A DNA stretch of 64,000 nucleotides from an uncultured Methanosarcinaceae archaeon (GCA_963847185.1 CAWJYV010000002.1:1-64000), one strand, 5' to 3'; positions 1-64,000 are shown, counted from the first letter of the stretch. The notes: generated by a model not told the origin, from the letters alone. Program-made: numbers and translations.

Positions 1-1
1 A

Positions 2-691
2 ACCGGAACAGGGGCAAATACGTTTCCGGGTTATCAGGAACTTGTAATCTCAATACTGTCCGAGCTTTGCAAACTTCCTTTTAAAAGGGCAGTTGACAGT
101 TTCGAAGCTTTGCAGAGCCGATCCCAGCTTGCAGCCTTTTCAGGATCTCTCCGGGAACTTGCACTTGAACTTATAAGAATAGCTAACGATCTCAGGCTCC
201 TTAATGCCGGCCCTACCACCGGAATTTCCGAAATTGAACTTCCGGCTGTACAGCCGGGATCATCCATAATGCCAGGGAAATATAATCCTGTAATGGCCGA
301 ATGTCTTGACATGATAGGCTTCCAGATTGTGGGAAACGATACAACAGTCGCTCTTGCAGCTCAGGCAGGGCAGCTCGAGCTAAATGTTATGACCCCTGTA
401 ATGACCTCCAATATTCTTGTATCCATCTCCCTATTAACGAATTATCTACCAGTTTTTCAGGAACGTTGTGTAGAAGGGATTAAGGCTCATGAAGATAGGT
501 GCAGAGCTTACCTTGAGCTAAATCCTATTCTTGTAACTTTTCTTGCTCCAAAGATCGGGTATCTTAAGGCTGCAGAAGTCGCAAAAGAAGTGCTGAAGAA
601 GAAAATGCCTGTTAAGGACATTGTAATAATGAGAGGAATTTTAAGTAAAGAAGAAGCCGATGAGCTACTTAAAATTGAAAAGTTATTATAA
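2..691 (+). CDS. Aspartate ammonia-lyase / class II fumarase family, 5'-truncated by the window edge
   Basis: Frame is open from base 2 (TGTGANT...). Carries the signature GSSIMPGKYNP and GQLELNVM. Confidence 0.9.
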   Translation, partial: TGTGANTFPGYQELVISILSELCKLPFKRAVDSFEALQSRSQLAAFSGSLRELALELIRIANDLRLLNAGPTTGISEIELPAVQPGSSIMPGKYNPVMAECLDMIGFQIVGNDTTVALAAQAGQLELNVMTPVMTSNILVSISLLTNYLPVFQERCVEGIKAHEDRCRAYLELNPILVTFLAPKIGYLKAAEVAKEVLKKKMPVKDIVIMRGILSKEEADELLKIEKLL

Positions 692-760
692 CTTTCATCT
701 AAATCCATCTTCAAGCATTTCACAGGCAACTATACTTAAGACCGGCATAATTAGCTTTTA

Positions 761-1561
761 TTAATCGTTATTATGTATTTCATTTTTTATCGAGAGATAA
801 CAATTCTCGAATACTTTCTGATTGCCACTGATCTCGAACATGCTATATCCAAACAATTTAGCATATTCTTCAATCTTTGCATCGATGTCCTTTACATATG
901 TAAGACCTGTATTGACTTTTGCAACTCTTGAATATCCTGCTAAGTTATTGATCTTTTTTGCCATTTTTATTGCCTTTTCAGGATTAGAATGAAGTTTATT
1001 AATGTTTAAAAGTTCTTTCCATGAACTGGCATACATAGGTGTAAAAAAGAAAGCAGGCTCTTTACTGTGGGTTTTAAGCAATTTAAGGTAGTTTGCACCA
1101 CCTCCCACCGTTGCTCCGATGCAGTCATCTACGATTCTTTCGTCATCCCTTAGTATCCGCACCGTGCAACTATCTTTTTCCAGGCAGAAGTCTTCCTCCA
1201 CATTGCCCAGAACGTTACCACAAAGACCGTAAAAAATGAGTATTCCATTGGAGAATGGTGTCATTTCCCTGATATTTTGATAAACTTCAGATTTCAATAT
1301 TTTTGGTGCTGCATGAAGCCCAAGTTCCATAAGGTTAATTACAACAGCGAGTTCATCCTTGTCGACATTATTAAGTGCCTGTGGTAGCTTTTTGAACGGA
1401 ACAATGTCATAACAGATATGCTGTTCATCTAGTTTTTCTATAAATTCGGAGATATTCCCATTTGCTACAATTAGAATTCTCTTTATTTGAGAATCATTTA
1501 CAATAAGCCAAATTATTTCATCCTGAAGTATTTTACAACTCAAAATACTCAAAACAGTCAT
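761..1561 (-). CDS. DUF1638-family protein
   Basis: Motifs LSCKIL, ELGLH, FYGLCGN, VDDCIG, typical of Methanosarcina DUF1638 proteins. Confidence 0.75.
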   Translation of the reverse strand: MTVLSILSCKILQDEIIWLIVNDSQIKRILIVANGNISEFIEKLDEQHICYDIVPFKKLPQALNNVDKDELAVVINLMELGLHAAPKILKSEVYQNIREMTPFSNGILIFYGLCGNVLGNVEEDFCLEKDSCTVRILRDDERIVDDCIGATVGGGANYLKLLKTHSKEPAFFFTPMYASSWKELLNINKLHSNPEKAIKMAKKINNLAGYSRVAKVNTGLTYVKDIDAKIEEYAKLFGYSMFEISGNQKVFENCYLSIKNEIHNND

Positions 1562-2031
1562 TTATCTTCTCCCATTTAGAGAAGTAATAGTACTATACTA
1601 TATACTTATAGGTTAGAAAGACGACCATAGTACATTCACAATAAAGAATAATAAGCATTACTATCCCAGGAAAATATCTTTTGTCCTTCGGAGCTTAGTT
1701 TTAAAATTGAACTGGGAAAGTAGCCTCTAAACTACTGCGCTAAGACCACTATTCTGCGAGAAAGATTACAAAAAAATCTCTGCGAAATTTATTCGTGCAT
1801 CTGTAATTTAGAGAGATTGTGCCTATAAATTCCTTGATGTCTGTATAAACTACTCAAACACAAATTAAATAATAAAAGAACCGTCTGGGGCTTATTTTAC
1901 AAATATCACAAAAGCAATTTATAAAATCAAATTAATATTAGTTAGTGGGGATGCTCATTAATATTTGACTCACGGGACGAAGTTAAAAACAAATTAATTG
2001 ATAGATCGATATTGATCGGGGGATGAATTGA

Positions 2032-2466
2032 GTGACTGTTGAGGAAAATCTTCAATTGATGATAACACTGGATGATGCATGGAATTCACAGGACTGGGAT
2101 ACATTCAAAAAGCGTCATTCAGAAGACACTGCTGTCTATTGGCCAGGTCAACCTGAGCCAACAAGAAGTAGAAAAGCACACCACGAAGAAGCTATAGAAT
2201 TTTTTAAAACTTTTCCTGACAACCACGTTGAAAACAGACCTTATAAAGTACTTTTTGGCCAGGAAGACTGGACATGTTCAGTAGCCACATTTACGGGCAC
2301 TATGAAAGGTCCCATGAAAATGGCTGATGGAAAGGAAATTCCACCTACAAATAAGAAATTTGAGGTGGAGTTTTGTACTGTTGCTCACTGGAAGGATGGT
2401 GAAATTATAGAAGAGAGGCTTTTCTACGATCTTGTCGGGTTGATGAAGCAGATTGGTCTGATGTAA
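2032..2466 (+). CDS. SnoaL-like ester cyclase (NTF2 fold)
   Basis: 144 aa, GTG start after GGGGGA; FPD, TFTGT..GP, IPPTNKKF, WKDGEI.EE..YD pattern. Confidence 0.85.
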   Translation: MTVEENLQLMITLDDAWNSQDWDTFKKRHSEDTAVYWPGQPEPTRSRKAHHEEAIEFFKTFPDNHVENRPYKVLFGQEDWTCSVATFTGTMKGPMKMADGKEIPPTNKKFEVEFCTVAHWKDGEIIEERLFYDLVGLMKQIGLM

Positions 2467-2761
2467 CTTTAGACTTTTAGTTGAAGCACCGGATTTCACA
2501 AGTATAAAATGAGCTAGAATGTGCCTGTGCCCTTTATAACCAAGAGCTAATGCTCCAGGCAATCGAAGTAGCCAGCTTAGGGAAGTTACATAGTCACCTT
2601 CTACTTGCATAAGAAATGATGAGCAAGCGACTGAGTGATTGATTTCAAACACTTTACATTTTTTTTCTTTGATAGAGCTAACATGAAATAATGATCCATT
2701 TTCTAGCTAAATTAATCATAGAGTTTGAGTTAATCTGCAAATTAAATAATGAGGAATAGGA

Positions 2762-3688
2762 ATGATTGAAACTAGAAAGATAGCAAAGGTTCTGAAGAGT
2801 AAACCTACAATTGAAGGAGCAGGCGTTCACCTCAAACGGGCGTTTGGGTTCAGCCAAGTTCCCATGTTCGATCCTTTTTTGCTCCTTGATGATTTTAGAT
2901 CCGATAATCCAAAAGACTACATCAAAGGATTTCCCTGGCATCCTCATCGCGGTATAGAGACGATTACATATGTTCTTCGTGGAGATGTAGAACATGGAGA
3001 CGGTATGGGTAATAAGGGAATTATTTCATCAGGTGACGTACAATGGATGACTGCCGGAAGTGGAATTGTCCACCAGGAAATGCCCAAAGGAGATCATAAA
3101 GGTTCAATGTACGGATTTCAGCTATGGGCGAACCTTCCGAAATCTCACAAAATGATGGATCCGCGATACAGAGACATTAAAAGTGCTCAAATCCCAGTTG
3201 TATCGTTAAATAATGGCACGAAAATAAGGGTCATTTGTGGAAAGGTGGGAAATACGCAAGGGCCAGTTCAAGATATAGTCACTGATCCAGAATATCTTGA
3301 TATAACTGTTCCAGCTGAATCTGAGTATTCTCATCCTACCAAACAAGGACACAAGGTATTAGCTTATGTCATCGAGGGAAAAGGGTACTTCTGCAAGGAG
3401 AAAGAGCCATTTTCATATGAAATGGAAGGTGTTAATTATTTCGATATGAAGCGAGATCCCTTCCTGGAAAACGGAGATCTCGTTCTCTTTGATGATGGTG
3501 ATCAAATTGTGGTTTCAACCGAAGGAGATAATGTCAGGTTCTTGCTAATATCTGGAAAGCCCATTGGTGAAACAGTTGCGTGGTATGGTCCGATTGTAAT
3601 GAATACGCAAGATGAGTTACGCATTGCTTTTGAAGAGCTTAATAAAGGGGCTTTCATTAAGTATAAGAAGATACCCGCTGAAAGTTAA
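2762..3688 (+). CDS. Pirin family protein
   Basis: DPFLLLD, GFPWHPHRGIETITY, QWMTAGSGIVHQE, FQLWANLP, GPIVMNT. Confidence 0.95.
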   Translation: MIETRKIAKVLKSKPTIEGAGVHLKRAFGFSQVPMFDPFLLLDDFRSDNPKDYIKGFPWHPHRGIETITYVLRGDVEHGDGMGNKGIISSGDVQWMTAGSGIVHQEMPKGDHKGSMYGFQLWANLPKSHKMMDPRYRDIKSAQIPVVSLNNGTKIRVICGKVGNTQGPVQDIVTDPEYLDITVPAESEYSHPTKQGHKVLAYVIEGKGYFCKEKEPFSYEMEGVNYFDMKRDPFLENGDLVLFDDGDQIVVSTEGDNVRFLLISGKPIGETVAWYGPIVMNTQDELRIAFEELNKGAFIKYKKIPAES

Positions 3689-3821
3689 GACGCTTTTTTA
3701 GTAGGTAAATTTCTCATCTGTCCTGAGAAAGAAAAGATCAAAAATAATTAAGGCACATAATCTTGGAATAGCAAAGAGATTAGACCGTAGACCTAAAAAG
3801 CGGTAGAGAATGTGTCTTTTA

Positions 3822-4040
3822 TTAATTCTCTTTTTCTTTTGCGCTGAACTCTATGACAAATTCAGTACATTTATCTCTCTTTAACTCGATTTCCCTATCT
3901 AACTGATCTATAAGAGTAGTTATCATTTGTATGCCAAAACTATCAAGCTTTTTAATATCAAGATTTTCAGAAACTCCTATACAGTTGTCTGAAACATTCA
4001 AGGTAAAACTGGTACTTTTATTGCCTTCCTTTTCGTAGTT
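3822..4040 (-). pseudogene. Remnant of a sensor histidine kinase C-terminal HATPase domain
   Basis: FTLNVSDNCIGVSENLD..LDSFGIQMITTLIDQLD.EIELKRDKCTEFVIEF matches the tail of Methanosarcina HisKA_2/HATPase kinases. Conserved Gly residues are mutated and there is no N-terminal part. Confidence 0.75.
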
Positions 4041-4259
4041 TGACAGTTGAAAATAAGGAGAATAATATAAATAGACATTTTTAAGTAAAGAGTATTTTAT
4101 CAAAATGAAAGAACTATTAATATTATTTATAAGCTTATTATTCATCTCTGATTTATAAAATTTTTGTCTATGAGTTGTACAAGTCAAGAGCTAAAAAATA
4201 TATACACCTTATATTTAAAAACAAAATGGCTTAGACGAGCTAAATAAAGTTATACATTT

Positions 4260-4310
4260 TTCAGAGTCCAGTCTTGTAGGAGTTCGTGCGTTCGAATCGC
4301 ACCTCTCGCA
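4260..4310 (+). pseudogene. 3' fragment of a tRNA-Leu(CAG)
   Basis: TTCAGAG loop, long variable arm CTTGTAGGAG, perfect T arm GTGCG-TTCGAAT-CGCAC, acceptor strand CTCTCGCA. The 5' half is absent. Confidence 0.8.
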
Positions 4311-4762
4311 TCAAACTTTTTTTAACCGATTGATTTTCTTTTGTACCAGTCTTCAGATCTCGTATGGTGGCTCTGATGCCGATAAGCTGAAATCCCCAGT
4401 GACCATCCCGAAAATTAAAGCCAAAAGAGTAGTTCCCGTATTAGATTCAAATTTCATAGAGATGTATCATTAAAAGGCTTCTTTTTTTCTGTATTCTCCG
4501 AAAGCAGCTTGATTTTTAACCTGCTATTCTCCTAGATCAGAAGAGTTTTCAGTTTTTCCTTCAAAAAGTAGTATAGATTATAGGAAATAAGCCTAAAACT
4601 GGAGAAACAGCAATGTATAGGAATAAAGGTTGCTGTTCTTTTCTGCAGGTTTTGTAGACTCAGACTGTAAATATATGCAATTTTGAAAACTAAATCCTTA
4701 ACAGCAGAAGATATTTTCCTGGTATAGTAATGCTTATTTTAGTCCAACGCCTATAATTGTAA

Positions 4763-5815
4763 ATGGATATTCTAGAGAGAAAAGACCTTCGAGGGGCTAA
4801 CCTTCAGGGAGCTGACCTTATAGAAGCTAACCTTGAAGGAGCTAATCTTCAAGGAGCTAATCTTCAAGAGGCTAATCTTCGAGGAGCTAACCTTCAAGAG
4901 GCTAACCTTCGAGGAGCTGATCTTTTTTATGCTGATCTTACAGAGGCTAACCTTCAAGGGGCTAACCTTATGGAGGCTAACATTGAAAAGGCTACCCTTC
5001 AATTGGCTAAACTTCATTTGGTTAACTTTAAAGAGGCTAACCTTCAAGGAGCTAACCTTCAAGGGGCTGACCTTTATGGAGCTAACCTTCAAGGGGCTAA
5101 CCTTCAGGGAGCTAACCTTTATGGAGCTGACCTTCAAGAGGCTAACCTTGAAGGGGCTAACCTTGAAGGGGCTAAACTTGGGGGAGCTAAACTTGAAAGG
5201 GCTTACCTTATAGAGGCTAATCTTGAAGGGGCTAATCTTGAAGGGGCTAAACTTGGGGGAGCTAAACTTGAAAGGGCTAAACTTGAGAGGGCGTACCTTA
5301 TAGAGGCTAATCTTGAAGGGGCTAATCTTGAAGGGGCTAATCTTGAAGGGGCTAAACTTGGGGGAGCTAAACTTGAAAGGGCTAAACTTGAGAGGGCGTA
5401 CCTTATAGAGGCTAATCTTGAAGGGGCGTACTTTATAGAGGCTAACCTTGAAGGGGCTAATCTTGAAGGGGCTAACCTTAAATGGACTTACCTTATAGGG
5501 GCTAACTTCAAAGAGGCTAAACTTAAAGGAGCTAACCTTAAAGGGGCTAACCTTCAAGAGGCTGAACTTGAGAGAGCTGACCTTAAAGGAGCTTCCCTTG
5601 AAAGAGCTAACCTTAAAAAAGTTCACCTTGAAGGGGCTAACCTTGAAGGGGCTAACCTTCAAGAGGCTAACCTTGAAAGGGCTGATCTTAAAGGAGCTCA
5701 TCATTTATCACTTGACCAGCTTTCAAAAGTGAAAACACTTCATGATACAGAATTAGACGAAGAGCTCTACACACCATTAAAAAAGAAGTACCCTGCCCTT
5801 TTTGAAGTACCATAG
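4763..5815 (+). CDS. Pentapeptide-repeat protein
   Basis: About 60 tandem A(N/D/K)Lxx repeats (15-bp period), with C-terminal cap LSLDQLSKVKTLH..LDEEL..LKKKYPALF. Confidence 0.95.
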   Translation: MDILERKDLRGANLQGADLIEANLEGANLQGANLQEANLRGANLQEANLRGADLFYADLTEANLQGANLMEANIEKATLQLAKLHLVNFKEANLQGANLQGADLYGANLQGANLQGANLYGADLQEANLEGANLEGAKLGGAKLERAYLIEANLEGANLEGAKLGGAKLERAKLERAYLIEANLEGANLEGANLEGAKLGGAKLERAKLERAYLIEANLEGAYFIEANLEGANLEGANLKWTYLIGANFKEAKLKGANLKGANLQEAELERADLKGASLERANLKKVHLEGANLEGANLQEANLERADLKGAHHLSLDQLSKVKTLHDTELDEELYTPLKKKYPALFEVP

Positions 5816-5958
5816 CCACAAATCCTCAAGGATTAAGGCTTTTAAGGCATGTAAGATCAGAGAGCTGGTTTTATCCAGATTTCCCCATTTAGTAAAAGGA
5901 CAAGATGCTTAATTCAATGAGGGTTACACAAAAGGTAGTAAAAAATAAAAAGTAAAGT

Positions 5959-6144
5959 TTATACAGATATCGTCTCAAGCTTTACCCGTTTAAAAATAGC
6001 AGTTACCCTTCCTTCTTCATCAATATCATTCTTGATCAAAACCAGTTCCCAGCCTTCATTTCCTATTCTTTCAAGTTCGCTCATTTGTTGTGGCGTGTTA
6101 ACACCATCAATCCTGCGAGAATCATACTCCCATAAATGTATCAT
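5959..6144 (-). CDS. Small DUF4177-like protein
   Basis: WEY...L..IGNEGWELV...IFKR pattern; SD GGAGG upstream. Confidence 0.75.
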   Translation of the reverse strand: MIHLWEYDSRRIDGVNTPQQMSELERIGNEGWELVLIKNDIDEEGRVTAIFKRVKLETISV

Positions 6145-6554
6145 TTAATGTCCCTCCTGTTAAAGATTAAAGAGAATTTTTGTAATTTTTTATATTGCAA
6201 TGATACTATAAATAATCCGAAAAGAAAAAAATAAGGCAAAAATACCTCCTCCTGCTCTATATTAACATTAAATGTTATCTCGGTGCTTATAGGTTGCAAC
6301 CTGCCTATATATCACGGACAATTTTTATAAAAATCCTATTAAAAATACGAGGGGCAGGATTCTGTGAGATTTGTTATATTTCTTGATTTTTGTTGTTTTT
6401 TCTCTTATATAGGGGAATGACTGAATATTACCAAAAAATTCCAGCATGGCATAGATCTCAACCGTTTCTAATGATGGGGAGAAATCATGATTTCCTAGGA
6501 AAAACTTGGGTATCCTTATGAAAGTTTTTCATATTTCATACCTGTGGCAACGGC

Positions 6555-6986
6555 TCATGAGTGTTTGGGTGGGTATTTGACATCTAGAGCCCTTATTATA
6601 CCCAATATTAACAGCAATATCGATAAGCCTAAAATGAATTGATAATCAAATCTTTGGGCATATACCCCTGCCGCGATTTCACGCATGACTATTAAAATCG
6701 TAGCATCGGTTACATATGTAATTCTGATTTCTTCATGTTCACGAAAATCAATAAAAGTCTTGAAAAGATCAATAAGAACAAAAATTGTGAGGACACTGGA
6801 TACTATTTGACCAAAACCACCCCCAAGAGTCCCGAATAGAATTGATTTGATCTGCAGGAGGATATTTATCACCCCAGAAAGTAGCGCAAGTATCAGTATA
6901 TAAAGGATAATAACAGTGACTAAATCAATTATTGTTTTAAATATTTTATTCTGATTTATTTCTAATAATTTATAATGGCCTCTCAA
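6555..6986 (-). CDS. Phosphate-starvation-inducible PsiE family membrane protein
   Basis: About four TM helices; VLTIFVLIDLF and DATILIVMREI motifs; TTG start after a G-rich SD. Confidence 0.8.
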   Translation of the reverse strand: MRGHYKLLEINQNKIFKTIIDLVTVIILYILILALLSGVINILLQIKSILFGTLGGGFGQIVSSVLTIFVLIDLFKTFIDFREHEEIRITYVTDATILIVMREIAAGVYAQRFDYQFILGLSILLLILGIIRALDVKYPPKHS

Positions 6987-7276
6987 TTAATTCCCCCCCG
7001 TAAAAAGATTAGGGCCCTTAAATTCCAATTATAATATATTGGTACTCTTATAATATTAATTAATAAGCTAATTCCAAAACCAATAATTTGAAGAGGATAC
7101 CTTTTTCTTAACATTTTTGTGATCTGGGACGAAAGTTGTCCCGATTTTTCAGAGAGTATACAATATGATTATCTTTATCCACATGGACCTACACTCAGGT
7201 CTGGAGGAATCAGGTCGCATTATTGCGAAAAGTTATATGCGAAAAGTTATATCCATGTCTTGCGTTTACGAATCCT

Positions 7277-8725
7277 ATGAAAAAAAGATTTTCCAATAAA
7301 ATCCTCATTATTGGTTATGGCTCAGTTTCACAATGTACTTTACCCCTTTTAATGGATAAACTCGATGTTCCGCTCGAAAACATTACCTTAATTGATTTTG
7401 AAGACAAATCAAAAGCTCTAAAAAAGTATACTAATCAAGGATTAAAGTTTGTCCGTGAAAAAATTACACGGGAAAATTTGAATCAAGTTCTGTCACAATA
7501 TATGGAAAATGAGGGCTTGCTCATTGATCTGGCGTGGAATATCGATGCCAATGAGATCATTAAATGGTGCCATGATCACAATGTATTGTACGTTAACACC
7601 TCGGTTGAAGTATGGGATCCTGCTGAGGAATTTTTGACTCAAAGTATGTTAGAAAAATCGCTTTATATACGGCAAATGAGATTGCTTGAACTTTCTCGTG
7701 ATTGGAAAGATGCGCCGACTGCTGTTATTGACCATGGCGCAAATCCTGGCTTGATAACCCACTTCGTAAAGCAAGGCTTGCTGGATATTGCCGCCCGCAC
7801 CTGCGCTGATAAGAAAGTATCTCCTGAGGATGAACAGGAAATTGCCCTCCTTGCAAAAAACAGGGATTTTGCCCGCCTGGCTAAGAAATTGGGAGTTAAA
7901 GTGATCCATTGTAGCGAGCGAGATACTCAAATTGCCAACCGATCAAAGGAAGTTAATGAATTTGTAGGAACATGGAGCATTGAAGGATTGAGGGAAGAAG
8001 GAACGGCTCCGGTTGAAATAGCTTGGGGAACGCATGAGAGCAAACTGCCGCCCCTAGCGCATATACCTCCGTACGGACCGAAAAATGTGATTCTCTTACC
8101 CCAGATGGGCATTAATAAATGGGTCAGATCGTGGATACCAGATGAAGAAATTGTAGGTATGGCGATCCGTCATGGCGAAGCATATGGCCTTTCACAGCTG
8201 TTAACTGTTTGGGAAGATGGCAAGGAGAGCTATCGGCCTACCGTACATTATGCTTATATGCCCTGTAATGATACACTTTCCTCTCTTTGCGAATTGCGAG
8301 GCCGGAATTATGAGCTTCAATCCAGACTCAGGATTATGACAAATGAAATCATATCTGGCGAGGATATAATGGGGGCACTCTTGATGGGCCATTCTTATAA
8401 TTCCTGGTGGACTGGGAGCTCATTGAGCATTGAAGAGGCCAGATCACTTGCTCCCGGTCAGAATGCTACTACTCTTCAGGTAGCTGCAGGCATTGTTGCT
8501 GCTGTACTCTGGATGCTTGAAAATCCGCGAGAAGGTATTAAAACACCTGAAGATTTGCCTCATGATTTTGTCCTGGATATTGCCAAACCGTATCTTGGAA
8601 AATTTATTTCCACACCGTCGGACTGGACACCACTTAAAAATCGCAAAATATTTTTTAAAGAAAATCCAGCCGTGAAACACAATCCTGATCCATGGCAATT
8701 CGAAAATTTTCTTTTCGTAGGTTAA
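7277..8725 (+). CDS. hss: Homospermidine synthase
   Basis: IIGYGSV Rossmann motif, YVNTSVEVW, HGANPGLITHFVKQ, IHCSERDTQ, TWSIEG, YRPTVHYAY, QNATTLQV. Confidence 0.9.
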   Translation: MKKRFSNKILIIGYGSVSQCTLPLLMDKLDVPLENITLIDFEDKSKALKKYTNQGLKFVREKITRENLNQVLSQYMENEGLLIDLAWNIDANEIIKWCHDHNVLYVNTSVEVWDPAEEFLTQSMLEKSLYIRQMRLLELSRDWKDAPTAVIDHGANPGLITHFVKQGLLDIAARTCADKKVSPEDEQEIALLAKNRDFARLAKKLGVKVIHCSERDTQIANRSKEVNEFVGTWSIEGLREEGTAPVEIAWGTHESKLPPLAHIPPYGPKNVILLPQMGINKWVRSWIPDEEIVGMAIRHGEAYGLSQLLTVWEDGKESYRPTVHYAYMPCNDTLSSLCELRGRNYELQSRLRIMTNEIISGEDIMGALLMGHSYNSWWTGSSLSIEEARSLAPGQNATTLQVAAGIVAAVLWMLENPREGIKTPEDLPHDFVLDIAKPYLGKFISTPSDWTPLKNRKIFFKENPAVKHNPDPWQFENFLFVG

Positions 8726-8731
8726 TCCTAA

Positions 8732-8781
8732 GTGAACCACCCCTTCCGGCCAGACTGATGTCTGTCGAAGAAGGGGTCTTC
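8732..8781 (-). mobile_element. Orphan IS200/IS605-family right-end hairpin
   Basis: Minus strand reads GAAGACCCCTTC...GAAGGGGTGGTTCAC, the hairpin-plus-TCAC terminus typical of tnpB-carrying elements. No transposase nearby. Confidence 0.6.
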
Positions 8782-8978
8782 CCACCTGCCTCTGCATTAA
8801 ATACCAAGCGATAGGAACAATACTGAAGTCATGTTAATATGGTTTGACGCCTTAGAATACCGTAAAGTAATGGTTTTAAGATTTATTCACATAGAAATAA
8901 GGGGATTTGAAAACGTTATCATTTGACGATGAGAAGTTAGTTGACCAAACTTTAATAAAAGAGTAAATAAGCCAGCAT

Positions 8979-9063
8979 GCGAAAGTTACCCAGCCAGGCT
9001 AAAGACGCCAGGTTCAGAGCATGGTCTCGTAGGAGTTCGAGCGTTCGAATCGCACCTCTCGCC
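8979..9063 (+). pseudogene. Degenerate full-length tRNA-Leu(CAG)
   Basis: Cloverleaf recognisable (anticodon loop TTCAGAG, long variable arm, TTCGAAT loop) with mismatches in all four stems. TATA-like TTTAATAA at about 8951. Confidence 0.8.
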
Positions 9064-9403
9064 TAATTCATTTTTATCTTTTTCTGTAATTATTTGCATG
9101 AATAAGACTTCTACTTCTGTTTTTTCTGTGACCTTGAGTGTAGAGAAGTCACAAACGAAAAGTAGGAAGGTTGAGGTAGGAGTGGGAATGAGACGTACTC
9201 GTTCATATGCCACTTAATAAGCAATAAACTCTGCTTTTTGTGTGAAGAAAAAAAGTATAGAATCACTGAATTTACAGAATTTTACAACTATCTAGAAGAT
9301 TCGATACGATGTGAGATTTACAATTAACATCAATCTTTAAAGAGTCTACAACGCAGTATAACGCAGTATTAATGATTCTTTTTATTCTATATTTCAATAA
9401 AGG

Positions 9404-9600
9404 ACTCAGTTCCAAAATTTAGTGATTTTTGCATTTTTCGATTGAAGTATTGAGTTTCTAAGAAGAATTCGGGCTTCGATCAAACTCAATATTCAAGATA
9501 TTCCGGTATCAATCAATAGGTTACGCTCAAAAGGTTATAGCCATTTACAAAATCCAGTGATTTTCAGTTTTACGTTTATCACTGGATTCTGGTACTGAGT
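9404..9600. mobile_element. MITE-like element, about 197 bp
   Basis: Terminal inverted repeats ACTCAGTTCCAAAATTTAGTGAT / ATCACTGGATTCTGGTACTGAGT (19 of 23 match); no ORF. Confidence 0.65.
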
Positions 9601-9799
9601 TTTATGATTCCACAGTACATAATAACCCCTACTGATTGAAAATGATGAAGGGAGAAAAATAAGATAATAGTTACAAAGAGACTGAACTTTAGAGAGATTT
9701 AATTATCTCCGTTGCCTTTCTTTCTCTAACTGAAATTTCGTCAGGATTGATGCTCAGAGAAGCCAGAAATTGTTTAAAAGCTTCGAATTTCATTTTTTT

Positions 9800-9964
9800 G
9801 GCTCTTCATTGTTTTGTATGGGTTGAAACTAATTGCCCAGTTGAAAAATGACTAATTCAAAAAAATCATCCATCGTGAGATGGTTTTTCTAAATAAATTG
9901 TGTTCAAACATTAACCATATTTGGGAAGCAATCATAAATTACCCACTCTAAACAGCGAAGAGCC
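9800..9964. mobile_element. MITE-like element, about 165 bp
   Basis: TIRs GGCTCTTCATTGTTTTGTATGGGT / ACCCACTCTAAACAGCGAAGAGCC (19 of 24 match). Confidence 0.65.
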
Positions 9965-10168
9965 CATTTACTCCAAAATATATAATGGAAAAAATGGAAC
10001 AACTATTATATTGTTCCTGTGATTGAAAAAACATCTAATTTGAAGAGGATACTGGCTTTTCTCTCCGGGCTTGGTAACTATTATATAGGATTCTATTCTT
10101 TCGGTATTCATTCTAACTAGTTACACATGTAACCATCTATCTGATTATAACTGAAAAAGGATCCTTTT

Positions 10169-11383
10169 ATGTCTTTTCAACAAAAAATAAACAATTCTAA
10201 CGAAAATTTAAAGAGAAATTTAAAAGGAACAGTGCCTCTGTTAGCCCTTCTGACAGCTTTTCCTGCGCTGTCAACGGATATGATCCTGCCTGCAATTCCT
10301 TCCCTGGCTGAAACCTGGAACCAGCCTCTATCTGTGATTAACCTGATTCTTGTCTGCTTCTTTGTGACCTACGGGTTTTTCCTTCTATTTTACGGCCCAA
10401 TTTCCGACAGGTTCGGACGCCGTCGCCCTCTTCTTTTCGGACTTGCAGTGTATGTAGTGGCAAGCCTGCTCTGTGCTTTTGCATCAAATGCTTCCATACT
10501 TATAGGTTTTCGCATATTACAGGCTGCAGGAGCTGCTGCCAGCTCATCTTTATCCATGGCAATGACAAAAGATATATTCTCAGGCCCGGAAAGGGAAAGA
10601 ATTCTCGCATACACAGCTGTTATTATGGCCCTTGCCCCTATGCTTGCTCCGGTTATTGGCGGCTGGATACTTCTGGATTTCTCCTGGCACTGGATATTCT
10701 TCGTACAGGCCCTCATGGGAATAATCGGATTGTTTGGAGTTCTTCGTTTTCCGGAAACCCTGTCCGAAGTATCTCAAACTCCTTTATCCAGGGTCATGCA
10801 TACCTACGGGAGACTGCTGCTAAACCCTTCCTACATAGTAATGGTTCTGGTTATGTCAGTAAGCCTTTTCCCACTATACAGTTTCATTGCAGGTTCCTCA
10901 TCCATTTATATCAGCGAATTTGGCCTTAGCGAACAGAAGTACAGTTACTTTTTTGCTTTTAACGCCCTTGCGCTTATGATTGGCTCCTTCTCCTGCCTCA
11001 GGCTGACAAGAAGTATCAGCTCAAAGCGCATTATGACCATAGGATTTATAGGAATCTTTCTGGGAGGGATTTTGATTCTTCTCAACGGACAACACGGCCC
11101 CTGGAGCTTTGCTTTGCCCATGTTTATGATTACGTTTTCCCTGGGCTTAAGTCGACCCCCAAGCAACAACCTTGTGCTGGAGCAGGTCGACAGAGACGCA
11201 GGTTCAGCTTCTTCCCTCATGATCTTCAGCTATTTCACCCTTGGAGCTGTGGGTATGTGGTTCATTTCCCTTGAATGGGGCGATAAGATTCCTGTTCTTG
11301 GAGCCATTGCCTTTGGCTGTGGAGCTCTGGTCCTGAGTACCTGGTTTATTTTGCAGAAAAAAGGTATAAAGAGTACTGCTTAA
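10169..11383 (+). CDS. Bcr/CflA-family MFS multidrug efflux transporter
   Basis: TDMILPAIP, GPISDRFGRRRPLL (MFS motif A), LAPMLAPVIGG; about 12 TM helices. Confidence 0.92.
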   Translation: MSFQQKINNSNENLKRNLKGTVPLLALLTAFPALSTDMILPAIPSLAETWNQPLSVINLILVCFFVTYGFFLLFYGPISDRFGRRRPLLFGLAVYVVASLLCAFASNASILIGFRILQAAGAAASSSLSMAMTKDIFSGPERERILAYTAVIMALAPMLAPVIGGWILLDFSWHWIFFVQALMGIIGLFGVLRFPETLSEVSQTPLSRVMHTYGRLLLNPSYIVMVLVMSVSLFPLYSFIAGSSSIYISEFGLSEQKYSYFFAFNALALMIGSFSCLRLTRSISSKRIMTIGFIGIFLGGILILLNGQHGPWSFALPMFMITFSLGLSRPPSNNLVLEQVDRDAGSASSLMIFSYFTLGAVGMWFISLEWGDKIPVLGAIAFGCGALVLSTWFILQKKGIKSTA

Positions 11384-11434
11384 AATTAAAAAATCCTTCA
11401 ATAAGCGAATAGTCCTGGTTCATCGATTCCATTA

Positions 11435-11564
11435 GAGCCTACCGAAAAGTGATTACCTGCTATAACTTTTACAATCTGCAATATGCAAAACCGAAACTGA
11501 GACTCTGAGATTATAGATCCATTGTAACTTTTCAACATGCATTAACGACTTTTCGGATAGGCTC
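11435..11564. mobile_element. MITE-like element, 130 bp
   Basis: TIRs GAGCCTACCGAAAAGT / ACTTTTCGGATAGGCTC (one indel); no ORF. Confidence 0.7.
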
Positions 11565-11737
11565 CAAATATTTCAATCTTAAATGTGCCTTGGGAGTTAG
11601 CCGCAAGTTATCAGCTTTAAATTTCGGTTGATAAACCGGAATTAGAAGAAGAGCCACTCTGAGCTGAAAAAATACAGAAAAAAAGAGAAAACAATGTATG
11701 AAAGGAAGGGAAAGGAAATTTCTTTCCTTTCTTAACT

Positions 11738-11995
11738 TCAGTTCAACCTTGCTTTCATCTTGTCCACAATTATGTAGTCCTTAATGGCACTTACAGCATC
11801 GAAAGGCATGAGTATATAGTTATCCGTTTTTCTATACCTGGAAGTGTCAAAGTTGGGATTCGGGGTGATCATCAGGTCAATGATGTTTCCCCCTTTAATT
11901 TCCATTATAACGTTGCTAAGCGTTCCTATCTCTGTTCCGTCGGTAGCCATTACCTGCTTGTTGAAGAGAAGGTTCCTTGCAAATACTTTAGACAT
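11738..11995 (-). CDS. PRC-barrel domain protein
   Basis: V..TDG.EIG.L.NV....G.I.DL and PFDAVSAIKDYIIV pattern. Confidence 0.88.
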   Translation of the reverse strand: MSKVFARNLLFNKQVMATDGTEIGTLSNVIMEIKGGNIIDLMITPNPNFDTSRYRKTDNYILMPFDAVSAIKDYIIVDKMKARLN

Positions 11996-12172
11996 TTATA
12001 TCGTTTCTCCGTCTGAATCTTATGTGGGTTTGGGGAAATCTGGTTTTCCACTTTGGAATTAACTTTTTCAATTTGAATTTTACTTCTTTTGAAACTGTAT
12101 TCCCTAAAAACTTTTCCCTTTTAAGAGTTATTTTTTAAGAGAGTACTCAACTGAGAGTACTCAATCAAATTT

Positions 12173-14518
12173 TTACCTGTAGCCAACATAGCCAGCTGTT
12201 TCTTTGGGCTTCTGCCCTCCCTTAAACTGCGCTTCTATCTTTTGATAAAATTCAGCAATATTTTCGGAGATAGTAGGCTTTACTTTCTTCAGAGCTTCCC
12301 TGAAGTGCCTCATTTCGATCTTTTCTATATTGAAATTCTCCCTCAGCGCAGTCATAACAGCTTCCCTGCACACGGACTGGATATCGGCACCAACATAACC
12401 CTCAGTTATATCTGCAAGGTTTTCAAGATCCACATCTTCGGCAAGAGGTGTGTTATTCGTGTGGATTTTAAATATCTTGAGTCTTCCCCTGCGATCAGGA
12501 GCTCCTACATAGACCAGCCTATCGAAACGGCCAGGGCGTATGATTGCAGGATCAAGGAGGTTAGGACGGTTGGTTGCGGCAATAACTACCACGTCTTTAA
12601 GAGTCTCAAGCCCATCCATCTCCGTCAGAAGCTGGTTGAGCACTCTCTCAGAGGTGCGGCTGTCTGTTGATTCCATACCCTGCATCGCAGCAACTGAGTC
12701 AATTTCATCAAAGAAAATCACACAGGGAGCAACCTGCCGTGCTTTTTTGAAAATTTCCCGGATAGCTTTTTCGGACTCTCCAAGCCATTTTGAGAACATT
12801 TCAGGCCCTTTGACGCTTATGAAATTGGCATTGGATTCTTTAGAAACAGCCTGAGCTATCAGGGTCTTTCCAGTCCCAGGAGGGCCGTAAAGTAAAATTC
12901 CCCTTGGAGCTTTTATGCCCATCTGAGCGAACTTTTGAGGGCTCTTCATGGGCCATTCCACAGCTTCAACGATTGACTGTCTTGCCTCATCCAGCCCTCC
13001 TACATCATCCCAGCCAACCGACGGCATTTCCACATATATTTCTCTCAAAGCCGAGGGCTCAGCTTCCATCAGGGCATCTTCAAAATTTTTCTTTGTTACG
13101 AAGATCTTTTCCAGCCTTTCCGGCGGAATTGCTTCCTTTTCAAGGTCAAGGTCGGGGAGATTTTCTCTGAGGCAGCGCATGGCAGCTTCCTGGACCAGAG
13201 CCAGAAGGTCAGCGCCTACAAAGCCCTGGGTTCGTTCAGCCAGATATTGCAGGTATCTGTTGATCTCCTCTTTCTTTTCTCTTTCCTGAGAAGCTTCATC
13301 GCTTTCTATTTCGACTTCTATTCCAGCCTCTAATTCAGATTCTGGACTTATTTCCTCATTACTCTTTATTGGCATGCCCCTGGTATGAATCTGCAGGATC
13401 TCGTACCTGTCCTTAGTATCAGGTACGCCGATATGGATTTCCCTGTCAAAACGTCCGGGTCTCCTGAGAGCAGGATCGATTGAATCTACACGGTTAGTGG
13501 CCCCTATAACCACAACCTGCCCTCTTTCCTCCATTCCGTCAAGAAGAGTCAGGAGCTGGGCAACTACTCGTCTTTCCACTTCTCCGGTTACATTTTCTCT
13601 CTTAGGAGCGATGGAGTCGATTTCATCTATGAAAATCACTGATGGCGCATCCTGAGTTGCCTCTTCGAAAATTTTTCGAAGCCTTTCCTCGCTTTCCCCA
13701 TAGAATTTACCTACAATCTCCGGGCCGGCAATGTAATGGAAACTAGCTCCGGATTCGTTGGCTACGGCTTTAGCAATCAGGGTTTTCCCCGTTCCAGGCG
13801 GGCCGTACAGGATAACTCCTTTCGGAGGTTCTATATTAAGATGGGCGAAAAGTTCCGGGTGTTTCATTGGCAACTCTATCATTTCCCGGACACGCATGAT
13901 CTCATCGCCAAGGCCGCCTATGTCTTCATAGGTGGTTACTCCCCTTGTTGCCTTTTCGTAGCCCTGTACCGGTTTTTTACGTAGTTCGATTATTGTTGCT
14001 TCCGTTACAAGAACAATTGTATTTGCAGGGTCGGTTTCAACAGCGACCAGGGGAATTACCTGGCTTGTTGTCAGAGATTCAGTCATGGGCTGAGACATTG
14101 AGTTGATAATTGGAACAATGTCTCCCTTGAACACAGGCCTTTTGAGGATATGCCTTTTTATAATCTCATTTGCGTGTTCTCCGAACTGAAGTTCAGGTCC
14201 GCCCTGTGTCATGCTTTCCGGGAGCGCCAGAATAAGTTTTTTTGCTTCCGGAGCATCTACTTTTTTGATGGTTACCTTCTCTCCTATAGAAACGCCTGCA
14301 TTTTGCCGGATGAAGTTATCAATTCTCACAAGTCCCTGTTCCCAATCCTGCCTGTCTGCTCTCCAGACTTTTGCCGTGGTTTTTTTCTTCCCCCGTATTT
14401 CCACGATATCGCCTGGCGAGAGCTGAAGTTTCAGTAAAGCTGTAGGATCAAGTCGGATAATTCCTCTTCCAAGGTCGATAGGATATGCCTTTTCAACCTT
14501 CAACTGTATTTCTTCCAT
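12173..14518 (-). CDS. cdc48: CDC48/VAT family AAA+ ATPase
   Basis: N-domain GRGIIRLD; two AAA modules ([29 protein letters not shown]). Confidence 0.97.
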
Positions 14519-15092
14519 GGCTCATCCCGAAAATGGTTGTCTTTTTGATTGTGTTTTTATTTGGTAATTATATATAATTAACAGACATCAAAATATTTTA
14601 TAAATTCCGGAATATATAGAACTAATTATACATTAGATTAGATTATACATTATTATTAGATTCTCTTTTTATTTCAATGCCTGTGATCAGGAATTAATTC
14701 AAACGGCTTCTTATTACTCCTGTTGAGGAACACCCAGGATTTAGATTTCTGTCCAGCATTTCTATCCCGGTAGAAAATACCTTTTCATAAAAGGCCTTTT
14801 TAGAAAATGCCAATTATAGCCTGTATTTTTTCCAGATAGCAACTTTGCGGTAGAGGTAGACTCAATAATTAAGTACTTATATTATAATGCCCGGGTTATA
14901 TCATCTTCTATATCCTCTATTTATTAAATAAGTTTACCCCTCATTTCGTTTTCCTCCGGGATCAATATATCTACAGCTTTTGTGTATAAAACTGTTTAAT
15001 ATCAATCAAACTTTGATATAATTCGAACATTATAGCATCAGAAGCTTGATGCTTCTTAGGACTTATACAATTAATATCAGGAATTTGACAGC

Positions 15093-15863
15093 ATGAACTT
15101 TGAAGTAGCGCAGAACACAATTGTTGATTTTATCCGGAACGAAACCCACAAAGCAAGTGTGAGCGGAGCTGTTATAGGAATTAGTGGTGGTATAGATTCA
15201 GCTCTTACCGCAGCCCTTACTGTAAAAGCTCTCGGAAAAGATAATGTGCTTGGAATCCACATGCCCGAATCAGGCCTGACTCCTGATGAAGATAGCGAAG
15301 ATGCAAAGGCTCTTGCAGACTGGCTCGGGATCGAGTTCCGGACAATTGACATTGCAGATATTATTTCGGCTTTTATGGTTGCAGTTCCAGAAAGTGAATC
15401 TGCAAGCAGGCTCTGCAAAGGCAATCTTAAAGCAAGGGTCAGAATGTCTCTCCTTTACTTCCACGCAAACCAGATGGACCGTATGGTCTTGGGCACAGGT
15501 AATAAAACCGAGATTCTTCTTGGTTATTTCACTAAATACGGAGATGGAGGCGTTGACCTTGAACCAATCGGCGGACTTTATAAAACAGAAGTCTGGGAGC
15601 TTTCTCGAATACTTGGAGTTCCGGAAGCTCTTATTACCAAAAAGCCGTCAGCAGGCCTCTGGGAAGGTCAGACCGATGAAGCCGAACTTGGGATCTCTTA
15701 TATAAAGGTCGATAAAGTACTCAGATTGCTTGAACAGAAAGAAGCTTCTGAAACTATCCTGAATGCTCTTGACATTTCCATAGAACAGCTAAACGCGGTA
15801 ATGAGACGCATCGAGAGAAATAAACACAAAAGTAAAGCTGCTCCTGTACCGGAAATAGATTAA
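15093..15863 (+). CDS. nadE: NH3-dependent NAD+ synthetase
   Basis: GISGGIDS, GNLKARVRM, GYFTKYGDG, PSAGLWEGQTDE. Confidence 0.97.
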   Translation: MNFEVAQNTIVDFIRNETHKASVSGAVIGISGGIDSALTAALTVKALGKDNVLGIHMPESGLTPDEDSEDAKALADWLGIEFRTIDIADIISAFMVAVPESESASRLCKGNLKARVRMSLLYFHANQMDRMVLGTGNKTEILLGYFTKYGDGGVDLEPIGGLYKTEVWELSRILGVPEALITKKPSAGLWEGQTDEAELGISYIKVDKVLRLLEQKEASETILNALDISIEQLNAVMRRIERNKHKSKAAPVPEID

Positions 15864-16050
15864 AACAAAAAGATTTGATAAGAAGGATCAGTAAAGATTG
15901 AGAATTCAGGAAAAAAGATTGAGAATCCAGAAAACTGAAGGATTCAGGAAATTTGGAGAATAAAAATATAAAGAATTGAGAATTTAAGAAACCGGCAGAT
16001 TAAGGGAACCTTAGAATTTAAGATTCAAGATATCTCCTTTACCTGGAGGT

Positions 16051-17337
16051 TCACCTAGAAGGATAAGTTTCAGCCTCAATTTTCTGTTCCCTGGCCAGCG
16101 GCTTTGCAAGGTGCCTTCGGGCGCATGGCGGAACCTCATACAATCCTGCCCTGAGATCCCTTTCCACTTTACATCTGGTTTTTGAGGGGACCTGCGTCCC
16201 ACATTTTTTACAGCGGAAACCCTGTCCCTGCCCTGCAGATTTCATGTGTTTTTTGCAGGCGGGGCATATAGGGTTTTCTTCTTTATATAGAGGTGTAAGC
16301 ATTTTAATTTCTATTTTTTCTATATTCAGGGTCCCGGAGCTGACACTCCCCGAAACCAGGACTTTATCGCCTGGTACGAGTTTCCGGATAAGTGCCCTGA
16401 AGTTCTTAGTAGGTTCGAAAGCTGCACAGTCTATCTCATCCCCATTTTCATCTCTGATAGAAAAAATAACATGTCTTCCGGGAATTGTTTGTGGAAATGC
16501 CGAAACCGTACCTTCTAGCTTGTATGAATGCATATCACGAATCTCAGAAATGGCTGCTGCAGTCAGCAGATGCATATCCGTGCCCTGGTTTGTCCTGTAT
16601 ACAGCAAAGCGTTCGATAGGTTCGGCCCTTATCATATCTGCAGCTTTAGTAACAATTTCCGGATTCTCCCCCCGTATTCCGAAAAGCACGGGATCGGCAG
16701 AATGAGGTACACAGACCACAAGCCTGTTAGTAAGGTCCACAGTATCCCAGGTCTCAGGATATGTTTCCCTGTCAGCTTCAAAGAAACTTTCTTTTTCTAC
16801 TTCACGTGGAGTTCCCCATTTATCCTTCTGCCTGTATGCCAGGTATTCAAAGGTGTGTTCCCATTCATTAAGATTCAGCATGGCCCCGCAGGCTGCGAGA
16901 GCACCTATCAACCCTCTTCCGTTCTTGAAACCTTTTGAAGGAATCCCATATTCCAGAATCAGACTTTTTGCCTTTCTTATTTCTATAACTTCCCTGACAG
17001 CTTCCATTAAAAAACTCCCGAGAACGGACTTGAGGCCCTCATAATCTTGTTCCAGGATAAAAACAGCTCCAGGATTGGTTTTTTCGCATTCCATGTGCGC
17101 AAGTTCTTCTATTCTCGACACTACATGAGAAATTACCTTTTCCGGGCAGCCAGTTTTAATCTTCAGGGCTACTGCAGCATTTCCTCTTGTTTTGTAGGGA
17201 ATTGTAGGGTTCAGGCGCACAAGGAGAGGCAGTGCCTCTACAGTTCCGTAGGTCTGCAGTTCTTCTAGCAGCAAGGCTCCGAGATATGTAGTGCACATTC
17301 CTTCGTTTGAATCAGTATCGTCAATTCCAATAATCAT
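16051..17337 (-). CDS. tiaS: tRNA(Ile2) agmatinylcytidine synthetase
   Basis: IGIDDTDS, MCTTY, LVRLNPTIPYKTRGN, TNQGTD, AFEPT, C-terminal Zn ribbon, RRHLAKP. Confidence 0.96.
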   Translation of the reverse strand: MIIGIDDTDSNEGMCTTYLGALLLEELQTYGTVEALPLLVRLNPTIPYKTRGNAAVALKIKTGCPEKVISHVVSRIEELAHMECEKTNPGAVFILEQDYEGLKSVLGSFLMEAVREVIEIRKAKSLILEYGIPSKGFKNGRGLIGALAACGAMLNLNEWEHTFEYLAYRQKDKWGTPREVEKESFFEADRETYPETWDTVDLTNRLVVCVPHSADPVLFGIRGENPEIVTKAADMIRAEPIERFAVYRTNQGTDMHLLTAAAISEIRDMHSYKLEGTVSAFPQTIPGRHVIFSIRDENGDEIDCAAFEPTKNFRALIRKLVPGDKVLVSGSVSSGTLNIEKIEIKMLTPLYKEENPICPACKKHMKSAGQGQGFRCKKCGTQVPSKTRCKVERDLRAGLYEVPPCARRHLAKPLAREQKIEAETYPSR

Positions 17338-17490
17338 TTTTCTGGTTCCGGTCTTTTCCCTTGAAAATTATCTGCAAATCTTTTCCGGAGAACAGTGAGT
17401 TTCGTTACTCTCCGGCATAGTTTTGCATTATAACAAATATCAATAGTGAAGAAACATATATATAGATGATCAAACAGAGATTGATACGGA

Positions 17491-18474
17491 ATGACAAAAG
17501 AAGTTCTCATACATCAAATTATTGATGTATTGGCATGTGCGGGTTTTGCACTCTCTGACCGCTGCAATATTCGTCCGAGGAGTTTTGACGTTGCCGCACG
17601 AAAAGGCGAAACACTACTACTTTGCAAGGTTTTATTTAACATTGACGGCCTGAATGAAGAAACTGCCAGGGAGATGAAATACCTGGCCGAGTATCTCGGA
17701 GGTTCTGCTATTGTCGTGGGGGCCAAAACCAGAGATCAGATGCTTGAGGATAGCGTTGTATACATGCGTTACGATATCCTTGCCTTAAGTGTCCAAACCC
17801 TTCATGATTATTTTATCGAGAAGATTCCACCACTTGTCTCGGCCGCACCGGGAGGACTTTATGTCTCCATAGAAGGAGATCTCCTAAAAAAAGCAAGGAT
17901 GGAGAAGGCAATGTCTCTTGGCACCCTTGCTGCTATGGTAGGGGTTTCGAGGAGAACCATAAGCAAATATGAAGAAGAGGGCATGGATGCATCCATAGAT
18001 GTGGCGCTCCATTTAGAGGAAATTTTTGGAGTAGAACTGGCAAGACCCATAAACATCCTGGATTCCTGCGGGAGTAGAAAACCCAGAAAGAAAACCGAGC
18101 TCGGAAAAGAAGAACTGCCAAAATCCTCCGGTCTTTTGCCTGAAGATTTGATCCTTAATACAATTTCCATGCTTGGTTATGATGTCCTTCTCACGGCACA
18201 GGCACCATTTAAGGCAATTTCCAAGGATAAGTCTTCAGTAATTCTCACAGGAGTCAGCGAATTCAATACAACTGTAATCAAGAGAGCTCACCTTATGAGC
18301 AGCATTTCCTGTGTCACTGAGACACAGTCCGTATTTATTATCAACGGACATTCCAAAATAAAAGCCGTAGAAAATACAGTCCTCATCGAAAAGAAAGAAC
18401 TTGACAAAATAAGTGATTCTCAAGAACTTCTGGATTTCATAGAAGAACGCAAAGAAAATCACGACGAGGAGTAA
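17491..18474 (+). CDS. Conserved archaeal Cro/C1-type HTH transcriptional regulator
   Basis: SFDVAAR, KVLFNID, APGGLYV, HTH SLGTLAAMVGVSRRTISKYE. Confidence 0.88.
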   Translation: MTKEVLIHQIIDVLACAGFALSDRCNIRPRSFDVAARKGETLLLCKVLFNIDGLNEETAREMKYLAEYLGGSAIVVGAKTRDQMLEDSVVYMRYDILALSVQTLHDYFIEKIPPLVSAAPGGLYVSIEGDLLKKARMEKAMSLGTLAAMVGVSRRTISKYEEEGMDASIDVALHLEEIFGVELARPINILDSCGSRKPRKKTELGKEELPKSSGLLPEDLILNTISMLGYDVLLTAQAPFKAISKDKSSVILTGVSEFNTTVIKRAHLMSSISCVTETQSVFIINGHSKIKAVENTVLIEKKELDKISDSQELLDFIEERKENHDEE

Positions 18475-18496
18475 CGCCTGAACGGAAACTCACTAG

Positions 18497-18566
18497 TTGC
18501 GCCACCCGAATTACGATTCGGGAGCCCGCAGTCCTTTTCGCTTCGCTCAAGAGGACGAATTTATGG
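18497..18566 (+). repeat. Dispersed REP-like double-hairpin repeat (copy 1; partial copy at 18676-18706)
   Basis: CCCGAAT-TACG-ATTCGGG followed by GTCCTTTT...AAGAGGAC; homologous to 35755-35840. Confidence 0.75.
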
Positions 18567-18865
18567 TTTAGAATCTTGCTTAATTTTTTGAGTTTCTTGT
18601 CGGGATCGCAGTAAATCGAAGTTTTTCTGTGAGTTGCGATGTAATCTCAACAGCTCACTGTCTTTTTTGTTCTGCTTTGCTTCTCTCAAGAGGACTAACT
18701 TATGGCATGGAGGAATGATTCTTTTAATGGGACCCAGTTATTAGTTATGGATTTTTCATTCTGAACAGTGCTTACACACCATAAATTATCGTGAATTAAT
18801 TTTGGTTTTGAATTTGTTATAGTTCCAAAACACTAATATATGACTGTTTCATTCTAAACGCTTCG

Positions 18866-19474
18866 ATGACGGTAAAGATTGCAGTACTGGTCTCTGGAAG
18901 GGGCTCAAATCTCCAGGCAATCATAGATAGCATTGAAAAAGGTTGCATAAGGAATGCGGCAATCAATGTGGTTATTTCCAATAAGGCAGATGCTTATGCA
19001 CTCGAACGTGCAAGAAAGCATGGAATAAATGCTGTTTTTCTTGATCCTAAAGGGTACGATAGAGCAGAATATGACAGGGCAATTCTGAATGTTCTTAAAC
19101 AGCATGATACTGACCTTCTTCTGCTTGCGGGTTATTTCCGGCTTTTAGGGAGCGAAATCATTGAGGCATACAGGAACAGGATTCTGAATATTCATCCTTC
19201 TCTTCTTCCGGCTTTTAAAGGGCTTCATGCCCAGAAACAGGCATTCGAATACGGAGTGAAAGTTGTGGGCTGCACCGTACATTTTGTAGATGAAGGTCTG
19301 GATTCGGGGCCAATTGTCATCCAGAAATGTGTTCCTGTACTGGCTGAAGATACGGAAGAAACCCTTACTACAAGAATCCTTGAGCAGGAACATATTATCT
19401 ACCCTGAAGCTGTCAGGCTCTTTGTCGAGGGTAAACTTAAAATTGAGGGCAGAAATGTAGTATCTCTTAGTTGA
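18866..19474 (+). CDS. purN: Phosphoribosylglycinamide formyltransferase
   Basis: VLVSGRGSNLQA, LNIHPSLLP, GCTVHFVDEGLDSGP. Confidence 0.97.
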   Translation: MTVKIAVLVSGRGSNLQAIIDSIEKGCIRNAAINVVISNKADAYALERARKHGINAVFLDPKGYDRAEYDRAILNVLKQHDTDLLLLAGYFRLLGSEIIEAYRNRILNIHPSLLPAFKGLHAQKQAFEYGVKVVGCTVHFVDEGLDSGPIVIQKCVPVLAEDTEETLTTRILEQEHIIYPEAVRLFVEGKLKIEGRNVVSLS

Positions 19475-19796
19475 ACAACAGGAAAAATTCATGCTCAAAC
19501 CGGAATAGATTTTACTCATCGATGTCCCATTAATACCCTGTTAGTAACAAATTCAAACCTGCAGGGTTTTATTGGAGAATCCTTCGAAACAGAAGATTAT
19601 AAACCGATTAATTAATTTCATTTATCCAATTCTCAATCAGTTGCCAACCCTCAACCTGTTGAATACTTCAACCTTTGAGTAAATAAAAATTTGTCAGGCA
19701 GCTCTTAAAGATCTTCACATATTAACTTAAAACAAAAATCAACAAAAATATCTTGATTTCAAGTAAGGTTTAATTGAAGAGGTCCAGGTGACAATA

Positions 19797-21035
19797 ATGT
19801 CTTATATTGAAGAAATTGATCCAGAATTGTACGAGGCTATCAAAAAAGAAGCTGAGCGTCAGGAGTATAAATTGAACCTGATTGCATCCGAGAATTATGC
19901 AAGCAGAGCCGTCATGGAAGCCCAGGGCTCTATTATGACTAACAAATATGCCGAAGGTTATTCTGGCAAACGATACTACGGAGGCTGTGACTTCGTGGAT
20001 GTCGCTGAAGACCTTGCAATTGCCAGAGCAAAGGAGATATTTAAGGCAAAATATATTAACGTCCAGCCACACTCCGGTTCTGGAGCCAACATGGCTGTCT
20101 ATTTCTCTGTATTAAAGCCTGGAGATACCATCATGTCCATGGACCTCTCACATGGGGGGCATCTTTCCCATGGCAGTCCGGTTAGCTTCTCAGGAAAGCT
20201 CTATAATATTGTACCCTATGGAGTCAGCAAAGAAACTGAGACGCTTGACTATGATGAACTTATGAAAATGGCAAAAGAATGCAAGCCGAAAATGATCGTT
20301 TGCGGTGCATCTGCTTATCCACGTGAGATCAATTTCAAGAAGTTCAGGGAAATTGCTGACGAGGTTGGAGCTTACCTTCTTGCGGATATTGCCCATATTG
20401 CGGGGCTTGTAGTTGCAGGCGTACACCAGAGTCCTGTGCCTTATGCAGACTTCGTAACCACCACAACCCACAAGACCCTTCGAGGCCCAAGAGGCGGAAT
20501 GATCATTTCCAGAACAGAAGAACTTGCAATTGGAGTTAACAAGGCTGTATTCCCTGGCCTCCAGGGTGGGCCTCTTATGCACATCATAGCTGGAAAAGCA
20601 GTAGCCTTTAAAGAAGCCATGAGCGAGAGCTTCAGACAGGACCAGGACCAGACCATAAAGAACGCAAAAACTCTCTGCAAATGTTTGAAGGAGAAGGGCT
20701 TTGATATTGTTTCTGGTGGTACAGATAATCATCTTATGCTTGTAAACCTTAATAACATGAATATAACAGGTAAAGATGCAGAAGCTGCCCTTAGCAAAGC
20801 AGGGATAATTGCAAACAAAAACACAGTACCTTTTGAGACCCGCAGTCCTTTTGTCACGAGTGGGATAAGGCTTGGAACCCCTGCCTGCGCAACCAGAGGC
20901 ATGAAGGAAAAGGAAATGGAATTAGTTGCCGACTATATCGAAACCGCAATCAAGAATTCGGAGAACGATAAGCTCCTGTCAGAAACAAGTGACAAAGTAA
21001 AGGAACTCTGTTCAAGGTTCCCGGTTTATTGTTAA
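19797..21035 (+). CDS. glyA: Serine hydroxymethyltransferase (THF type)
   Basis: [42 protein letters not shown]. Confidence 0.98.
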
Positions 21036-21061
21036 TTGAAGAGGTTCGGGTGTTTTTACTG

Positions 21062-21925
21062 ATGTCAGCTGAAGACTTTGAATCACGGATCATCGATGGG
21101 AAAGTCCTTGCAAGGCAGATTGAAGAAGAAGTAAGGTCAGGAGTTGAGGCCCTGAAAAGCAACCGGGGAGTTACTCCCGGACTTGCTACAATCCTTGTAG
21201 GCGACGACCCTGCTTCAAGAATGTACGTCCGCCTGAAACATAAAGCCTGCGAACGAGTGGGCATAAAAGCAGAAGACTATCTTCTTCCGACAGAAACCAG
21301 TCAGGAGGAGCTATCTTCCCTTATCGACGCCCTTAATAAAAATAAGGATGTGCATGCAATCCTGCTTCAGCTCCCACTTCCGAGACACCTGCTTCCCCAG
21401 GAAGCAATGGAAGTTATATCTCCTTCAAAAGATGCAGATGGTTTCCACCCCTACAATATGGGCAGACTGATGATCGGAGATGAATTGCTCGTACCCTGTA
21501 CTCCCCACGGAGTAATCCGGGCGCTAGAGGAATACAATGTGCCTGTTAAAGGTAAAAATGTGGTTATTGTCGGACACAGTAATGTTGTTGGAAAACCCAT
21601 GGCTGCAATGTTCCTGAACCGAAATGCAACCGTTTCAGTTTGTCATGTGTTTACTGATGACTTGAAAAAATATACGCTTGGGGCCGATATCCTTGTGGTA
21701 GCTGCAGGAGTCAAACACCTGATCAAAGTCGACATGGTAAAAGAAGATGTAGTGATCTTTGATGTTGGGATTACTCAGGAAGAAAGCGGAGTATACGGAG
21801 ACGTAGATTTCGAAAAAGTGATCAAAAAAGCTTCCCTTATCACTCCTGTTCCAGGGGGCGTAGGCCCTCTTACAATTGCTATGCTTATGAAGCATGTGCT
21901 GATGTGTGCAGAGAAAAACTTTTGA
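21062..21925 (+). CDS. folD: Methylene-THF dehydrogenase/cyclohydrolase
   Basis: [35 protein letters not shown]. Confidence 0.97.
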
Positions 21926-23191
21926 AGTTTATTACATCGCCTTTGACAATATGGGTTTTGATTGAAAGAACAATAATTGCAGCAAATGACTTGCGAGAAA
22001 AGAATCAAGCCCATGACCCAATGAATATAGGACTTACGCCGTTAACTAGAGAAAGCAATAGCATGAGAATAAGGACTGTCTGAACCATTACATTCAGGGC
22101 AGATCTCTCATGCCTCATTTTGATATCCAATTGTGTGATTCTCGGGTTTGTAATATTTTTTGCATTACTACTTTGATAAGTTTCTTATTTGATTTGCTTC
22201 TTCTTTGGTAGGAAATGAATGTATAATTTCCCGAAAGATTTTTTGATAAGTGTATAAAAGCAGTTTAATTAATAAAGAGAAGGTACGGACATTCTAAAAG
22301 ACTTACTTAAATAGGAAGTATCAGGTATACTTTGAAACAAGTCCATACAAAGCCAATAAAAAGAAAAAAATAAAGTTTATTGCATAATTTTTAGTACTTA
22401 ATTATCATTTTATTGAGTTTTAATAATATCATGTGCTAATTCTTGTGATAAAATCCTTTAGTAAACTGGATTTGATTCACAGGAATTTATAAACTAAAGA
22501 TTTGAAGAGACATTTTTAATTTACTTGAATTTAAGTCAAGAAAATCTGTTTATACAATTGTACCAGAATGAGATCTTCAATTTCGAGTTAATTATCCCAA
22601 ATAAGTGAGTTGGAAGATGCTGTTTTCACACAAGATGGCAATCTGATAATGCACAATATAGCTTTCCTATTTGTATTAAATTAATTTCAAACATCAATAT
22701 TTTTATGTATTATTGAAGCTTATATATTACTATCTAAGTTGCCGTTAAGACCGACAAGTACTGATTAATGTATACTACATTGCTATCCCCAGATTCTGAT
22801 TGCTGGTGAAAAAACCCCTTTACAGAAAATTTCCCTTAATTAATTTCCATATTCAAAACCCTGTAGGTTTTAATTGTGATCTTAAACCTGCTAAATATGA
22901 GTTCCCCAATTTCCCTTTCATTCCTCCAGTACCCCCAGTTCCAAGCAAGAAAAATTGTTTTATTTCTCCAGCCTGCCGGAAGTTGCTGGTGACGAGATAA
23001 AAAGATATTCAGGGAATATTATGGTGGAGAAGCGGAAAAACTCGTTTCCAACTATACTTCAAAGGTATGCTGTTTGAAAAAGTCATATGAATAAAAAATT
23101 CTGTGAATCCGGCTTCCATCTTATTTACTATATACAATAAGCGCCTTTTGGCGCTAACTGATTCAAAACTTATATAGCCTGGTTGTCAAAA

Positions 23192-24418
23192 ATGGTAGTT
23201 GATACTGATATCTGCGGTATAAAATTGGGAGATCGATATCCTTCACATGTAATGGGCATTATTAATCTGAGCCCCGAGTCGTTTTACGAAAACTCGGTCG
23301 TAAATCCGGATTCTGCTCTTGAGATCGCCCTGAAAATGGTTGAGGACGGAGCAACTTTTCTGGATTTTGGAGCCCGTTCGACCTGGCGATTTTCCAAACC
23401 GATAAGCAGAAAAGAAGAACTTGAACGGGTTCTGCCTGTTCTTGAGGCTCTGGAAGGTAACGTAGATGCAGTGATTTCTGTAGATACGATGTTTTCTGAA
23501 ATTGCAGAAGAGGCTCTCAAAAGAGGAGCCGACATTATAAACGATGTATCCGGTTTTACCACAGATCCTGGAATGATTGATGTAGTTGCAGATTACGAAT
23601 GTCCTGCCATCGTTATGGCTTCAGATAAGGTTCCTGGAGATCCTCTGGGGATGGATTCTATTATTGAAACACTTGATTCGATTATACAGACTGCTGAAAC
23701 CGGAGGCATCCAACCGGAAAAACTCATACTTGATCCCGCAATAGGCAGATGGACAGATGAAAAACTTCCAGTCTATGATTTTGAAACCCTTGACGATTTT
23801 GAACGCCTCAAGATCTTTGAAAAACCCTTGCTTGCAGCTCTTTCAAGGAAATCTTTCATAGGAGAAGTTCTTGAAAAACCTGCAACTGAAAGACTCTATG
23901 GCAGTCTGGCTGCAGCAGCTATTGCAGTTTATAAGGGAGCCCACATCATCCGTACTCACGATGTGCCTGAAACCTTTGATATTGTGAAACTTTCAGGAGC
24001 TCTGAGAAGTCGGCCAAGTGAAGTAATAAGGGACAGGTATGAGGTTTCTGCACTTGATGTTAAGACTCCCCAGGATGCAGCAATGGCAATGAGGAAACTT
24101 GGGGCAACCTGGGCAGGTTCACAGGTAATGCAGAACAAAAGCATTCACCTCGTGCTGAAGATTCGTAATCTTACAACAACAGAAGCTCTGATAATAAAAC
24201 AGGAAATGCTTGCTCGGGGAGGAGATACAGCCCTGACAAGGGACGCGGTTTCACACGAAACAGAATCTACTGATGTACTTGTAATGGGCACCCTGCTGCA
24301 GTTTGAGCGCCTTGTCAGAAAACTTGAAGGACAGGCTCGTTCCCTTCCGCTTATCGCCGAAATGATCCGCGAATGTATTGCAAACCGGAGCGATCTTGAA
24401 TATCGATATTTGAGGTAA
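23192..24418 (+). CDS. folP: Dihydropteroate synthase with an extra C-terminal domain of about 130 aa
   Basis: VMGIINLSPESF, ISVDT, INDVSG, ILDPAIG, SRKSFI, IIRTHDV. Extension contains IIKQEMLARGGD. Confidence 0.9.
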   Translation: MVVDTDICGIKLGDRYPSHVMGIINLSPESFYENSVVNPDSALEIALKMVEDGATFLDFGARSTWRFSKPISRKEELERVLPVLEALEGNVDAVISVDTMFSEIAEEALKRGADIINDVSGFTTDPGMIDVVADYECPAIVMASDKVPGDPLGMDSIIETLDSIIQTAETGGIQPEKLILDPAIGRWTDEKLPVYDFETLDDFERLKIFEKPLLAALSRKSFIGEVLEKPATERLYGSLAAAAIAVYKGAHIIRTHDVPETFDIVKLSGALRSRPSEVIRDRYEVSALDVKTPQDAAMAMRKLGATWAGSQVMQNKSIHLVLKIRNLTTTEALIIKQEMLARGGDTALTRDAVSHETESTDVLVMGTLLQFERLVRKLEGQARSLPLIAEMIRECIANRSDLEYRYLR

Positions 24419-24420
24419 TT

Positions 24421-25035
24421 ATGATCATAACTTCAGCAAAACCCTTTGAGGAAATCCTGACCCTATTAAAAGATGAAGACAACATTTTCATTATAGGATG
24501 CAATGTTTGTGCTGCAAAACTTAAGACAGGCGGAGAGCCAGAAGTTCTTGAAATGTACAGAAGGCTTGAGGAGAGCGGAAAGCATGTTATAGGCTGGGCT
24601 CTTCCTACTGCAGCCTGTAGTGTCCGGTCTTTAGAGTCCCTAGCTGAGAAAAGCGAGAAAATACACAATGCAAGTTGTATCCTTGTAATGGGCTGCGGCA
24701 GTGGAGTCTCTTCCGTAGCGAATGTAGTGGAGGTACCTGTGTACGGCGCAAACGATACTCTTTCCCTAGGAGGATCGAGTGGGGGTAAACTCCTTTTCAA
24801 TCAGTGCATAATGTGTGGGAACTGCACCATAAGTGAGTTTGGAGGGCTCTGTCCTAAAGCCCAGTGCCCCAAAGGCCTTCTGAACGGGCCCTGTGGAGGG
24901 GCTGTTGATGGAGTGTGTGAAGTTAACAGGGAAAATGATTGTGTCTGGAATCAAATATATGAACGCTTGAAGAAAATTAAAAGGCTTGACCTTCTATACA
25001 TTATCCATGATCCTCAGGAACACTGCATTAAATAG
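24421..25035 (+). CDS. metV: Methylene-THF reductase small Fe-S/Zn subunit (MetV-like)
   Basis: GCNVCA, GCGSG, CIMCGNC, GGLCPKAQCPKGLLNGPCGG, CEV..DCVW. Confidence 0.88.
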   Translation: MIITSAKPFEEILTLLKDEDNIFIIGCNVCAAKLKTGGEPEVLEMYRRLEESGKHVIGWALPTAACSVRSLESLAEKSEKIHNASCILVMGCGSGVSSVANVVEVPVYGANDTLSLGGSSGGKLLFNQCIMCGNCTISEFGGLCPKAQCPKGLLNGPCGGAVDGVCEVNRENDCVWNQIYERLKKIKRLDLLYIIHDPQEHCIK

Positions 25036-25652
25036 TCCATCTAATCCAGTTTCTGATATTCTTATTTAATGCATTATTAGTTAGAGAGGGAAAGTGGATA
25101 GATAGCGTGAAAGTTCGCAATTTTCCGAAGCAGGATAGCATCTTAATAGAATAATTCGCCTTAAACTAGGCAGAATATCAGTTTTCTTCTAATCTCTTTT
25201 TCTGATTTTAAAGGGTTCAATTTCTGAAAGTATGGAAAACAACGCTCGGATTTTAGACTTATGTTAGAATAAGACAGACTATCCAATATTATAATAAAAG
25301 ATTGTGGGCAGGTTAAAACTACTCTTTTAATTATCCTAAGGCATTAACTATACTCCGAAAAAATCGGGATAAAAGTCTGGCTCTCAACCTATTGACTGGA
25401 AATTCTGCTAACTGTAGTATAAAATAAAAATGCCTTTATACTTTTTTCACTGAAAGCGCTAAAAACGATTTAATAAACCTCTCTTATAAAAAAATAAGCT
25501 AAGTACTCACAGATTATTTCCGAAAAACAATAAAAGTACATTTGGAGATCTGTATTGAGTGCTTGAAAAATAAATGAGCTTACTCTTTTCAAGCTGTCCA
25601 TGCTTCTCAGGAGCATGGTTTTAAATAATTTCATCTCTAATATTCTTATTTA

Positions 25653-26534
25653 ATGCTTTTTAATTTTCGTGAAAAACTGAATTCTAACAAATTTCTGGTC
25701 ACTGCTGAAGTCTCCCCTCCTAAGGGAACAAACTTTTCAGTCCCCCTGGAAGATGCCCGTCAGCTTAAAGGGATTGCAGACGCTCTAAATGTCACAGATA
25801 ATCAGTGTTCGATTATGCACATGAGTTCTCTGGCCTTTAGCAAGCTCCTGCTCGACGATGGGCATGAACCTATTATGCAACTCACCTGCAGAGATAGGAA
25901 CAGGATAGGTCTTCAGTCAGATCTTCTGGGAGCTTATGCGCTTGGTATCCAGAATATTTGTTTGATGACCGGGGATTTCCCTTCATGTGGAGACCACCCT
26001 GGATCAAAGCCCGTCTATGACCTAGATTCAGTACAGTTCCTGCAACTTATCAGGAAACTTGATTCAGGCATTGATTTTGCGGGAAACAAGCTGGACGGTG
26101 GGACTTCTTTCTGTACAGGCGCAGTCTCTGGAATAGATTCTGAGAAGCCTCTGCAGCTCATAAAGCTAGGGAAAAAAGTGAAGTGTGGAGCCGATTTTAT
26201 CCAGACTCAGGCTGTCTATGATGTGGGAATGTTCGAGGAATTTATGGAAGCTATAAGCCATCTTGAAGTACCTGTGATTGCAGGTTTGATCCCGCTCAAG
26301 TCCTTTGGAATGGCTGAGTACATGAACAAGAACATTTCAGGAATCAATGTGCCTGAGGAGATTATGCTCCGAATGAAAGAAGCGTCCGACCCTATTGAAG
26401 TGGGGCTTTCCATAGCTTCCGAAACCATAAAGGAACTGACAAGACTCTCAAGAGGAGTTCATATTATGCCGATAGGATCCCATAAAAACACTCCCAGACT
26501 GCTTTCTATGGCTGGAGTTCCAGGAAATAAATGA
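25653..26534 (+). CDS. metF: Methylenetetrahydrofolate reductase
   Basis: TAEVSPPKG, NVTDN, QLTCRDRN, TGD, GADFIQTQ. Confidence 0.93.
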   Translation: MLFNFREKLNSNKFLVTAEVSPPKGTNFSVPLEDARQLKGIADALNVTDNQCSIMHMSSLAFSKLLLDDGHEPIMQLTCRDRNRIGLQSDLLGAYALGIQNICLMTGDFPSCGDHPGSKPVYDLDSVQFLQLIRKLDSGIDFAGNKLDGGTSFCTGAVSGIDSEKPLQLIKLGKKVKCGADFIQTQAVYDVGMFEEFMEAISHLEVPVIAGLIPLKSFGMAEYMNKNISGINVPEEIMLRMKEASDPIEVGLSIASETIKELTRLSRGVHIMPIGSHKNTPRLLSMAGVPGNK

Positions 26535-26831
26535 GTAAAAAATCTCTTAAAACGGGAGGCTTCTTCCCCTTTTCGTAAACTTAAGACTTCAGCTTTTCTA
26601 TAAATTTCCTATTTTTCTAAAACTTCCTATTTCTCTTTATTTTACGTTGTGAGCTATATTTTATTATTTTCAGATTTTCCTCATTTTCAGATCATTTATA
26701 AAAGAGACCTTAGGGAGATATTTCGGATAAATTTATCAATATCTTCCGGCATTTTACGATTTGATTCTCTATCTATTAATCCATGATTCAGGAAATTGAG
26801 GCTAATTATCAGATTTTAAAGGCCGTGAAAT

Positions 26832-27653
26832 ATGACTTCAGAAAATACTTTCATTCAGATGTTTGGGGTTAAGACTCCTATTATTAAGGAAGGCGACGAT
26901 ATAGTACGGATTATAGAAACTTCACTGGAGGACGCAGGCCTTGTTCCGGTTGATGGAGATATTTTCGTACTGGCCGAATCCGCGGTAGGAACAGTGGAAA
27001 AAAGAATTGTTAAGCTTGCAAGTATTACTCCCGGAGAAAAGGCCCGGTTTCTTGGGGAAAAATACGGGATAGATCCCAGAGAAATGGAACTTGTGCTTCA
27101 GGAATGTGATGAGGTTTTCGGGGGAGTACCTGGTGCTGCCCTTACCATTACGAAAGGGGTTCTGGCTCCCAATGCAGGAATTGATGCTTCCAACGCTCCC
27201 GAGGGACATGTAGTTTTGCTTCCGAAAGACCCGCGAAAAAGTTCGGAGGATATTCGGAAACAACTCGAAAAGCATTACTCCTGCAGGCTGGGAGTAATTA
27301 TTGGGGATAGCAGGACTCAGCCTCTCAGGCTTGGCTGTTCAGGAATTGCACTTGGAGTTTCGGGATTTATGCCTGTAGAAGACGCACGGGGGACTTGCGA
27401 TATATACGGAAAACCTCTCCGCATTACATATAAGGCAGTTGCAGATAACATTGTTTCTGCTGCAGAGCTTCTTATGGGAGAGGCTGGAGAAAGAATTCCA
27501 TGTGTGTTAGTCCGTGGGGCCCCTGTAACTATGATAGACGAATCCCCGGAGATGCCAACAATTTCAATGGAAGGCTGCATGTATTTCGGCAATGTAATCA
27601 AAGGAAAGATAGAAGATCATAACTCTGGATGTCAAAAGAAATCAGAGCATTAA
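26832..27653 (+). CDS. CofE-family gamma-glutamyl ligase (FolC2-like subgroup)
   Basis: PIIKEGDD, PNAGIDASN, IIGDSRTQPLRLG, DIYGKPL, AELLMGEAGE. Confidence 0.85.
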   Translation: MTSENTFIQMFGVKTPIIKEGDDIVRIIETSLEDAGLVPVDGDIFVLAESAVGTVEKRIVKLASITPGEKARFLGEKYGIDPREMELVLQECDEVFGGVPGAALTITKGVLAPNAGIDASNAPEGHVVLLPKDPRKSSEDIRKQLEKHYSCRLGVIIGDSRTQPLRLGCSGIALGVSGFMPVEDARGTCDIYGKPLRITYKAVADNIVSAAELLMGEAGERIPCVLVRGAPVTMIDESPEMPTISMEGCMYFGNVIKGKIEDHNSGCQKKSEH

Positions 27654-28003
27654 ATGATTGGGTTGTAAGTAAAAAAGGGAGGCTTCTTTAGCATGCATTT
27701 TGCAGTTAAGTTATCTAGATATGGATCTAAGAGCTTGCTATTTCTTTATTTCATTAATCCATATTGAAGTAAAGCTTGCAAACCTGAGATAAGCATTATA
27801 TATTCTCGAAGAGATATATACAATAAATTAAACCTTGACCCTGTATTTGGGAATTCCATCTTTCAGGGTGACTATAATAAGAAGTTTTGGGTTTCCGGCA
27901 GCTCTGTCGTATGCACGATTATACAACATTGTTCTTGTATATGCTTCCGGAGTGGATCAAATAATAAAAGAGACGAAGATGTTTCAAATATACAGGTGAT
28001 TTT

Positions 28004-28270
28004 ATGAAACCGATGTTATTGGACTTTTCCGCAACATGGTGTGGACCTTGCAGAATGCAAAAACCAATTTTAGAAGAGCTCGAAAAAAAGTATGGGGATA
28101 AGGTTGAGTTCAAAGTTGTAGATGTGGATGAAAACCAGGAACTTGCCTCAAAATACAGCATACACGCTGTCCCGACACTGATTATCCAGAAGGATGGGAA
28201 AGAAGTAAAGCGTTTCATGGGAGTAACCCAGGGAAGTGTATTATCATCGGAACTCGATAAAATCCTCTAA
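28004..28270 (+). CDS. trxA: Thioredoxin
   Basis: DFSATWCGPC and VPT motifs. Confidence 0.95.
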   Translation: MKPMLLDFSATWCGPCRMQKPILEELEKKYGDKVEFKVVDVDENQELASKYSIHAVPTLIIQKDGKEVKRFMGVTQGSVLSSELDKIL

Positions 28271-28545
28271 TTTTTATTTTTCTAATATAAACGCCCGGGG
28301 TTACGAACCTGGGGCAAACCTTTTCCACATTGTATTTCCTGAGCTTTTTCAAAATCTGATCGTGAATTATTAGTTGGTTGATGTTATTTCCAAAACCATT
28401 TTTAATGCCGCATCACATCAGTTTTGCAATTCAGTGAGGTTATAGTAGACATGATTAATGCACAAAGCGTAAGCATTTCTACCATTGGAAACTTAATCCT
28501 GAAAACATCAACCTGATAATGAGGGACGACCAAAAATTAAAAAAT

Positions 28546-29739
28546 TCAATTTTTTCCTGAGCCCAGCTTTCTAACTCTCTGGCGGGCGGTTTCAGCTTTT
28601 GATACAAGCCCTTTGTTTTCCCATAGGTCAGCTGCAATCTTGAAAGCGTTTTCTGCACCTTTCGGATTACAAAGCTTCAGGAAAATTCGACCCTTTTCAT
28701 ACCAGGCCTCAGGAAAATCCGGTTTTTGTCGAGTTGCTTTTTCAAAAGCATGTAGAGATTCCTTTTCAAGGCCCATTTCAAAGAGTACTTTACCCCTGAG
28801 CTGCCAGGCCTCAGCGTTCTCAGGCTTCATCTCAAGGGCTTTTTCAAAAGCTTCCCTGGCTTGTTCAAAGGCTCCAAGCTTTAAATGGAGTTTTCCTTTT
28901 TCGAATAAGATGCCTGCATCACAGGGATTCGTCTCAAGGGCTCTTTCGGACTCTTTCAAGTCCTCTTCAGATTGGCAAATCCTGGCAGTTACTGCATCCT
29001 TTCCTTCCCAGGCATTTTTCTGTACAGGATTCAGGGAAATTGACCTTTCGAAAGCTTCGAGGGCTGACTGGAAGCTTTCGAGTCTCATAAGTACAACTCC
29101 GATATTAGCCCAGAGTCCTGCATGGCAGGAATTTATTTTTGAGGCTTTTTCAAAAGTTTCAAGAGCTTCTTCATAGCATTTGAGCTTTAACAGGGCATTT
29201 CCTCTGTGAAACATGGTCGCAAAATGCTGAGGGTTTTTGGAAAGCAGCCGGTCAAAAGTTTCAATCGCAAGCCTGAGTCTTCCCTGCCTGTAAAGAGCAA
29301 CTCCTTCTTCATAAAGGCCCCCTGTTTCCGTACCTTCGGAATTTTGTTCCTCTCTGGCCTCGACTTTAGTGGTGTCTTTTCTAAACCCTGTTTCAGATAA
29401 ATACCTGAAACCTTCAGAGCCTTCCGAACCAGGCCTGGCATCAAGATATATGAACTCCTCTTTTGGCACAAAAGACTTGCAAATCCAGCCTGATTCAGTT
29501 TTCCGGTTTGTAATAACGCAATACCCGTTCACATACTTTGAACAGACCCCACAGCAATAGATGCGCCTTTCTAGCCTGTACCGGATCTGGTCAAGCTCGG
29601 TAGTCACAAGCCCCTGATTCAGCCTTGTTTTAAAGGTCTCGTATGGGATATTTTTAATTTTGATATATACTGTTGACGGAGCAGGGGGATCCCATTCGGA
29701 TAACTTTTCAGGTTGCTTTCTATACATCTTGGTTTTCAT
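28546..29739 (-). CDS. TPR-repeat protein with an N-terminal four-Cys motif
   Basis: Several TPR units (AW..KG, A..AFEKA). N-terminal CGVC-x7-C-x12-C. Confidence 0.85.
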   Translation of the reverse strand: MKTKMYRKQPEKLSEWDPPAPSTVYIKIKNIPYETFKTRLNQGLVTTELDQIRYRLERRIYCCGVCSKYVNGYCVITNRKTESGWICKSFVPKEEFIYLDARPGSEGSEGFRYLSETGFRKDTTKVEAREEQNSEGTETGGLYEEGVALYRQGRLRLAIETFDRLLSKNPQHFATMFHRGNALLKLKCYEEALETFEKASKINSCHAGLWANIGVVLMRLESFQSALEAFERSISLNPVQKNAWEGKDAVTARICQSEEDLKESERALETNPCDAGILFEKGKLHLKLGAFEQAREAFEKALEMKPENAEAWQLRGKVLFEMGLEKESLHAFEKATRQKPDFPEAWYEKGRIFLKLCNPKGAENAFKIAADLWENKGLVSKAETARQRVRKLGSGKN

Positions 29740-29805
29740 GGAGGATCATTCTTTGGCCTTATTAATCGCTTATCTATATACCTTGTAAGAGATTAAAGCA
29801 TGCAC

Positions 29806-31131
29806 TTAAACTGTATAGTTGAAATTCCACCAGCTAGTTTTTTCGCTTTCCTGCCCATCCGAACCCACAGCCCAGACACGCCAGCGTCCGGGACCTTGAG
29901 AAGGGAATTTGAAAGAGTAACTTGTAGCGCTTATGCCCGGTATTACCTGGGAATCACTTGAATCCGAAAGCCAAGAACCGGAACCTGAATCATAGGCATC
30001 GAGTTCTACAGAATAATTAGAGGCGCCTGAAACAGCTGTCCACTTAAGAGTACTACCAGACGTAGTATTATCAAATACCGTCCCATCTGCAGGAGCGAGT
30101 TGCTTTGGCGCAGAAACCGGTTCAGAAGGTGCAGATACAGAAAGCTCTTCCACATACACAATTTTGGTAGCGTCTACACTCCCGAATTCGTTAGTTGCAG
30201 TTAAGGTGTAAGTTGTATTCTTTTCAAGGAATATACGCTGACTGCCAGTTAAACTTACAGTCCCTATTCCGGGTTCTATGGAGACTTTTGTAGCTCCAGT
30301 GACACTCCAGGTCAAAGTGGAACTTTCTCCTTTCTCAACAATATCCTGATTTGCATTGAAAGAACCTATAGACGGAAGACTTCCTTGAGAGGTCTGGTCA
30401 TCTCCTGTGGATGCCTGATCTTCTTCTACAGACGTCTGGCCTTCCGTAGAAGTCTGATTTTCCTTCACAGATGTCAGGCTCTCTTCAGGGGATGTTGAGT
30501 TTTCTTTAACCGTAACGGTGCAGTAAGCTACGTCTTCTTTATCTCCATTGGAAGCTGTAAGTTTGTATGTGGTAGTTTTGGAAGGAGATACATTCGCTGT
30601 TCCTGCAGGCTTTCCAATTCCAATATCAGGTTCAATGGTGACATTTGAAACTCCAGACACATGCCAGTTCAGGACTGCGCTCTCTCCTGAATTAATAGAA
30701 TCAGGACTTGCATCAAAAGAACTGATAAGAAGAGGCTCCTGAAGCCTTTCTTTTTGGGACCCTTCGTTAACAGTAACCGTACACAAGGATACTTTTTCAT
30801 CCCCGTCACCGGTAGCTGTCAGTTTATAAGTTGTAGTTTCAGAAGGGGATATGGAAAGTGATCCATTGGAACTTACGGTTCCTATGCCGGGTTCTATAGT
30901 AATATTATCTGCTCCAGAGACTTCCCAGCTTAAAATAGAGGAACTCCCTGGTTCTACAAGTTCAGGGCTTGCATCAAAATTACTGATTTCCATCACAGCT
31001 GCAGGAAAAAGGGCTTTAACAGCTATGATTATACCCAGTACCGTACCAAGCAATCTTATGGCGTTAGGCACTGAGTTCCATAGAGACTTTAGATGATCCA
31101 ATATTGATTTTTGACCGTCATTTTTATCCAT
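29806..31131 (-). CDS. Membrane-anchored cell-surface protein with repeated Ig-like domains
   Basis: N-terminal TM helix; three repeats of I..F.A.P.....G.S..L.W.V.G...V.IEP.IG...TTY.LTA; Ser/Thr-rich linkers; C-terminal beta-sandwich with WRVWAV. Confidence 0.8.
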   Translation of the reverse strand: MDKNDGQKSILDHLKSLWNSVPNAIRLLGTVLGIIIAVKALFPAAVMEISNFDASPELVEPGSSSILSWEVSGADNITIEPGIGTVSSNGSLSISPSETTTYKLTATGDGDEKVSLCTVTVNEGSQKERLQEPLLISSFDASPDSINSGESAVLNWHVSGVSNVTIEPDIGIGKPAGTANVSPSKTTTYKLTASNGDKEDVAYCTVTVKENSTSPEESLTSVKENQTSTEGQTSVEEDQASTGDDQTSQGSLPSIGSFNANQDIVEKGESSTLTWSVTGATKVSIEPGIGTVSLTGSQRIFLEKNTTYTLTATNEFGSVDATKIVYVEELSVSAPSEPVSAPKQLAPADGTVFDNTTSGSTLKWTAVSGASNYSVELDAYDSGSGSWLSDSSDSQVIPGISATSYSFKFPSQGPGRWRVWAVGSDGQESEKTSWWNFNYTV

Positions 31132-31560
31132 AAAGAGACTCCATGCATCCTGTAAATTAAAACAAACAACCAGTCTTCGTTATCACGTTCAAGACCGATG
31201 ATGTATCAGGAAAAGTCTATCTGCTGAAATGTTAACTTAATTTCTAGCTTTAAATTGCTAATTTTAAACATTAGATGTTTTTTTAACAAAGCTGAAATAT
31301 GTCAGTTGTTTAATATTAGGGTATATATTAATTTTGGCTTATAAATTCAAGAAATTAAGAAAGAGCTCTGAAATAAGCAGACTTTAAATTATAACCGGGA
31401 ATTTCTGACCACGCCCTGAAATAAAACTTCAATTAACACGGTAATTTTAAAGAAAAAGAGGGTATTAGGTTGAATTGCCCACATCTATCATTTCATTATT
31501 TATATCAATCATATCATGACTATTTATATCAATCATATCATTATCTTATTATAACACTAC

Positions 31561-31788
31561 ATGAGAGGAAACTATATGACCTGTCACTGCAGGAGAACAC
31601 ATGGAGTTCCCGCCCTATTTTCTTTTTTCATTCCTGGCCTGGGCCAGCTTGTAAAGGGAGACCTGTCAAAAGCACTGGGGATCTGGATAGTCCTGGCAAT
31701 CTGTGCATTCATGAGTATTATCGGAATTGGAGTTTTAATGGGAATTGTTGTCTGGATCGCGCAGATCTATGATGCCTACAATGCTTAA
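31561..31788 (+). CDS. Small membrane protein
   Basis: PALFSFFIPGLGQL and IYDAY motifs; 2-3 TM segments. Start may be ATG 31576. Confidence 0.75.
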   Translation: MRGNYMTCHCRRTHGVPALFSFFIPGLGQLVKGDLSKALGIWIVLAICAFMSIIGIGVLMGIVVWIAQIYDAYNA

Positions 31789-31907
31789 ACAAAAAACAAA
31801 CTTTAAACAAAAAACAGACTTAAATAAAAAATGGATGAAAGATTTGGAAAAACCCTGAGGTGACATTCAGGGTTTACATGACAGAACTGATAATTAATTC
31901 AGATTCA

Positions 31908-33740
31908 TCATCTATTTTCCAGTTTATTTAGTTCCTGAATCCTTGATTCCACGATATTCATAGCATCCTCAAAGAGTTGTCTGTTGATTTCGATTCCGAA
32001 ATACTTTTTAAGTTTTTCTTCGGGAGGCATTGTTGAACCTGCAGAGAGGTAGTCAATGTAGTTTTTGTTAAAAGTTTCCGGTTTTTCCTTATATTGTTTG
32101 AAAAGGGCAAGAGTTATTGCCTTTGAAATCGCGTAGTTGAAAGTGTAATAGTTGCTCGTCAGGTAGATGTGGTTAATATAAGTCCATTCCGCAGAATCTT
32201 CAGTGTAATACTCAACTGATTCACTCCTGTATTCTTTAGAGAGGTCTGTCCAGAGGACATTTAGTTCAGCTCCACTGAGCTTCCCTTTTTCAGCATATAA
32301 CTGGTGTGCTTTATATTCGAATTCAGCAATCATGGGCTGGCGGGTAAAATAATTCTGATACTCCCCTATATGCTGGGCAAGCATAGCAACTGCGGTTTCC
32401 TTATCAGAATTTTCTATTATATAGTCAACAAAGAGTTCTTCGTTGAAAGTAGAAGGAACCTCCATTTCGTAGATCTGACCTGTACAGTAAAGATAATCTA
32501 CGGAGTTGCCCATCAAATAGAAATTGATTCCATGCCCAAGTTCATGAGTAAGGGTCTTCTGGTCACTGATAAGGCCATTATAGTTGATAAAGATCAGAGC
32601 CGGAGCCTTTAAGGCATAGAGTCCGTAACAGTAACCTCCTGGCTGCTTTCCATGTTCAGGGTCAGGATAAACGTCCACGAAATTTCCAGTTACAGTATTT
32701 AAAAAGATTTCGTTAAATTTGGGATCCATCCCGGAATAGGACTTCTGGATTTCCTTTAAAGCATCTGTATAAGTATAATTTTTATCAGGTTGATCAATCA
32801 ACTGCAACATAAGGTCATATGGCTTGAGCGTTTCAATCCCGAGTTTATTTCTCCTAAACTCGTTATAATCTTCAAATATGCTCTTTCTCTCCTTAAAAAC
32901 CGCATTCATATCATTAATCTGATCTTTCGTGAGATAGAAACCGTAGAGACTCGATTCGTAATAGTCCGGGTAGTTTAGCTCTCTTGCAACAAGGTCATCA
33001 AGTCGGGTTTTTTCAGAATAGAGAGAAGCCATCGAATCAGACTCGTTTATCAGGTGATAAAACCTCTTATCGTAGCATCTTTTCCTGTTTTCCCGGCTCT
33101 TGTCTATTGAAAGCAGAGTATTATAGGACTGGGAATTAACTGAAAATTCCTCTCCATTCTCAAGAGTTATCTTTCCTGCCATAGTGACTTTATTGGTGAT
33201 CTCAGAAAGAGCCTCAGTCTCCAGCTTCATGCGCTGATTTTCGAGATCTGCCAGATATACAGCCTGAGCTTCATTCATTGGCCTGTGCTCTATAAACCTC
33301 ATATAAGTTGCTTCAAGATAAGCCCTATACATCTTAAGTTTTGGCTCTTCGGAAAAGAGTCTGTTCCACTCCTCTTTATTTAGAGAGGTCAACTTCACGG
33401 TTGCAAATGCGTTAGCCTTTCTATATTCGGTAATCAAATCCTGAGTATTCGCAAGAAGAGAATTAAAAAACTGCTCATTCACATTTTTGCTGAGCTGAGT
33501 ATAGGCATAAACATACAGAACCTCAATGGACCTTGAAAACTCCTTATCAGCTTCCAGATATCCAAACAAAGAACCCCCGGACAAATTCTCAAACTTAACA
33601 CGGAAAGTCTCGTTTATTTCTTTTGATTTCTTTTTTAATTCCTCAAGCTTTTCCAGAGCATTTTCTCTGCTGCTGAAAAGGTAGGAATTGTTCCATTCCG
33701 TAGTAACCTCATCCGGATTAATCTCTTTAAATTGTCCCAT
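31908..33740 (-). CDS. pepF: Oligoendopeptidase F (peptidase M3B)
   Basis: GKQPGGYC, TLTHELGH (HExxH), EVPSTFNE, NYYTFNYA. Confidence 0.9.
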   Translation of the reverse strand: MGQFKEINPDEVTTEWNNSYLFSSRENALEKLEELKKKSKEINETFRVKFENLSGGSLFGYLEADKEFSRSIEVLYVYAYTQLSKNVNEQFFNSLLANTQDLITEYRKANAFATVKLTSLNKEEWNRLFSEEPKLKMYRAYLEATYMRFIEHRPMNEAQAVYLADLENQRMKLETEALSEITNKVTMAGKITLENGEEFSVNSQSYNTLLSIDKSRENRKRCYDKRFYHLINESDSMASLYSEKTRLDDLVARELNYPDYYESSLYGFYLTKDQINDMNAVFKERKSIFEDYNEFRRNKLGIETLKPYDLMLQLIDQPDKNYTYTDALKEIQKSYSGMDPKFNEIFLNTVTGNFVDVYPDPEHGKQPGGYCYGLYALKAPALIFINYNGLISDQKTLTHELGHGINFYLMGNSVDYLYCTGQIYEMEVPSTFNEELFVDYIIENSDKETAVAMLAQHIGEYQNYFTRQPMIAEFEYKAHQLYAEKGKLSGAELNVLWTDLSKEYRSESVEYYTEDSAEWTYINHIYLTSNYYTFNYAISKAITLALFKQYKEKPETFNKNYIDYLSAGSTMPPEEKLKKYFGIEINRQLFEDAMNIVESRIQELNKLENR

Positions 33741-33977
33741 AACCTTAACTCCTTGATAACTAAAACCTATAACTGAGCTGTGACTCAATTGTGCATATAT
33801 GACTAAAAGTTTTACATACATGTGATTGAGAATATATCAGGACTGGTTCATATCAATCTAATGTTCAAAAATAATATCATAAAATCTGTTAAAATTAAAA
33901 TAAGGGTTGGATTATTTATACTTGCTCTCTCATTAAGTATTTTAAAAAAGATGACTTTTTAGAAAAAGGTAAGTTAT

Positions 33978-34200
33978 ATGAACGCTAGGAGAAATCACGG
34001 AATCCCTGCCCTTTTTATTTTTCATCCCAATTTTAGGTCAGCTTATAAAGGGACATCTGTTCAAAGCACTGTGGGACATCTGTTCAAAGCACTGTCCATC
34101 TGATAGCTTTCATAATCACTGGACCAGTGCATATTATAGGGATCGGAATTTTAATATGGCTAATCATATGGATCTGGCAGATCTAGAATCCTACAATAAA
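33978..34200 (+). pseudogene. Decayed paralog of the 31561-31788 membrane gene
   Basis: RRNHGIPAL, LGQLIKG and IWIWQI remnants; frameshifts and a 23-bp tandem duplication at 34050-34095. Confidence 0.75.
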
Positions 34201-34315
34201 ATGTATATGTACACTCTTTACCCAGAAAATTTCTTAAAAAAGGAGAGTTTATGAGGATATTTTTCCTCTCATGTCAGAGATAAAAGAGTAAATTTTTTTA
34301 TATAATCCAAAAAAA

Positions 34316-34723
34316 TCAGAGTATCTTTTTCCCGGCTTCTGCACCGGATTTGCACTCGTAAACTTCAGAAACCTTCATAATTGCAAGGGCTTTTGCAGGG
34401 TATCTGTCTCCCATGCTTTTGACCATTTTGTACATCTTTTCATAATCTTCCCCATCGGTCTTTACCTCAAAGTCTCCTTTTATCTGGTAGCAGCCTTTAA
34501 CTTCGGGACCCCATACGTAAATTGCTCCCCTCGGGTTTTCTTCAAGGTTCTGGCGGGTCTTATAAAAATAATTGTCTGCAATCCAGATTGTTTCCCCATC
34601 TTCCTGGAGCTTGCAAAAGCCGATAGGTACAACGTTTGGCTCTCCGCTTTTAGAAGCGGTTGCAAAGGGAAAAACCCTCATTTTTGCAAAGTCTTCTCTC
34701 ATCTGGTCGTTCAGTTTTACCAT
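34316..34723 (-). CDS. Pyridoxamine 5'-phosphate oxidase-like FMN-binding protein
   Basis: ATASKSGEPNVVP, DNYFYKTRQNLEENP, YQIKG. Confidence 0.9.
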   Translation of the reverse strand: MVKLNDQMREDFAKMRVFPFATASKSGEPNVVPIGFCKLQEDGETIWIADNYFYKTRQNLEENPRGAIYVWGPEVKGCYQIKGDFEVKTDGEDYEKMYKMVKSMGDRYPAKALAIMKVSEVYECKSGAEAGKKIL

Positions 34724-34885
34724 TTAATTACCCCTTTATAGAATCAGTTTTTATTAATATGGCTGCAATCACTATATAACTTTGAAGCATCAACAGAAAA
34801 AGGTCAAGAAAGTTTATTCAGTTCTATATTAATGAAAAAAGGGGTAAGAAAAGGACCGAAATTTAGTCCGAAAATATGTAGAATC

Positions 34886-35485
34886 TTAACAATTGAAAAT
34901 CTTATCCAGGAAATACTGGTGGATTCTAAGGTCCTCGGTTAATTCAGGATGGAAAGAAAGAGCCAGCACATTTCCCTGCTCTGCAGCAATTATCAGATCA
35001 TCAAGTTTTGAAAGTACACGCACATCAGGTCCACAGCCTACAATTGCAGGAGCCCTGATAAACACTCCGGTAAAAGAAGAATCGAGAACATCAACTTTAA
35101 GTTCTGCCTCAAAAGAATCCCTCTGCCTTCCAAAAGCGTTCCTGTTAACTCTCGTATCCATAATTCCAAGCAGTTCCTGACTTGTTTTTTCTACCTGTTC
35201 ATCCCCTTCCTTTGCAAGCACAATCAACCCTGCACAGGTCCCAAGAATAGGAACTCCCCTCTCAACCGCAGCCTTAATCTCTTCCGCAATTCCCTCACGG
35301 GCCAGCAGCCTGCAAAGCGTAGTACTCTCCCCGCCAGGAATCACAATCCCACTGCATACCGGAACAATTCCCTTATGCTTTATCGCAACTACCTCTGCCT
35401 CTACCCCTCTTTCCTTAAGGGCTCTTCTTAAAGCATCAACGTGCTCAGAAACCGCTCCTTGAATAGCGATTACACCTATCTTCAT
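34886..35485 (-). CDS. pdxT: PLP synthase glutaminase subunit
   Basis: IGVIAIQG, PGGESTT, GTCAG, RNAFGRQ, FIRAP, FHPE. Confidence 0.97.
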   Translation of the reverse strand: MKIGVIAIQGAVSEHVDALRRALKERGVEAEVVAIKHKGIVPVCSGIVIPGGESTTLCRLLAREGIAEEIKAAVERGVPILGTCAGLIVLAKEGDEQVEKTSQELLGIMDTRVNRNAFGRQRDSFEAELKVDVLDSSFTGVFIRAPAIVGCGPDVRVLSKLDDLIIAAEQGNVLALSFHPELTEDLRIHQYFLDKIFNC

Positions 35486-35754
35486 AAAAAACACCATTTT
35501 CAGAAAACTTTTTAATTATTGAATCAAAAAATTGAAAAAATCTAATTGATTTTTTCTTACAGTCCTGTAAGAAGTATCTATTTTTAAGAATTAAACTTGT
35601 TTGTGTAACTGAAATTAAATATAATTTCCCTAAATTACCCGCTTGAAAAAGCGAAAATGAAATTTACTTCCCCAAATTAGTCCTCTTGAACGTAGTGAAA
35701 TTAATTTAATCTCTCAAGGTCAATCCAATTAGGGAAGTTAAATAAAATTCTAAG

Positions 35755-35840
35755 CCATAAATTAGTCCTCTTGAGCGAGCAAAGCGAGTGAAAAGGACCG
35801 CGTACTCCCGAGGCGCAATTCGGGCGAGGCGCAATTCGGG
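35755..35840 (-). repeat. Dispersed REP-like double-hairpin repeat (copy 2; partial copy at about 35672-35698)
   Basis: Minus strand CCCGAATTGCGCC...GGTCCTTTT...CTCAAGAGGACTAATTTATGG matches 18497-18566. Confidence 0.75.
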
Positions 35841-35865
35841 TATCTCCCGTCGGGATTTTGGCTGT

Positions 35866-36762
35866 TTACCACCCGCGTTCCTGGAGAGCTTCTGCAGCAG
35901 GGATCATATCTGCGCTGATGCCTTTCATGCCTGCACCCACGCCTTTTGAGATTTCTGCTAGTTTTGCAGGGTTGTCAAAGTTGTTGACTGCTTCAACAAT
36001 TGCCTTTGCCATCTTTTCAGGGTTTTCGGCTTTGAAAATTCCTGAGCCCACAAAAACTCCGTCTGCTCCAAGGCGCATCATAAGTGCTGCATCTGCAGGA
36101 GTTGCAACTCCGCCTGCTGCAAAGTTTACTACCGGAAGGCGCTGCATTTTTGCGGTTTCGACAACAAGTTCTATAGGAGCTTCTATTTCCCTTGCAACCA
36201 GAATGAGTTCTTCTTTGGTTTTTCCGGCAAGGGCACGGATTTCTCCCTGAATCTGCTTCATGTGCTTTACTGCCTGGCTGACATCTCCTGTTCCGGCTTC
36301 TCCTTTTGTCCGGATCATGGCTGCCCCTTCATTAATTCTGCGAAGAGCTTCTCCAAGGTTTCTGGCTCCGCAGACAAAAGGAACGGTAAACTGTGTCTTG
36401 TCTATGTGGTAGTAAGGGTCAGCAGGGGTCAGGACTTCTGATTCGTCCACCATGTCAACGCCAAGGGCTTCTAGAATTTCAGCCTCTACGAAATGTCCGA
36501 TCCTGGCTTTTGCCATTACAGGTATTGTGACCGTATCAATGATTTTTTGAACGATTTCAGGGTCTGCCATCCGGGCAACTCCCCCGGCTTTCCTGATATC
36601 TGCAGGGACAGCCTGAAGAGCCATAACGGCAACTGCTCCGGCTTCTTCTGCGATCCGGGCCTGTTCGGGAGTTGTAACGTCCATGATCACACCCCCTTTC
36701 TGCATCCGTGCAAAGCCCCGCTTGATAAGTTCGGTCCCGTGTCGTAATTTTTCGAAGTCCAT
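35866..36762 (-). CDS. pdxS: PLP synthase lyase subunit
   Basis: [53 protein letters not shown]. Confidence 0.98.
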
Positions 36763-37381
36763 GAATGTCATCCTCTCTGTTTTCATCTGCTTTTAAGGTA
36801 TATGCCGTGGGAACCCTTTTAAGAGTGAAACGGCCATTTAGTTATTTCTATTAATTGCAACCAACAGGTTACGATTTCAGTTTAATATATCTACAGCGAA
36901 TTGTGAATACGCTCAATAGTTAAAAGCATTATTTAAGTTATTCCTTAATGAAAGAGTACAGGAAAAATTAATTTGTAAAGATTTAAAATTTATCTTAGTT
37001 TTCCAATAATAAACCGTATTTTTTGCACCTGTTAGATCAATCCCTATTTTTAAAACCAATAATACTACAGACCTTACTGCAAATATTTGCTATTTTTTGA
37101 ACTTTAATTTTGCAGTATGATAATTACTATTTCAGTCTTCATATAATATATATGATTCCTATTATTTTTTATATATAAAGTTTCCTCTGGATCGAGGAAC
37201 AATAAGGGGTTTAAGTATTCCAGAATTATCGGAGCATGAAATTATAATAGGATTCGGACACAGAAATAGACACACCTCAACACTATGCTTAAACTTTCTA
37301 AAAGGCCGGATAAAATACTGGTCCTAAAAAATATCTAAAGGGCCGAATTGAACTTTTTAATAACTTTATGTTATTACCCAG

Positions 37382-38430
37382 TTATTCCACCAGTGTTTTT
37401 AAAGGCTTATAACCTTCATCATCTCTCGCATAGAGACCAAGCTTTGTACAGACAGCTACTGAAATCCAGATTGTAAATGAAGGAATAAAAGTTTTTATAA
37501 ACTCAATTAACGTGAAGTTAAGGTAACTAATTGCTCCTGAAACTTCAAACATGGTATTCAGAAAGACGGAAGATACTCCAAATAACACAAAAGCAATAAA
37601 CATTCTTGAAGTCCTCTGCATTGCATTTCCCGCGTTATCTGGTAACCCTTTTCGTATAACAAGAACGTATGCAAGATTCGTCCCGAGGAAAAATCCTGCT
37701 GCATCGGGACTTATTAAAGATAGGGCTGTGAGAAGGATAGGGATGACAAACATAAAGGAATAAAAAAGCAAATTCTGGAGTCTGAATGTGAATTCAAAAC
37801 TTTGTTTTTCAAAAAAATCACCTTTCAGAGAGCTATTCAAAAAATGAGTAAATATTATAAGGGAAATTAACCCCACAGGTGGCTCCTCCCAGTACATCTC
37901 CCAGAAAATGTCTTCCCAGATACATTCTCGAAAAAGCCATAAGTATGATCGCTAAAGGGGTCATTTTTTTTATCATTCTACTGTTAAAAAGAGTGGAAAT
38001 TCCTCCCCAAAGCGCAGCAGTCAGTGCAACATGTCCTGAAGGAAAACCAAAAGGGGAGTGCATAAAATTTATCTTGAAGACGAAAGGCTTCAAGGATCTG
38101 TTTATCAGGAAATTGGAATATACCTTCAGGTCCATTTCCACTAAAAAGTGAAGTGTTTTTTATTCCATACTCCAGATTAACAACTCTATTATCTACAAAA
38201 TCCGGTCTTGGAAAAGCGATTAAAGTTTTCAGGGTCTCGGTAATCATCCCTGTCCACAATAATAGCTGAAATAGAAGAAAACCTTTTTTAAAATCGATAC
38301 CGAAAGTAATCATAATTATCAGGACAGCAAAGAAAGAAGAAGATCCCATACTGGTTATCAAAATCATAAGCAATGTAAGCCATTCATTTCCAAGGGATTG
38401 CAGGTAGAGAATAGGTTCAGTCTGAAACAT
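37382..38430 (-). pseudogene. PAP2-family phosphatase split by two +1 frameshifts (about 38065 and 37878)
   Basis: K-x6-RP, FPSGH and SRMYLGRH..DV motifs are spread over three consecutive frames. Could be an assembly error. Confidence 0.8.
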
Positions 38431-38941
38431 CTGTATAGCTCCCAGAAAAGACCTTTTTCTGGACTTGATACTTGATTATAGAATTTAATTTCATTCTCAG
38501 AGGCGGGCAAAATTAAAAGCTTTTTCTTATTTTTTTGAAGTCTTTTGATCCAAAAAAACCGGTACTTGAAAAATCTGCTTTTTAGCTATTGATATTACAG
38601 GAACTAGCAGTTGTGCAAAATACGATTATCAGGATTACTTTTTTAAAAAAACGAATCCTTATTATTATATCCTATGAAATATAAATCATTATTTTATATA
38701 CTGAGTTATACCTGATTGATTTCCAGTTAATTTTCGGTTAATTTTCAGTAAATTGAGGGTAATTTCCAATTAATTTTCAGTTGATTTCAGTTAAATTAGA
38801 GGTAATTTCCAGTTATTAAGATAGATTCAGGTTTGAGAAAAACTCAGATATGAAAAGAATATACAGGAATTTCTCTTATTCCGGAAATAGAATACTACAT
38901 GTGTACTAAATTTTCTGACATAAATATTGCGAGGGGGTTAA

Positions 38942-39781
38942 ATGAATTTAATAAATAAGCTACTTTTGACTTTGCTTATTGTAGGTTTACTTGGAACTTT
39001 AGGTTGTGCATATTCCTCTAACTCTAACCGTGAACTAGCTTTAGAGGCAGAGACTGATGATATGGAAGCTGCGGACAGTACGGTTCAGATCCAGACTGCC
39101 ACAGTCAACATTACGACTGAAAACCAGACTTATCAGGCCTATACCGCAGCACCAGCTGCAGAAGGGAATTTCCCTGCCATAGTACTTATTCATTCATTTA
39201 AAGGGTTTGAACATGGCTATCAAAAAATGGTAGACGAAATGGCTACCGATGGATATGTTGTAGTCGCTCCTTTCTGGCAGACCTATTCCCAGTCTCCATC
39301 TGATGCAGAAGTAGGAGCTCTCATAAAAGGAAGTCTGGATTACCTTGAAGAAAGGAAAGACGTTAATTCCGATAAAATGGGTCTGACTGGATTTTGTGCA
39401 GGGGGAAGGTATACGATGCTGTTCTTACCCCAGATAAAGGATTTCAAGTCTGGAGTTGCATGGTATGGTTTTCCTTACACAGGCGGAACTGATGTCCAGC
39501 CAGAAAAGCCTTCAAACCTGATTGTTCAGCTTGATGCGCCTCTGCTTATGATACATGGCAGCCAGGACCAAATAAGTAATGTCTCAAGCATATACAAGTA
39601 CGCAGGAGAACTTGACGCAGCAGACAAGTATTTCGAACTGAAGGTTTACCAGGGAGAACCTCACGGTTTCATGATTACAGAAAGAGGAGATCTTTCGGAA
39701 AGTTTTGTTTCACAGGATGCATATAAGGAAATGATAGTTTTCTTTGACAGGACGCTGAAAAATTCAGCTCATAATTTCTGA
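38942..39781 (+). CDS. Dienelactone hydrolase family protein, probable lipoprotein
   Basis: Signal peptide with TLGC lipobox; GFCAGG nucleophile; HGSQD; HGF. Confidence 0.9.
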   Translation: MNLINKLLLTLLIVGLLGTLGCAYSSNSNRELALEAETDDMEAADSTVQIQTATVNITTENQTYQAYTAAPAAEGNFPAIVLIHSFKGFEHGYQKMVDEMATDGYVVVAPFWQTYSQSPSDAEVGALIKGSLDYLEERKDVNSDKMGLTGFCAGGRYTMLFLPQIKDFKSGVAWYGFPYTGGTDVQPEKPSNLIVQLDAPLLMIHGSQDQISNVSSIYKYAGELDAADKYFELKVYQGEPHGFMITERGDLSESFVSQDAYKEMIVFFDRTLKNSAHNF

Positions 39782-40045
39782 AGGCGTATTTAACCTAACT
39801 AATCAGAATCTAAGTAATTTGCCGTTGTAAAAAACCACTATATGCATTGAGTGCTTTTTCATGTTTATTTGAGCACATATATATTTTTATTCAATCAAAA
39901 AACTTTTTTTTGAATCTAATACCTAATTTTCATTATTCCAGGATGTGAAGATAACTTTGGAATTCTTGAATACGATTTTTCAAAAAAGGAATATAATCCC
40001 AATTATATATTATTAAATATAAACTTGCGCCAGGAACAGGAACCT

Positions 40046-41254
40046 ATGGTAAATACTTTCCCACATTGGAATCGGCCTTCTTCTTTCCTATTCTCTGGGC
40101 TTTAAAGGAAAAAAAGATTAGCTTTAGTGCTTCTTTCTATACTTCCTGACCTTGATTATTTTACCTATTCCGTATTTACTCTCATCATCCATAGCGTAAG
40201 CCATGAAACCCGAAATCAACTTTTCTACCTGTTCGGCCACAGGGAGTTTACACACTCGATTTTTTTGCATTCCTAGTAGCACTTTTCATATGGGTAAAAA
40301 CTAGAGACAAGCGTTTCACTTTTGGAGGATTTCAGGCCGTTTTCCTGCATGTTCTGATTGATTATACGACAAGTGCAAAATGCGTCCCTTCTATCCGCTC
40401 AGCACAAATGAGTCAGCTCTCAGAGCCATTTATCCCTTTGATCCGGTAGTAAATATACTTCCTCTGTTTCCTCTTTTCATCGTGACTGCCCAATATTTGA
40501 AAAACAGGCGTTGGTGGAGTCTTAAAAGTAAAGACAAAAGGGATTTGAGAATAGGAAATAGACGGAGTATTAAAAGTGAGAAATGGAGAATAAGTGAGAA
40601 ATGGAGAATTGGAAGTGAAATCTGGACATTAAATGCAGGGATATTTGGAGCATTAAAAGCAGAGACATAGTGAACAGAAATTGAGTAGAATAAATGTTTT
40701 TCATGGCTTTGTAAAAGGGAATGAAAGAAACTTTACGCCTCCCTAATATTAGCTCTCCTTATCTGGGTTACAATATTGCCAGTTGCAAAAACAGTTCTTT
40801 TAGACCATATTTCTGATACAGAGGGAGCCAGAATAAGTTACAAGAACACCTATCCTGTATCCCCTGGAAAGTTCCTTGCAGCGTATCCGCACGATGCTAC
40901 CCATTATAAACTTCTGGAACTAAGCTACTGGTCAGGAATCGAAAAAAGCTTTTATGTCGAAAAAGTTTCAGTAACAGGTAATATTCCTGACGCTTCTGTT
41001 CACGCCGGAAAAGCCGGAAAGCTCTATAGTAACTCAGTACCTCAGGCAATTGATTATCCTGTTTATGCAGTTTCCAAGGAAAAGGATTAGTAACAGTTAT
41101 TTTGAGCGATGCCAGAAATCCATACGTTGATAAATGGCCTTATTTCGATACAGTTTACAGGTTCGTTTTTGACAGGAAAAACGGAGAGTATGAGGTTTAT
41201 GAGAGCCATTATGGGAGAGCGGAAAAAAAGCTTGACAAGAACTACTTTGAGTAA
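40046..41254 (+). pseudogene. Decayed paralog of the 42494-43546 metal-dependent hydrolase
   Basis: LPDLD, SHETRNQLFYL.GHRE, MRPFYP, PGKFLAAYP, PQAIDYPVY, SDARNPYV remnants with many indels and stops. Confidence 0.88.
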
Positions 41255-41398
41255 CTCAAATAAAATAGAATGAATTAAATATAATTTCAGTTCTGATAAA
41301 AAAGTGTTATTTCCGATTACCTTTAAAATAAAAAAGTAATTGGAAAATATAATCGGATGAGATAAATCTGAAATAAGCCGTTTAAAACAAAATTTTAA

Positions 41399-42010
41399 TT
41401 ATTTCCGCATTTTCTTGAAGTAATTGTCGATTTCTTCCCAGTTTACAATATTCCAGAACGCTTCTATGAATTTTGCCCTGTCATTCCTGTAATCAACATA
41501 GTAAGCATGTTCCCAGGTATCCAGAGCCATAATTATCGGATAATCAGGGACCACGTTTACATTATGCTTCTCTATCTGCATAATCATGAGCCTTTCTGTG
41601 TCTTTACAGTAAGTTAATGCCGCCCATCCTGATCCCTCCACAGTTGATGCAACCTGGGAAAACTCCTTTTTAAATCTGTCAAAGCCTCCGAAGTTTTCTT
41701 TGATTACTTCAGATAACTCCCCAACAGGTTCTTTGCTTGAATTGCTTGCAGGGGTCATCTCCCACCAGAAGTAATCGTGAAGAACATGCCCTGCAAGGTT
41801 AAAAGACAGGTTTTTTGCAGCTGCCTTATAATCAAAGTCAGTTCCTTCTTTCCTTGCTTTATCCATCATCTCTATAGCTGCATTTGCGTTAGTCACATAA
41901 GCCTGATGGTGTTTATCGTGGTGTAGCCTGAGTTGCTCTTCGGAAATATAAGGTGCCAGATCTCCATATCCATATTTCAAAGGCGGTAATTTGTATAAAC
42001 CTTTAGCCAT
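41399..42010 (-). CDS. sod: Fe/Mn superoxide dismutase
   Basis: HHDKHHQAYV, GHVLH, GSGW, DTWEHAYY. Confidence 0.97.
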   Translation of the reverse strand: MAKGLYKLPPLKYGYGDLAPYISEEQLRLHHDKHHQAYVTNANAAIEMMDKARKEGTDFDYKAAAKNLSFNLAGHVLHDYFWWEMTPASNSSKEPVGELSEVIKENFGGFDRFKKEFSQVASTVEGSGWAALTYCKDTERLMIMQIEKHNVNVVPDYPIIMALDTWEHAYYVDYRNDRAKFIEAFWNIVNWEEIDNYFKKMRK

Positions 42011-42493
42011 ATTATCTACCCTCTTTATAATCCTCTTATAATCAACTGGTTTCACAAAACTTGTTCAAGAGTCTGGATCCAAATACAAATCTATACTTTC
42101 CAGTTAAAGAGATCCCGAAGATATCCTGAAGAGATCCAAAGAAATTCCATTACAAGTTCTGCCCTGCTAACCAATTTTCCCCTTAACTCTGTTAACAGAA
42201 ATACATCTTCAAAGTGCTCTGTTACAAACGATTTTGTCGCTAAACGCTTTTCGCTGTGAAGCACTCTACTTTAAGCTTCTTCAAACACATATCAAATTGC
42301 GTCTGGCAATTCAAATGTAAAATATAATTATACATCGAACCTATTTAAAGTTAAAAGATACTACTTATAGATATTTTTGAAGAAAGGTATTTAGAATATC
42401 CATCAAATATTTGACGTATTAAAAATAAAACATAAGTAAAAAGAAAAAATAAAAATGAAATAAAAGAAGAAAAAAAGTTTTTCAGGACAAAAA

Positions 42494-43546
42494 ATGGTAA
42501 ATACACTCTCCCATCTTGGTGTCGGCCTTCTGATCGCTCTTGCCCTTGGCTTTAAAGGAAAAAAGCGAAATACTCTGGCTTTTCTGGCAATTCTTCCTGA
42601 TCTTGACTTCATCCCATACATTCTGTTTGCCATTGTCAGCGGAAGCGTGAGCCATGAGACACGAAACCAGCTTTTTTATCTGCTAGGCCACAGGGAATTT
42701 ATGCACTCAATTCTTTTCATTTTGCTTGTCGTGCTTTTTATCTGGCTTAAAACAAAAGACCGTTTATTTACAGCTGCCGGTTTTGCAGCTATTTTTTCCC
42801 ACAGCTACCTTGATTACGCCACAAGCTGGAAAATGCGTCCCCTCTACCCTTTCAGTACAGATGCATCCATTATGGGAGCCATCTACTTCTTCGACCCGCT
42901 GGCAAACCTAATTCCCCTGATCCCTGTCTTTGTTTTACTCGTAGCCTTTATGAAAAACCGGGGGAAATGGAACGGAAATTTCAACAACTTCTGTACTTTT
43001 GTCACGCAAAACAGGAGCAAATTCTATTTCACCCTCCTTATTGTGCTTCTGATCTGGCTAACAGTTTTGCCTGTGGCAAAGTTATTCCTTGTGAAAAATA
43101 TTTCTGATAGCGAGGGCGCAAAAATCAGCTACCAGGACACCTATCCATCTTCTCCCGGAAAATTCCTTGCAGCGTATCCCTACAACTCTACACATTACAG
43201 GATTATGGAAGTAAGCTACTGGTCAGGGATCGAGAAAAGCGATGTTGTCGAGATAATTTCCGTGACCGGTCACATTCCCGATGCTTCAGCCTATGTTGAA
43301 AGAGTCGAAAAACTCTATAGCACAGCTGTCCCACAGGAAATCGATTATCCTGTCTATACCGTCTCGGAAGAAAACGGTTCGGTAACTGTTGTGTTGAGCG
43401 ATGCAAGAGATCCGTATGTTGAATACTGGGCTTATTTCAAAACAGTTTACAGGTTCGTATTTGATAAAGAAAGCGGGGATTATGTTGCCTATGCTAGTAT
43501 GCAGGAGGAGAAAGAGGAGAAATTAGAGGAGAATTGGTTTGAGTGA
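42494..43546 (+). CDS. Membrane metal-dependent hydrolase (YdjM/DUF457-like)
   Basis: SH, LPDLD, HREFMHS, SHSYLD motifs. Confidence 0.88.
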   Translation: MVNTLSHLGVGLLIALALGFKGKKRNTLAFLAILPDLDFIPYILFAIVSGSVSHETRNQLFYLLGHREFMHSILFILLVVLFIWLKTKDRLFTAAGFAAIFSHSYLDYATSWKMRPLYPFSTDASIMGAIYFFDPLANLIPLIPVFVLLVAFMKNRGKWNGNFNNFCTFVTQNRSKFYFTLLIVLLIWLTVLPVAKLFLVKNISDSEGAKISYQDTYPSSPGKFLAAYPYNSTHYRIMEVSYWSGIEKSDVVEIISVTGHIPDASAYVERVEKLYSTAVPQEIDYPVYTVSEENGSVTVVLSDARDPYVEYWAYFKTVYRFVFDKESGDYVAYASMQEEKEEKLEENWFE

Positions 43547-43612
43547 AAAATCTCGGGAACTATAACATTTTTTGAATATTTTATTGTGTTCTATACTCAA
43601 TTTAAAGAGATA

Positions 43613-46574
43613 TTATTCAAATTTAAAGTCACTTAATTCACAATTCCAGAACCAAGGCAAATCATCCAATGAAAAGCCAATAAAATCTTCGTCACGAGAA
43701 ATAACTCCTAGATTTTTAGCTTCTTCCCAATATAGCTCAACTTCTTCACAAAATTCCTGAAAGACTTCAGGGTAACATTTTAGAATTCCAATTAGCATAT
43801 AATTAACATTATTACTGTCATCCAATCCATGTTTCGTTCTAAAAATTGATGAAAATGCTATGTTAAATACATGCGACAAACAATTATCTATATGGTTGAT
43901 TAATAGTTTTATTGCCTTTAAAGAAGCATTATCTTTTGGTACTTTGCCATTTAGAAGTCTTTTAAAAAATGGATGGCGAGCATTGTAAATTACCCTATCA
44001 AAATCCTCAATAAAATTTGGCGGGTAAACAAAAAGTGGTGCCTTATCTAATAAATTACTATGCATTTGATAGGTGAACTCATTATGTGAAATGGAAAAAA
44101 TACCTTCATCTATTCTATCATTAGAAAATGCTTCAATTACTAATCCAGGAATGGAAGTAATGTAAAGTTCGGAAGAATTTCCTAAGATTCTATGTAAAAA
44201 CTCACTTCGTTGCTCTGCACCTTCGTCTTCATGCATCAAAAGAACTGTTTTTGCACCAACAAGGCGTCTAGCTTCATTTAATAAGATTGCATCAGGTATT
44301 TTCTTAGACCAGTCATTGAAGTAAGTAATTGCTAAACTTCTTGTTTTTATATTTTTTCATTGTATTATATACTCTTTGCCCATTATCCGAAATAGTTAAT
44401 AAAGGGACGTAGTTAGAAAAAAGCTTTTGCATGATATTTTCAAATTCTTCTTCTTTATAATCAAAGCCTAGTTCTGAGAATCCTTTAGATAAACTCAATA
44501 TATGATATTCCATCAGTTCATTAATATTTTTAACATATCCTTTAAATGAGTATGAATCTTTACTTGTTTCTAAATAGTTCTCTAGTTCTTCTAGAATACT
44601 TGATTGTATTTTACCAATTAGCTTTTTATACTTTTCATCCTCTACTAAATCCGACCTATTTGGTGATAAAGACAATTTAAAATTATCTGAAAGGTTTATT
44701 GACGCTTGAATACTATGAAATAATCTTTTAGGTAAGAGTTTTTGAGAAGGGATTGCAAATCCTCTCTGGGCAAAAATATTATCTCTATTTGGTGTAGGTT
44801 GAATAATTTGCAATTTACCTTTAATACCTTCTTTTTCGTCATCAAATATAATTTCAAAATATTTTTTCCCACTTTTTTGATCTTTATAATTTTTTCTTTC
44901 TCCTGGCAAATAAGGCTTATATGTCTCGATTTTCTCACTTGTCTCAATAACTATTGGGTACTCTATAAAAGGAGCAATCTCCGATATTTTTTCAACTAGT
45001 GATATGGAAGAGAAAGGATGATTAGATTTCAGCGATAGAGTTATTTTATTTCCAATGTAAACACGAGAAGACGGCCTTTGAACAAAATAATCATAAGCAG
45101 TTGGAATTTCAACGTTTATTGGGGCAGGTGGATTCAGTGGGTCGAGTGGCTTTCTTCTACTTTCGACTTTGAAACTGGAAGCTACCATAAAAACGGATAG
45201 AATACCTATTCCAAACTCACTAACTGGGTCAATTTCTATGCCGCTTGTGCGGCATTCTGAACTATTGTAGTAACTTCTTCCAATTTGCAAAAAATAGTTT
45301 TCGAAAATATCCTTATCCATTCCAATTCCATTATCTTCAATAATAAGTTCGTCACCTTTCAAAGTAATCTTAATGAATGGTGAGAATTGATTTCCTTCTT
45401 TCTTTTCCATTGATTCTCGGTAACGAACAGCATCTACTGAATTCTGCAAAAGTTCGCGGAGAGTTAAAGTAGGATCTCCATATAATCTCTCTCCCATTAA
45501 AAGATCAATAACTCGATGAAAATCAAGTTTAAAATGGAAATCAGAATAGATATATTCGCCATTAGATCTAATGTTCTCTTTTGTGACTGGTTTTAATAAA
45601 TCTAGCCTATATATTTCTGCTAAGTCATCTTTATAGCGTGACGTTAAAAGGATACTTTCTTTACGTTCGGTTTCTATCATGTCAATAAATTCACGAAGTG
45701 TACGTTCATAGATAGGATGTTCACATTCTGCTTCTATACTGATTTCTTTTTGAGATATTTTACATCCAATGATTGAGAGATGTTTATTCCACTCCTTGAC
45801 GCTTGTTTCATCCTTTGGATCAATAAAATCAAGTAGACATCTGGGTGTACGTTCTGGATCAAGATCTAAATTATCAGCTAAGCGAAGTATTACAGACAAA
45901 TACTGCACATTAACATTCTGATCTTTAACCAGAGCATCACGGCGCCAACGTCTTGTATCGTAAAGATCTCTTACGGGCAAACCGTGACTATCACATACTA
46001 CTTGAACTAATTTATAATATGGAACCCCTTTCCATGATATTGGTGTCTTTTTCAACCCATATTTTTCTTTGATTAGTTCATTAGAACGTTCTACATGTTT
46101 TCTACGGAGAAATTCAGTAAAAAGTTTATCTTCAATAAACGTTGCTAAACGATGATCTCCACTCTTTTTTGCTTTGTCAAGTTTAAAGCTTAATTCTTCA
46201 TTAGAAACGAGAAGCTTAGCAAATTCGGAATTATTCTTAATGATTTCTTCTCTTTCATCCTGTGAAGCTGTCATTCCTATATCATGAAGATATGCAGCGT
46301 AAATGAGTATAGACAGCTCGATAATGTTTAAGTGATCAAGCGTATCTGAGGGTATTATTTTTCCCATATGTTCAACTACTTTTGCACTATGGTTAGCATT
46401 ATGCAAAGTAAATTCAGGCATGTTTTCAGGAATTCTTTCAAGTAAAGGAGCTATCTCACGGATAACTGAGAATATATTTTCCGAAATTTCATGTTCTCCA
46501 AGCAAATCTTCTTTTTCAAGAAGCTGTTGAAACAGAACTGTTTTCTTCAATCTTTCAATAGCAGTTTCAGGCAT
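43613..46574 (-). CDS. HD-CE phosphohydrolase fused to an Hsp90-like (GHKL) ATPase; one +1 frameshift near 44352-44357 (about 986 aa if corrected)
   Basis: FTLHNANHS, LHDIGM, RRKH, SHG, LRLADNLD; LYGDP..LRELLQNSVDA, EDNGIGM, FGIGILS. The downstream frame is open right back to the A6 run. Confidence 0.8.
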
Positions 46575-46740
46575 TTACTTGCTCCATTACTGTTTGCGAT
46601 TCTTTTTGACATATTACCTGATTAATTTTTTGTTTTTATCTTGGAATGTTGATCACATTTCCACTTAATTTAAGTATATGCCGCCTGCTCCGCAGTCGTA
46701 TGGTAGACTGTTCTTAAGATTCATCGAAACTCAAACCGCC

Positions 46741-46876
46741 TCCATTTGGATTCGGTTAACGAATTTTATGCACAACTTCGGATACCACGTGTAGTGATTT
46801 TCCAAGAGAATTCTCTTAGATATTGCATAAAAATAGCATTTTTTGACTTTTTGTTCCTTAACCGAATCCAAATGGA
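46741..46876. mobile_element. MITE-like element, 136 bp
   Basis: Perfect 19-bp inverted repeats TCCATTTGGATTCGGTTAA / TTAACCGAATCCAAATGGA. Confidence 0.75.
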
Positions 46877-46902
46877 TGGCTATCAGGTCCTGCATTTGCT
46901 AT

Positions 46903-47196
46903 TTAAAATAATGGTTTTTCTGTTGTTGATTTCATACAATGGTTTATTGTATCCTGAAATATAGTGTTGTCATTTTTACTCGCATTTACTGTATCCCAAT
47001 AAACAGATAAACACCACCAGCTATCAACAATACGCGTATCAGCGTATCCGGTTCCCGATAATACACTATATCTACCTGTTTTCTTAACATAATGTCCAGT
47101 ATCTGGATCGGAAAGCCGTCCTGTTTCTTTTATTTTCTCATTGAACTTACTTGCCACTACAAATATAATTTCCCATTTATGTAGATTTATAATCAA
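46903..47196 (-). other. Possible gene fragment of unknown family
   Basis: 97-aa frame with protein-like composition, no convincing start, ending next to the MITE. Confidence 0.25.
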
Positions 47197-47419
47197 GATC
47201 TATTTCCCAAGATACAAGTTCTTTTTTGAGAGTTTTACTCGTCTTTATTCATACAATCAAAATAAATATATCAAAGAGTTCTTGTACAGAAATTTATCAA
47301 AAGAAAGCTTCTGAAGAGCTGTTGATATTATAACAAGGTTTTTATATTTATCGAATATATAAATACGCACTGGTATGCTTAAGCATATCAGTTAAACGGC
47401 ATACGGGGGAGTAATTGAA

Positions 47420-48670
47420 ATGATTAAATTTGGAACAGTAAAGTCAGCGTTGCTAATGGCATTTATTGGAATGGTAATAATTGGAATGGTACAGCCCATT
47501 GCTGCGATGGGACAAAGTTCATCCAGTGAAATGGAACAGGATAATGAAAGAGATTCATATGAAGGGCAGGATTGCAAGGACTCTTCACATAATAAAACTA
47601 TGATGATGAAAGAGGGGTCCGAAAACGAAAAGATGATGCATTGTTGTATGATGCATGGTATGATGGGAGAAAGCTCAGAAAATAAGACTATGATGCATCA
47701 CTGCATGATGCATTGTATGATGCACGGTATGATGGGAGAAAGCTCAGAAAATAAAACAATGATGCATGGTACGATGGAAGAGAAAGCAGCTAACGAAAGC
47801 TGTTGCATGGCTAAAATGGATGAAAATGCCAGTATGGAACAGACCGAGAATGAATGCGCCATTTTCTGGCTGAAACAGGCCATTGAGCTGCACAAGATGC
47901 ATCTTGAGAATCCTAGCATGGCGACCAATGAATCTCAGATAGAACTTATGAATCAGATGAAGCAGGCCTACAAGCTCATCCCAGGAGAAAGCGCGGCTAT
48001 GGGAATGCTGTGTCCATCCAATGAAAGTATGGCAATGGGAGAGAAATTAACCAAAAAAGAGAAAATGGACTGTATGATGGGAGAGAAGTCGGGCAAAAAA
48101 GAGAAGATGGAATCCATGATGACGGAAGGGAAAGAAGCTAAAGAAGAGAAGATGGAATCCATGATGATGGAAGGGAAAGAAGCTAAAGAAGAGAAAATGG
48201 AATCCATGATGGAAGGAAAAGAAGCTAAAAAAGAGAAAATGGAATCCATGATGATGGGGGGGGAAGCAGCTAACGATAGCTGTTGCATGGCTAAAATGGA
48301 TCAGAATACAAGTATGATTCAGGCCAGGATGGACTGTGCCTGTTTCTGGCTGAAACAAGCCGTTGAGTTGCACAAAATGCATTTAGAGAATCCAAGTATG
48401 GCAACCAATGAATCTCAAATAAAGATGATGTGTCAGATGATAAAAGCCTACGAGTTGATTGTAGGAGAAAAAATGACTATGGAGTTGACGGATGAAACAA
48501 TGAATGATGAGTTAGAAGGATGGATGAATGAAACGGAAGAAGACCGGTTGGCAGAATGGACGAACAAAACAGAAGACGAAAAGTCAGAAGAATGGATGAG
48601 TGCAGCAGTAGATATCGAGTCTACAAAATCAATGGATACAAAAGCAAGCAATGAATCTTCAGCATGTTAA
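47420..48670 (+). CDS. Secreted Met/His/Cys-rich repeat protein, putative metal-binding
   Basis: SD GGGGAG; signal peptide; MMHCCMMHGMM and KMESMM repeats; duplicated domain of about 65 aa (CCMAKM...FWLKQA.ELHKMHLENPSMATNESQ). Confidence 0.85.
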   Translation: MIKFGTVKSALLMAFIGMVIIGMVQPIAAMGQSSSSEMEQDNERDSYEGQDCKDSSHNKTMMMKEGSENEKMMHCCMMHGMMGESSENKTMMHHCMMHCMMHGMMGESSENKTMMHGTMEEKAANESCCMAKMDENASMEQTENECAIFWLKQAIELHKMHLENPSMATNESQIELMNQMKQAYKLIPGESAAMGMLCPSNESMAMGEKLTKKEKMDCMMGEKSGKKEKMESMMTEGKEAKEEKMESMMMEGKEAKEEKMESMMEGKEAKKEKMESMMMGGEAANDSCCMAKMDQNTSMIQARMDCACFWLKQAVELHKMHLENPSMATNESQIKMMCQMIKAYELIVGEKMTMELTDETMNDELEGWMNETEEDRLAEWTNKTEDEKSEEWMSAAVDIESTKSMDTKASNESSAC

Positions 48671-48990
48671 GAGGTTATCAGCACACATAATAAGATAAAA
48701 TAACTCGTAATTAGAAAATAGGGTTTTTCCTACTTTTATTTTTTAGCTGCTTGTACGAGCATACTAATCAAGTGATTGTCAGATAAGCTCAGTACAAATT
48801 TAGGGATACCGACAGTTTAGATTAGCCTGTATTGGTCGATCTAATGAGATAAGGTCTATGGTTGAACACCGGAAAATACGGAAAATATTGTCAGAGAGTT
48901 AAAAAGAGAAATAATAAGTGAAATTCTTTCTGGCAAGAGCCACAAACACTGCATAGATCAATAAAACATGAGAATATAGGGGGAAACATT

Positions 48991-49200
48991 ATGGAAACTG
49001 GAAGTAAAGCAGAAGCCGCTCCTATGGAAATGCAGAAGATGTTAAAAGGTATAAACTATCCTGCAAAGAGGAGTGATATTATAGGGCAAGCAAAGAAGAG
49101 TGGCGCAATGAATGTTGTGCTATTGCAGAAGCTTGGTATGCTTCAAGATAAGGAATACGCCAGTGCTGAGGAAGTTCTCAAAGAACTTGAAAAAAGATAA
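48991..49200 (+). CDS. DUF2795-family small protein
   Basis: LKGINYPAKRSDII..AK..GA...L..L.DKEY.SA.EV pattern. Confidence 0.85.
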   Translation: METGSKAEAAPMEMQKMLKGINYPAKRSDIIGQAKKSGAMNVVLLQKLGMLQDKEYASAEEVLKELEKR

Positions 49201-49489
49201 ATTTGTTCTTAATCAAATAGCTCTGGCCAGTGACTGTACTCAACTTTATAATTTGGATTGGGAAACTCAATATAACTGGATGTATAGCAGGCGATTGGAC
49301 TATTATTAGATCAGGCACAAGGGGGCTCGTCGAAAGTTCAAAAGCAGATTTGGAGAAGCTTCTTAAGGATGGGAATGTGTTAACATCACTTAAATAAATA
49401 CACGTAGCCAGTCCCTCGGTAGCTAATCATTTTTAAGCAGATCTGCACTACCTTTCTTTTTTACTGCACTATTTTTCAATCGATTTTCA

Positions 49490-49561
49490 AGTCAGAAGTG
49501 AGAATCGAACTCACATAATTCCGGGTTGCAGCCGGAAGCATAGCCACTCTGCCATTCTGAC
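49490..49561 (-). tRNA. tRNA-Cys(GCA)
   Basis: Acceptor GTCAGAA/TTCTGAC with U73, D stem GCA/TGC, anticodon arm TCCGG-CTGCAAC-CCGGA, T arm GTGAG-TTCGATT-CTCAC; all stems pair perfectly. Confidence 0.93.
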
Positions 49562-50019
49562 ACATATCCAGTTTATACATTCGTGTAGCAGATATTTTAT
49601 TATTGTCAGAACTATATTTAGTATTGCTAATCAGTAGAAGAGTTACTTTGATTGTGGATAGGCAAATTCTCGTATTAAAGAAAAATTCGTTGAAGATGAG
49701 TTTTTTTAACAAAAATATTATAAAATAATGCACATAATAAACATAATTTTAGATTTATGTCGAAAAGATCTGATCTCATTATAATAGATTCATGCTCTAA
49801 GTTGTACTTTAGGAGGAGGCCTGTAAATCAGGCAAGCTTTGTAGAAAAAGCGGCCCTGGTTACTGCCTTATTGCTAGATTTGGTGATCCTATTTGCGCTA
49901 AGATTTATGTTGGAACCTTCACTTGACATAAATTTAGTTTCAGAGCAAGAACCAGATCCAGTTATGGTAACTGAAATATGAGGAACTTTGAAAAAAGGCA
50001 CTATTAGGGGGGGGTTTAA

Positions 50020-50994
50020 ATTAATAAAGAATTAAAGCGAAGTCAACAGACATCAGATAAAAAGATATCGGATATATACACAGGTCTACTTTTGCTTTTA
50101 ATTATTGGTGGCATTGCTCTGGCGTACGAAAACTGGATAGGCCATGCCCTGATAGCTATCATAAGCCTGATGCTGATAATTTATGTTATTACTACCGGTG
50201 CCATGCTTAGAGGAAGGATAAAAAGAAGTCCAAGAAATATCTTTAAACTTCATAGAAGGAGTGGCATTTACTTTGGAGCTTTCATCCTGGGATTATTCAG
50301 CTATGGTTTGTCGATGAGGCTACATCATGGAGAAGCAATACTATCCTCTGTTCACGGAAAACTGGGGCTGATTATCCTTCTCATTGTAATTATTCAGGTT
50401 ATCCCAAGTCTGATTTTAAAAAATAGAGACAGGTATAGAGGATTGCACAAAATAGCGGGATACACTCTGGCGCCAATTATATTCATTAACGCAAGTTGGG
50501 GCCTGTACAATGGTGTAATTGTCGGAACAAAGAACGTGGTTCTCTTTCATTCCATCTCTGGAGGCCTGGTTGCCCTTGTTCTTGTCTGGGTACTTCTAGA
50601 AATTAGATATCCAATAGACAGGTCACTAACCAGAGTCAGGATAGCAAGTTATCTTTCAACACTTCTGGTAACCGCTGGGTGCTGGATAGGGGGAGGCTAT
50701 AACTATTTAACGTCCTATGGTTCCGAAGTAAAACCCGTAATTCTGGCAGGTCCTTCTCCCTGGGCGCACGAGATTATAATGGAGGCAAAAGAGCACATTT
50801 TTGTCTTTCTGCCTATAATCGCACTCACCCTGTCAATTACTCTATCCATTTTCGACAGAGATTCTTTTCTGAGTGATGCTAAGCTCAGGCAAGCTCTTAC
50901 AATAATTGCGTTTCTGGCACTTTTCATGGTGCTGTTTATGTTCCTGATGGGAGCAATTATTTCAAACGCTGGACAGATTGGAACGGAGGCTTGA
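50020..50994 (+). CDS. Polytopic membrane protein with cytochrome b561-like His pattern (probable ATT start; first canonical start TTG 50092)
   Basis: About nine TM helices; FKLHRRSG, SVHGKLG, GLHKIAG, FHSISG, WAHE..MEAKEH. Confidence 0.7.
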   Translation: MNKELKRSQQTSDKKISDIYTGLLLLLIIGGIALAYENWIGHALIAIISLMLIIYVITTGAMLRGRIKRSPRNIFKLHRRSGIYFGAFILGLFSYGLSMRLHHGEAILSSVHGKLGLIILLIVIIQVIPSLILKNRDRYRGLHKIAGYTLAPIIFINASWGLYNGVIVGTKNVVLFHSISGGLVALVLVWVLLEIRYPIDRSLTRVRIASYLSTLLVTAGCWIGGGYNYLTSYGSEVKPVILAGPSPWAHEIIMEAKEHIFVFLPIIALTLSITLSIFDRDSFLSDAKLRQALTIIAFLALFMVLFMFLMGAIISNAGQIGTEA

Positions 50995-50995
50995 G

Positions 50996-51313
50996 ATGAA
51001 GAAATCAGCAACTTTCATCGCATCAGCTACAATTGCCGTATTTTTAACTGGCTGTATCATTATTGCCCATGATCGATCAGCCGATTTTAAACAATTTCTG
51101 GTAACACTTACGGGCCATCATTGGACATCAGTAAGCTTAATAATTATAGTACTATTTGTCTCATTTTCAGGGCTTCTGTTGGGTTCGAAGAGCGTAAGAA
51201 GAGCCCTGAGAGTGTATGATGTAAGGTTGTGGTCAACTGCTCTGATGTCCGTGACTCTACTCATGATGTTGGTAATCTTTGCTGAGTTAGTCGCTCGCTA
51301 CCTATCTGATTGA
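50996..51313 (+). CDS. Small 3-TM membrane protein
   Basis: ATG lies 1 nt after the upstream stop, with SD GGAGG; LTGHHW motif. Confidence 0.75.
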   Translation: MKKSATFIASATIAVFLTGCIIIAHDRSADFKQFLVTLTGHHWTSVSLIIIVLFVSFSGLLLGSKSVRRALRVYDVRLWSTALMSVTLLMMLVIFAELVARYLSD

Positions 51314-51832
51314 GATTCATGTGCAGGACCGAATCTGACAAAAACGACTTAATGCTATGAGTTTCTCATCAGGAAAAGTTACATCCCGCACTCAGCAGCC
51401 ATAATGCTACTGAGAATCACGGTTTTTCTTTATTGCTTTATGTTACTCTTTAATTATTTCGTTAATTATCACAGTTCAGGGCACATAGTCGTAAAGAACT
51501 TGAAAATTTACATTGAATGTAAACGTACTTTAACTTTACACTAGATGTAAAAATGCTAGAGATTTGGATGTGTCTCATCGGATACTCGGACAAGGCACAG
51601 GTAGATAACAGGCAGCATACCCAAAGCATGCAATGAAAAATTTTATCCCAAAGCTGGCGGGACAGGCAATAGAAATCGACAAAAAATTAAGAATGAACCG
51701 TGAAATCAAAAACTCAACACTAACTTGCTTCAATAATGATGGCTCAAATCAAGAAGCATGTCTATCGATATCAATCCCCTGCGATAGATGCAGAAGATAT
51801 TGTAAATGAGGATATTTTCTAATATTTCGACA

Positions 51833-52483
51833 TTACAACTTGCTATTTACCCCTTTCAATATTCTTCCAGCTCCACGTAATATGATTTCTTCCTTAATTA
51901 TTTTGATTTTATTTCTGCGAAGTAATGCTTCAAAGTCGTATTTAATAAAATTTTTGTAGTATTCGGATTCATAAAGAGCAATAATATGATAAATTAAAAA
52001 CTTACCAATCTTGTTTTTGGGTAAATAATAATCGACTATTATTATGGTTCCTTTTGGTTTGGTTACTCTGACCATCTCTTTCAAGACTTTTTCTCTTATA
52101 CTCAAAGGCATATCATGTAAAGCAAACGATACAGAAGAAATATCAAAACTATTATCCTCAAAGGGTAGTTTTGTTGCATCAGCGACTTCAAATCTCACAT
52201 TTCTTAATTTATTTTTCCTTTTAGCCACTTTAAGCATGGATTCGGAAAGGTCGATCCCGACAACTTCGTAATCATTTTTCGCAAATGCAAAGGCCTGTTG
52301 TCCAGTTCCCGCGGCAACGTCTAATATTTTGGAACCTTTCTGGGCATTTGTAAAATTAACTACTCTATCTCTGACACTGGAAAAAGGTACGACAATAGCA
52401 TCATAAAAAGGAGCCAGTATAGAAAACACCTTTCTTACAAGTAAGTAATACTCCTTTTCTTCATCAGTTAAGTTTTCTACCAT
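51833..52483 (-). CDS. Class I SAM-dependent methyltransferase (UbiE-like)
   Basis: ILDVAAGTG, GIDLS..ML, ADATKLPFEDNSFD, EMVRVTKPKG. Confidence 0.9.
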   Translation of the reverse strand: MVENLTDEEKEYYLLVRKVFSILAPFYDAIVVPFSSVRDRVVNFTNAQKGSKILDVAAGTGQQAFAFAKNDYEVVGIDLSESMLKVAKRKNKLRNVRFEVADATKLPFEDNSFDISSVSFALHDMPLSIREKVLKEMVRVTKPKGTIIIVDYYLPKNKIGKFLIYHIIALYESEYYKNFIKYDFEALLRRNKIKIIKEEIILRGAGRILKGVNSKL

Positions 52484-52706
52484 AATTTCTCCCTCAACAA
52501 ACATTTAACGCTTTCATAGAAAATAGAACTAATCTCATTTGAAAACTTCAAATTTGCCGCTATAAATATATCCTAAAAATCAGTCTCATTAACTGAGTTT
52601 ACGCAAAGAATTTGTGGCAAACCGGACATATATTCGTTTAATCCTACAGTATTCCATAAAATTATTATGTCAAATCATTCAGTAAAAATTAGATGGAGAT
52701 CAAAAA

Positions 52707-52913
52707 ATGACTCAAGGAACCATAAAAGTTGAAGGCATGTCCTGCGGGCACTGCCAGATGGCGGTTAAGAAAGCAGTTGAGGCTGTGGAAGGGGTACAGA
52801 AAGCAGATGTGAACCTTCAGAACAAACAGGTAGTTGTTGAATACGACGAAGGGAAGGCAAACCTTGAAAAATTAAAGGCTGCGATTAAGGAAGCTGGGTA
52901 TGAACCCCTGTAA
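52707..52913 (+). CDS. copZ: Copper chaperone
   Basis: VEGMSCGHC and AIKEAGYE (HMA domain). Confidence 0.95.
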   Translation: MTQGTIKVEGMSCGHCQMAVKKAVEAVEGVQKADVNLQNKQVVVEYDEGKANLEKLKAAIKEAGYEPL

Positions 52914-53041
52914 TAGGCGATCTTACTCACAGTGACATTATTTCCAATAGTTTTTAAAGGATTATATACTAAAAATTACAGATTTTATCATATGGGTAAA
53001 GTGCTTTTCAAAAAAAGAGCTGCTTTTGCGGGGGTGAACAT

Positions 53042-53287
53042 ATCGGGGAGACAACATTCATAGTAGACGACATGGTCTGCAGGTACTGCAAGGACATGAT
53101 TACCAGGCTCGTTTCCTCTATCAACGGGGTTTCACGAGTAAACATAAGTATTCCTGACAGGACAATAAATGTAGCCTATGACAGTCGGATAACTGATGCA
53201 TATGTCATACGGATGACCCTGATTAAAGATGGGTATAAAAATATAAAAGAGCCCGATAAAATACTATTAAAAGCCGGGCAGTCCTGA
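53042..53287 (+). CDS. Second HMA-domain protein (probable ATC start)
   Basis: GETTFIVDDMVCRYC (MxCxxC), INGV, DGY; SD GGGGTGA just upstream of the ATC. Confidence 0.75.
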   Translation: MGETTFIVDDMVCRYCKDMITRLVSSINGVSRVNISIPDRTINVAYDSRITDAYVIRMTLIKDGYKNIKEPDKILLKAGQS

Positions 53288-53312
53288 AAAATCTGGATAG
53301 GCGGCACATCCG

Positions 53313-56211
53313 ATGGAAGTTACTATAGGAGTCTATGGCATGACCTGTGGTCACTGCCAGAAAAGAGTAGCTGATGCTATTTCTTCGCTTGAAGGAGTGG
53401 AATCCACTAATGTGGATCTCGAATCCGAACGCGCCATCGTTAGTTTTGACCCTCAAAAAGTAAGCCTTGAGGATATAATAGCAGCTATTCATAAGGCAGG
53501 GTACTCAACTGAAAGTGAAAAGGAAGTTCAGGTAAAGGATCAAGCGGCGCCTTCAGCCAGTAAAGAGCCAGAAAGCACGGTATTAGAAACAGAGATCCCT
53601 GAAGCTCCGAAAACTTCCAAAACTTTAGATACTGCAAAAATTACTTCAGGAGCGCCGGAAGAAGCTTCTCAAACCTGTTCTCTAAATGACACATGTAAGC
53701 TGGCAGAAGAAGGCTCTCAAATCCCAGGTCAGAAACCAGGCCTGAAGGAAATTACTCTTGGAGTCTCGGGTATGACCTGCTCGGCCTGTACCGCAAATAT
53801 TGAGAGAGTATTGAAGAAAAAAGAAGGCGTGGGTTCAGTAGTCGTGAATCTGGAGCTTGGAAAGGCAAAAGTCGGTTTTGATCCCGCTCTTATTTCTCCA
53901 AAGGAAATCGAGGAAACTATAGAATCCATAGGATACAGGGTAGAAAAGGATAGGGTAACTCTCAATCTTGAGGGGATGAGCTGTGCATCCTGTGCTGCAA
54001 ATATTGAGAAAATCCTTAATAAAACAGAAGGTGTGATCTCAACTTCAGTAAATTTCCCTCTTGAAAAGGCAGTTGTAGAATTTGATTCCACCCGCATTTC
54101 TGTCAGGGAAATTATTGCTGCAGTTCAGCGAATAGGTTATGGAGCATCTGTCAGAGCTGAGACTGTGGAATATGAAGACAGAGAACAGATGTTTCGAGAT
54201 GCTGAAATTCACAGGCAAAGAAATAACGTGATTATTGCTGCCGTGCTCGGAATTCCAATATCCCTGGGAAACATGAGCATGATGTTTCCTTTCCTCTCTC
54301 CTTTTGTACCTGCTTTTCTTACAGATCCTATTGTGCTTTTTATAATGTCTACTCTTGTAATTCTCTTTCCTGGCAGGCAATTTTTTGTAGGGACTTTCAA
54401 AGGTTTCAGGCACGGCGTAACAGATATGGATCTGCTGATTGCAGGTGGTACAGGATCGGCCTACCTTATAAGTGTAGCAGCAACATTTTTTGATCTGGGA
54501 CCTGGATATGACACCCTTTACTACGATACAGTAGGTCTTCTTATATTTTTCATCGTACTTGGCAGATACCTTGAAGTAAGGGCAAGGGGCCGGACTTCGG
54601 AAGCTATCCGAAAACTGATGGGACTCAGGGCAAAAACCTCCAGAATCCTTGTAAATGGCGTAGAAAAGGACGTTCCTGTGGAAGAAGTAGTAGTTGGGGA
54701 CGTTGTTATTGTCCGGCCGGGAGAGAAGATTCCAGTTGACGGAATTGTTGTAGAAGGTAATTCTGCCGTGGACGAGTCAATGCTTACCGGCGAAAGTATT
54801 CCGGTAGAAAAAGGTCCCGGAAGTACGGTTATCGGGGCTACGCTCAATAAAACAGGATCTTTTAATTTTCGGGCTACGAAAGTCGGAGCTGATACTGCTC
54901 TTGCCCAGATAGTCAGGCTTGTTGAGACTGCTCAAACCACAAAAGCCCCTATACAGAGAATTGCAGATGTATTTGCTGGCAACTTCATAATAGCCGTGCA
55001 CATTCTTACCCTACTAGCCTTCCTCTTCTGGTTTTTCATAGGTTACTGGCACTATGGTGTATCGGTAGATATGGAAGGAATCAGTCCATTCCTTTTTTCT
55101 CTCCTTGTGGGCATTACTATACTTGTAATCTCATGCCCTTGTGCAGTGGGGCTTGCAACTCCTGCGGCCATTATGGTAGGTACAGGCAGAGGTGCGGAGA
55201 ACGGAGTTCTTATAAAAGGTGGGGAAGCTCTTGAAATGGCACACAAACTTGACACTATAGTTTTCGACAAAACAGGAACCCTCACGGAAGGCACTCCAAA
55301 ACTCACAGATTTGTTTGCATCCCCCGGTCATGAAGAGAAAGAGGTTCTTTTTATAGCTGCAACAGCTGAGAAAGGATCGGAACATCCCCTGGGAGAAGCT
55401 ATCGTAAAAGGAGCTGAAGAAAGGAACATTAGCCTTGAAAAGGCTGAAAACTTCCAGTCCGTTCCAGGGAAAGGAGTAGAAGCTTATCTTGAAGGAAAGA
55501 GAATTTTGCTCGGCACTCGCAAACTAATGGAAGAAAATAAAATTCCCTTTGAGAAACTTGAGCCCAAAATGCGTGCATTTGAAGAAAATGGGAAAACCGC
55601 AATGCTTGTAGCTCTCGATAATGAAATCGTAGGTATTGTTGCAGTTGCCGATACCCTGAAGGAAAACTCCAGGGAAGCAGTTGAGACCCTGAAAAAAATG
55701 GGAATAGAAGTTGTCATGATCACCGGAGACAATGCTAGAACAGCCAGTGCAATAGCAAAAGAAGTGGGCATCCCGAGAGTGCTTGCCGAGGTGCTTCCAG
55801 AGGATAAAGCAAATGAAATAAAAAAGCTGCAAGCGGAGGGCAAGCTTGTTGGGATGGTGGGTGACGGCATTAATGACGCTCCTGCATTAATTCAGTCCGA
55901 TGTGGGAATTGCTATGGGAGCAGGCACGGATGTGGCAATGGAATCTGCAAAAATCGTACTTATAAAAAATGATCCCGAGAGATGTAGTCGTATCTCTTAA
56001 GTTGAGCCGGCTTACTATAAGCAAGATCAAGCAAAACCTTTTCTGGGCTTTTGGATACAATACTATAGGCATTCCTATTGCAGCTGGAATTCTTTACCCC
56101 TTCTTCCATAGGATCCTTATCACACCTGAACTTGCTGCCGCTTTCATGGCATTAAGTTCGGTTTCAGTAACTACCAACTCCCTGCTAATGAAAAGAAGCA
56201 AACTTAAGTAA
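53313..56211 (+). CDS. copA: Cu(I)-exporting P1B-ATPase with three HMA domains; +1 frameshift at about 55975
   Basis: Three GMxCxxC motifs, [24 protein letters not shown] and MALSS motifs lie in the downstream frame; removing one C from GATCCCGAGA restores KNDPRDVV. Confidence 0.93.
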
Positions 56212-56252
56212 CCTAGTCAGATAATTTTAGAGTTTAAATATGGAGCAGTCAT

Positions 56253-56516
56253 ATGGCAAAATTCGTATCCGCGGACAACATACCCAGAGTGGCGTTTCTA
56301 TCAAGTGTTGCCACGTCGATTGTGCTTGTGAGCCTTTTTCTTATTGGGGCCCTTTTAACAAATCTTTCCCGTAATGAGGCGGCCTATACCCAGGTTGACA
56401 TAGCTGCAGGCTCAATTTTTGTTTTTGTAATCACCATGATAATTTCACTGTCCCTCTGGCCTAAGGTTATGGATCGGCTTGAGAGTGGGAAGAAAAGTGA
56501 AGAAATTTCACAGTGA
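56253..56516 (+). CDS. Small 2-TM membrane protein downstream of copA
   Basis: SD GGAG; two hydrophobic helices. Confidence 0.7.
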   Translation: MAKFVSADNIPRVAFLSSVATSIVLVSLFLIGALLTNLSRNEAAYTQVDIAAGSIFVFVITMIISLSLWPKVMDRLESGKKSEEISQ

Positions 56517-56771
56517 TCCATGAATGTATTATTTATATAACTTTTATAAAATTGCACTTCCTCAAGATAATTATGCTAAAATAATTATTTCCCACTATAA
56601 CCCATTTAAAGAACAGTAAAATTGGGTAATCTTATACGGAGAAGCACTGATCTAATATAGTGAACTTTTTAATATATCATAATAGGGAACTTTAATACAC
56701 CATTAGATATCATATCAGATCAGTTATTTTCAATAAATTTTAAGATCAATAACTTAAAGATGAGTGTTTGT

Positions 56772-57098
56772 ATGAGGGAATCTGTCCGAAAACTTGGGCT
56801 CATAGGAGCAGGCCTCTGGGCAATGACCGAAGAAAGAATAGATGAGCTTGTAAAGGACCTGGTTGATAAAGGGGATATCAGTAAGGAAGAAGGTAAAAAA
56901 GTCATCCAGGATATGGTGGAGGAAAGCAAAAAACAGAGGGTTGATCTTGAAAAGAAAATCTCTGAAAAGATTCAGGATACTGTCTCAAAAGCAGATGCCT
57001 TTGCCAAAAAAGATGTGCAAGAACTGGAATCAAGGATAGATGCCCTGGAAGAAGAAATCCGAAGGATTAAGAACAAAGAAAAGATGTTTTTTAAATGA
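56772..57098 (+). CDS. Phasin/PhaF-like coiled-coil protein
   Basis: LIGAGL...E.I.ELV.DLV.KG.I..EEGK and K.DV.ELE.RI..LE pattern. Confidence 0.75.
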   Translation: MRESVRKLGLIGAGLWAMTEERIDELVKDLVDKGDISKEEGKKVIQDMVEESKKQRVDLEKKISEKIQDTVSKADAFAKKDVQELESRIDALEEEIRRIKNKEKMFFK

Positions 57099-57150
57099 AA
57101 ACTATTTTTTAAGTGAGTTTTCACTTATTTTCCATTTTGACACCTTCGAT

Positions 57151-57426
57151 TTAGACTTTTTCTATCTCAACGTCTTCGATTTCTATATCCTCACCAAGAC
57201 TTACATTTTCAAGTAAGTTGTCAAGGCCTTCCATATCTGAATTAAGCTCATTGATTTCTGCCGGTGTAAGGCCAGTTAAATTTTCGGAAGAGTTATTTCC
57301 AGTCTCATCAACATCAGGATTTACTCCTGTGTTTTCTGCTTTTGATGCATCGTTCCCGACACAACCTGACCCTGCAAGCCAGACAAATAAAACTAATATT
57401 ACGAGCAGGTTAGCGAGTTTTGCCAT
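57151..57426 (-). CDS. Small acidic lipoprotein
   Basis: Hydrophobic N-terminus with SGC lipobox; SD GAGGAGG. Confidence 0.75.
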   Translation of the reverse strand: MAKLANLLVILVLFVWLAGSGCVGNDASKAENTGVNPDVDETGNNSSENLTGLTPAEINELNSDMEGLDNLLENVSLGEDIEIEDVEIEKV

Positions 57427-57500
57427 TTTCTGCCTCCTCAACTTTATGATCCTTCTCCAGCGAGAATTCAATCTTATCTCCGAATTATTTTTGTTTCTCC

Positions 57501-58601
57501 TTAAGAAGCGGTCTGTTCAATGACAAGAGTGCCATTTGCAATTGATGAGTTATTGTCAGTATAGGTTACACTTTTAGTATCGTCAAAATCGATTTTTAAG
57601 TCACTATCAATACTAGTTATATTAGTTAACACAGTATTATGCATTTTAAATTCATCGAAGAGCTCTCTAAGTATTTTATTTGCTTTATTGATATCAGTGA
57701 GAGACTGACGCAAGTAATTATTTGCAGTTTTCATATCTTCCTTGGTGACATTATCAGAGCTGTAAATAGAATCTGCTTTTTCTTTCTTTTCCTGTGCAGA
57801 TCTGATATATGAATTATAAGTGGTAAGCTTGGTTTCAATATCTGAGGTTTCAGCTCCGGTTTCGTTCAGTTTCTCTAAATCAGTTTCAAGCTTTTTAGAA
57901 AGGATTTCGGATTTTTCAAGAAATTCTCCGATTTTTTCACTGACAATCTCTCCTGAACCCTCAAGACTAATTTTCCTTGCATCATCCCAGGTTTCACGTA
58001 CAGATCTGATCGTAACCAGAAGCTCTTTCTGACTGGAAGCATTCTTAACTTCTGCCTTTTCAGCTTCAAGCAGTTTAATCCTTTCGTCTATGGCAGCGAC
58101 TTTTTTGTCTGTTCCACTGCCATTTGAAGCTTCCATGTTGCTTTTTACAGTTGAAAGGTGAGCTATCATGTAACTGATGCTTGCGTTAAGGTAATTCTTT
58201 GTAGCATTTAAAGCCTCTTCAGAATTAAGGTTAAGTTTTCCGGTCTGGATATTGTTTTTTATTTCCAGGAAATCTTTTTTTGCTTCCTGATATTCCTTCT
58301 TCTGGAGCTGGAGTTCTTCTTTTATTTCGTTCTTATCTTGTTTTGAAATTTTTTTCTGGTTTTCTATCTCTAGATTATCCTGAAGTTCTTCCGGTTCCGG
58401 CTCAGAGCCGTTGCTACCATTTTCACTTTCATTTTCACCTGTGTATGTATCCCCTGAATTTTCGCGCATGTACTGATTATGGTTTCCATTTCCCTGCTCA
58501 GAAGAACCCTTAGCAGCCAGGGCACTTCCCGACAGTACACAAAGTAATGTTAATATGATAGTGAAATAAGCCAGATATCGTACGATTCGTATTTTTTTCG
58601 T
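57501..58601 (-). CDS. Secreted alpha-helical/coiled-coil protein (probable ACG start)
   Basis: Frame is open upstream of ATG 58469 and encodes signal peptide KKIRIVRYLAYFTIILTLLCVLSGSALA, beginning at an ACG after SD GGGGGA. Confidence 0.75.
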   Translation of the reverse strand, partial: TKKIRIVRYLAYFTIILTLLCVLSGSALAAKGSSEQGNGNHNQYMRENSGDTYTGENESENGSNGSEPEPEELQDNLEIENQKKISKQDKNEIKEELQLQKKEYQEAKKDFLEIKNNIQTGKLNLNSEEALNATKNYLNASISYMIAHLSTVKSNMEASNGSGTDKKVAAIDERIKLLEAEKAEVKNASSQKELLVTIRSVRETWDDARKISLEGSGEIVSEKIGEFLEKSEILSKKLETDLEKLNETGAETSDIETKLTTYNSYIRSAQEKKEKADSIYSSDNVTKEDMKTANNYLRQSLTDINKANKILRELFDEFKMHNTVLTNITSIDSDLKIDFDDTKSVTYTDNNSSIANGTLVIEQTAS

Positions 58602-58620
58602 CTGACTTCCCCCTTTTGGA

Positions 58621-58635
58621 AGCTATAATATAGCT
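58621..58635. promoter_or_regulatory. Palindrome, candidate operator
   Basis: AGCTATA-A-TATAGCT perfect 7-bp inverted repeat in the divergent promoter, about 20-25 nt downstream of a minus-strand TTATAT. Confidence 0.35.
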
Positions 58636-58817
58636 GTATTGGAGTAAAGAGAATATAAGCATTCTTTCAGAAATGAGCTTAGTTGATGAGCGTAGGTAAT
58701 AATTTAAACTTGATAGAACCTCTGTTTTCTTGATAAAACTTGAATACGCCTTTGTGACAACTGAAATTTCTTTGATGGAAAGTAAAAGATTTATGTCATA
58801 AACCCATTTAACATTTC

Positions 58818-59972
58818 GTGAATTTTAGAAATCTTTGCAGGATCGCCTGTGTTTTCTTTTTCCTTATGTTTTTTCAGGGAAATTCACTAGCGGCCACAAT
58901 TCACGGGACAGTCTATGAGTGGAATAGTTTCACACCTCTTAATAATTCAGTAATTGAAATTAACTCTACTCCGGTACAATCTTTTGTTGCAACGGATGCA
59001 GAATACACCTTCAACCTTACTCCAGGGACCTATTTGATAACTTCTAACTATTTTGAAGGGAACAAACGAGTTTACACAACTAAGGATGCAGTTGTGATTT
59101 CAGATGACGGGGAATATGTTCACGACCTTCTCATGTTTCCAACTTATGAAGAGGAACTCCTGGAACCAGAAGAATTTGAAGTTCCAGACATGAATATTGA
59201 AGCGACATCACCCACAGATGTCACAACCATAGCTCAGGATAACCATCAAACTACCTTTTTAGTTTCCGCTCTCCTGGCCTTAATAGTTCTGTTACTGGCA
59301 GTCTATTTCTTAGGAAAAAGACATAGAAAAAATCCAGGTATGATATCTGGTCCCCCAGGAGAAAATGAAGAGCTAGAAACTTTGCAAGCCGATAGTACTG
59401 TGCCGGACTCGGAATTTTCAGACAATATAAAAGCCGATTCTGTAGAGAGCCCTGCTGAAACCGCTGATATAAGTCAGGAGTCATCTGCAATAAATCCGGA
59501 ATTACCCCCAATAAACTCTGAGTCGTCCGCAGATATTACTGAAAAGGTAAATCATTTAGCTGACAACACTGAAAAGGTAAATCATTTAGCTGACAATACT
59601 GAAAAGGTAAATAATTTAGCTGACAAAAATAAATTTGTGCAGCAAACAAAGCATCATAATCCAGATAGATGGCGTTTTCCCTTCTCAAGTAAAGAGAATA
59701 AATCGAATTCCGACACCCACAAGAATTCCAGAATCAATCTTCCAGAAGACCTCAAAGAACTCCTTGAACTGATCAGAAATAGCGGAAACAGAATTACCCA
59801 GAGAGAAATCCGGAAAAAATCTCCCTATTCTGAATCCAAAGTCAGCCTTATGCTTTCAGATCTGGAACAGAGAGGTCTGATTGAAAAGTTCAAAAGAGGA
59901 AGAGGGAACATAATTCGTATTCCTGATAAGCATATCCATAAACAAACAGAAAATGAGAGTAAGAAGGAATAA
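58818..59972 (+). CDS. Membrane-anchored winged-helix regulator (COG2512-like)
   Basis: Signal peptide, extracellular beta domain (ATIHGTVYEW), single TM helix, linker, C-terminal wHTH LPEDL..LL.LIR..G.RITQREIRKK.PYSESKVSLML.DLE.RG.I.K.KRGRGN. Confidence 0.85.
   Translation: MNFRNLCRIACVFFFLMFFQGNSLAATIHGTVYEWNSFTPLNNSVIEINSTPVQSFVATDAEYTFNLTPGTYLITSNYFEGNKRVYTTKDAVVISDDGEYVHDLLMFPTYEEELLEPEEFEVPDMNIEATSPTDVTTIAQDNHQTTFLVSALLALIVLLLAVYFLGKRHRKNPGMISGPPGENEELETLQADSTVPDSEFSDNIKADSVESPAETADISQESSAINPELPPINSESSADITEKVNHLADNTEKVNHLADNTEKVNNLADKNKFVQQTKHHNPDRWRFPFSSKENKSNSDTHKNSRINLPEDLKELLELIRNSGNRITQREIRKKSPYSESKVSLMLSDLEQRGLIEKFKRGRGNIIRIPDKHIHKQTENESKKE
59538..59626 (+). repeat. 30-bp in-frame tandem repeat, three copies
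   Basis: ACTGAAAAGGTAAATCATTTAGCTGACAAC, encoding TEKVNHLADN. Confidence 0.9.
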
Positions 59973-60232
59973 GGAGAAGAGGTACTTTACATAATCTCTT
60001 TTGAAAAACCATAAATAGTAAATTATATAACTAAATTCATCCACTAAACAGCAGAAACGGTTAATAATGTTTGAAAGATAAGGCTCCAGACATTTTAATA
60101 TGCCCTTTTTGCTTTCTTACGCCCCGGAATTGCTTTCTTATTTATAATGATTACTTACCGAATATTGCTTGAAATGTATTATAAATTACTATTTAAACTG
60201 CACAAGGTATTATAAACTTCACGAGGGACAAC

Positions 60233-60736
60233 ATGCGAATTTCCATGGATATTGAGCTAAAGGATGTGCCCGGGCAGATGCTTTTAGCCCTCCAGCCTCT
60301 TTCGGAATACAAAGCTAACCTGATAACTGTTTTACATCATCACCAGAAAAGGACTCTCCGAAAAACAGTGCCGGTACAGCTTGTACTTGAAACTACGCCT
60401 GAAAGCATTGAAACAATAAAGGCTAAACTTGAAGAGAATGGGATAAGGGTTGTAAGAGTAGGAGAACATCGCTTCAGAGAAAGCATAAATGTGGTCCTTA
60501 TAGGGCACGTAGTCCATACCGGAATCCAGGATACGATTGATGAGATTGACAGAACTGGATTTGCTGAGGTTGTGGATCTTTCCCTATCCATGCCAGGTAT
60601 TAATCTTCTCACTTCAGCCCTCATAAGAATCGACGCTGTGAGCAAAGAGCATCTTCAAAAAGCGCTTGATATCCTGAAAGACGTCTCGGCAAAAAAAGAT
60701 CTGTTGATGGTGCTTCCAATAGATATCCAGGCATGA
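60233..60736 (+). CDS. ACT-domain protein (putative regulator of homoserine dehydrogenase)
   Basis: IELKDVPGQM, VLIGHVVHT; directly upstream of hom. Confidence 0.85.
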   Translation: MRISMDIELKDVPGQMLLALQPLSEYKANLITVLHHHQKRTLRKTVPVQLVLETTPESIETIKAKLEENGIRVVRVGEHRFRESINVVLIGHVVHTGIQDTIDEIDRTGFAEVVDLSLSMPGINLLTSALIRIDAVSKEHLQKALDILKDVSAKKDLLMVLPIDIQA

Positions 60737-60761
60737 TAAGAATAAAAGGAGATTTGGAAAA

Positions 60762-61766
60762 ATGAAAACAGTTTGCTGTTCGATTCTTGGATTCGGTGCA
60801 ATTGGACAGGGTGTAGCCGAGGTACTCCTGACGAAAAAAGAGTACCTTAAGAGTATCGGGCTCGAAGTAAAGGTTATTGCTGTTGCAGATTCAAAGGGTG
60901 CTACTGTTAATCCTGAAGGCGTAGATCTTGCCGATTGCCTGGCCCGCAAGAGAATAAGCGGTACGGTAGCCCTTGAAGAAATCACAGGACTCGAAGTAAT
61001 AAAATCCATAGAACATGAGCTGGTAATCGAGACCACTCCAACAAATATCGAGACAGGAGGGGCAGGACTCCAGAATATGCTTGCAGCTTTCCAGACAGGA
61101 AAGGATGTCATTACTTCCAACAAAGGGCCTCTTACCCTGAAGTACAGAGAACTTATGGAAAGTGCAAAGGCAGCTGGATCACATTTCAGGTTTGAAGCCA
61201 CTGTCGGAGGGTCGATGCCTATTATCAATCTGGCAAACGAAGCTCTCGCAGGCAATAGAATTAAAAGTATCAAAGGAATCCTGAATGGAACATGCAATTA
61301 TATCCTGACAAGAATGCTGGAGGAAAGGGCAACTTACAATGACATCCTTGTGGAATCCATGCAGCTTGGAATTGCAGAAACCGACCCGACATATGATGTG
61401 GAAGGAATTGATACTGCCTGCAAACTGGTGATTCTTGCCAATGCAATCTTCGGACTCAATGCCACTTACAAAGACGTTAAAATTACGGGAATCACAAAGG
61501 TAACGCCTGAAGCCCTGGAGATGGCTTATGAAAGAGGGCACGTAATCAAACTTATAGGTGAAGTTAGCAGGGAAAGAATCCATGTAGCCCCAAGGCTTGT
61601 ACCCATTAACCATCCTCTTGCGGTTGGAGGAACCCTGAATGTCGCATCTCTGGATACCGAACTCGCCGGGGAAATCACAATTACCGGAAAGGGAGCAGGC
61701 CCACTTGAAACAGCAAGTGCTATTCTTAGTGACCTGATTGAAATTTACGGGGCCGGTAAGAATTAA
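60762..61766 (+). CDS. hom: Homoserine dehydrogenase
   Basis: GFGAIG, TSNKGP, FEATVGG, GILNGTCNYIL, DVEGID, GKGAG. Confidence 0.96.
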   Translation: MKTVCCSILGFGAIGQGVAEVLLTKKEYLKSIGLEVKVIAVADSKGATVNPEGVDLADCLARKRISGTVALEEITGLEVIKSIEHELVIETTPTNIETGGAGLQNMLAAFQTGKDVITSNKGPLTLKYRELMESAKAAGSHFRFEATVGGSMPIINLANEALAGNRIKSIKGILNGTCNYILTRMLEERATYNDILVESMQLGIAETDPTYDVEGIDTACKLVILANAIFGLNATYKDVKITGITKVTPEALEMAYERGHVIKLIGEVSRERIHVAPRLVPINHPLAVGGTLNVASLDTELAGEITITGKGAGPLETASAILSDLIEIYGAGKN

Positions 61767-61849
61767 AATTCAATTGGAAATTCTCTTACTGGAATACTTA
61801 CTGAATACTACTTGCGAAAAAACAATAAAAGAAAAAATCTGTGTGGACT

Positions 61850-63556
61850 ATGACAAGCTTCAGGGAATTTGCAGAAACCTGCCAGGCAATTGAAAAAATC
61901 TCGAGCACAATTGACACCACAAGTAGAGTTGCCGATCTCCTTAAGAGAGTTGATGTAGAAGAGCTCCCCCTTGCGACTCACTTTATTATGAGTGAGGTTT
62001 TTCCTGCCTGGAGTGGAGAACAGCTGGGAATTGGCACGAGTTTACTGTATGTTTCCCTCTCGAAAGCCTCAGGAATGTCTATAAAAAGCATAGAATCTCT
62101 GATTCGGACTACCGGGGATATAGGGGATACTGCGCTTCTTATTTTGAAGGAAAAACGGAAAAATCAGGTTACTTTCTCTTCTTTTCTTGAAGAACAGCCA
62201 GAACTCTCAATAACGGAAGTTTACCAGCGTTTCAAGACGGCTTCCGAAGCGACTGGAAAAGGCTCGCAGGAAGTTAAAATCAAGAACCTTCAGTTCCTCT
62301 TTACCTCCTCGACCCCAAGGGAAGCAAAGTATATTTCCAGGCTTGCACTTGAAGAGCTCCGCATAGGAGTAGGGGAAGGAGTTGTAAGAGACGCTATTGC
62401 AAAAGCCTTTTCTGTGCCTGCAGACATTGTTGAACACGCCTTCATGGTTACAAATGATCTCGGCATAGTGGCTGCAACTGCCAAAAAGGGTGGAACAGAA
62501 GCCCTGGGAAGCCTGGGAATTGAAATCAACCGTCCAATAAAAATGATGCTTTCACAAATCAGCCCTGATATCGATGCAGATATTAGAGATATGAAAGAGG
62601 CTGCAATAGAGTGGAAATTCGACGGAGCGAGGGTCCAGATCCACAAAAATGGAAATTCAGTTAATCTTTTTTCACGAAAACTCGAAAACGTCACGAATTC
62701 CCTTCCTGATCTTGTTGAAATAATAAGGAAACACATAAAAGCCGAGTCTGCAATCCTTGACGGAGAAGCCGTTGCTGTAGATGAAAATGGGAAGCCTAAA
62801 GCGTTTCAGGAAATCCTTAAACGTTTCCGGCGCAAATATGATGTTGAAGAGAAAATGCTTGGAATTCCCATCCAGCTCAACCTTTTTGACATCATGTACC
62901 TGAACGGAAAAACCCTGATTGACCTCCCTCTTCTTGAACGTAGGAAAGCACTTGAGTCCTGTGTTGAGAGTTCTGTTGAGGATTCAAAATCCATCTGCGT
63001 GGACAGACAGGTGATAACCGGAGACCTCGCAGTTATGGATAAGATCTACAGGGAAGCCTTAAAAGCCGGGCACGAAGGCGTCATGGTCAAAAATCCTAAT
63101 TCTGTTTATTCTCCTGGCAAACGCGGCAAAAACTGGCTCAAGAAAAAACCCCTTATGGATACTCTCGATCTTGTAGTAGTGGGAGCTGAATGGGGTTTTG
63201 GCCGCAGGGCAAACCTGATAGGCTCTTACACTGTTGCCTGCTATGATCCTGACACTGGTAGATATTTACAGGTAGGTAAAGTCGGTACAGGTCTTAGCGA
63301 TGATCAGCTAAAGGAGCTCACAGAAACACTTTCCGGCTTAATGGAAGGCGGAGAAGCAGGCGGAGTGTTTGCAGTCAGACCAAAACTTGTTCTTGAAATA
63401 GCCTTTGAGGAAATCCAGAAAAGCCCCAATTATGATTCTGGCTTTGCACTGCGCTTCCCTCGCTTTATCAGCATCAGGGATGATAAAGACCCCGAAGAAG
63501 CCGATACGATCCAGAGGGTAGGCCGCGTATACAGCCAGCAGTTGAAAAGGATGTAA
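61850..63556 (+). CDS. lig: ATP-dependent DNA ligase
   Basis: EWKFDGAR (KxDG), ILDGE, FDIMY, EGVMVK, WLKKK, ALRFPRF. Confidence 0.98.
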
Positions 63557-64000
63557 TAGTCCATCTTGAGTAGCCTGATTAATGACTTCTGTCGGCGATT
63601 TTATTCCCAAGGCAGGATCAGGCTAAACCTTAAGTGCTCTTAAAGTTAACATAATCCGCCTCAGGTCATGCGGAGTTTGAATCTACTGTGGAAGGTTTGC
63701 TTGTACTCCACATTCAAAAAATGCTTACTAACTTTCTTATATACATTTATTTCTATGATTAATTTTCATCACTCAGATTAACATTAATTAAACCGATCAG
63801 CTTTTTCATCTATATAATAAAGTTTCAGAGTTTGATACATATCAGGAATTTTAGCATCATTTTAGCAGGCGATCTGAATTTTCTTCCTTTCACTGGACCA
63901 TAAAAATTACAAAAGTGATATCACTCTGTGTGACCACCAAAAGATAAAATGATATATTGTATAAGATAAATTCAATAAGAAAGTAAGAAAAAATATGTAG

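Follow-up and report, generated by a model that had tools for sequence, protein, structure and literature searches.

In the genome of an uncultured Methanosarcinaceae archaeon (here G000, 99.83% complete), the gaps left by FolA and FolC may well be filled by two proteins of the folate cluster itself, a C-terminal domain of FolP and a diverged CofE-family ligase, a reading to which we assign a probability of about 0.55. The window, that is the whole stretch of 64,000 nucleotides analysed, carries purN, glyA, folD, folP, metV, metF and the CofE-family gene, all on the plus strand (Table 1), and these are anabolic tetrahydrofolate (H4F) genes of a Methanosarcina-type methanogen. Neither folA nor folC is found in the cluster, as the sequence-only reading of this DNA had noticed. 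Translation of folD probably begins not at the TTG that opens the ORF (21029) but at an ATG near 21062. The name CofE2 is given here to the distinct FolP-linked clade of CofE to which the last gene of the cluster belongs.

Table 1. Tetrahydrofolate genes and FolP domains of the window
Feature	Coordinates	Strand	Basis
purN, GAR formyltransferase gene at the head of the H4F cluster	18866..19474	+	PF00551, 201 bits
glyA (serine hydroxymethyltransferase)	19788..21035	+	PF00464, 572 bits
folD (methylene-H4F dehydrogenase/cyclohydrolase), ORF	21029..21925	+	PF02882 and PF00763
folP, DHPS plus C-terminal extra domain, 408 aa	23192..24418	+	ORF, domain matches
DHPS (Pterin_bind) domain of FolP	23252..23959	+	PF00809, TIGR01496
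FolP C-terminal domain, ~110 aa, putative flavin-dependent dihydropteroate/dihydrofolate reductase module with ThyX-like fold	24020..24391	+	
metV (MTHFR C-terminal-like small subunit; DUF5981)	24421..25035	+	PF12225, 106 bits
metF (methylene-H4F reductase)	25653..26534	+	PF02219, 126.7 bits
cofE2, diverged CofE-family gamma-glutamyl ligase, 273 aa; putative (dihydro/tetrahydro)pteroate/folate:glutamate ligase	26832..27653	+	PF01996, 249 bits

FolP may start at TTG 23183 (411 aa) or at ATG 23192 (408 aa), the latter being the start adopted in the sequence-only reading, and most of the relatives compared have one of these two lengths. The protein is a bona fide DHPS, with Pterin_bind covering residues 24-259 of the 411-aa ORF (199.6 bits) and a TIGR01496 score of 220.6 over the cut-off of 162.6. 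About 140 residues follow the Pterin_bind match and include the strings KIRNL, ALIIKQEMLARGGD and VLVMGT, by which an extension had been recognized from the sequence; this extension proves to hold a genuine domain, some 110 aa long and marked by the motifs KQEMLxxGGDxA and (L/V)MGTxxQ, which our tail profile A1 matches at 24041-24391 (E 6.6e-43). A phmmer search of 1.84 billion representatives returned 522 relatives at E<=1e-3, 94 of them at E<=1e-10, and FolP fusions provide clear homologues of the tail. No Pfam or NCBIfam model covers the domain; a comparison with Pfam at E up to 10 gave a chance nucleoporin match only, with no PF02511, and no flavin-binding family or PDB sequence was matched.

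Among the best 150 of the 522 relatives, the domain precedes DHPS in 58 and follows it in 15, 56 are proteins of at most 170 aa and 21 have other layouts. It is N-terminal in 41/47 mostly bacterial loci (L037-L083), in FolPs of about 400 aa, and C-terminal in all 33 loci of Methanosarcinia and Methanocellales, while FolB (P0004) and HPPK (P0098) are further fusion partners. Within the phylum it occurs in 90 of 301 genomes, including 37/37 of the window's family. In genomes of high GC content and acidic proteome (haloarchaeal-type) it lies inside ORFs of 806-1044 aa, with E values from 2.3e-27 to 2.6e-4 across the rows of the genome scan; in one such locus (L114) FolC occupies residues 49-451, the domain 460-564 (E 3.8e-29) and DHPS 587-837. 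The FolP tail is, by sequence homology, the same module as the FolC-FolP linker of these fusions, and passages of two papers (PMC1274311, PMC3235422) report, for the work of Levin et al. 2004, that a Haloferax folA mutant can be rescued with FolC-FolP fusions of halobacterial origin. The haloarchaeal proteins differ from the one of the window in that they contain a true FolC and carry the domain before DHPS, and many of their genomes keep a DHFR: tail domain and DHFR are present in 9/9 and 9/9 genomes of one family (f24) and in 4/5 and 5/5 of another (f22). Of the sampled genomes from methanogen families, 62 bear the tail, and a true DHFR was found in none of them; PF00186 is present in 0/10 bacterial genomes whose domain is N-terminal, versus 10/14 control genomes. 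The earlier idea that a reductase domain has been transferred to the C-terminus agrees, as far as the relocation goes, with the N-terminal, C-terminal and FolC-X-FolP arrangements; its reductase function is putative.

Folate genes were also sought outside the window. Genome-wide profile searches of G000 gave no FolC (TIGR01499) and no true DHFR, the best PF00186 score (24.2-24.8 bits, cut-off 25) belonging to a protein of the RibD_C family. The ligase of the cluster is not the only CofE of the organism: a separate canonical cofE lies at G000:C7:165523-166152 (L001 1471-2235), passes NF009809 with 363 bits and reads TDTNGRAFKIG where CofE2, at residues 158-168, has the motif GDSRTQPLRLG that had drawn attention to it. 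G000 also has thyA, and ThyX was not found in it. If this ThyA uses H4F, the dihydrofolate that it produces must be recycled; dihydrofolate is not the same substrate as dihydropteroate, a point that counts against the reading proposed here.

The AF2 model of the FolP tail (pLDDT 93) was compared with 48,161 chains, and the top four were all ThyX, with 111, 112, 95 and 104 residues aligned and Z scores of 8.8-8.0, although values of 8-9 are close to the noise level that the tool states, the usual best for models without a match; the fifth was PolB, a ThyX relative (Z 7.0). Foldseek gave nothing at E<=1e-3 with the same model, ThyX reaching an E of only 0.08 (TM 0.57). ThyX is an FAD- and folate-binding enzyme whose sites lie at subunit interfaces; unlike it, the FolP tail is about half the size and has no PF02511 sequence match, and its own flavin binding is putative. 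As a homodimer the tail scored 0.79, versus 0.00 for the best of three controls, a mark that 20/30 proteins solved as one-chain pairs attain, against 1/23 of those solved as single chains, counts that calibrate the score only roughly because a custom alignment was used and FMN was included in the run. The dimer runs agree in at least 93% of the contacts, with a partner pLDDT of at least 86, and among the interface residues are the near-invariant K45, G72, G73, A76, G95 and T96. The tail is predicted, from these models, to be ThyX-like and to dimerize through its conserved motifs.

CofE2 groups apart from canonical CofE: in a quick IQ-TREE tree of 50 rows, one branch (SH-aLRT 100) parts 21 canonical CofE rows from 29 FolP-linked ones, and the comparison with CofE, one half of the phylogeny proposed together with the sequence-only reading, thus yields a separate clade. 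Of the 80 loci examined, 18 have cofE2 after folP; the two genes are neighbours or near one another in 13 of the phylum's families, none of which has FolC, and they are adjoining in at least 10 families, tail-less ones included. Spacing is variable, with gaps between the two matches of 24-72 bp in 8/8 genomes of family f4 and distances from 2 kb to 211 kb within the window's family. By hand count, a CofE2-level match (E<=1e-59) is present in 108 of 109 genomes of the 13 families, the one exception being a genome of the same genus (G208). FolC occurs in 0/109 of these genomes and in 51/301 overall, and all 51 belong to families without CofE2-level matches, so that at the family level the two are strictly complementary.

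CofE2 has the fold and family of the Archaeoglobus fulgidus CofE (PDB 2PHN/2G9I/7ULD; 138 bits), whose chromophore contacts are given in PMC10861534 as F92, G153-R154-C155 and R234. Unlike that enzyme, CofE2 has G101 in place of F92, T162-Q163-P164 in place of G153-C155, and lacks the 'YR' motif that corresponds to R234, a column set by counting in the row of a close relative and not in the PDB chain. Across 28-29 CofE2 rows all three contacts are replaced in the same manner (Gly, Thr-Gln/His-Pro/Ala, no 'YR'), and 39 columns, many of them Asp, Glu, Ser, Asn or Arg, are conserved in both clades. Judged from these alignment columns, CofE2 has kept the GTP, metal and glutamate core and lost the contacts to the F420 chromophore.

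It could be argued that the FolP tail is a structural, oligomerizing or ligand-sensing appendage of DHPS and that another enzyme, for example of DmrX type, reduces the dihydro-pterin, a reading that we hold to be rather unlikely. It draws on six sister families (f5, f15, f17, f25, f26, f27) in which the tail domain is found in 0/47 genomes, as is DHFR, and in which the same glyA-folD-folP-cofE2 order recurs in 8/8 loci examined. Since FolP and CofE2 occur there with neither tail nor DHFR, a different reductase must serve in those families, and it could serve the organism of the window too. G000 encodes a flavoprotein of TIGR02700 (flavo_MJ0208, 405 bits), which we take to be the DmrX-type dihydromethanopterin reductase family. 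Moreover, the domain matches no flavin-binding family, its near-invariant residues are Lys, Gln, Gly, Ala and Thr, with no Cys, His or Arg, and the predicted dimer fits a pure dimerization role equally well. A reductase role is nevertheless favoured by the fusion partners of the domain, which are pterin-branch enzymes only (FolP at either end, FolB, HPPK, FolC-FolP), by the presence of DHFR in 0/10 bacterial carriers and by its closest fold, that of a flavin- and folate-binding enzyme, as well as by the genetic replacement of DHFR by FolC-X-FolP fusions reported in parts of PMC1274311 and PMC3235422. A quite different objection would be that G000 does not lack a DHFR at all, if the 182-aa RibD_C-family protein at G000:C8:53712-54257, labelled 'dihydrofolate reductase family', were a real one. 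Its PF00186 score lies just under the cut-off and its gene is 2.7 kb from thyA; on the other hand PF01872, which it matches with 68 bits, has members that are flagged in a section of PMC1971073 as easily mistaken for DHFR, genes for an M48 peptidase and an Mrr endonuclease separate it from thyA, and it is present in only 13/41 genomes of the family (12/30 of good quality), against 37/37 for the FolP tail; we hold this explanation to be very improbable.

As for the ligase, CofE2 might act on F420, for instance by lengthening F420-2 into the longer-tailed F420 of Methanosarcina, which has 4-5 glutamates, or on another glutamylated cofactor, and not on folate. This is a doubtful alternative. CofE2 is indeed a PF01996 protein with a conserved catalytic core, passes the F420 cofE model TIGR01916 (193.8, cut-off 180.65) and is encoded 9-211 kb from folP in several genera of the family, but it falls under the cut-off of the stricter equivalog model NF009809 (192.6 vs 274), and the vicinity of folP, the complementarity with FolC and the loss of the three published chromophore contacts (those of PMC10861534) all speak against it.

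Two known systems resemble the proposed FolP-CofE2 pair. In Helicobacter pylori, according to a passage of PMC1971073 that cites Levin, Mevarech and Palfey 2007, DHPS is fused to a dihydropteroate reductase that depends on flavin, and a further passage of the same paper describes FolC2 of Chlamydia trachomatis (CT611, COG1478, TIGR04132), a CofE homologue complementing E. coli folC. Like the H. pylori FolP ('DHFR2'), the protein of the window joins DHPS to one extra small domain in a genome without FolA, and flavin-dependent reduction of dihydropteroate is the chemistry proposed here; unlike in H. pylori, where it has about 105 aa and is N-terminal, the extra domain is C-terminal, G000 has ThyA and not ThyX, and FolC is absent too. 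The tail can be linked to the H. pylori domain indirectly, by way of the N-terminal bacterial forms and of the linker in FolC-X-FolP fusions. Work by Levin in 2004 and 2007 reportedly mapped the reductase activity to the extra domain of FolP. CofE2, in turn, is like FolC2 a CofE-family ligase among folate genes of a genome without FolC; the hosts of FolC2, however, make no F420, whereas G000 makes it and keeps its canonical cofE. With 116 bits CofE2 is far under the TIGR04132 cut-off of 350 (against 102 and 82 for other members of the clade and 82 for the canonical cofE), and the resemblance is therefore one of analogy. A FolC2-type ligase, as the sequence-only reading called it, is thus ruled out as regards family membership, while the analogous job is probably correct.

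The analysis shows homology of the domains, their architectures, the synteny, the phyletic patterns and the replaced residues, from which flavin binding, the reduction, the substrate of CofE2 and the sequence of steps are inferred. In the route that we propose for this methanogen, the DHPS barrel of FolP would form 7,8-dihydropteroate from pABA and pterin diphosphate, and the C-terminal domain would most likely carry out a flavin-dependent reduction of the dihydro-pterin ring, its conserved motifs coming together between the two subunits of a homodimer, the arrangement of the ThyX-type fold that it resembles. The glutamylation of (tetrahydro)pteroate/folate, otherwise the task of FolC, would then most likely fall to CofE2.

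In Methanosarcina, tetrahydrofolate (H4F) is used in biosynthesis, and an H4F cluster of purN, folD, glyA, metF, metV and folP has been described (PMC9012536, citing Buchenau and Thauer, 2004). The window genome, which is 99.83% complete and whose closest named relatives among the matches listed are Methanosarcina spp. (FolP identity 81–90%), carries these genes together with a diverged ligase gene of family PF01996, here called cofE2 (see the table), and a gap of 1.26 kb separates folD from folP. The absence of folA and folC, which the sequence-only reading had noted for the cluster, extends to the whole genome: a search with TIGR01499 (FolC) gave zero matches, and PF00186 (dihydrofolate reductase, DHFR, the product of folA) gave a single match of 24.2 bits, to a RibD_C-family protein. 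The dihydropteroate synthase (DHPS) domain of FolP ends at about residue 259–271 of the 411-aa ORF, and the sequence strings cited earlier as evidence of an extension do lie in the approximately 140 residues beyond it, the C-terminal domain of about 110 aa being referred to below as the tail.

Genes of the H4F cluster and its 5' neighbors in the window
Feature	Position	Strand	Remark
TiaS (tRNA-Ile agmatidine synthetase) gene	16051–17337	–	5' of H4F cluster
HTH_3-domain protein	17491–18474	+	327 aa; 5' of H4F cluster
purN	18866–19474	+	
glyA	19788–21035	+	
folD	21029–21925	+	ORF
folP	23192–24418	+	408 aa from ATG; 411 aa from TTG 23183
metV	24421–25035	+	
metF	25653–26534	+	
cofE2 (PF01996 ligase gene)	26832–27653	+	

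The folD-folP gap contains a 24-nt core (22693–22716) that is invariant in 9/9 Methanosarcina-type loci while its flanks drift. About 480 nt 5' of folP, the core includes TCAATA and TATTGA as the arms of a palindrome, with a TATA-like, T-rich stretch between them; it may represent a promoter plus operator, or else the beginning of a long leader. An Rfam scan of positions 18000–28500 at E ≤ 1 returned no RNA family. In RNA libraries from two studies, contigs 95–99% identical to the window span parts of folP, metV and metF and, in run X1 only, also the DHPS-tail junction (22888–24123) and cofE2 (26768–27622); since the evidence consists of contigs and carry-over of DNA is possible, they hint only weakly at expression, and gaps in their cover carry no meaning.

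No family model matched the tail in Pfam and NCBIfam scans, and its profile reached a best E of 0.42 against PDB sequences. Searching 1.84 billion cluster representatives by phmmer with the 137-aa tail returned 522 proteins at E ≤ 1e-3, 94 of them at E ≤ 1e-10. When the best 150 of the 522 were sorted by further phmmer runs, with the DHPS assignments confirmed by Pfam scans of sampled proteins, the domain preceded DHPS in 58 (proteins of about 400 aa), followed it, as in the window, in 15, and occurred in proteins of at most 170 aa, stand-alone genes or fragments, in 56, the remaining 21 having other forms. Further arrangements place the domain before FolB (P0004), after HPPK (P0098) or twice in tandem in a protein of 228 aa (P0005). 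Aligning the tail with 41 short members gave A1 (tail numbering), in which K65 and L69 are invariant and K45, A61, Q66, G72, G73, A76, G95, T96 and Q99 are each at least 90% conserved, these residues forming two motifs, KQEMLxxGGDxA and MGTxxQ. At least 586 stretches encoding a relative came out of a pattern scan that took one genome per species, and in the best 80 loci the domain is C-terminal in 33/33 from Methanosarcinaceae, Methanoperedens and Methanocellales; among the other 47 it is N-terminal in 41 (mostly Bacillota and Thermodesulfobacteriota, with two Methanomassiliicoccales), C-terminal in five (three Methanotrichaceae, a Thorarchaeota MAG and an uncultured archaeon) and a fragment in one. 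The domain occurs in 90 of the 301 sampled genomes of the window's phylum, and in 37/37 of the window's family. The tail is a real domain bound up with folate synthesis, and with 522 representatives and no fewer than 586 stretches in genomes it defines a widespread family without annotation; named records among the matches listed always call the fusion "dihydropteroate synthase" or "Pterin binding enzyme." On one Methanococcoides scaffold (L014/L015) and at G293:C1:1914667-1923664, two FolP-tail copies lie about 8 kb apart with additional tail and metV fragments between them, which points to the folP-metV pair having been duplicated locally.

The relatives of the tail include parts of known DHFR substitutes. 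In six families (f11, f21, f22, f24, f29 and f34) the domain lies inside open frames of 806–1044 aa, and in 3/3 of those inspected it is immediately 5' of DHPS; in locus L114, FolC occupies residues 49–451 (TIGR01499, 320 bits), the domain 460–564 (E 3.8e-29) and DHPS 587–837. The inspected loci have a GC content of 66–71%, and the L114 protein is acidic, as haloarchaeal proteins are. A folA mutant of Haloferax volcanii has been described as complemented by a halobacterial FolC-FolP fusion (PMC1274311; PMC3235422; both citing Levin et al., 2004), and in Helicobacter pylori a flavin-dependent dihydropteroate reductase is fused to DHPS (PMC1971073, citing Levin et al., 2007). The tail is homologous to the linker of fusions that replace DHFR and to the domain at the N-terminus of architectures resembling that of H. 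pylori, and through these forms it is linked indirectly to the H. pylori protein itself. The H. pylori activity reportedly resides near the N-terminus, in a segment that is homologous to the haloarchaeal linker. A profile search for longer tail proteins gave no Helicobacter among the matches listed (120 of 819), nearly all of which are Methanosarcinales; an Atlas search with the N-terminal-form domain listed only clusters without names, and ten low-GC-looking N-domain FolPs belong to clusters named Clostridia, Margulisiibacteriota or Actinomycetota, or without a name.

An AlphaFold2 model of the tail, built with A1 (pLDDT 93, pTM 0.83), has the order b-b-a-a-b-a-b-a-b-a-a. Foldseek against the PDB had no match at E ≤ 1e-3, and by TM its top rows were the thymidylate synthase ThyX (4fzb, TM 0.57, E 0.08); an exhaustive structural aligner, run against 48,161 chains, placed ThyX at ranks 1–4 (2af6, Z 8.8, 111 residues aligned, rmsd 4.5; 4fzb, Z 8.6, 112 aligned; 5chp, Z 8.1, 95 aligned; 3ah5, Z 8.0, 104 aligned) and the ThyX relative PolB at rank 5 (Z 7.0), followed by generic ferredoxin-like matches (Z ≤ 6.2). 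Because Z 7–8 is an ordinary top value of this aligner for models that have no true match, the ThyX-like fold predicted for the tail is a lead, strengthened by the fact that the top five places all go to one flavin- and folate-binding family. When two tail copies were predicted as a complex, with FMN alongside and an author-made alignment, the homodimer scored 0.79 vs. 0.00 for the best of three controls, with contact agreement between runs of at least 93% and partner pLDDT of at least 86; the score mark was reached by 20/30 proteins solved as same-chain pairs and by 1/23 solved as single chains, counts that calibrate this case only roughly because of the custom alignment and the small molecule. 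The confident part of the predicted interface, K45, G72-D74, A76 and G95-T96, coincides with the conserved motifs of the family, which fits a site between two subunits, such as DHPS dimers would permit, where a flavin may bind.

A search for a separate cofE found a second, canonical copy on contig C7, so that the genome holds two PF01996 genes. The canonical copy scores 363 bits with NF009809 (cut-off 274) and the window protein, CofE2, 192.6, under the cut-off; since CofE2 passes TIGR01916 (193.8 vs. 180.65), members of its clade may easily receive the name "coenzyme F420-0:L-glutamate ligase." The diverged motif GDSRTQPLRLG is present as first read, at residues 158–168, where the canonical copy has TDTNGRAFKIG instead. 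With the model of chlamydial FolC2, TIGR04132, the window protein falls far short, at 116 bits against a cut-off of 350. A quick maximum-likelihood tree built from 50 rows has one branch (SH-aLRT 100) that separates 21 canonical genes, located elsewhere in their genomes, from 29 FolP-linked genes plus locus L128; the canonical cofE of the window genome (L001) has a long branch, possibly from sequence trimming.

By a hand count from the table of window-protein matches in the 301 genomes, a CofE2-level match (E ≤ 1e-59, 44–100% identity) occurs in 108/109 genomes of families f1–f5, f9, f15–f18 and f25–f27, most of which have a second, weaker CofE match too, while matches in FolC-bearing families are no better than 1e-21 to 1e-45. 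FolC itself is above cut-off in 51/301 genomes and in none of the 109; this exclusion is a family-level pattern, given with no statistic because kin are not independent. The cofE2 match starts 24–72 bp past the tail match in 8/8 genomes of f4, and similarly close in the checked rows of f9, f16 and f18; it lies 2–4 kb downstream, past metV and metF, in the window genome and in 8/10 others of its genus (the exceptions being G164, with the genes on separate contigs, and G208, with no match), and 3 to 211 kb from folP in other genera of the family. G208, 99% complete in 70 contigs, has the FolP tail and a single CofE match (E 3e-32), and the missing cofE2 could reflect gene loss or an assembly gap. 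In two Methanotrichaceae loci (L065, 4399–5577; L070, 4333–5511) no stop separates the CofE2 frame from a following 126-aa cytidine/dCMP deaminase domain (PF00383, 62–65 bits), a fusion that would tie the ligase to pyrimidine (dUMP/thymidylate) metabolism.

In Archaeoglobus fulgidus CofE, the F420 chromophore is described as held by F92, G153-C155 and R234 of the partner subunit (PMC10861534). In a HMMER alignment to 2g9i, with native numbering assigned by manual count, T162-Q163-P164 of the window protein stands opposite G153-R154-C155, and G101 opposite F92. At clade level, the canonical D(T/S)xGR(P/A/C)FRxG stands against DSRT(Q/H)(P/A)(L/M)R(L)G in CofE2, P(F/I) against PG, and the C-terminal "YR...D" motif against a gap and a conserved Cys, the R234 column being counted in the row of a close relative. 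Because the chromophore contacts are replaced and the two clades share 39 other conserved columns, CofE2 would have kept the ligase chemistry and rebuilt the F420 pocket.

The reductase idea was also tested against the distribution of DHFR. True DHFR (PF00186 > 100 bits) is found within the 301-genome sample in haloarchaeal-type families only and in no methanogen-type family, and PF00186 occurs in 0/10 bacterial genomes with the N-terminal form (five isolates, namely two Desulfofundulus, Desulforamulus, Heliophilum and Desulfocucumis, and five MAGs; the ten are of unstated completeness and several are kin) vs. 10/14 control genomes. In f21, four genomes have a strong domain match and no DHFR and four have DHFR and a weak or no domain match, a split that runs along genera and so represents one or two events at most.

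Four results count against the tail being necessary. Six families (f5, f15, f17, f25, f26 and f27) have the tail domain in 0/47 genomes, DHFR (PF00186) in 0/47 and FolC in none, and in 8/8 of their loci inspected (L120–L127) a compact operon glyA-folD-folP-cofE2 encodes a tail-less FolP, so that another reductase must work there; the complementarity that was expected, with FolA in tail-less lineages, was not found. The window genome also encodes a TIGR02700 (flavo_MJ0208) protein (405 bits), which we take to belong to the DmrX dihydromethanopterin reductase family and which is the obvious alternative candidate for the pterin reductase. Domain and DHFR occur together in many haloarchaeal-type genomes (9/9 and 9/9 in f24). 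Finally, thymidylate synthase in this genome is of the ThyA type, ThyX being absent, and if ThyA uses H4F, dihydrofolate as well as dihydropteroate needs to be re-reduced. The gene for this short archaeal-type ThyA (230 aa) adjoins aroA (L131, G000:C8:50329-54257), and the RibD_C "DHFR-family" gene lies 2.7 kb from it, beyond M48 peptidase and Mrr endonuclease genes; with these two unrelated genes in between and a presence in 13/41 family genomes, the RibD_C protein was rejected as the general DHFR of the family.

The substrate 6-hydroxymethyl-dihydropterin diphosphate is common to methanopterin synthesis, and M. barkeri is reportedly sensitive to sulfanilamide. In the route proposed here as most likely, DHPS joins this substrate to pABA, a step well-founded from family membership; the fused, dimeric tail would reduce dihydropteroate, perhaps also dihydrofolate, using a flavin, and CofE2 would attach the first glutamate, probably more, with GTP. 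Taken jointly, the 110-aa module would be a minimal ThyX-fold flavoprotein with its active site across the homodimer interface, a portable pterin-ring reductase fused to FolP at either end, to FolB, to HPPK or to FolC-FolP, which together with CofE2 would form a complete FolA- and FolC-independent final stretch of H4F synthesis, normal in Methanosarcinia, Methanocellales, Methanotrichales and ANME-2/3 archaea and evolved independently of chlamydial FolC2. This reading is tentative, with odds of roughly three in ten. The H4F cluster itself, the H. pylori reductase fusion and chlamydial FolC2 are already known; the open literature searched gave no description of the C-terminal form of the domain, of a ThyX-like fold for it, of the CofE2 clade, or of pteroate reduction and glutamylation without FolA and FolC in these archaea. 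Two concrete candidates are thus named, the tail for reduction and CofE2 for glutamylation. A ThyX-like fold would offer the first structural idea of the mechanism of the Levin-type reductases and, if the reading of CofE2 is right, there would be a systematic mis-annotation across methanogen genomes.
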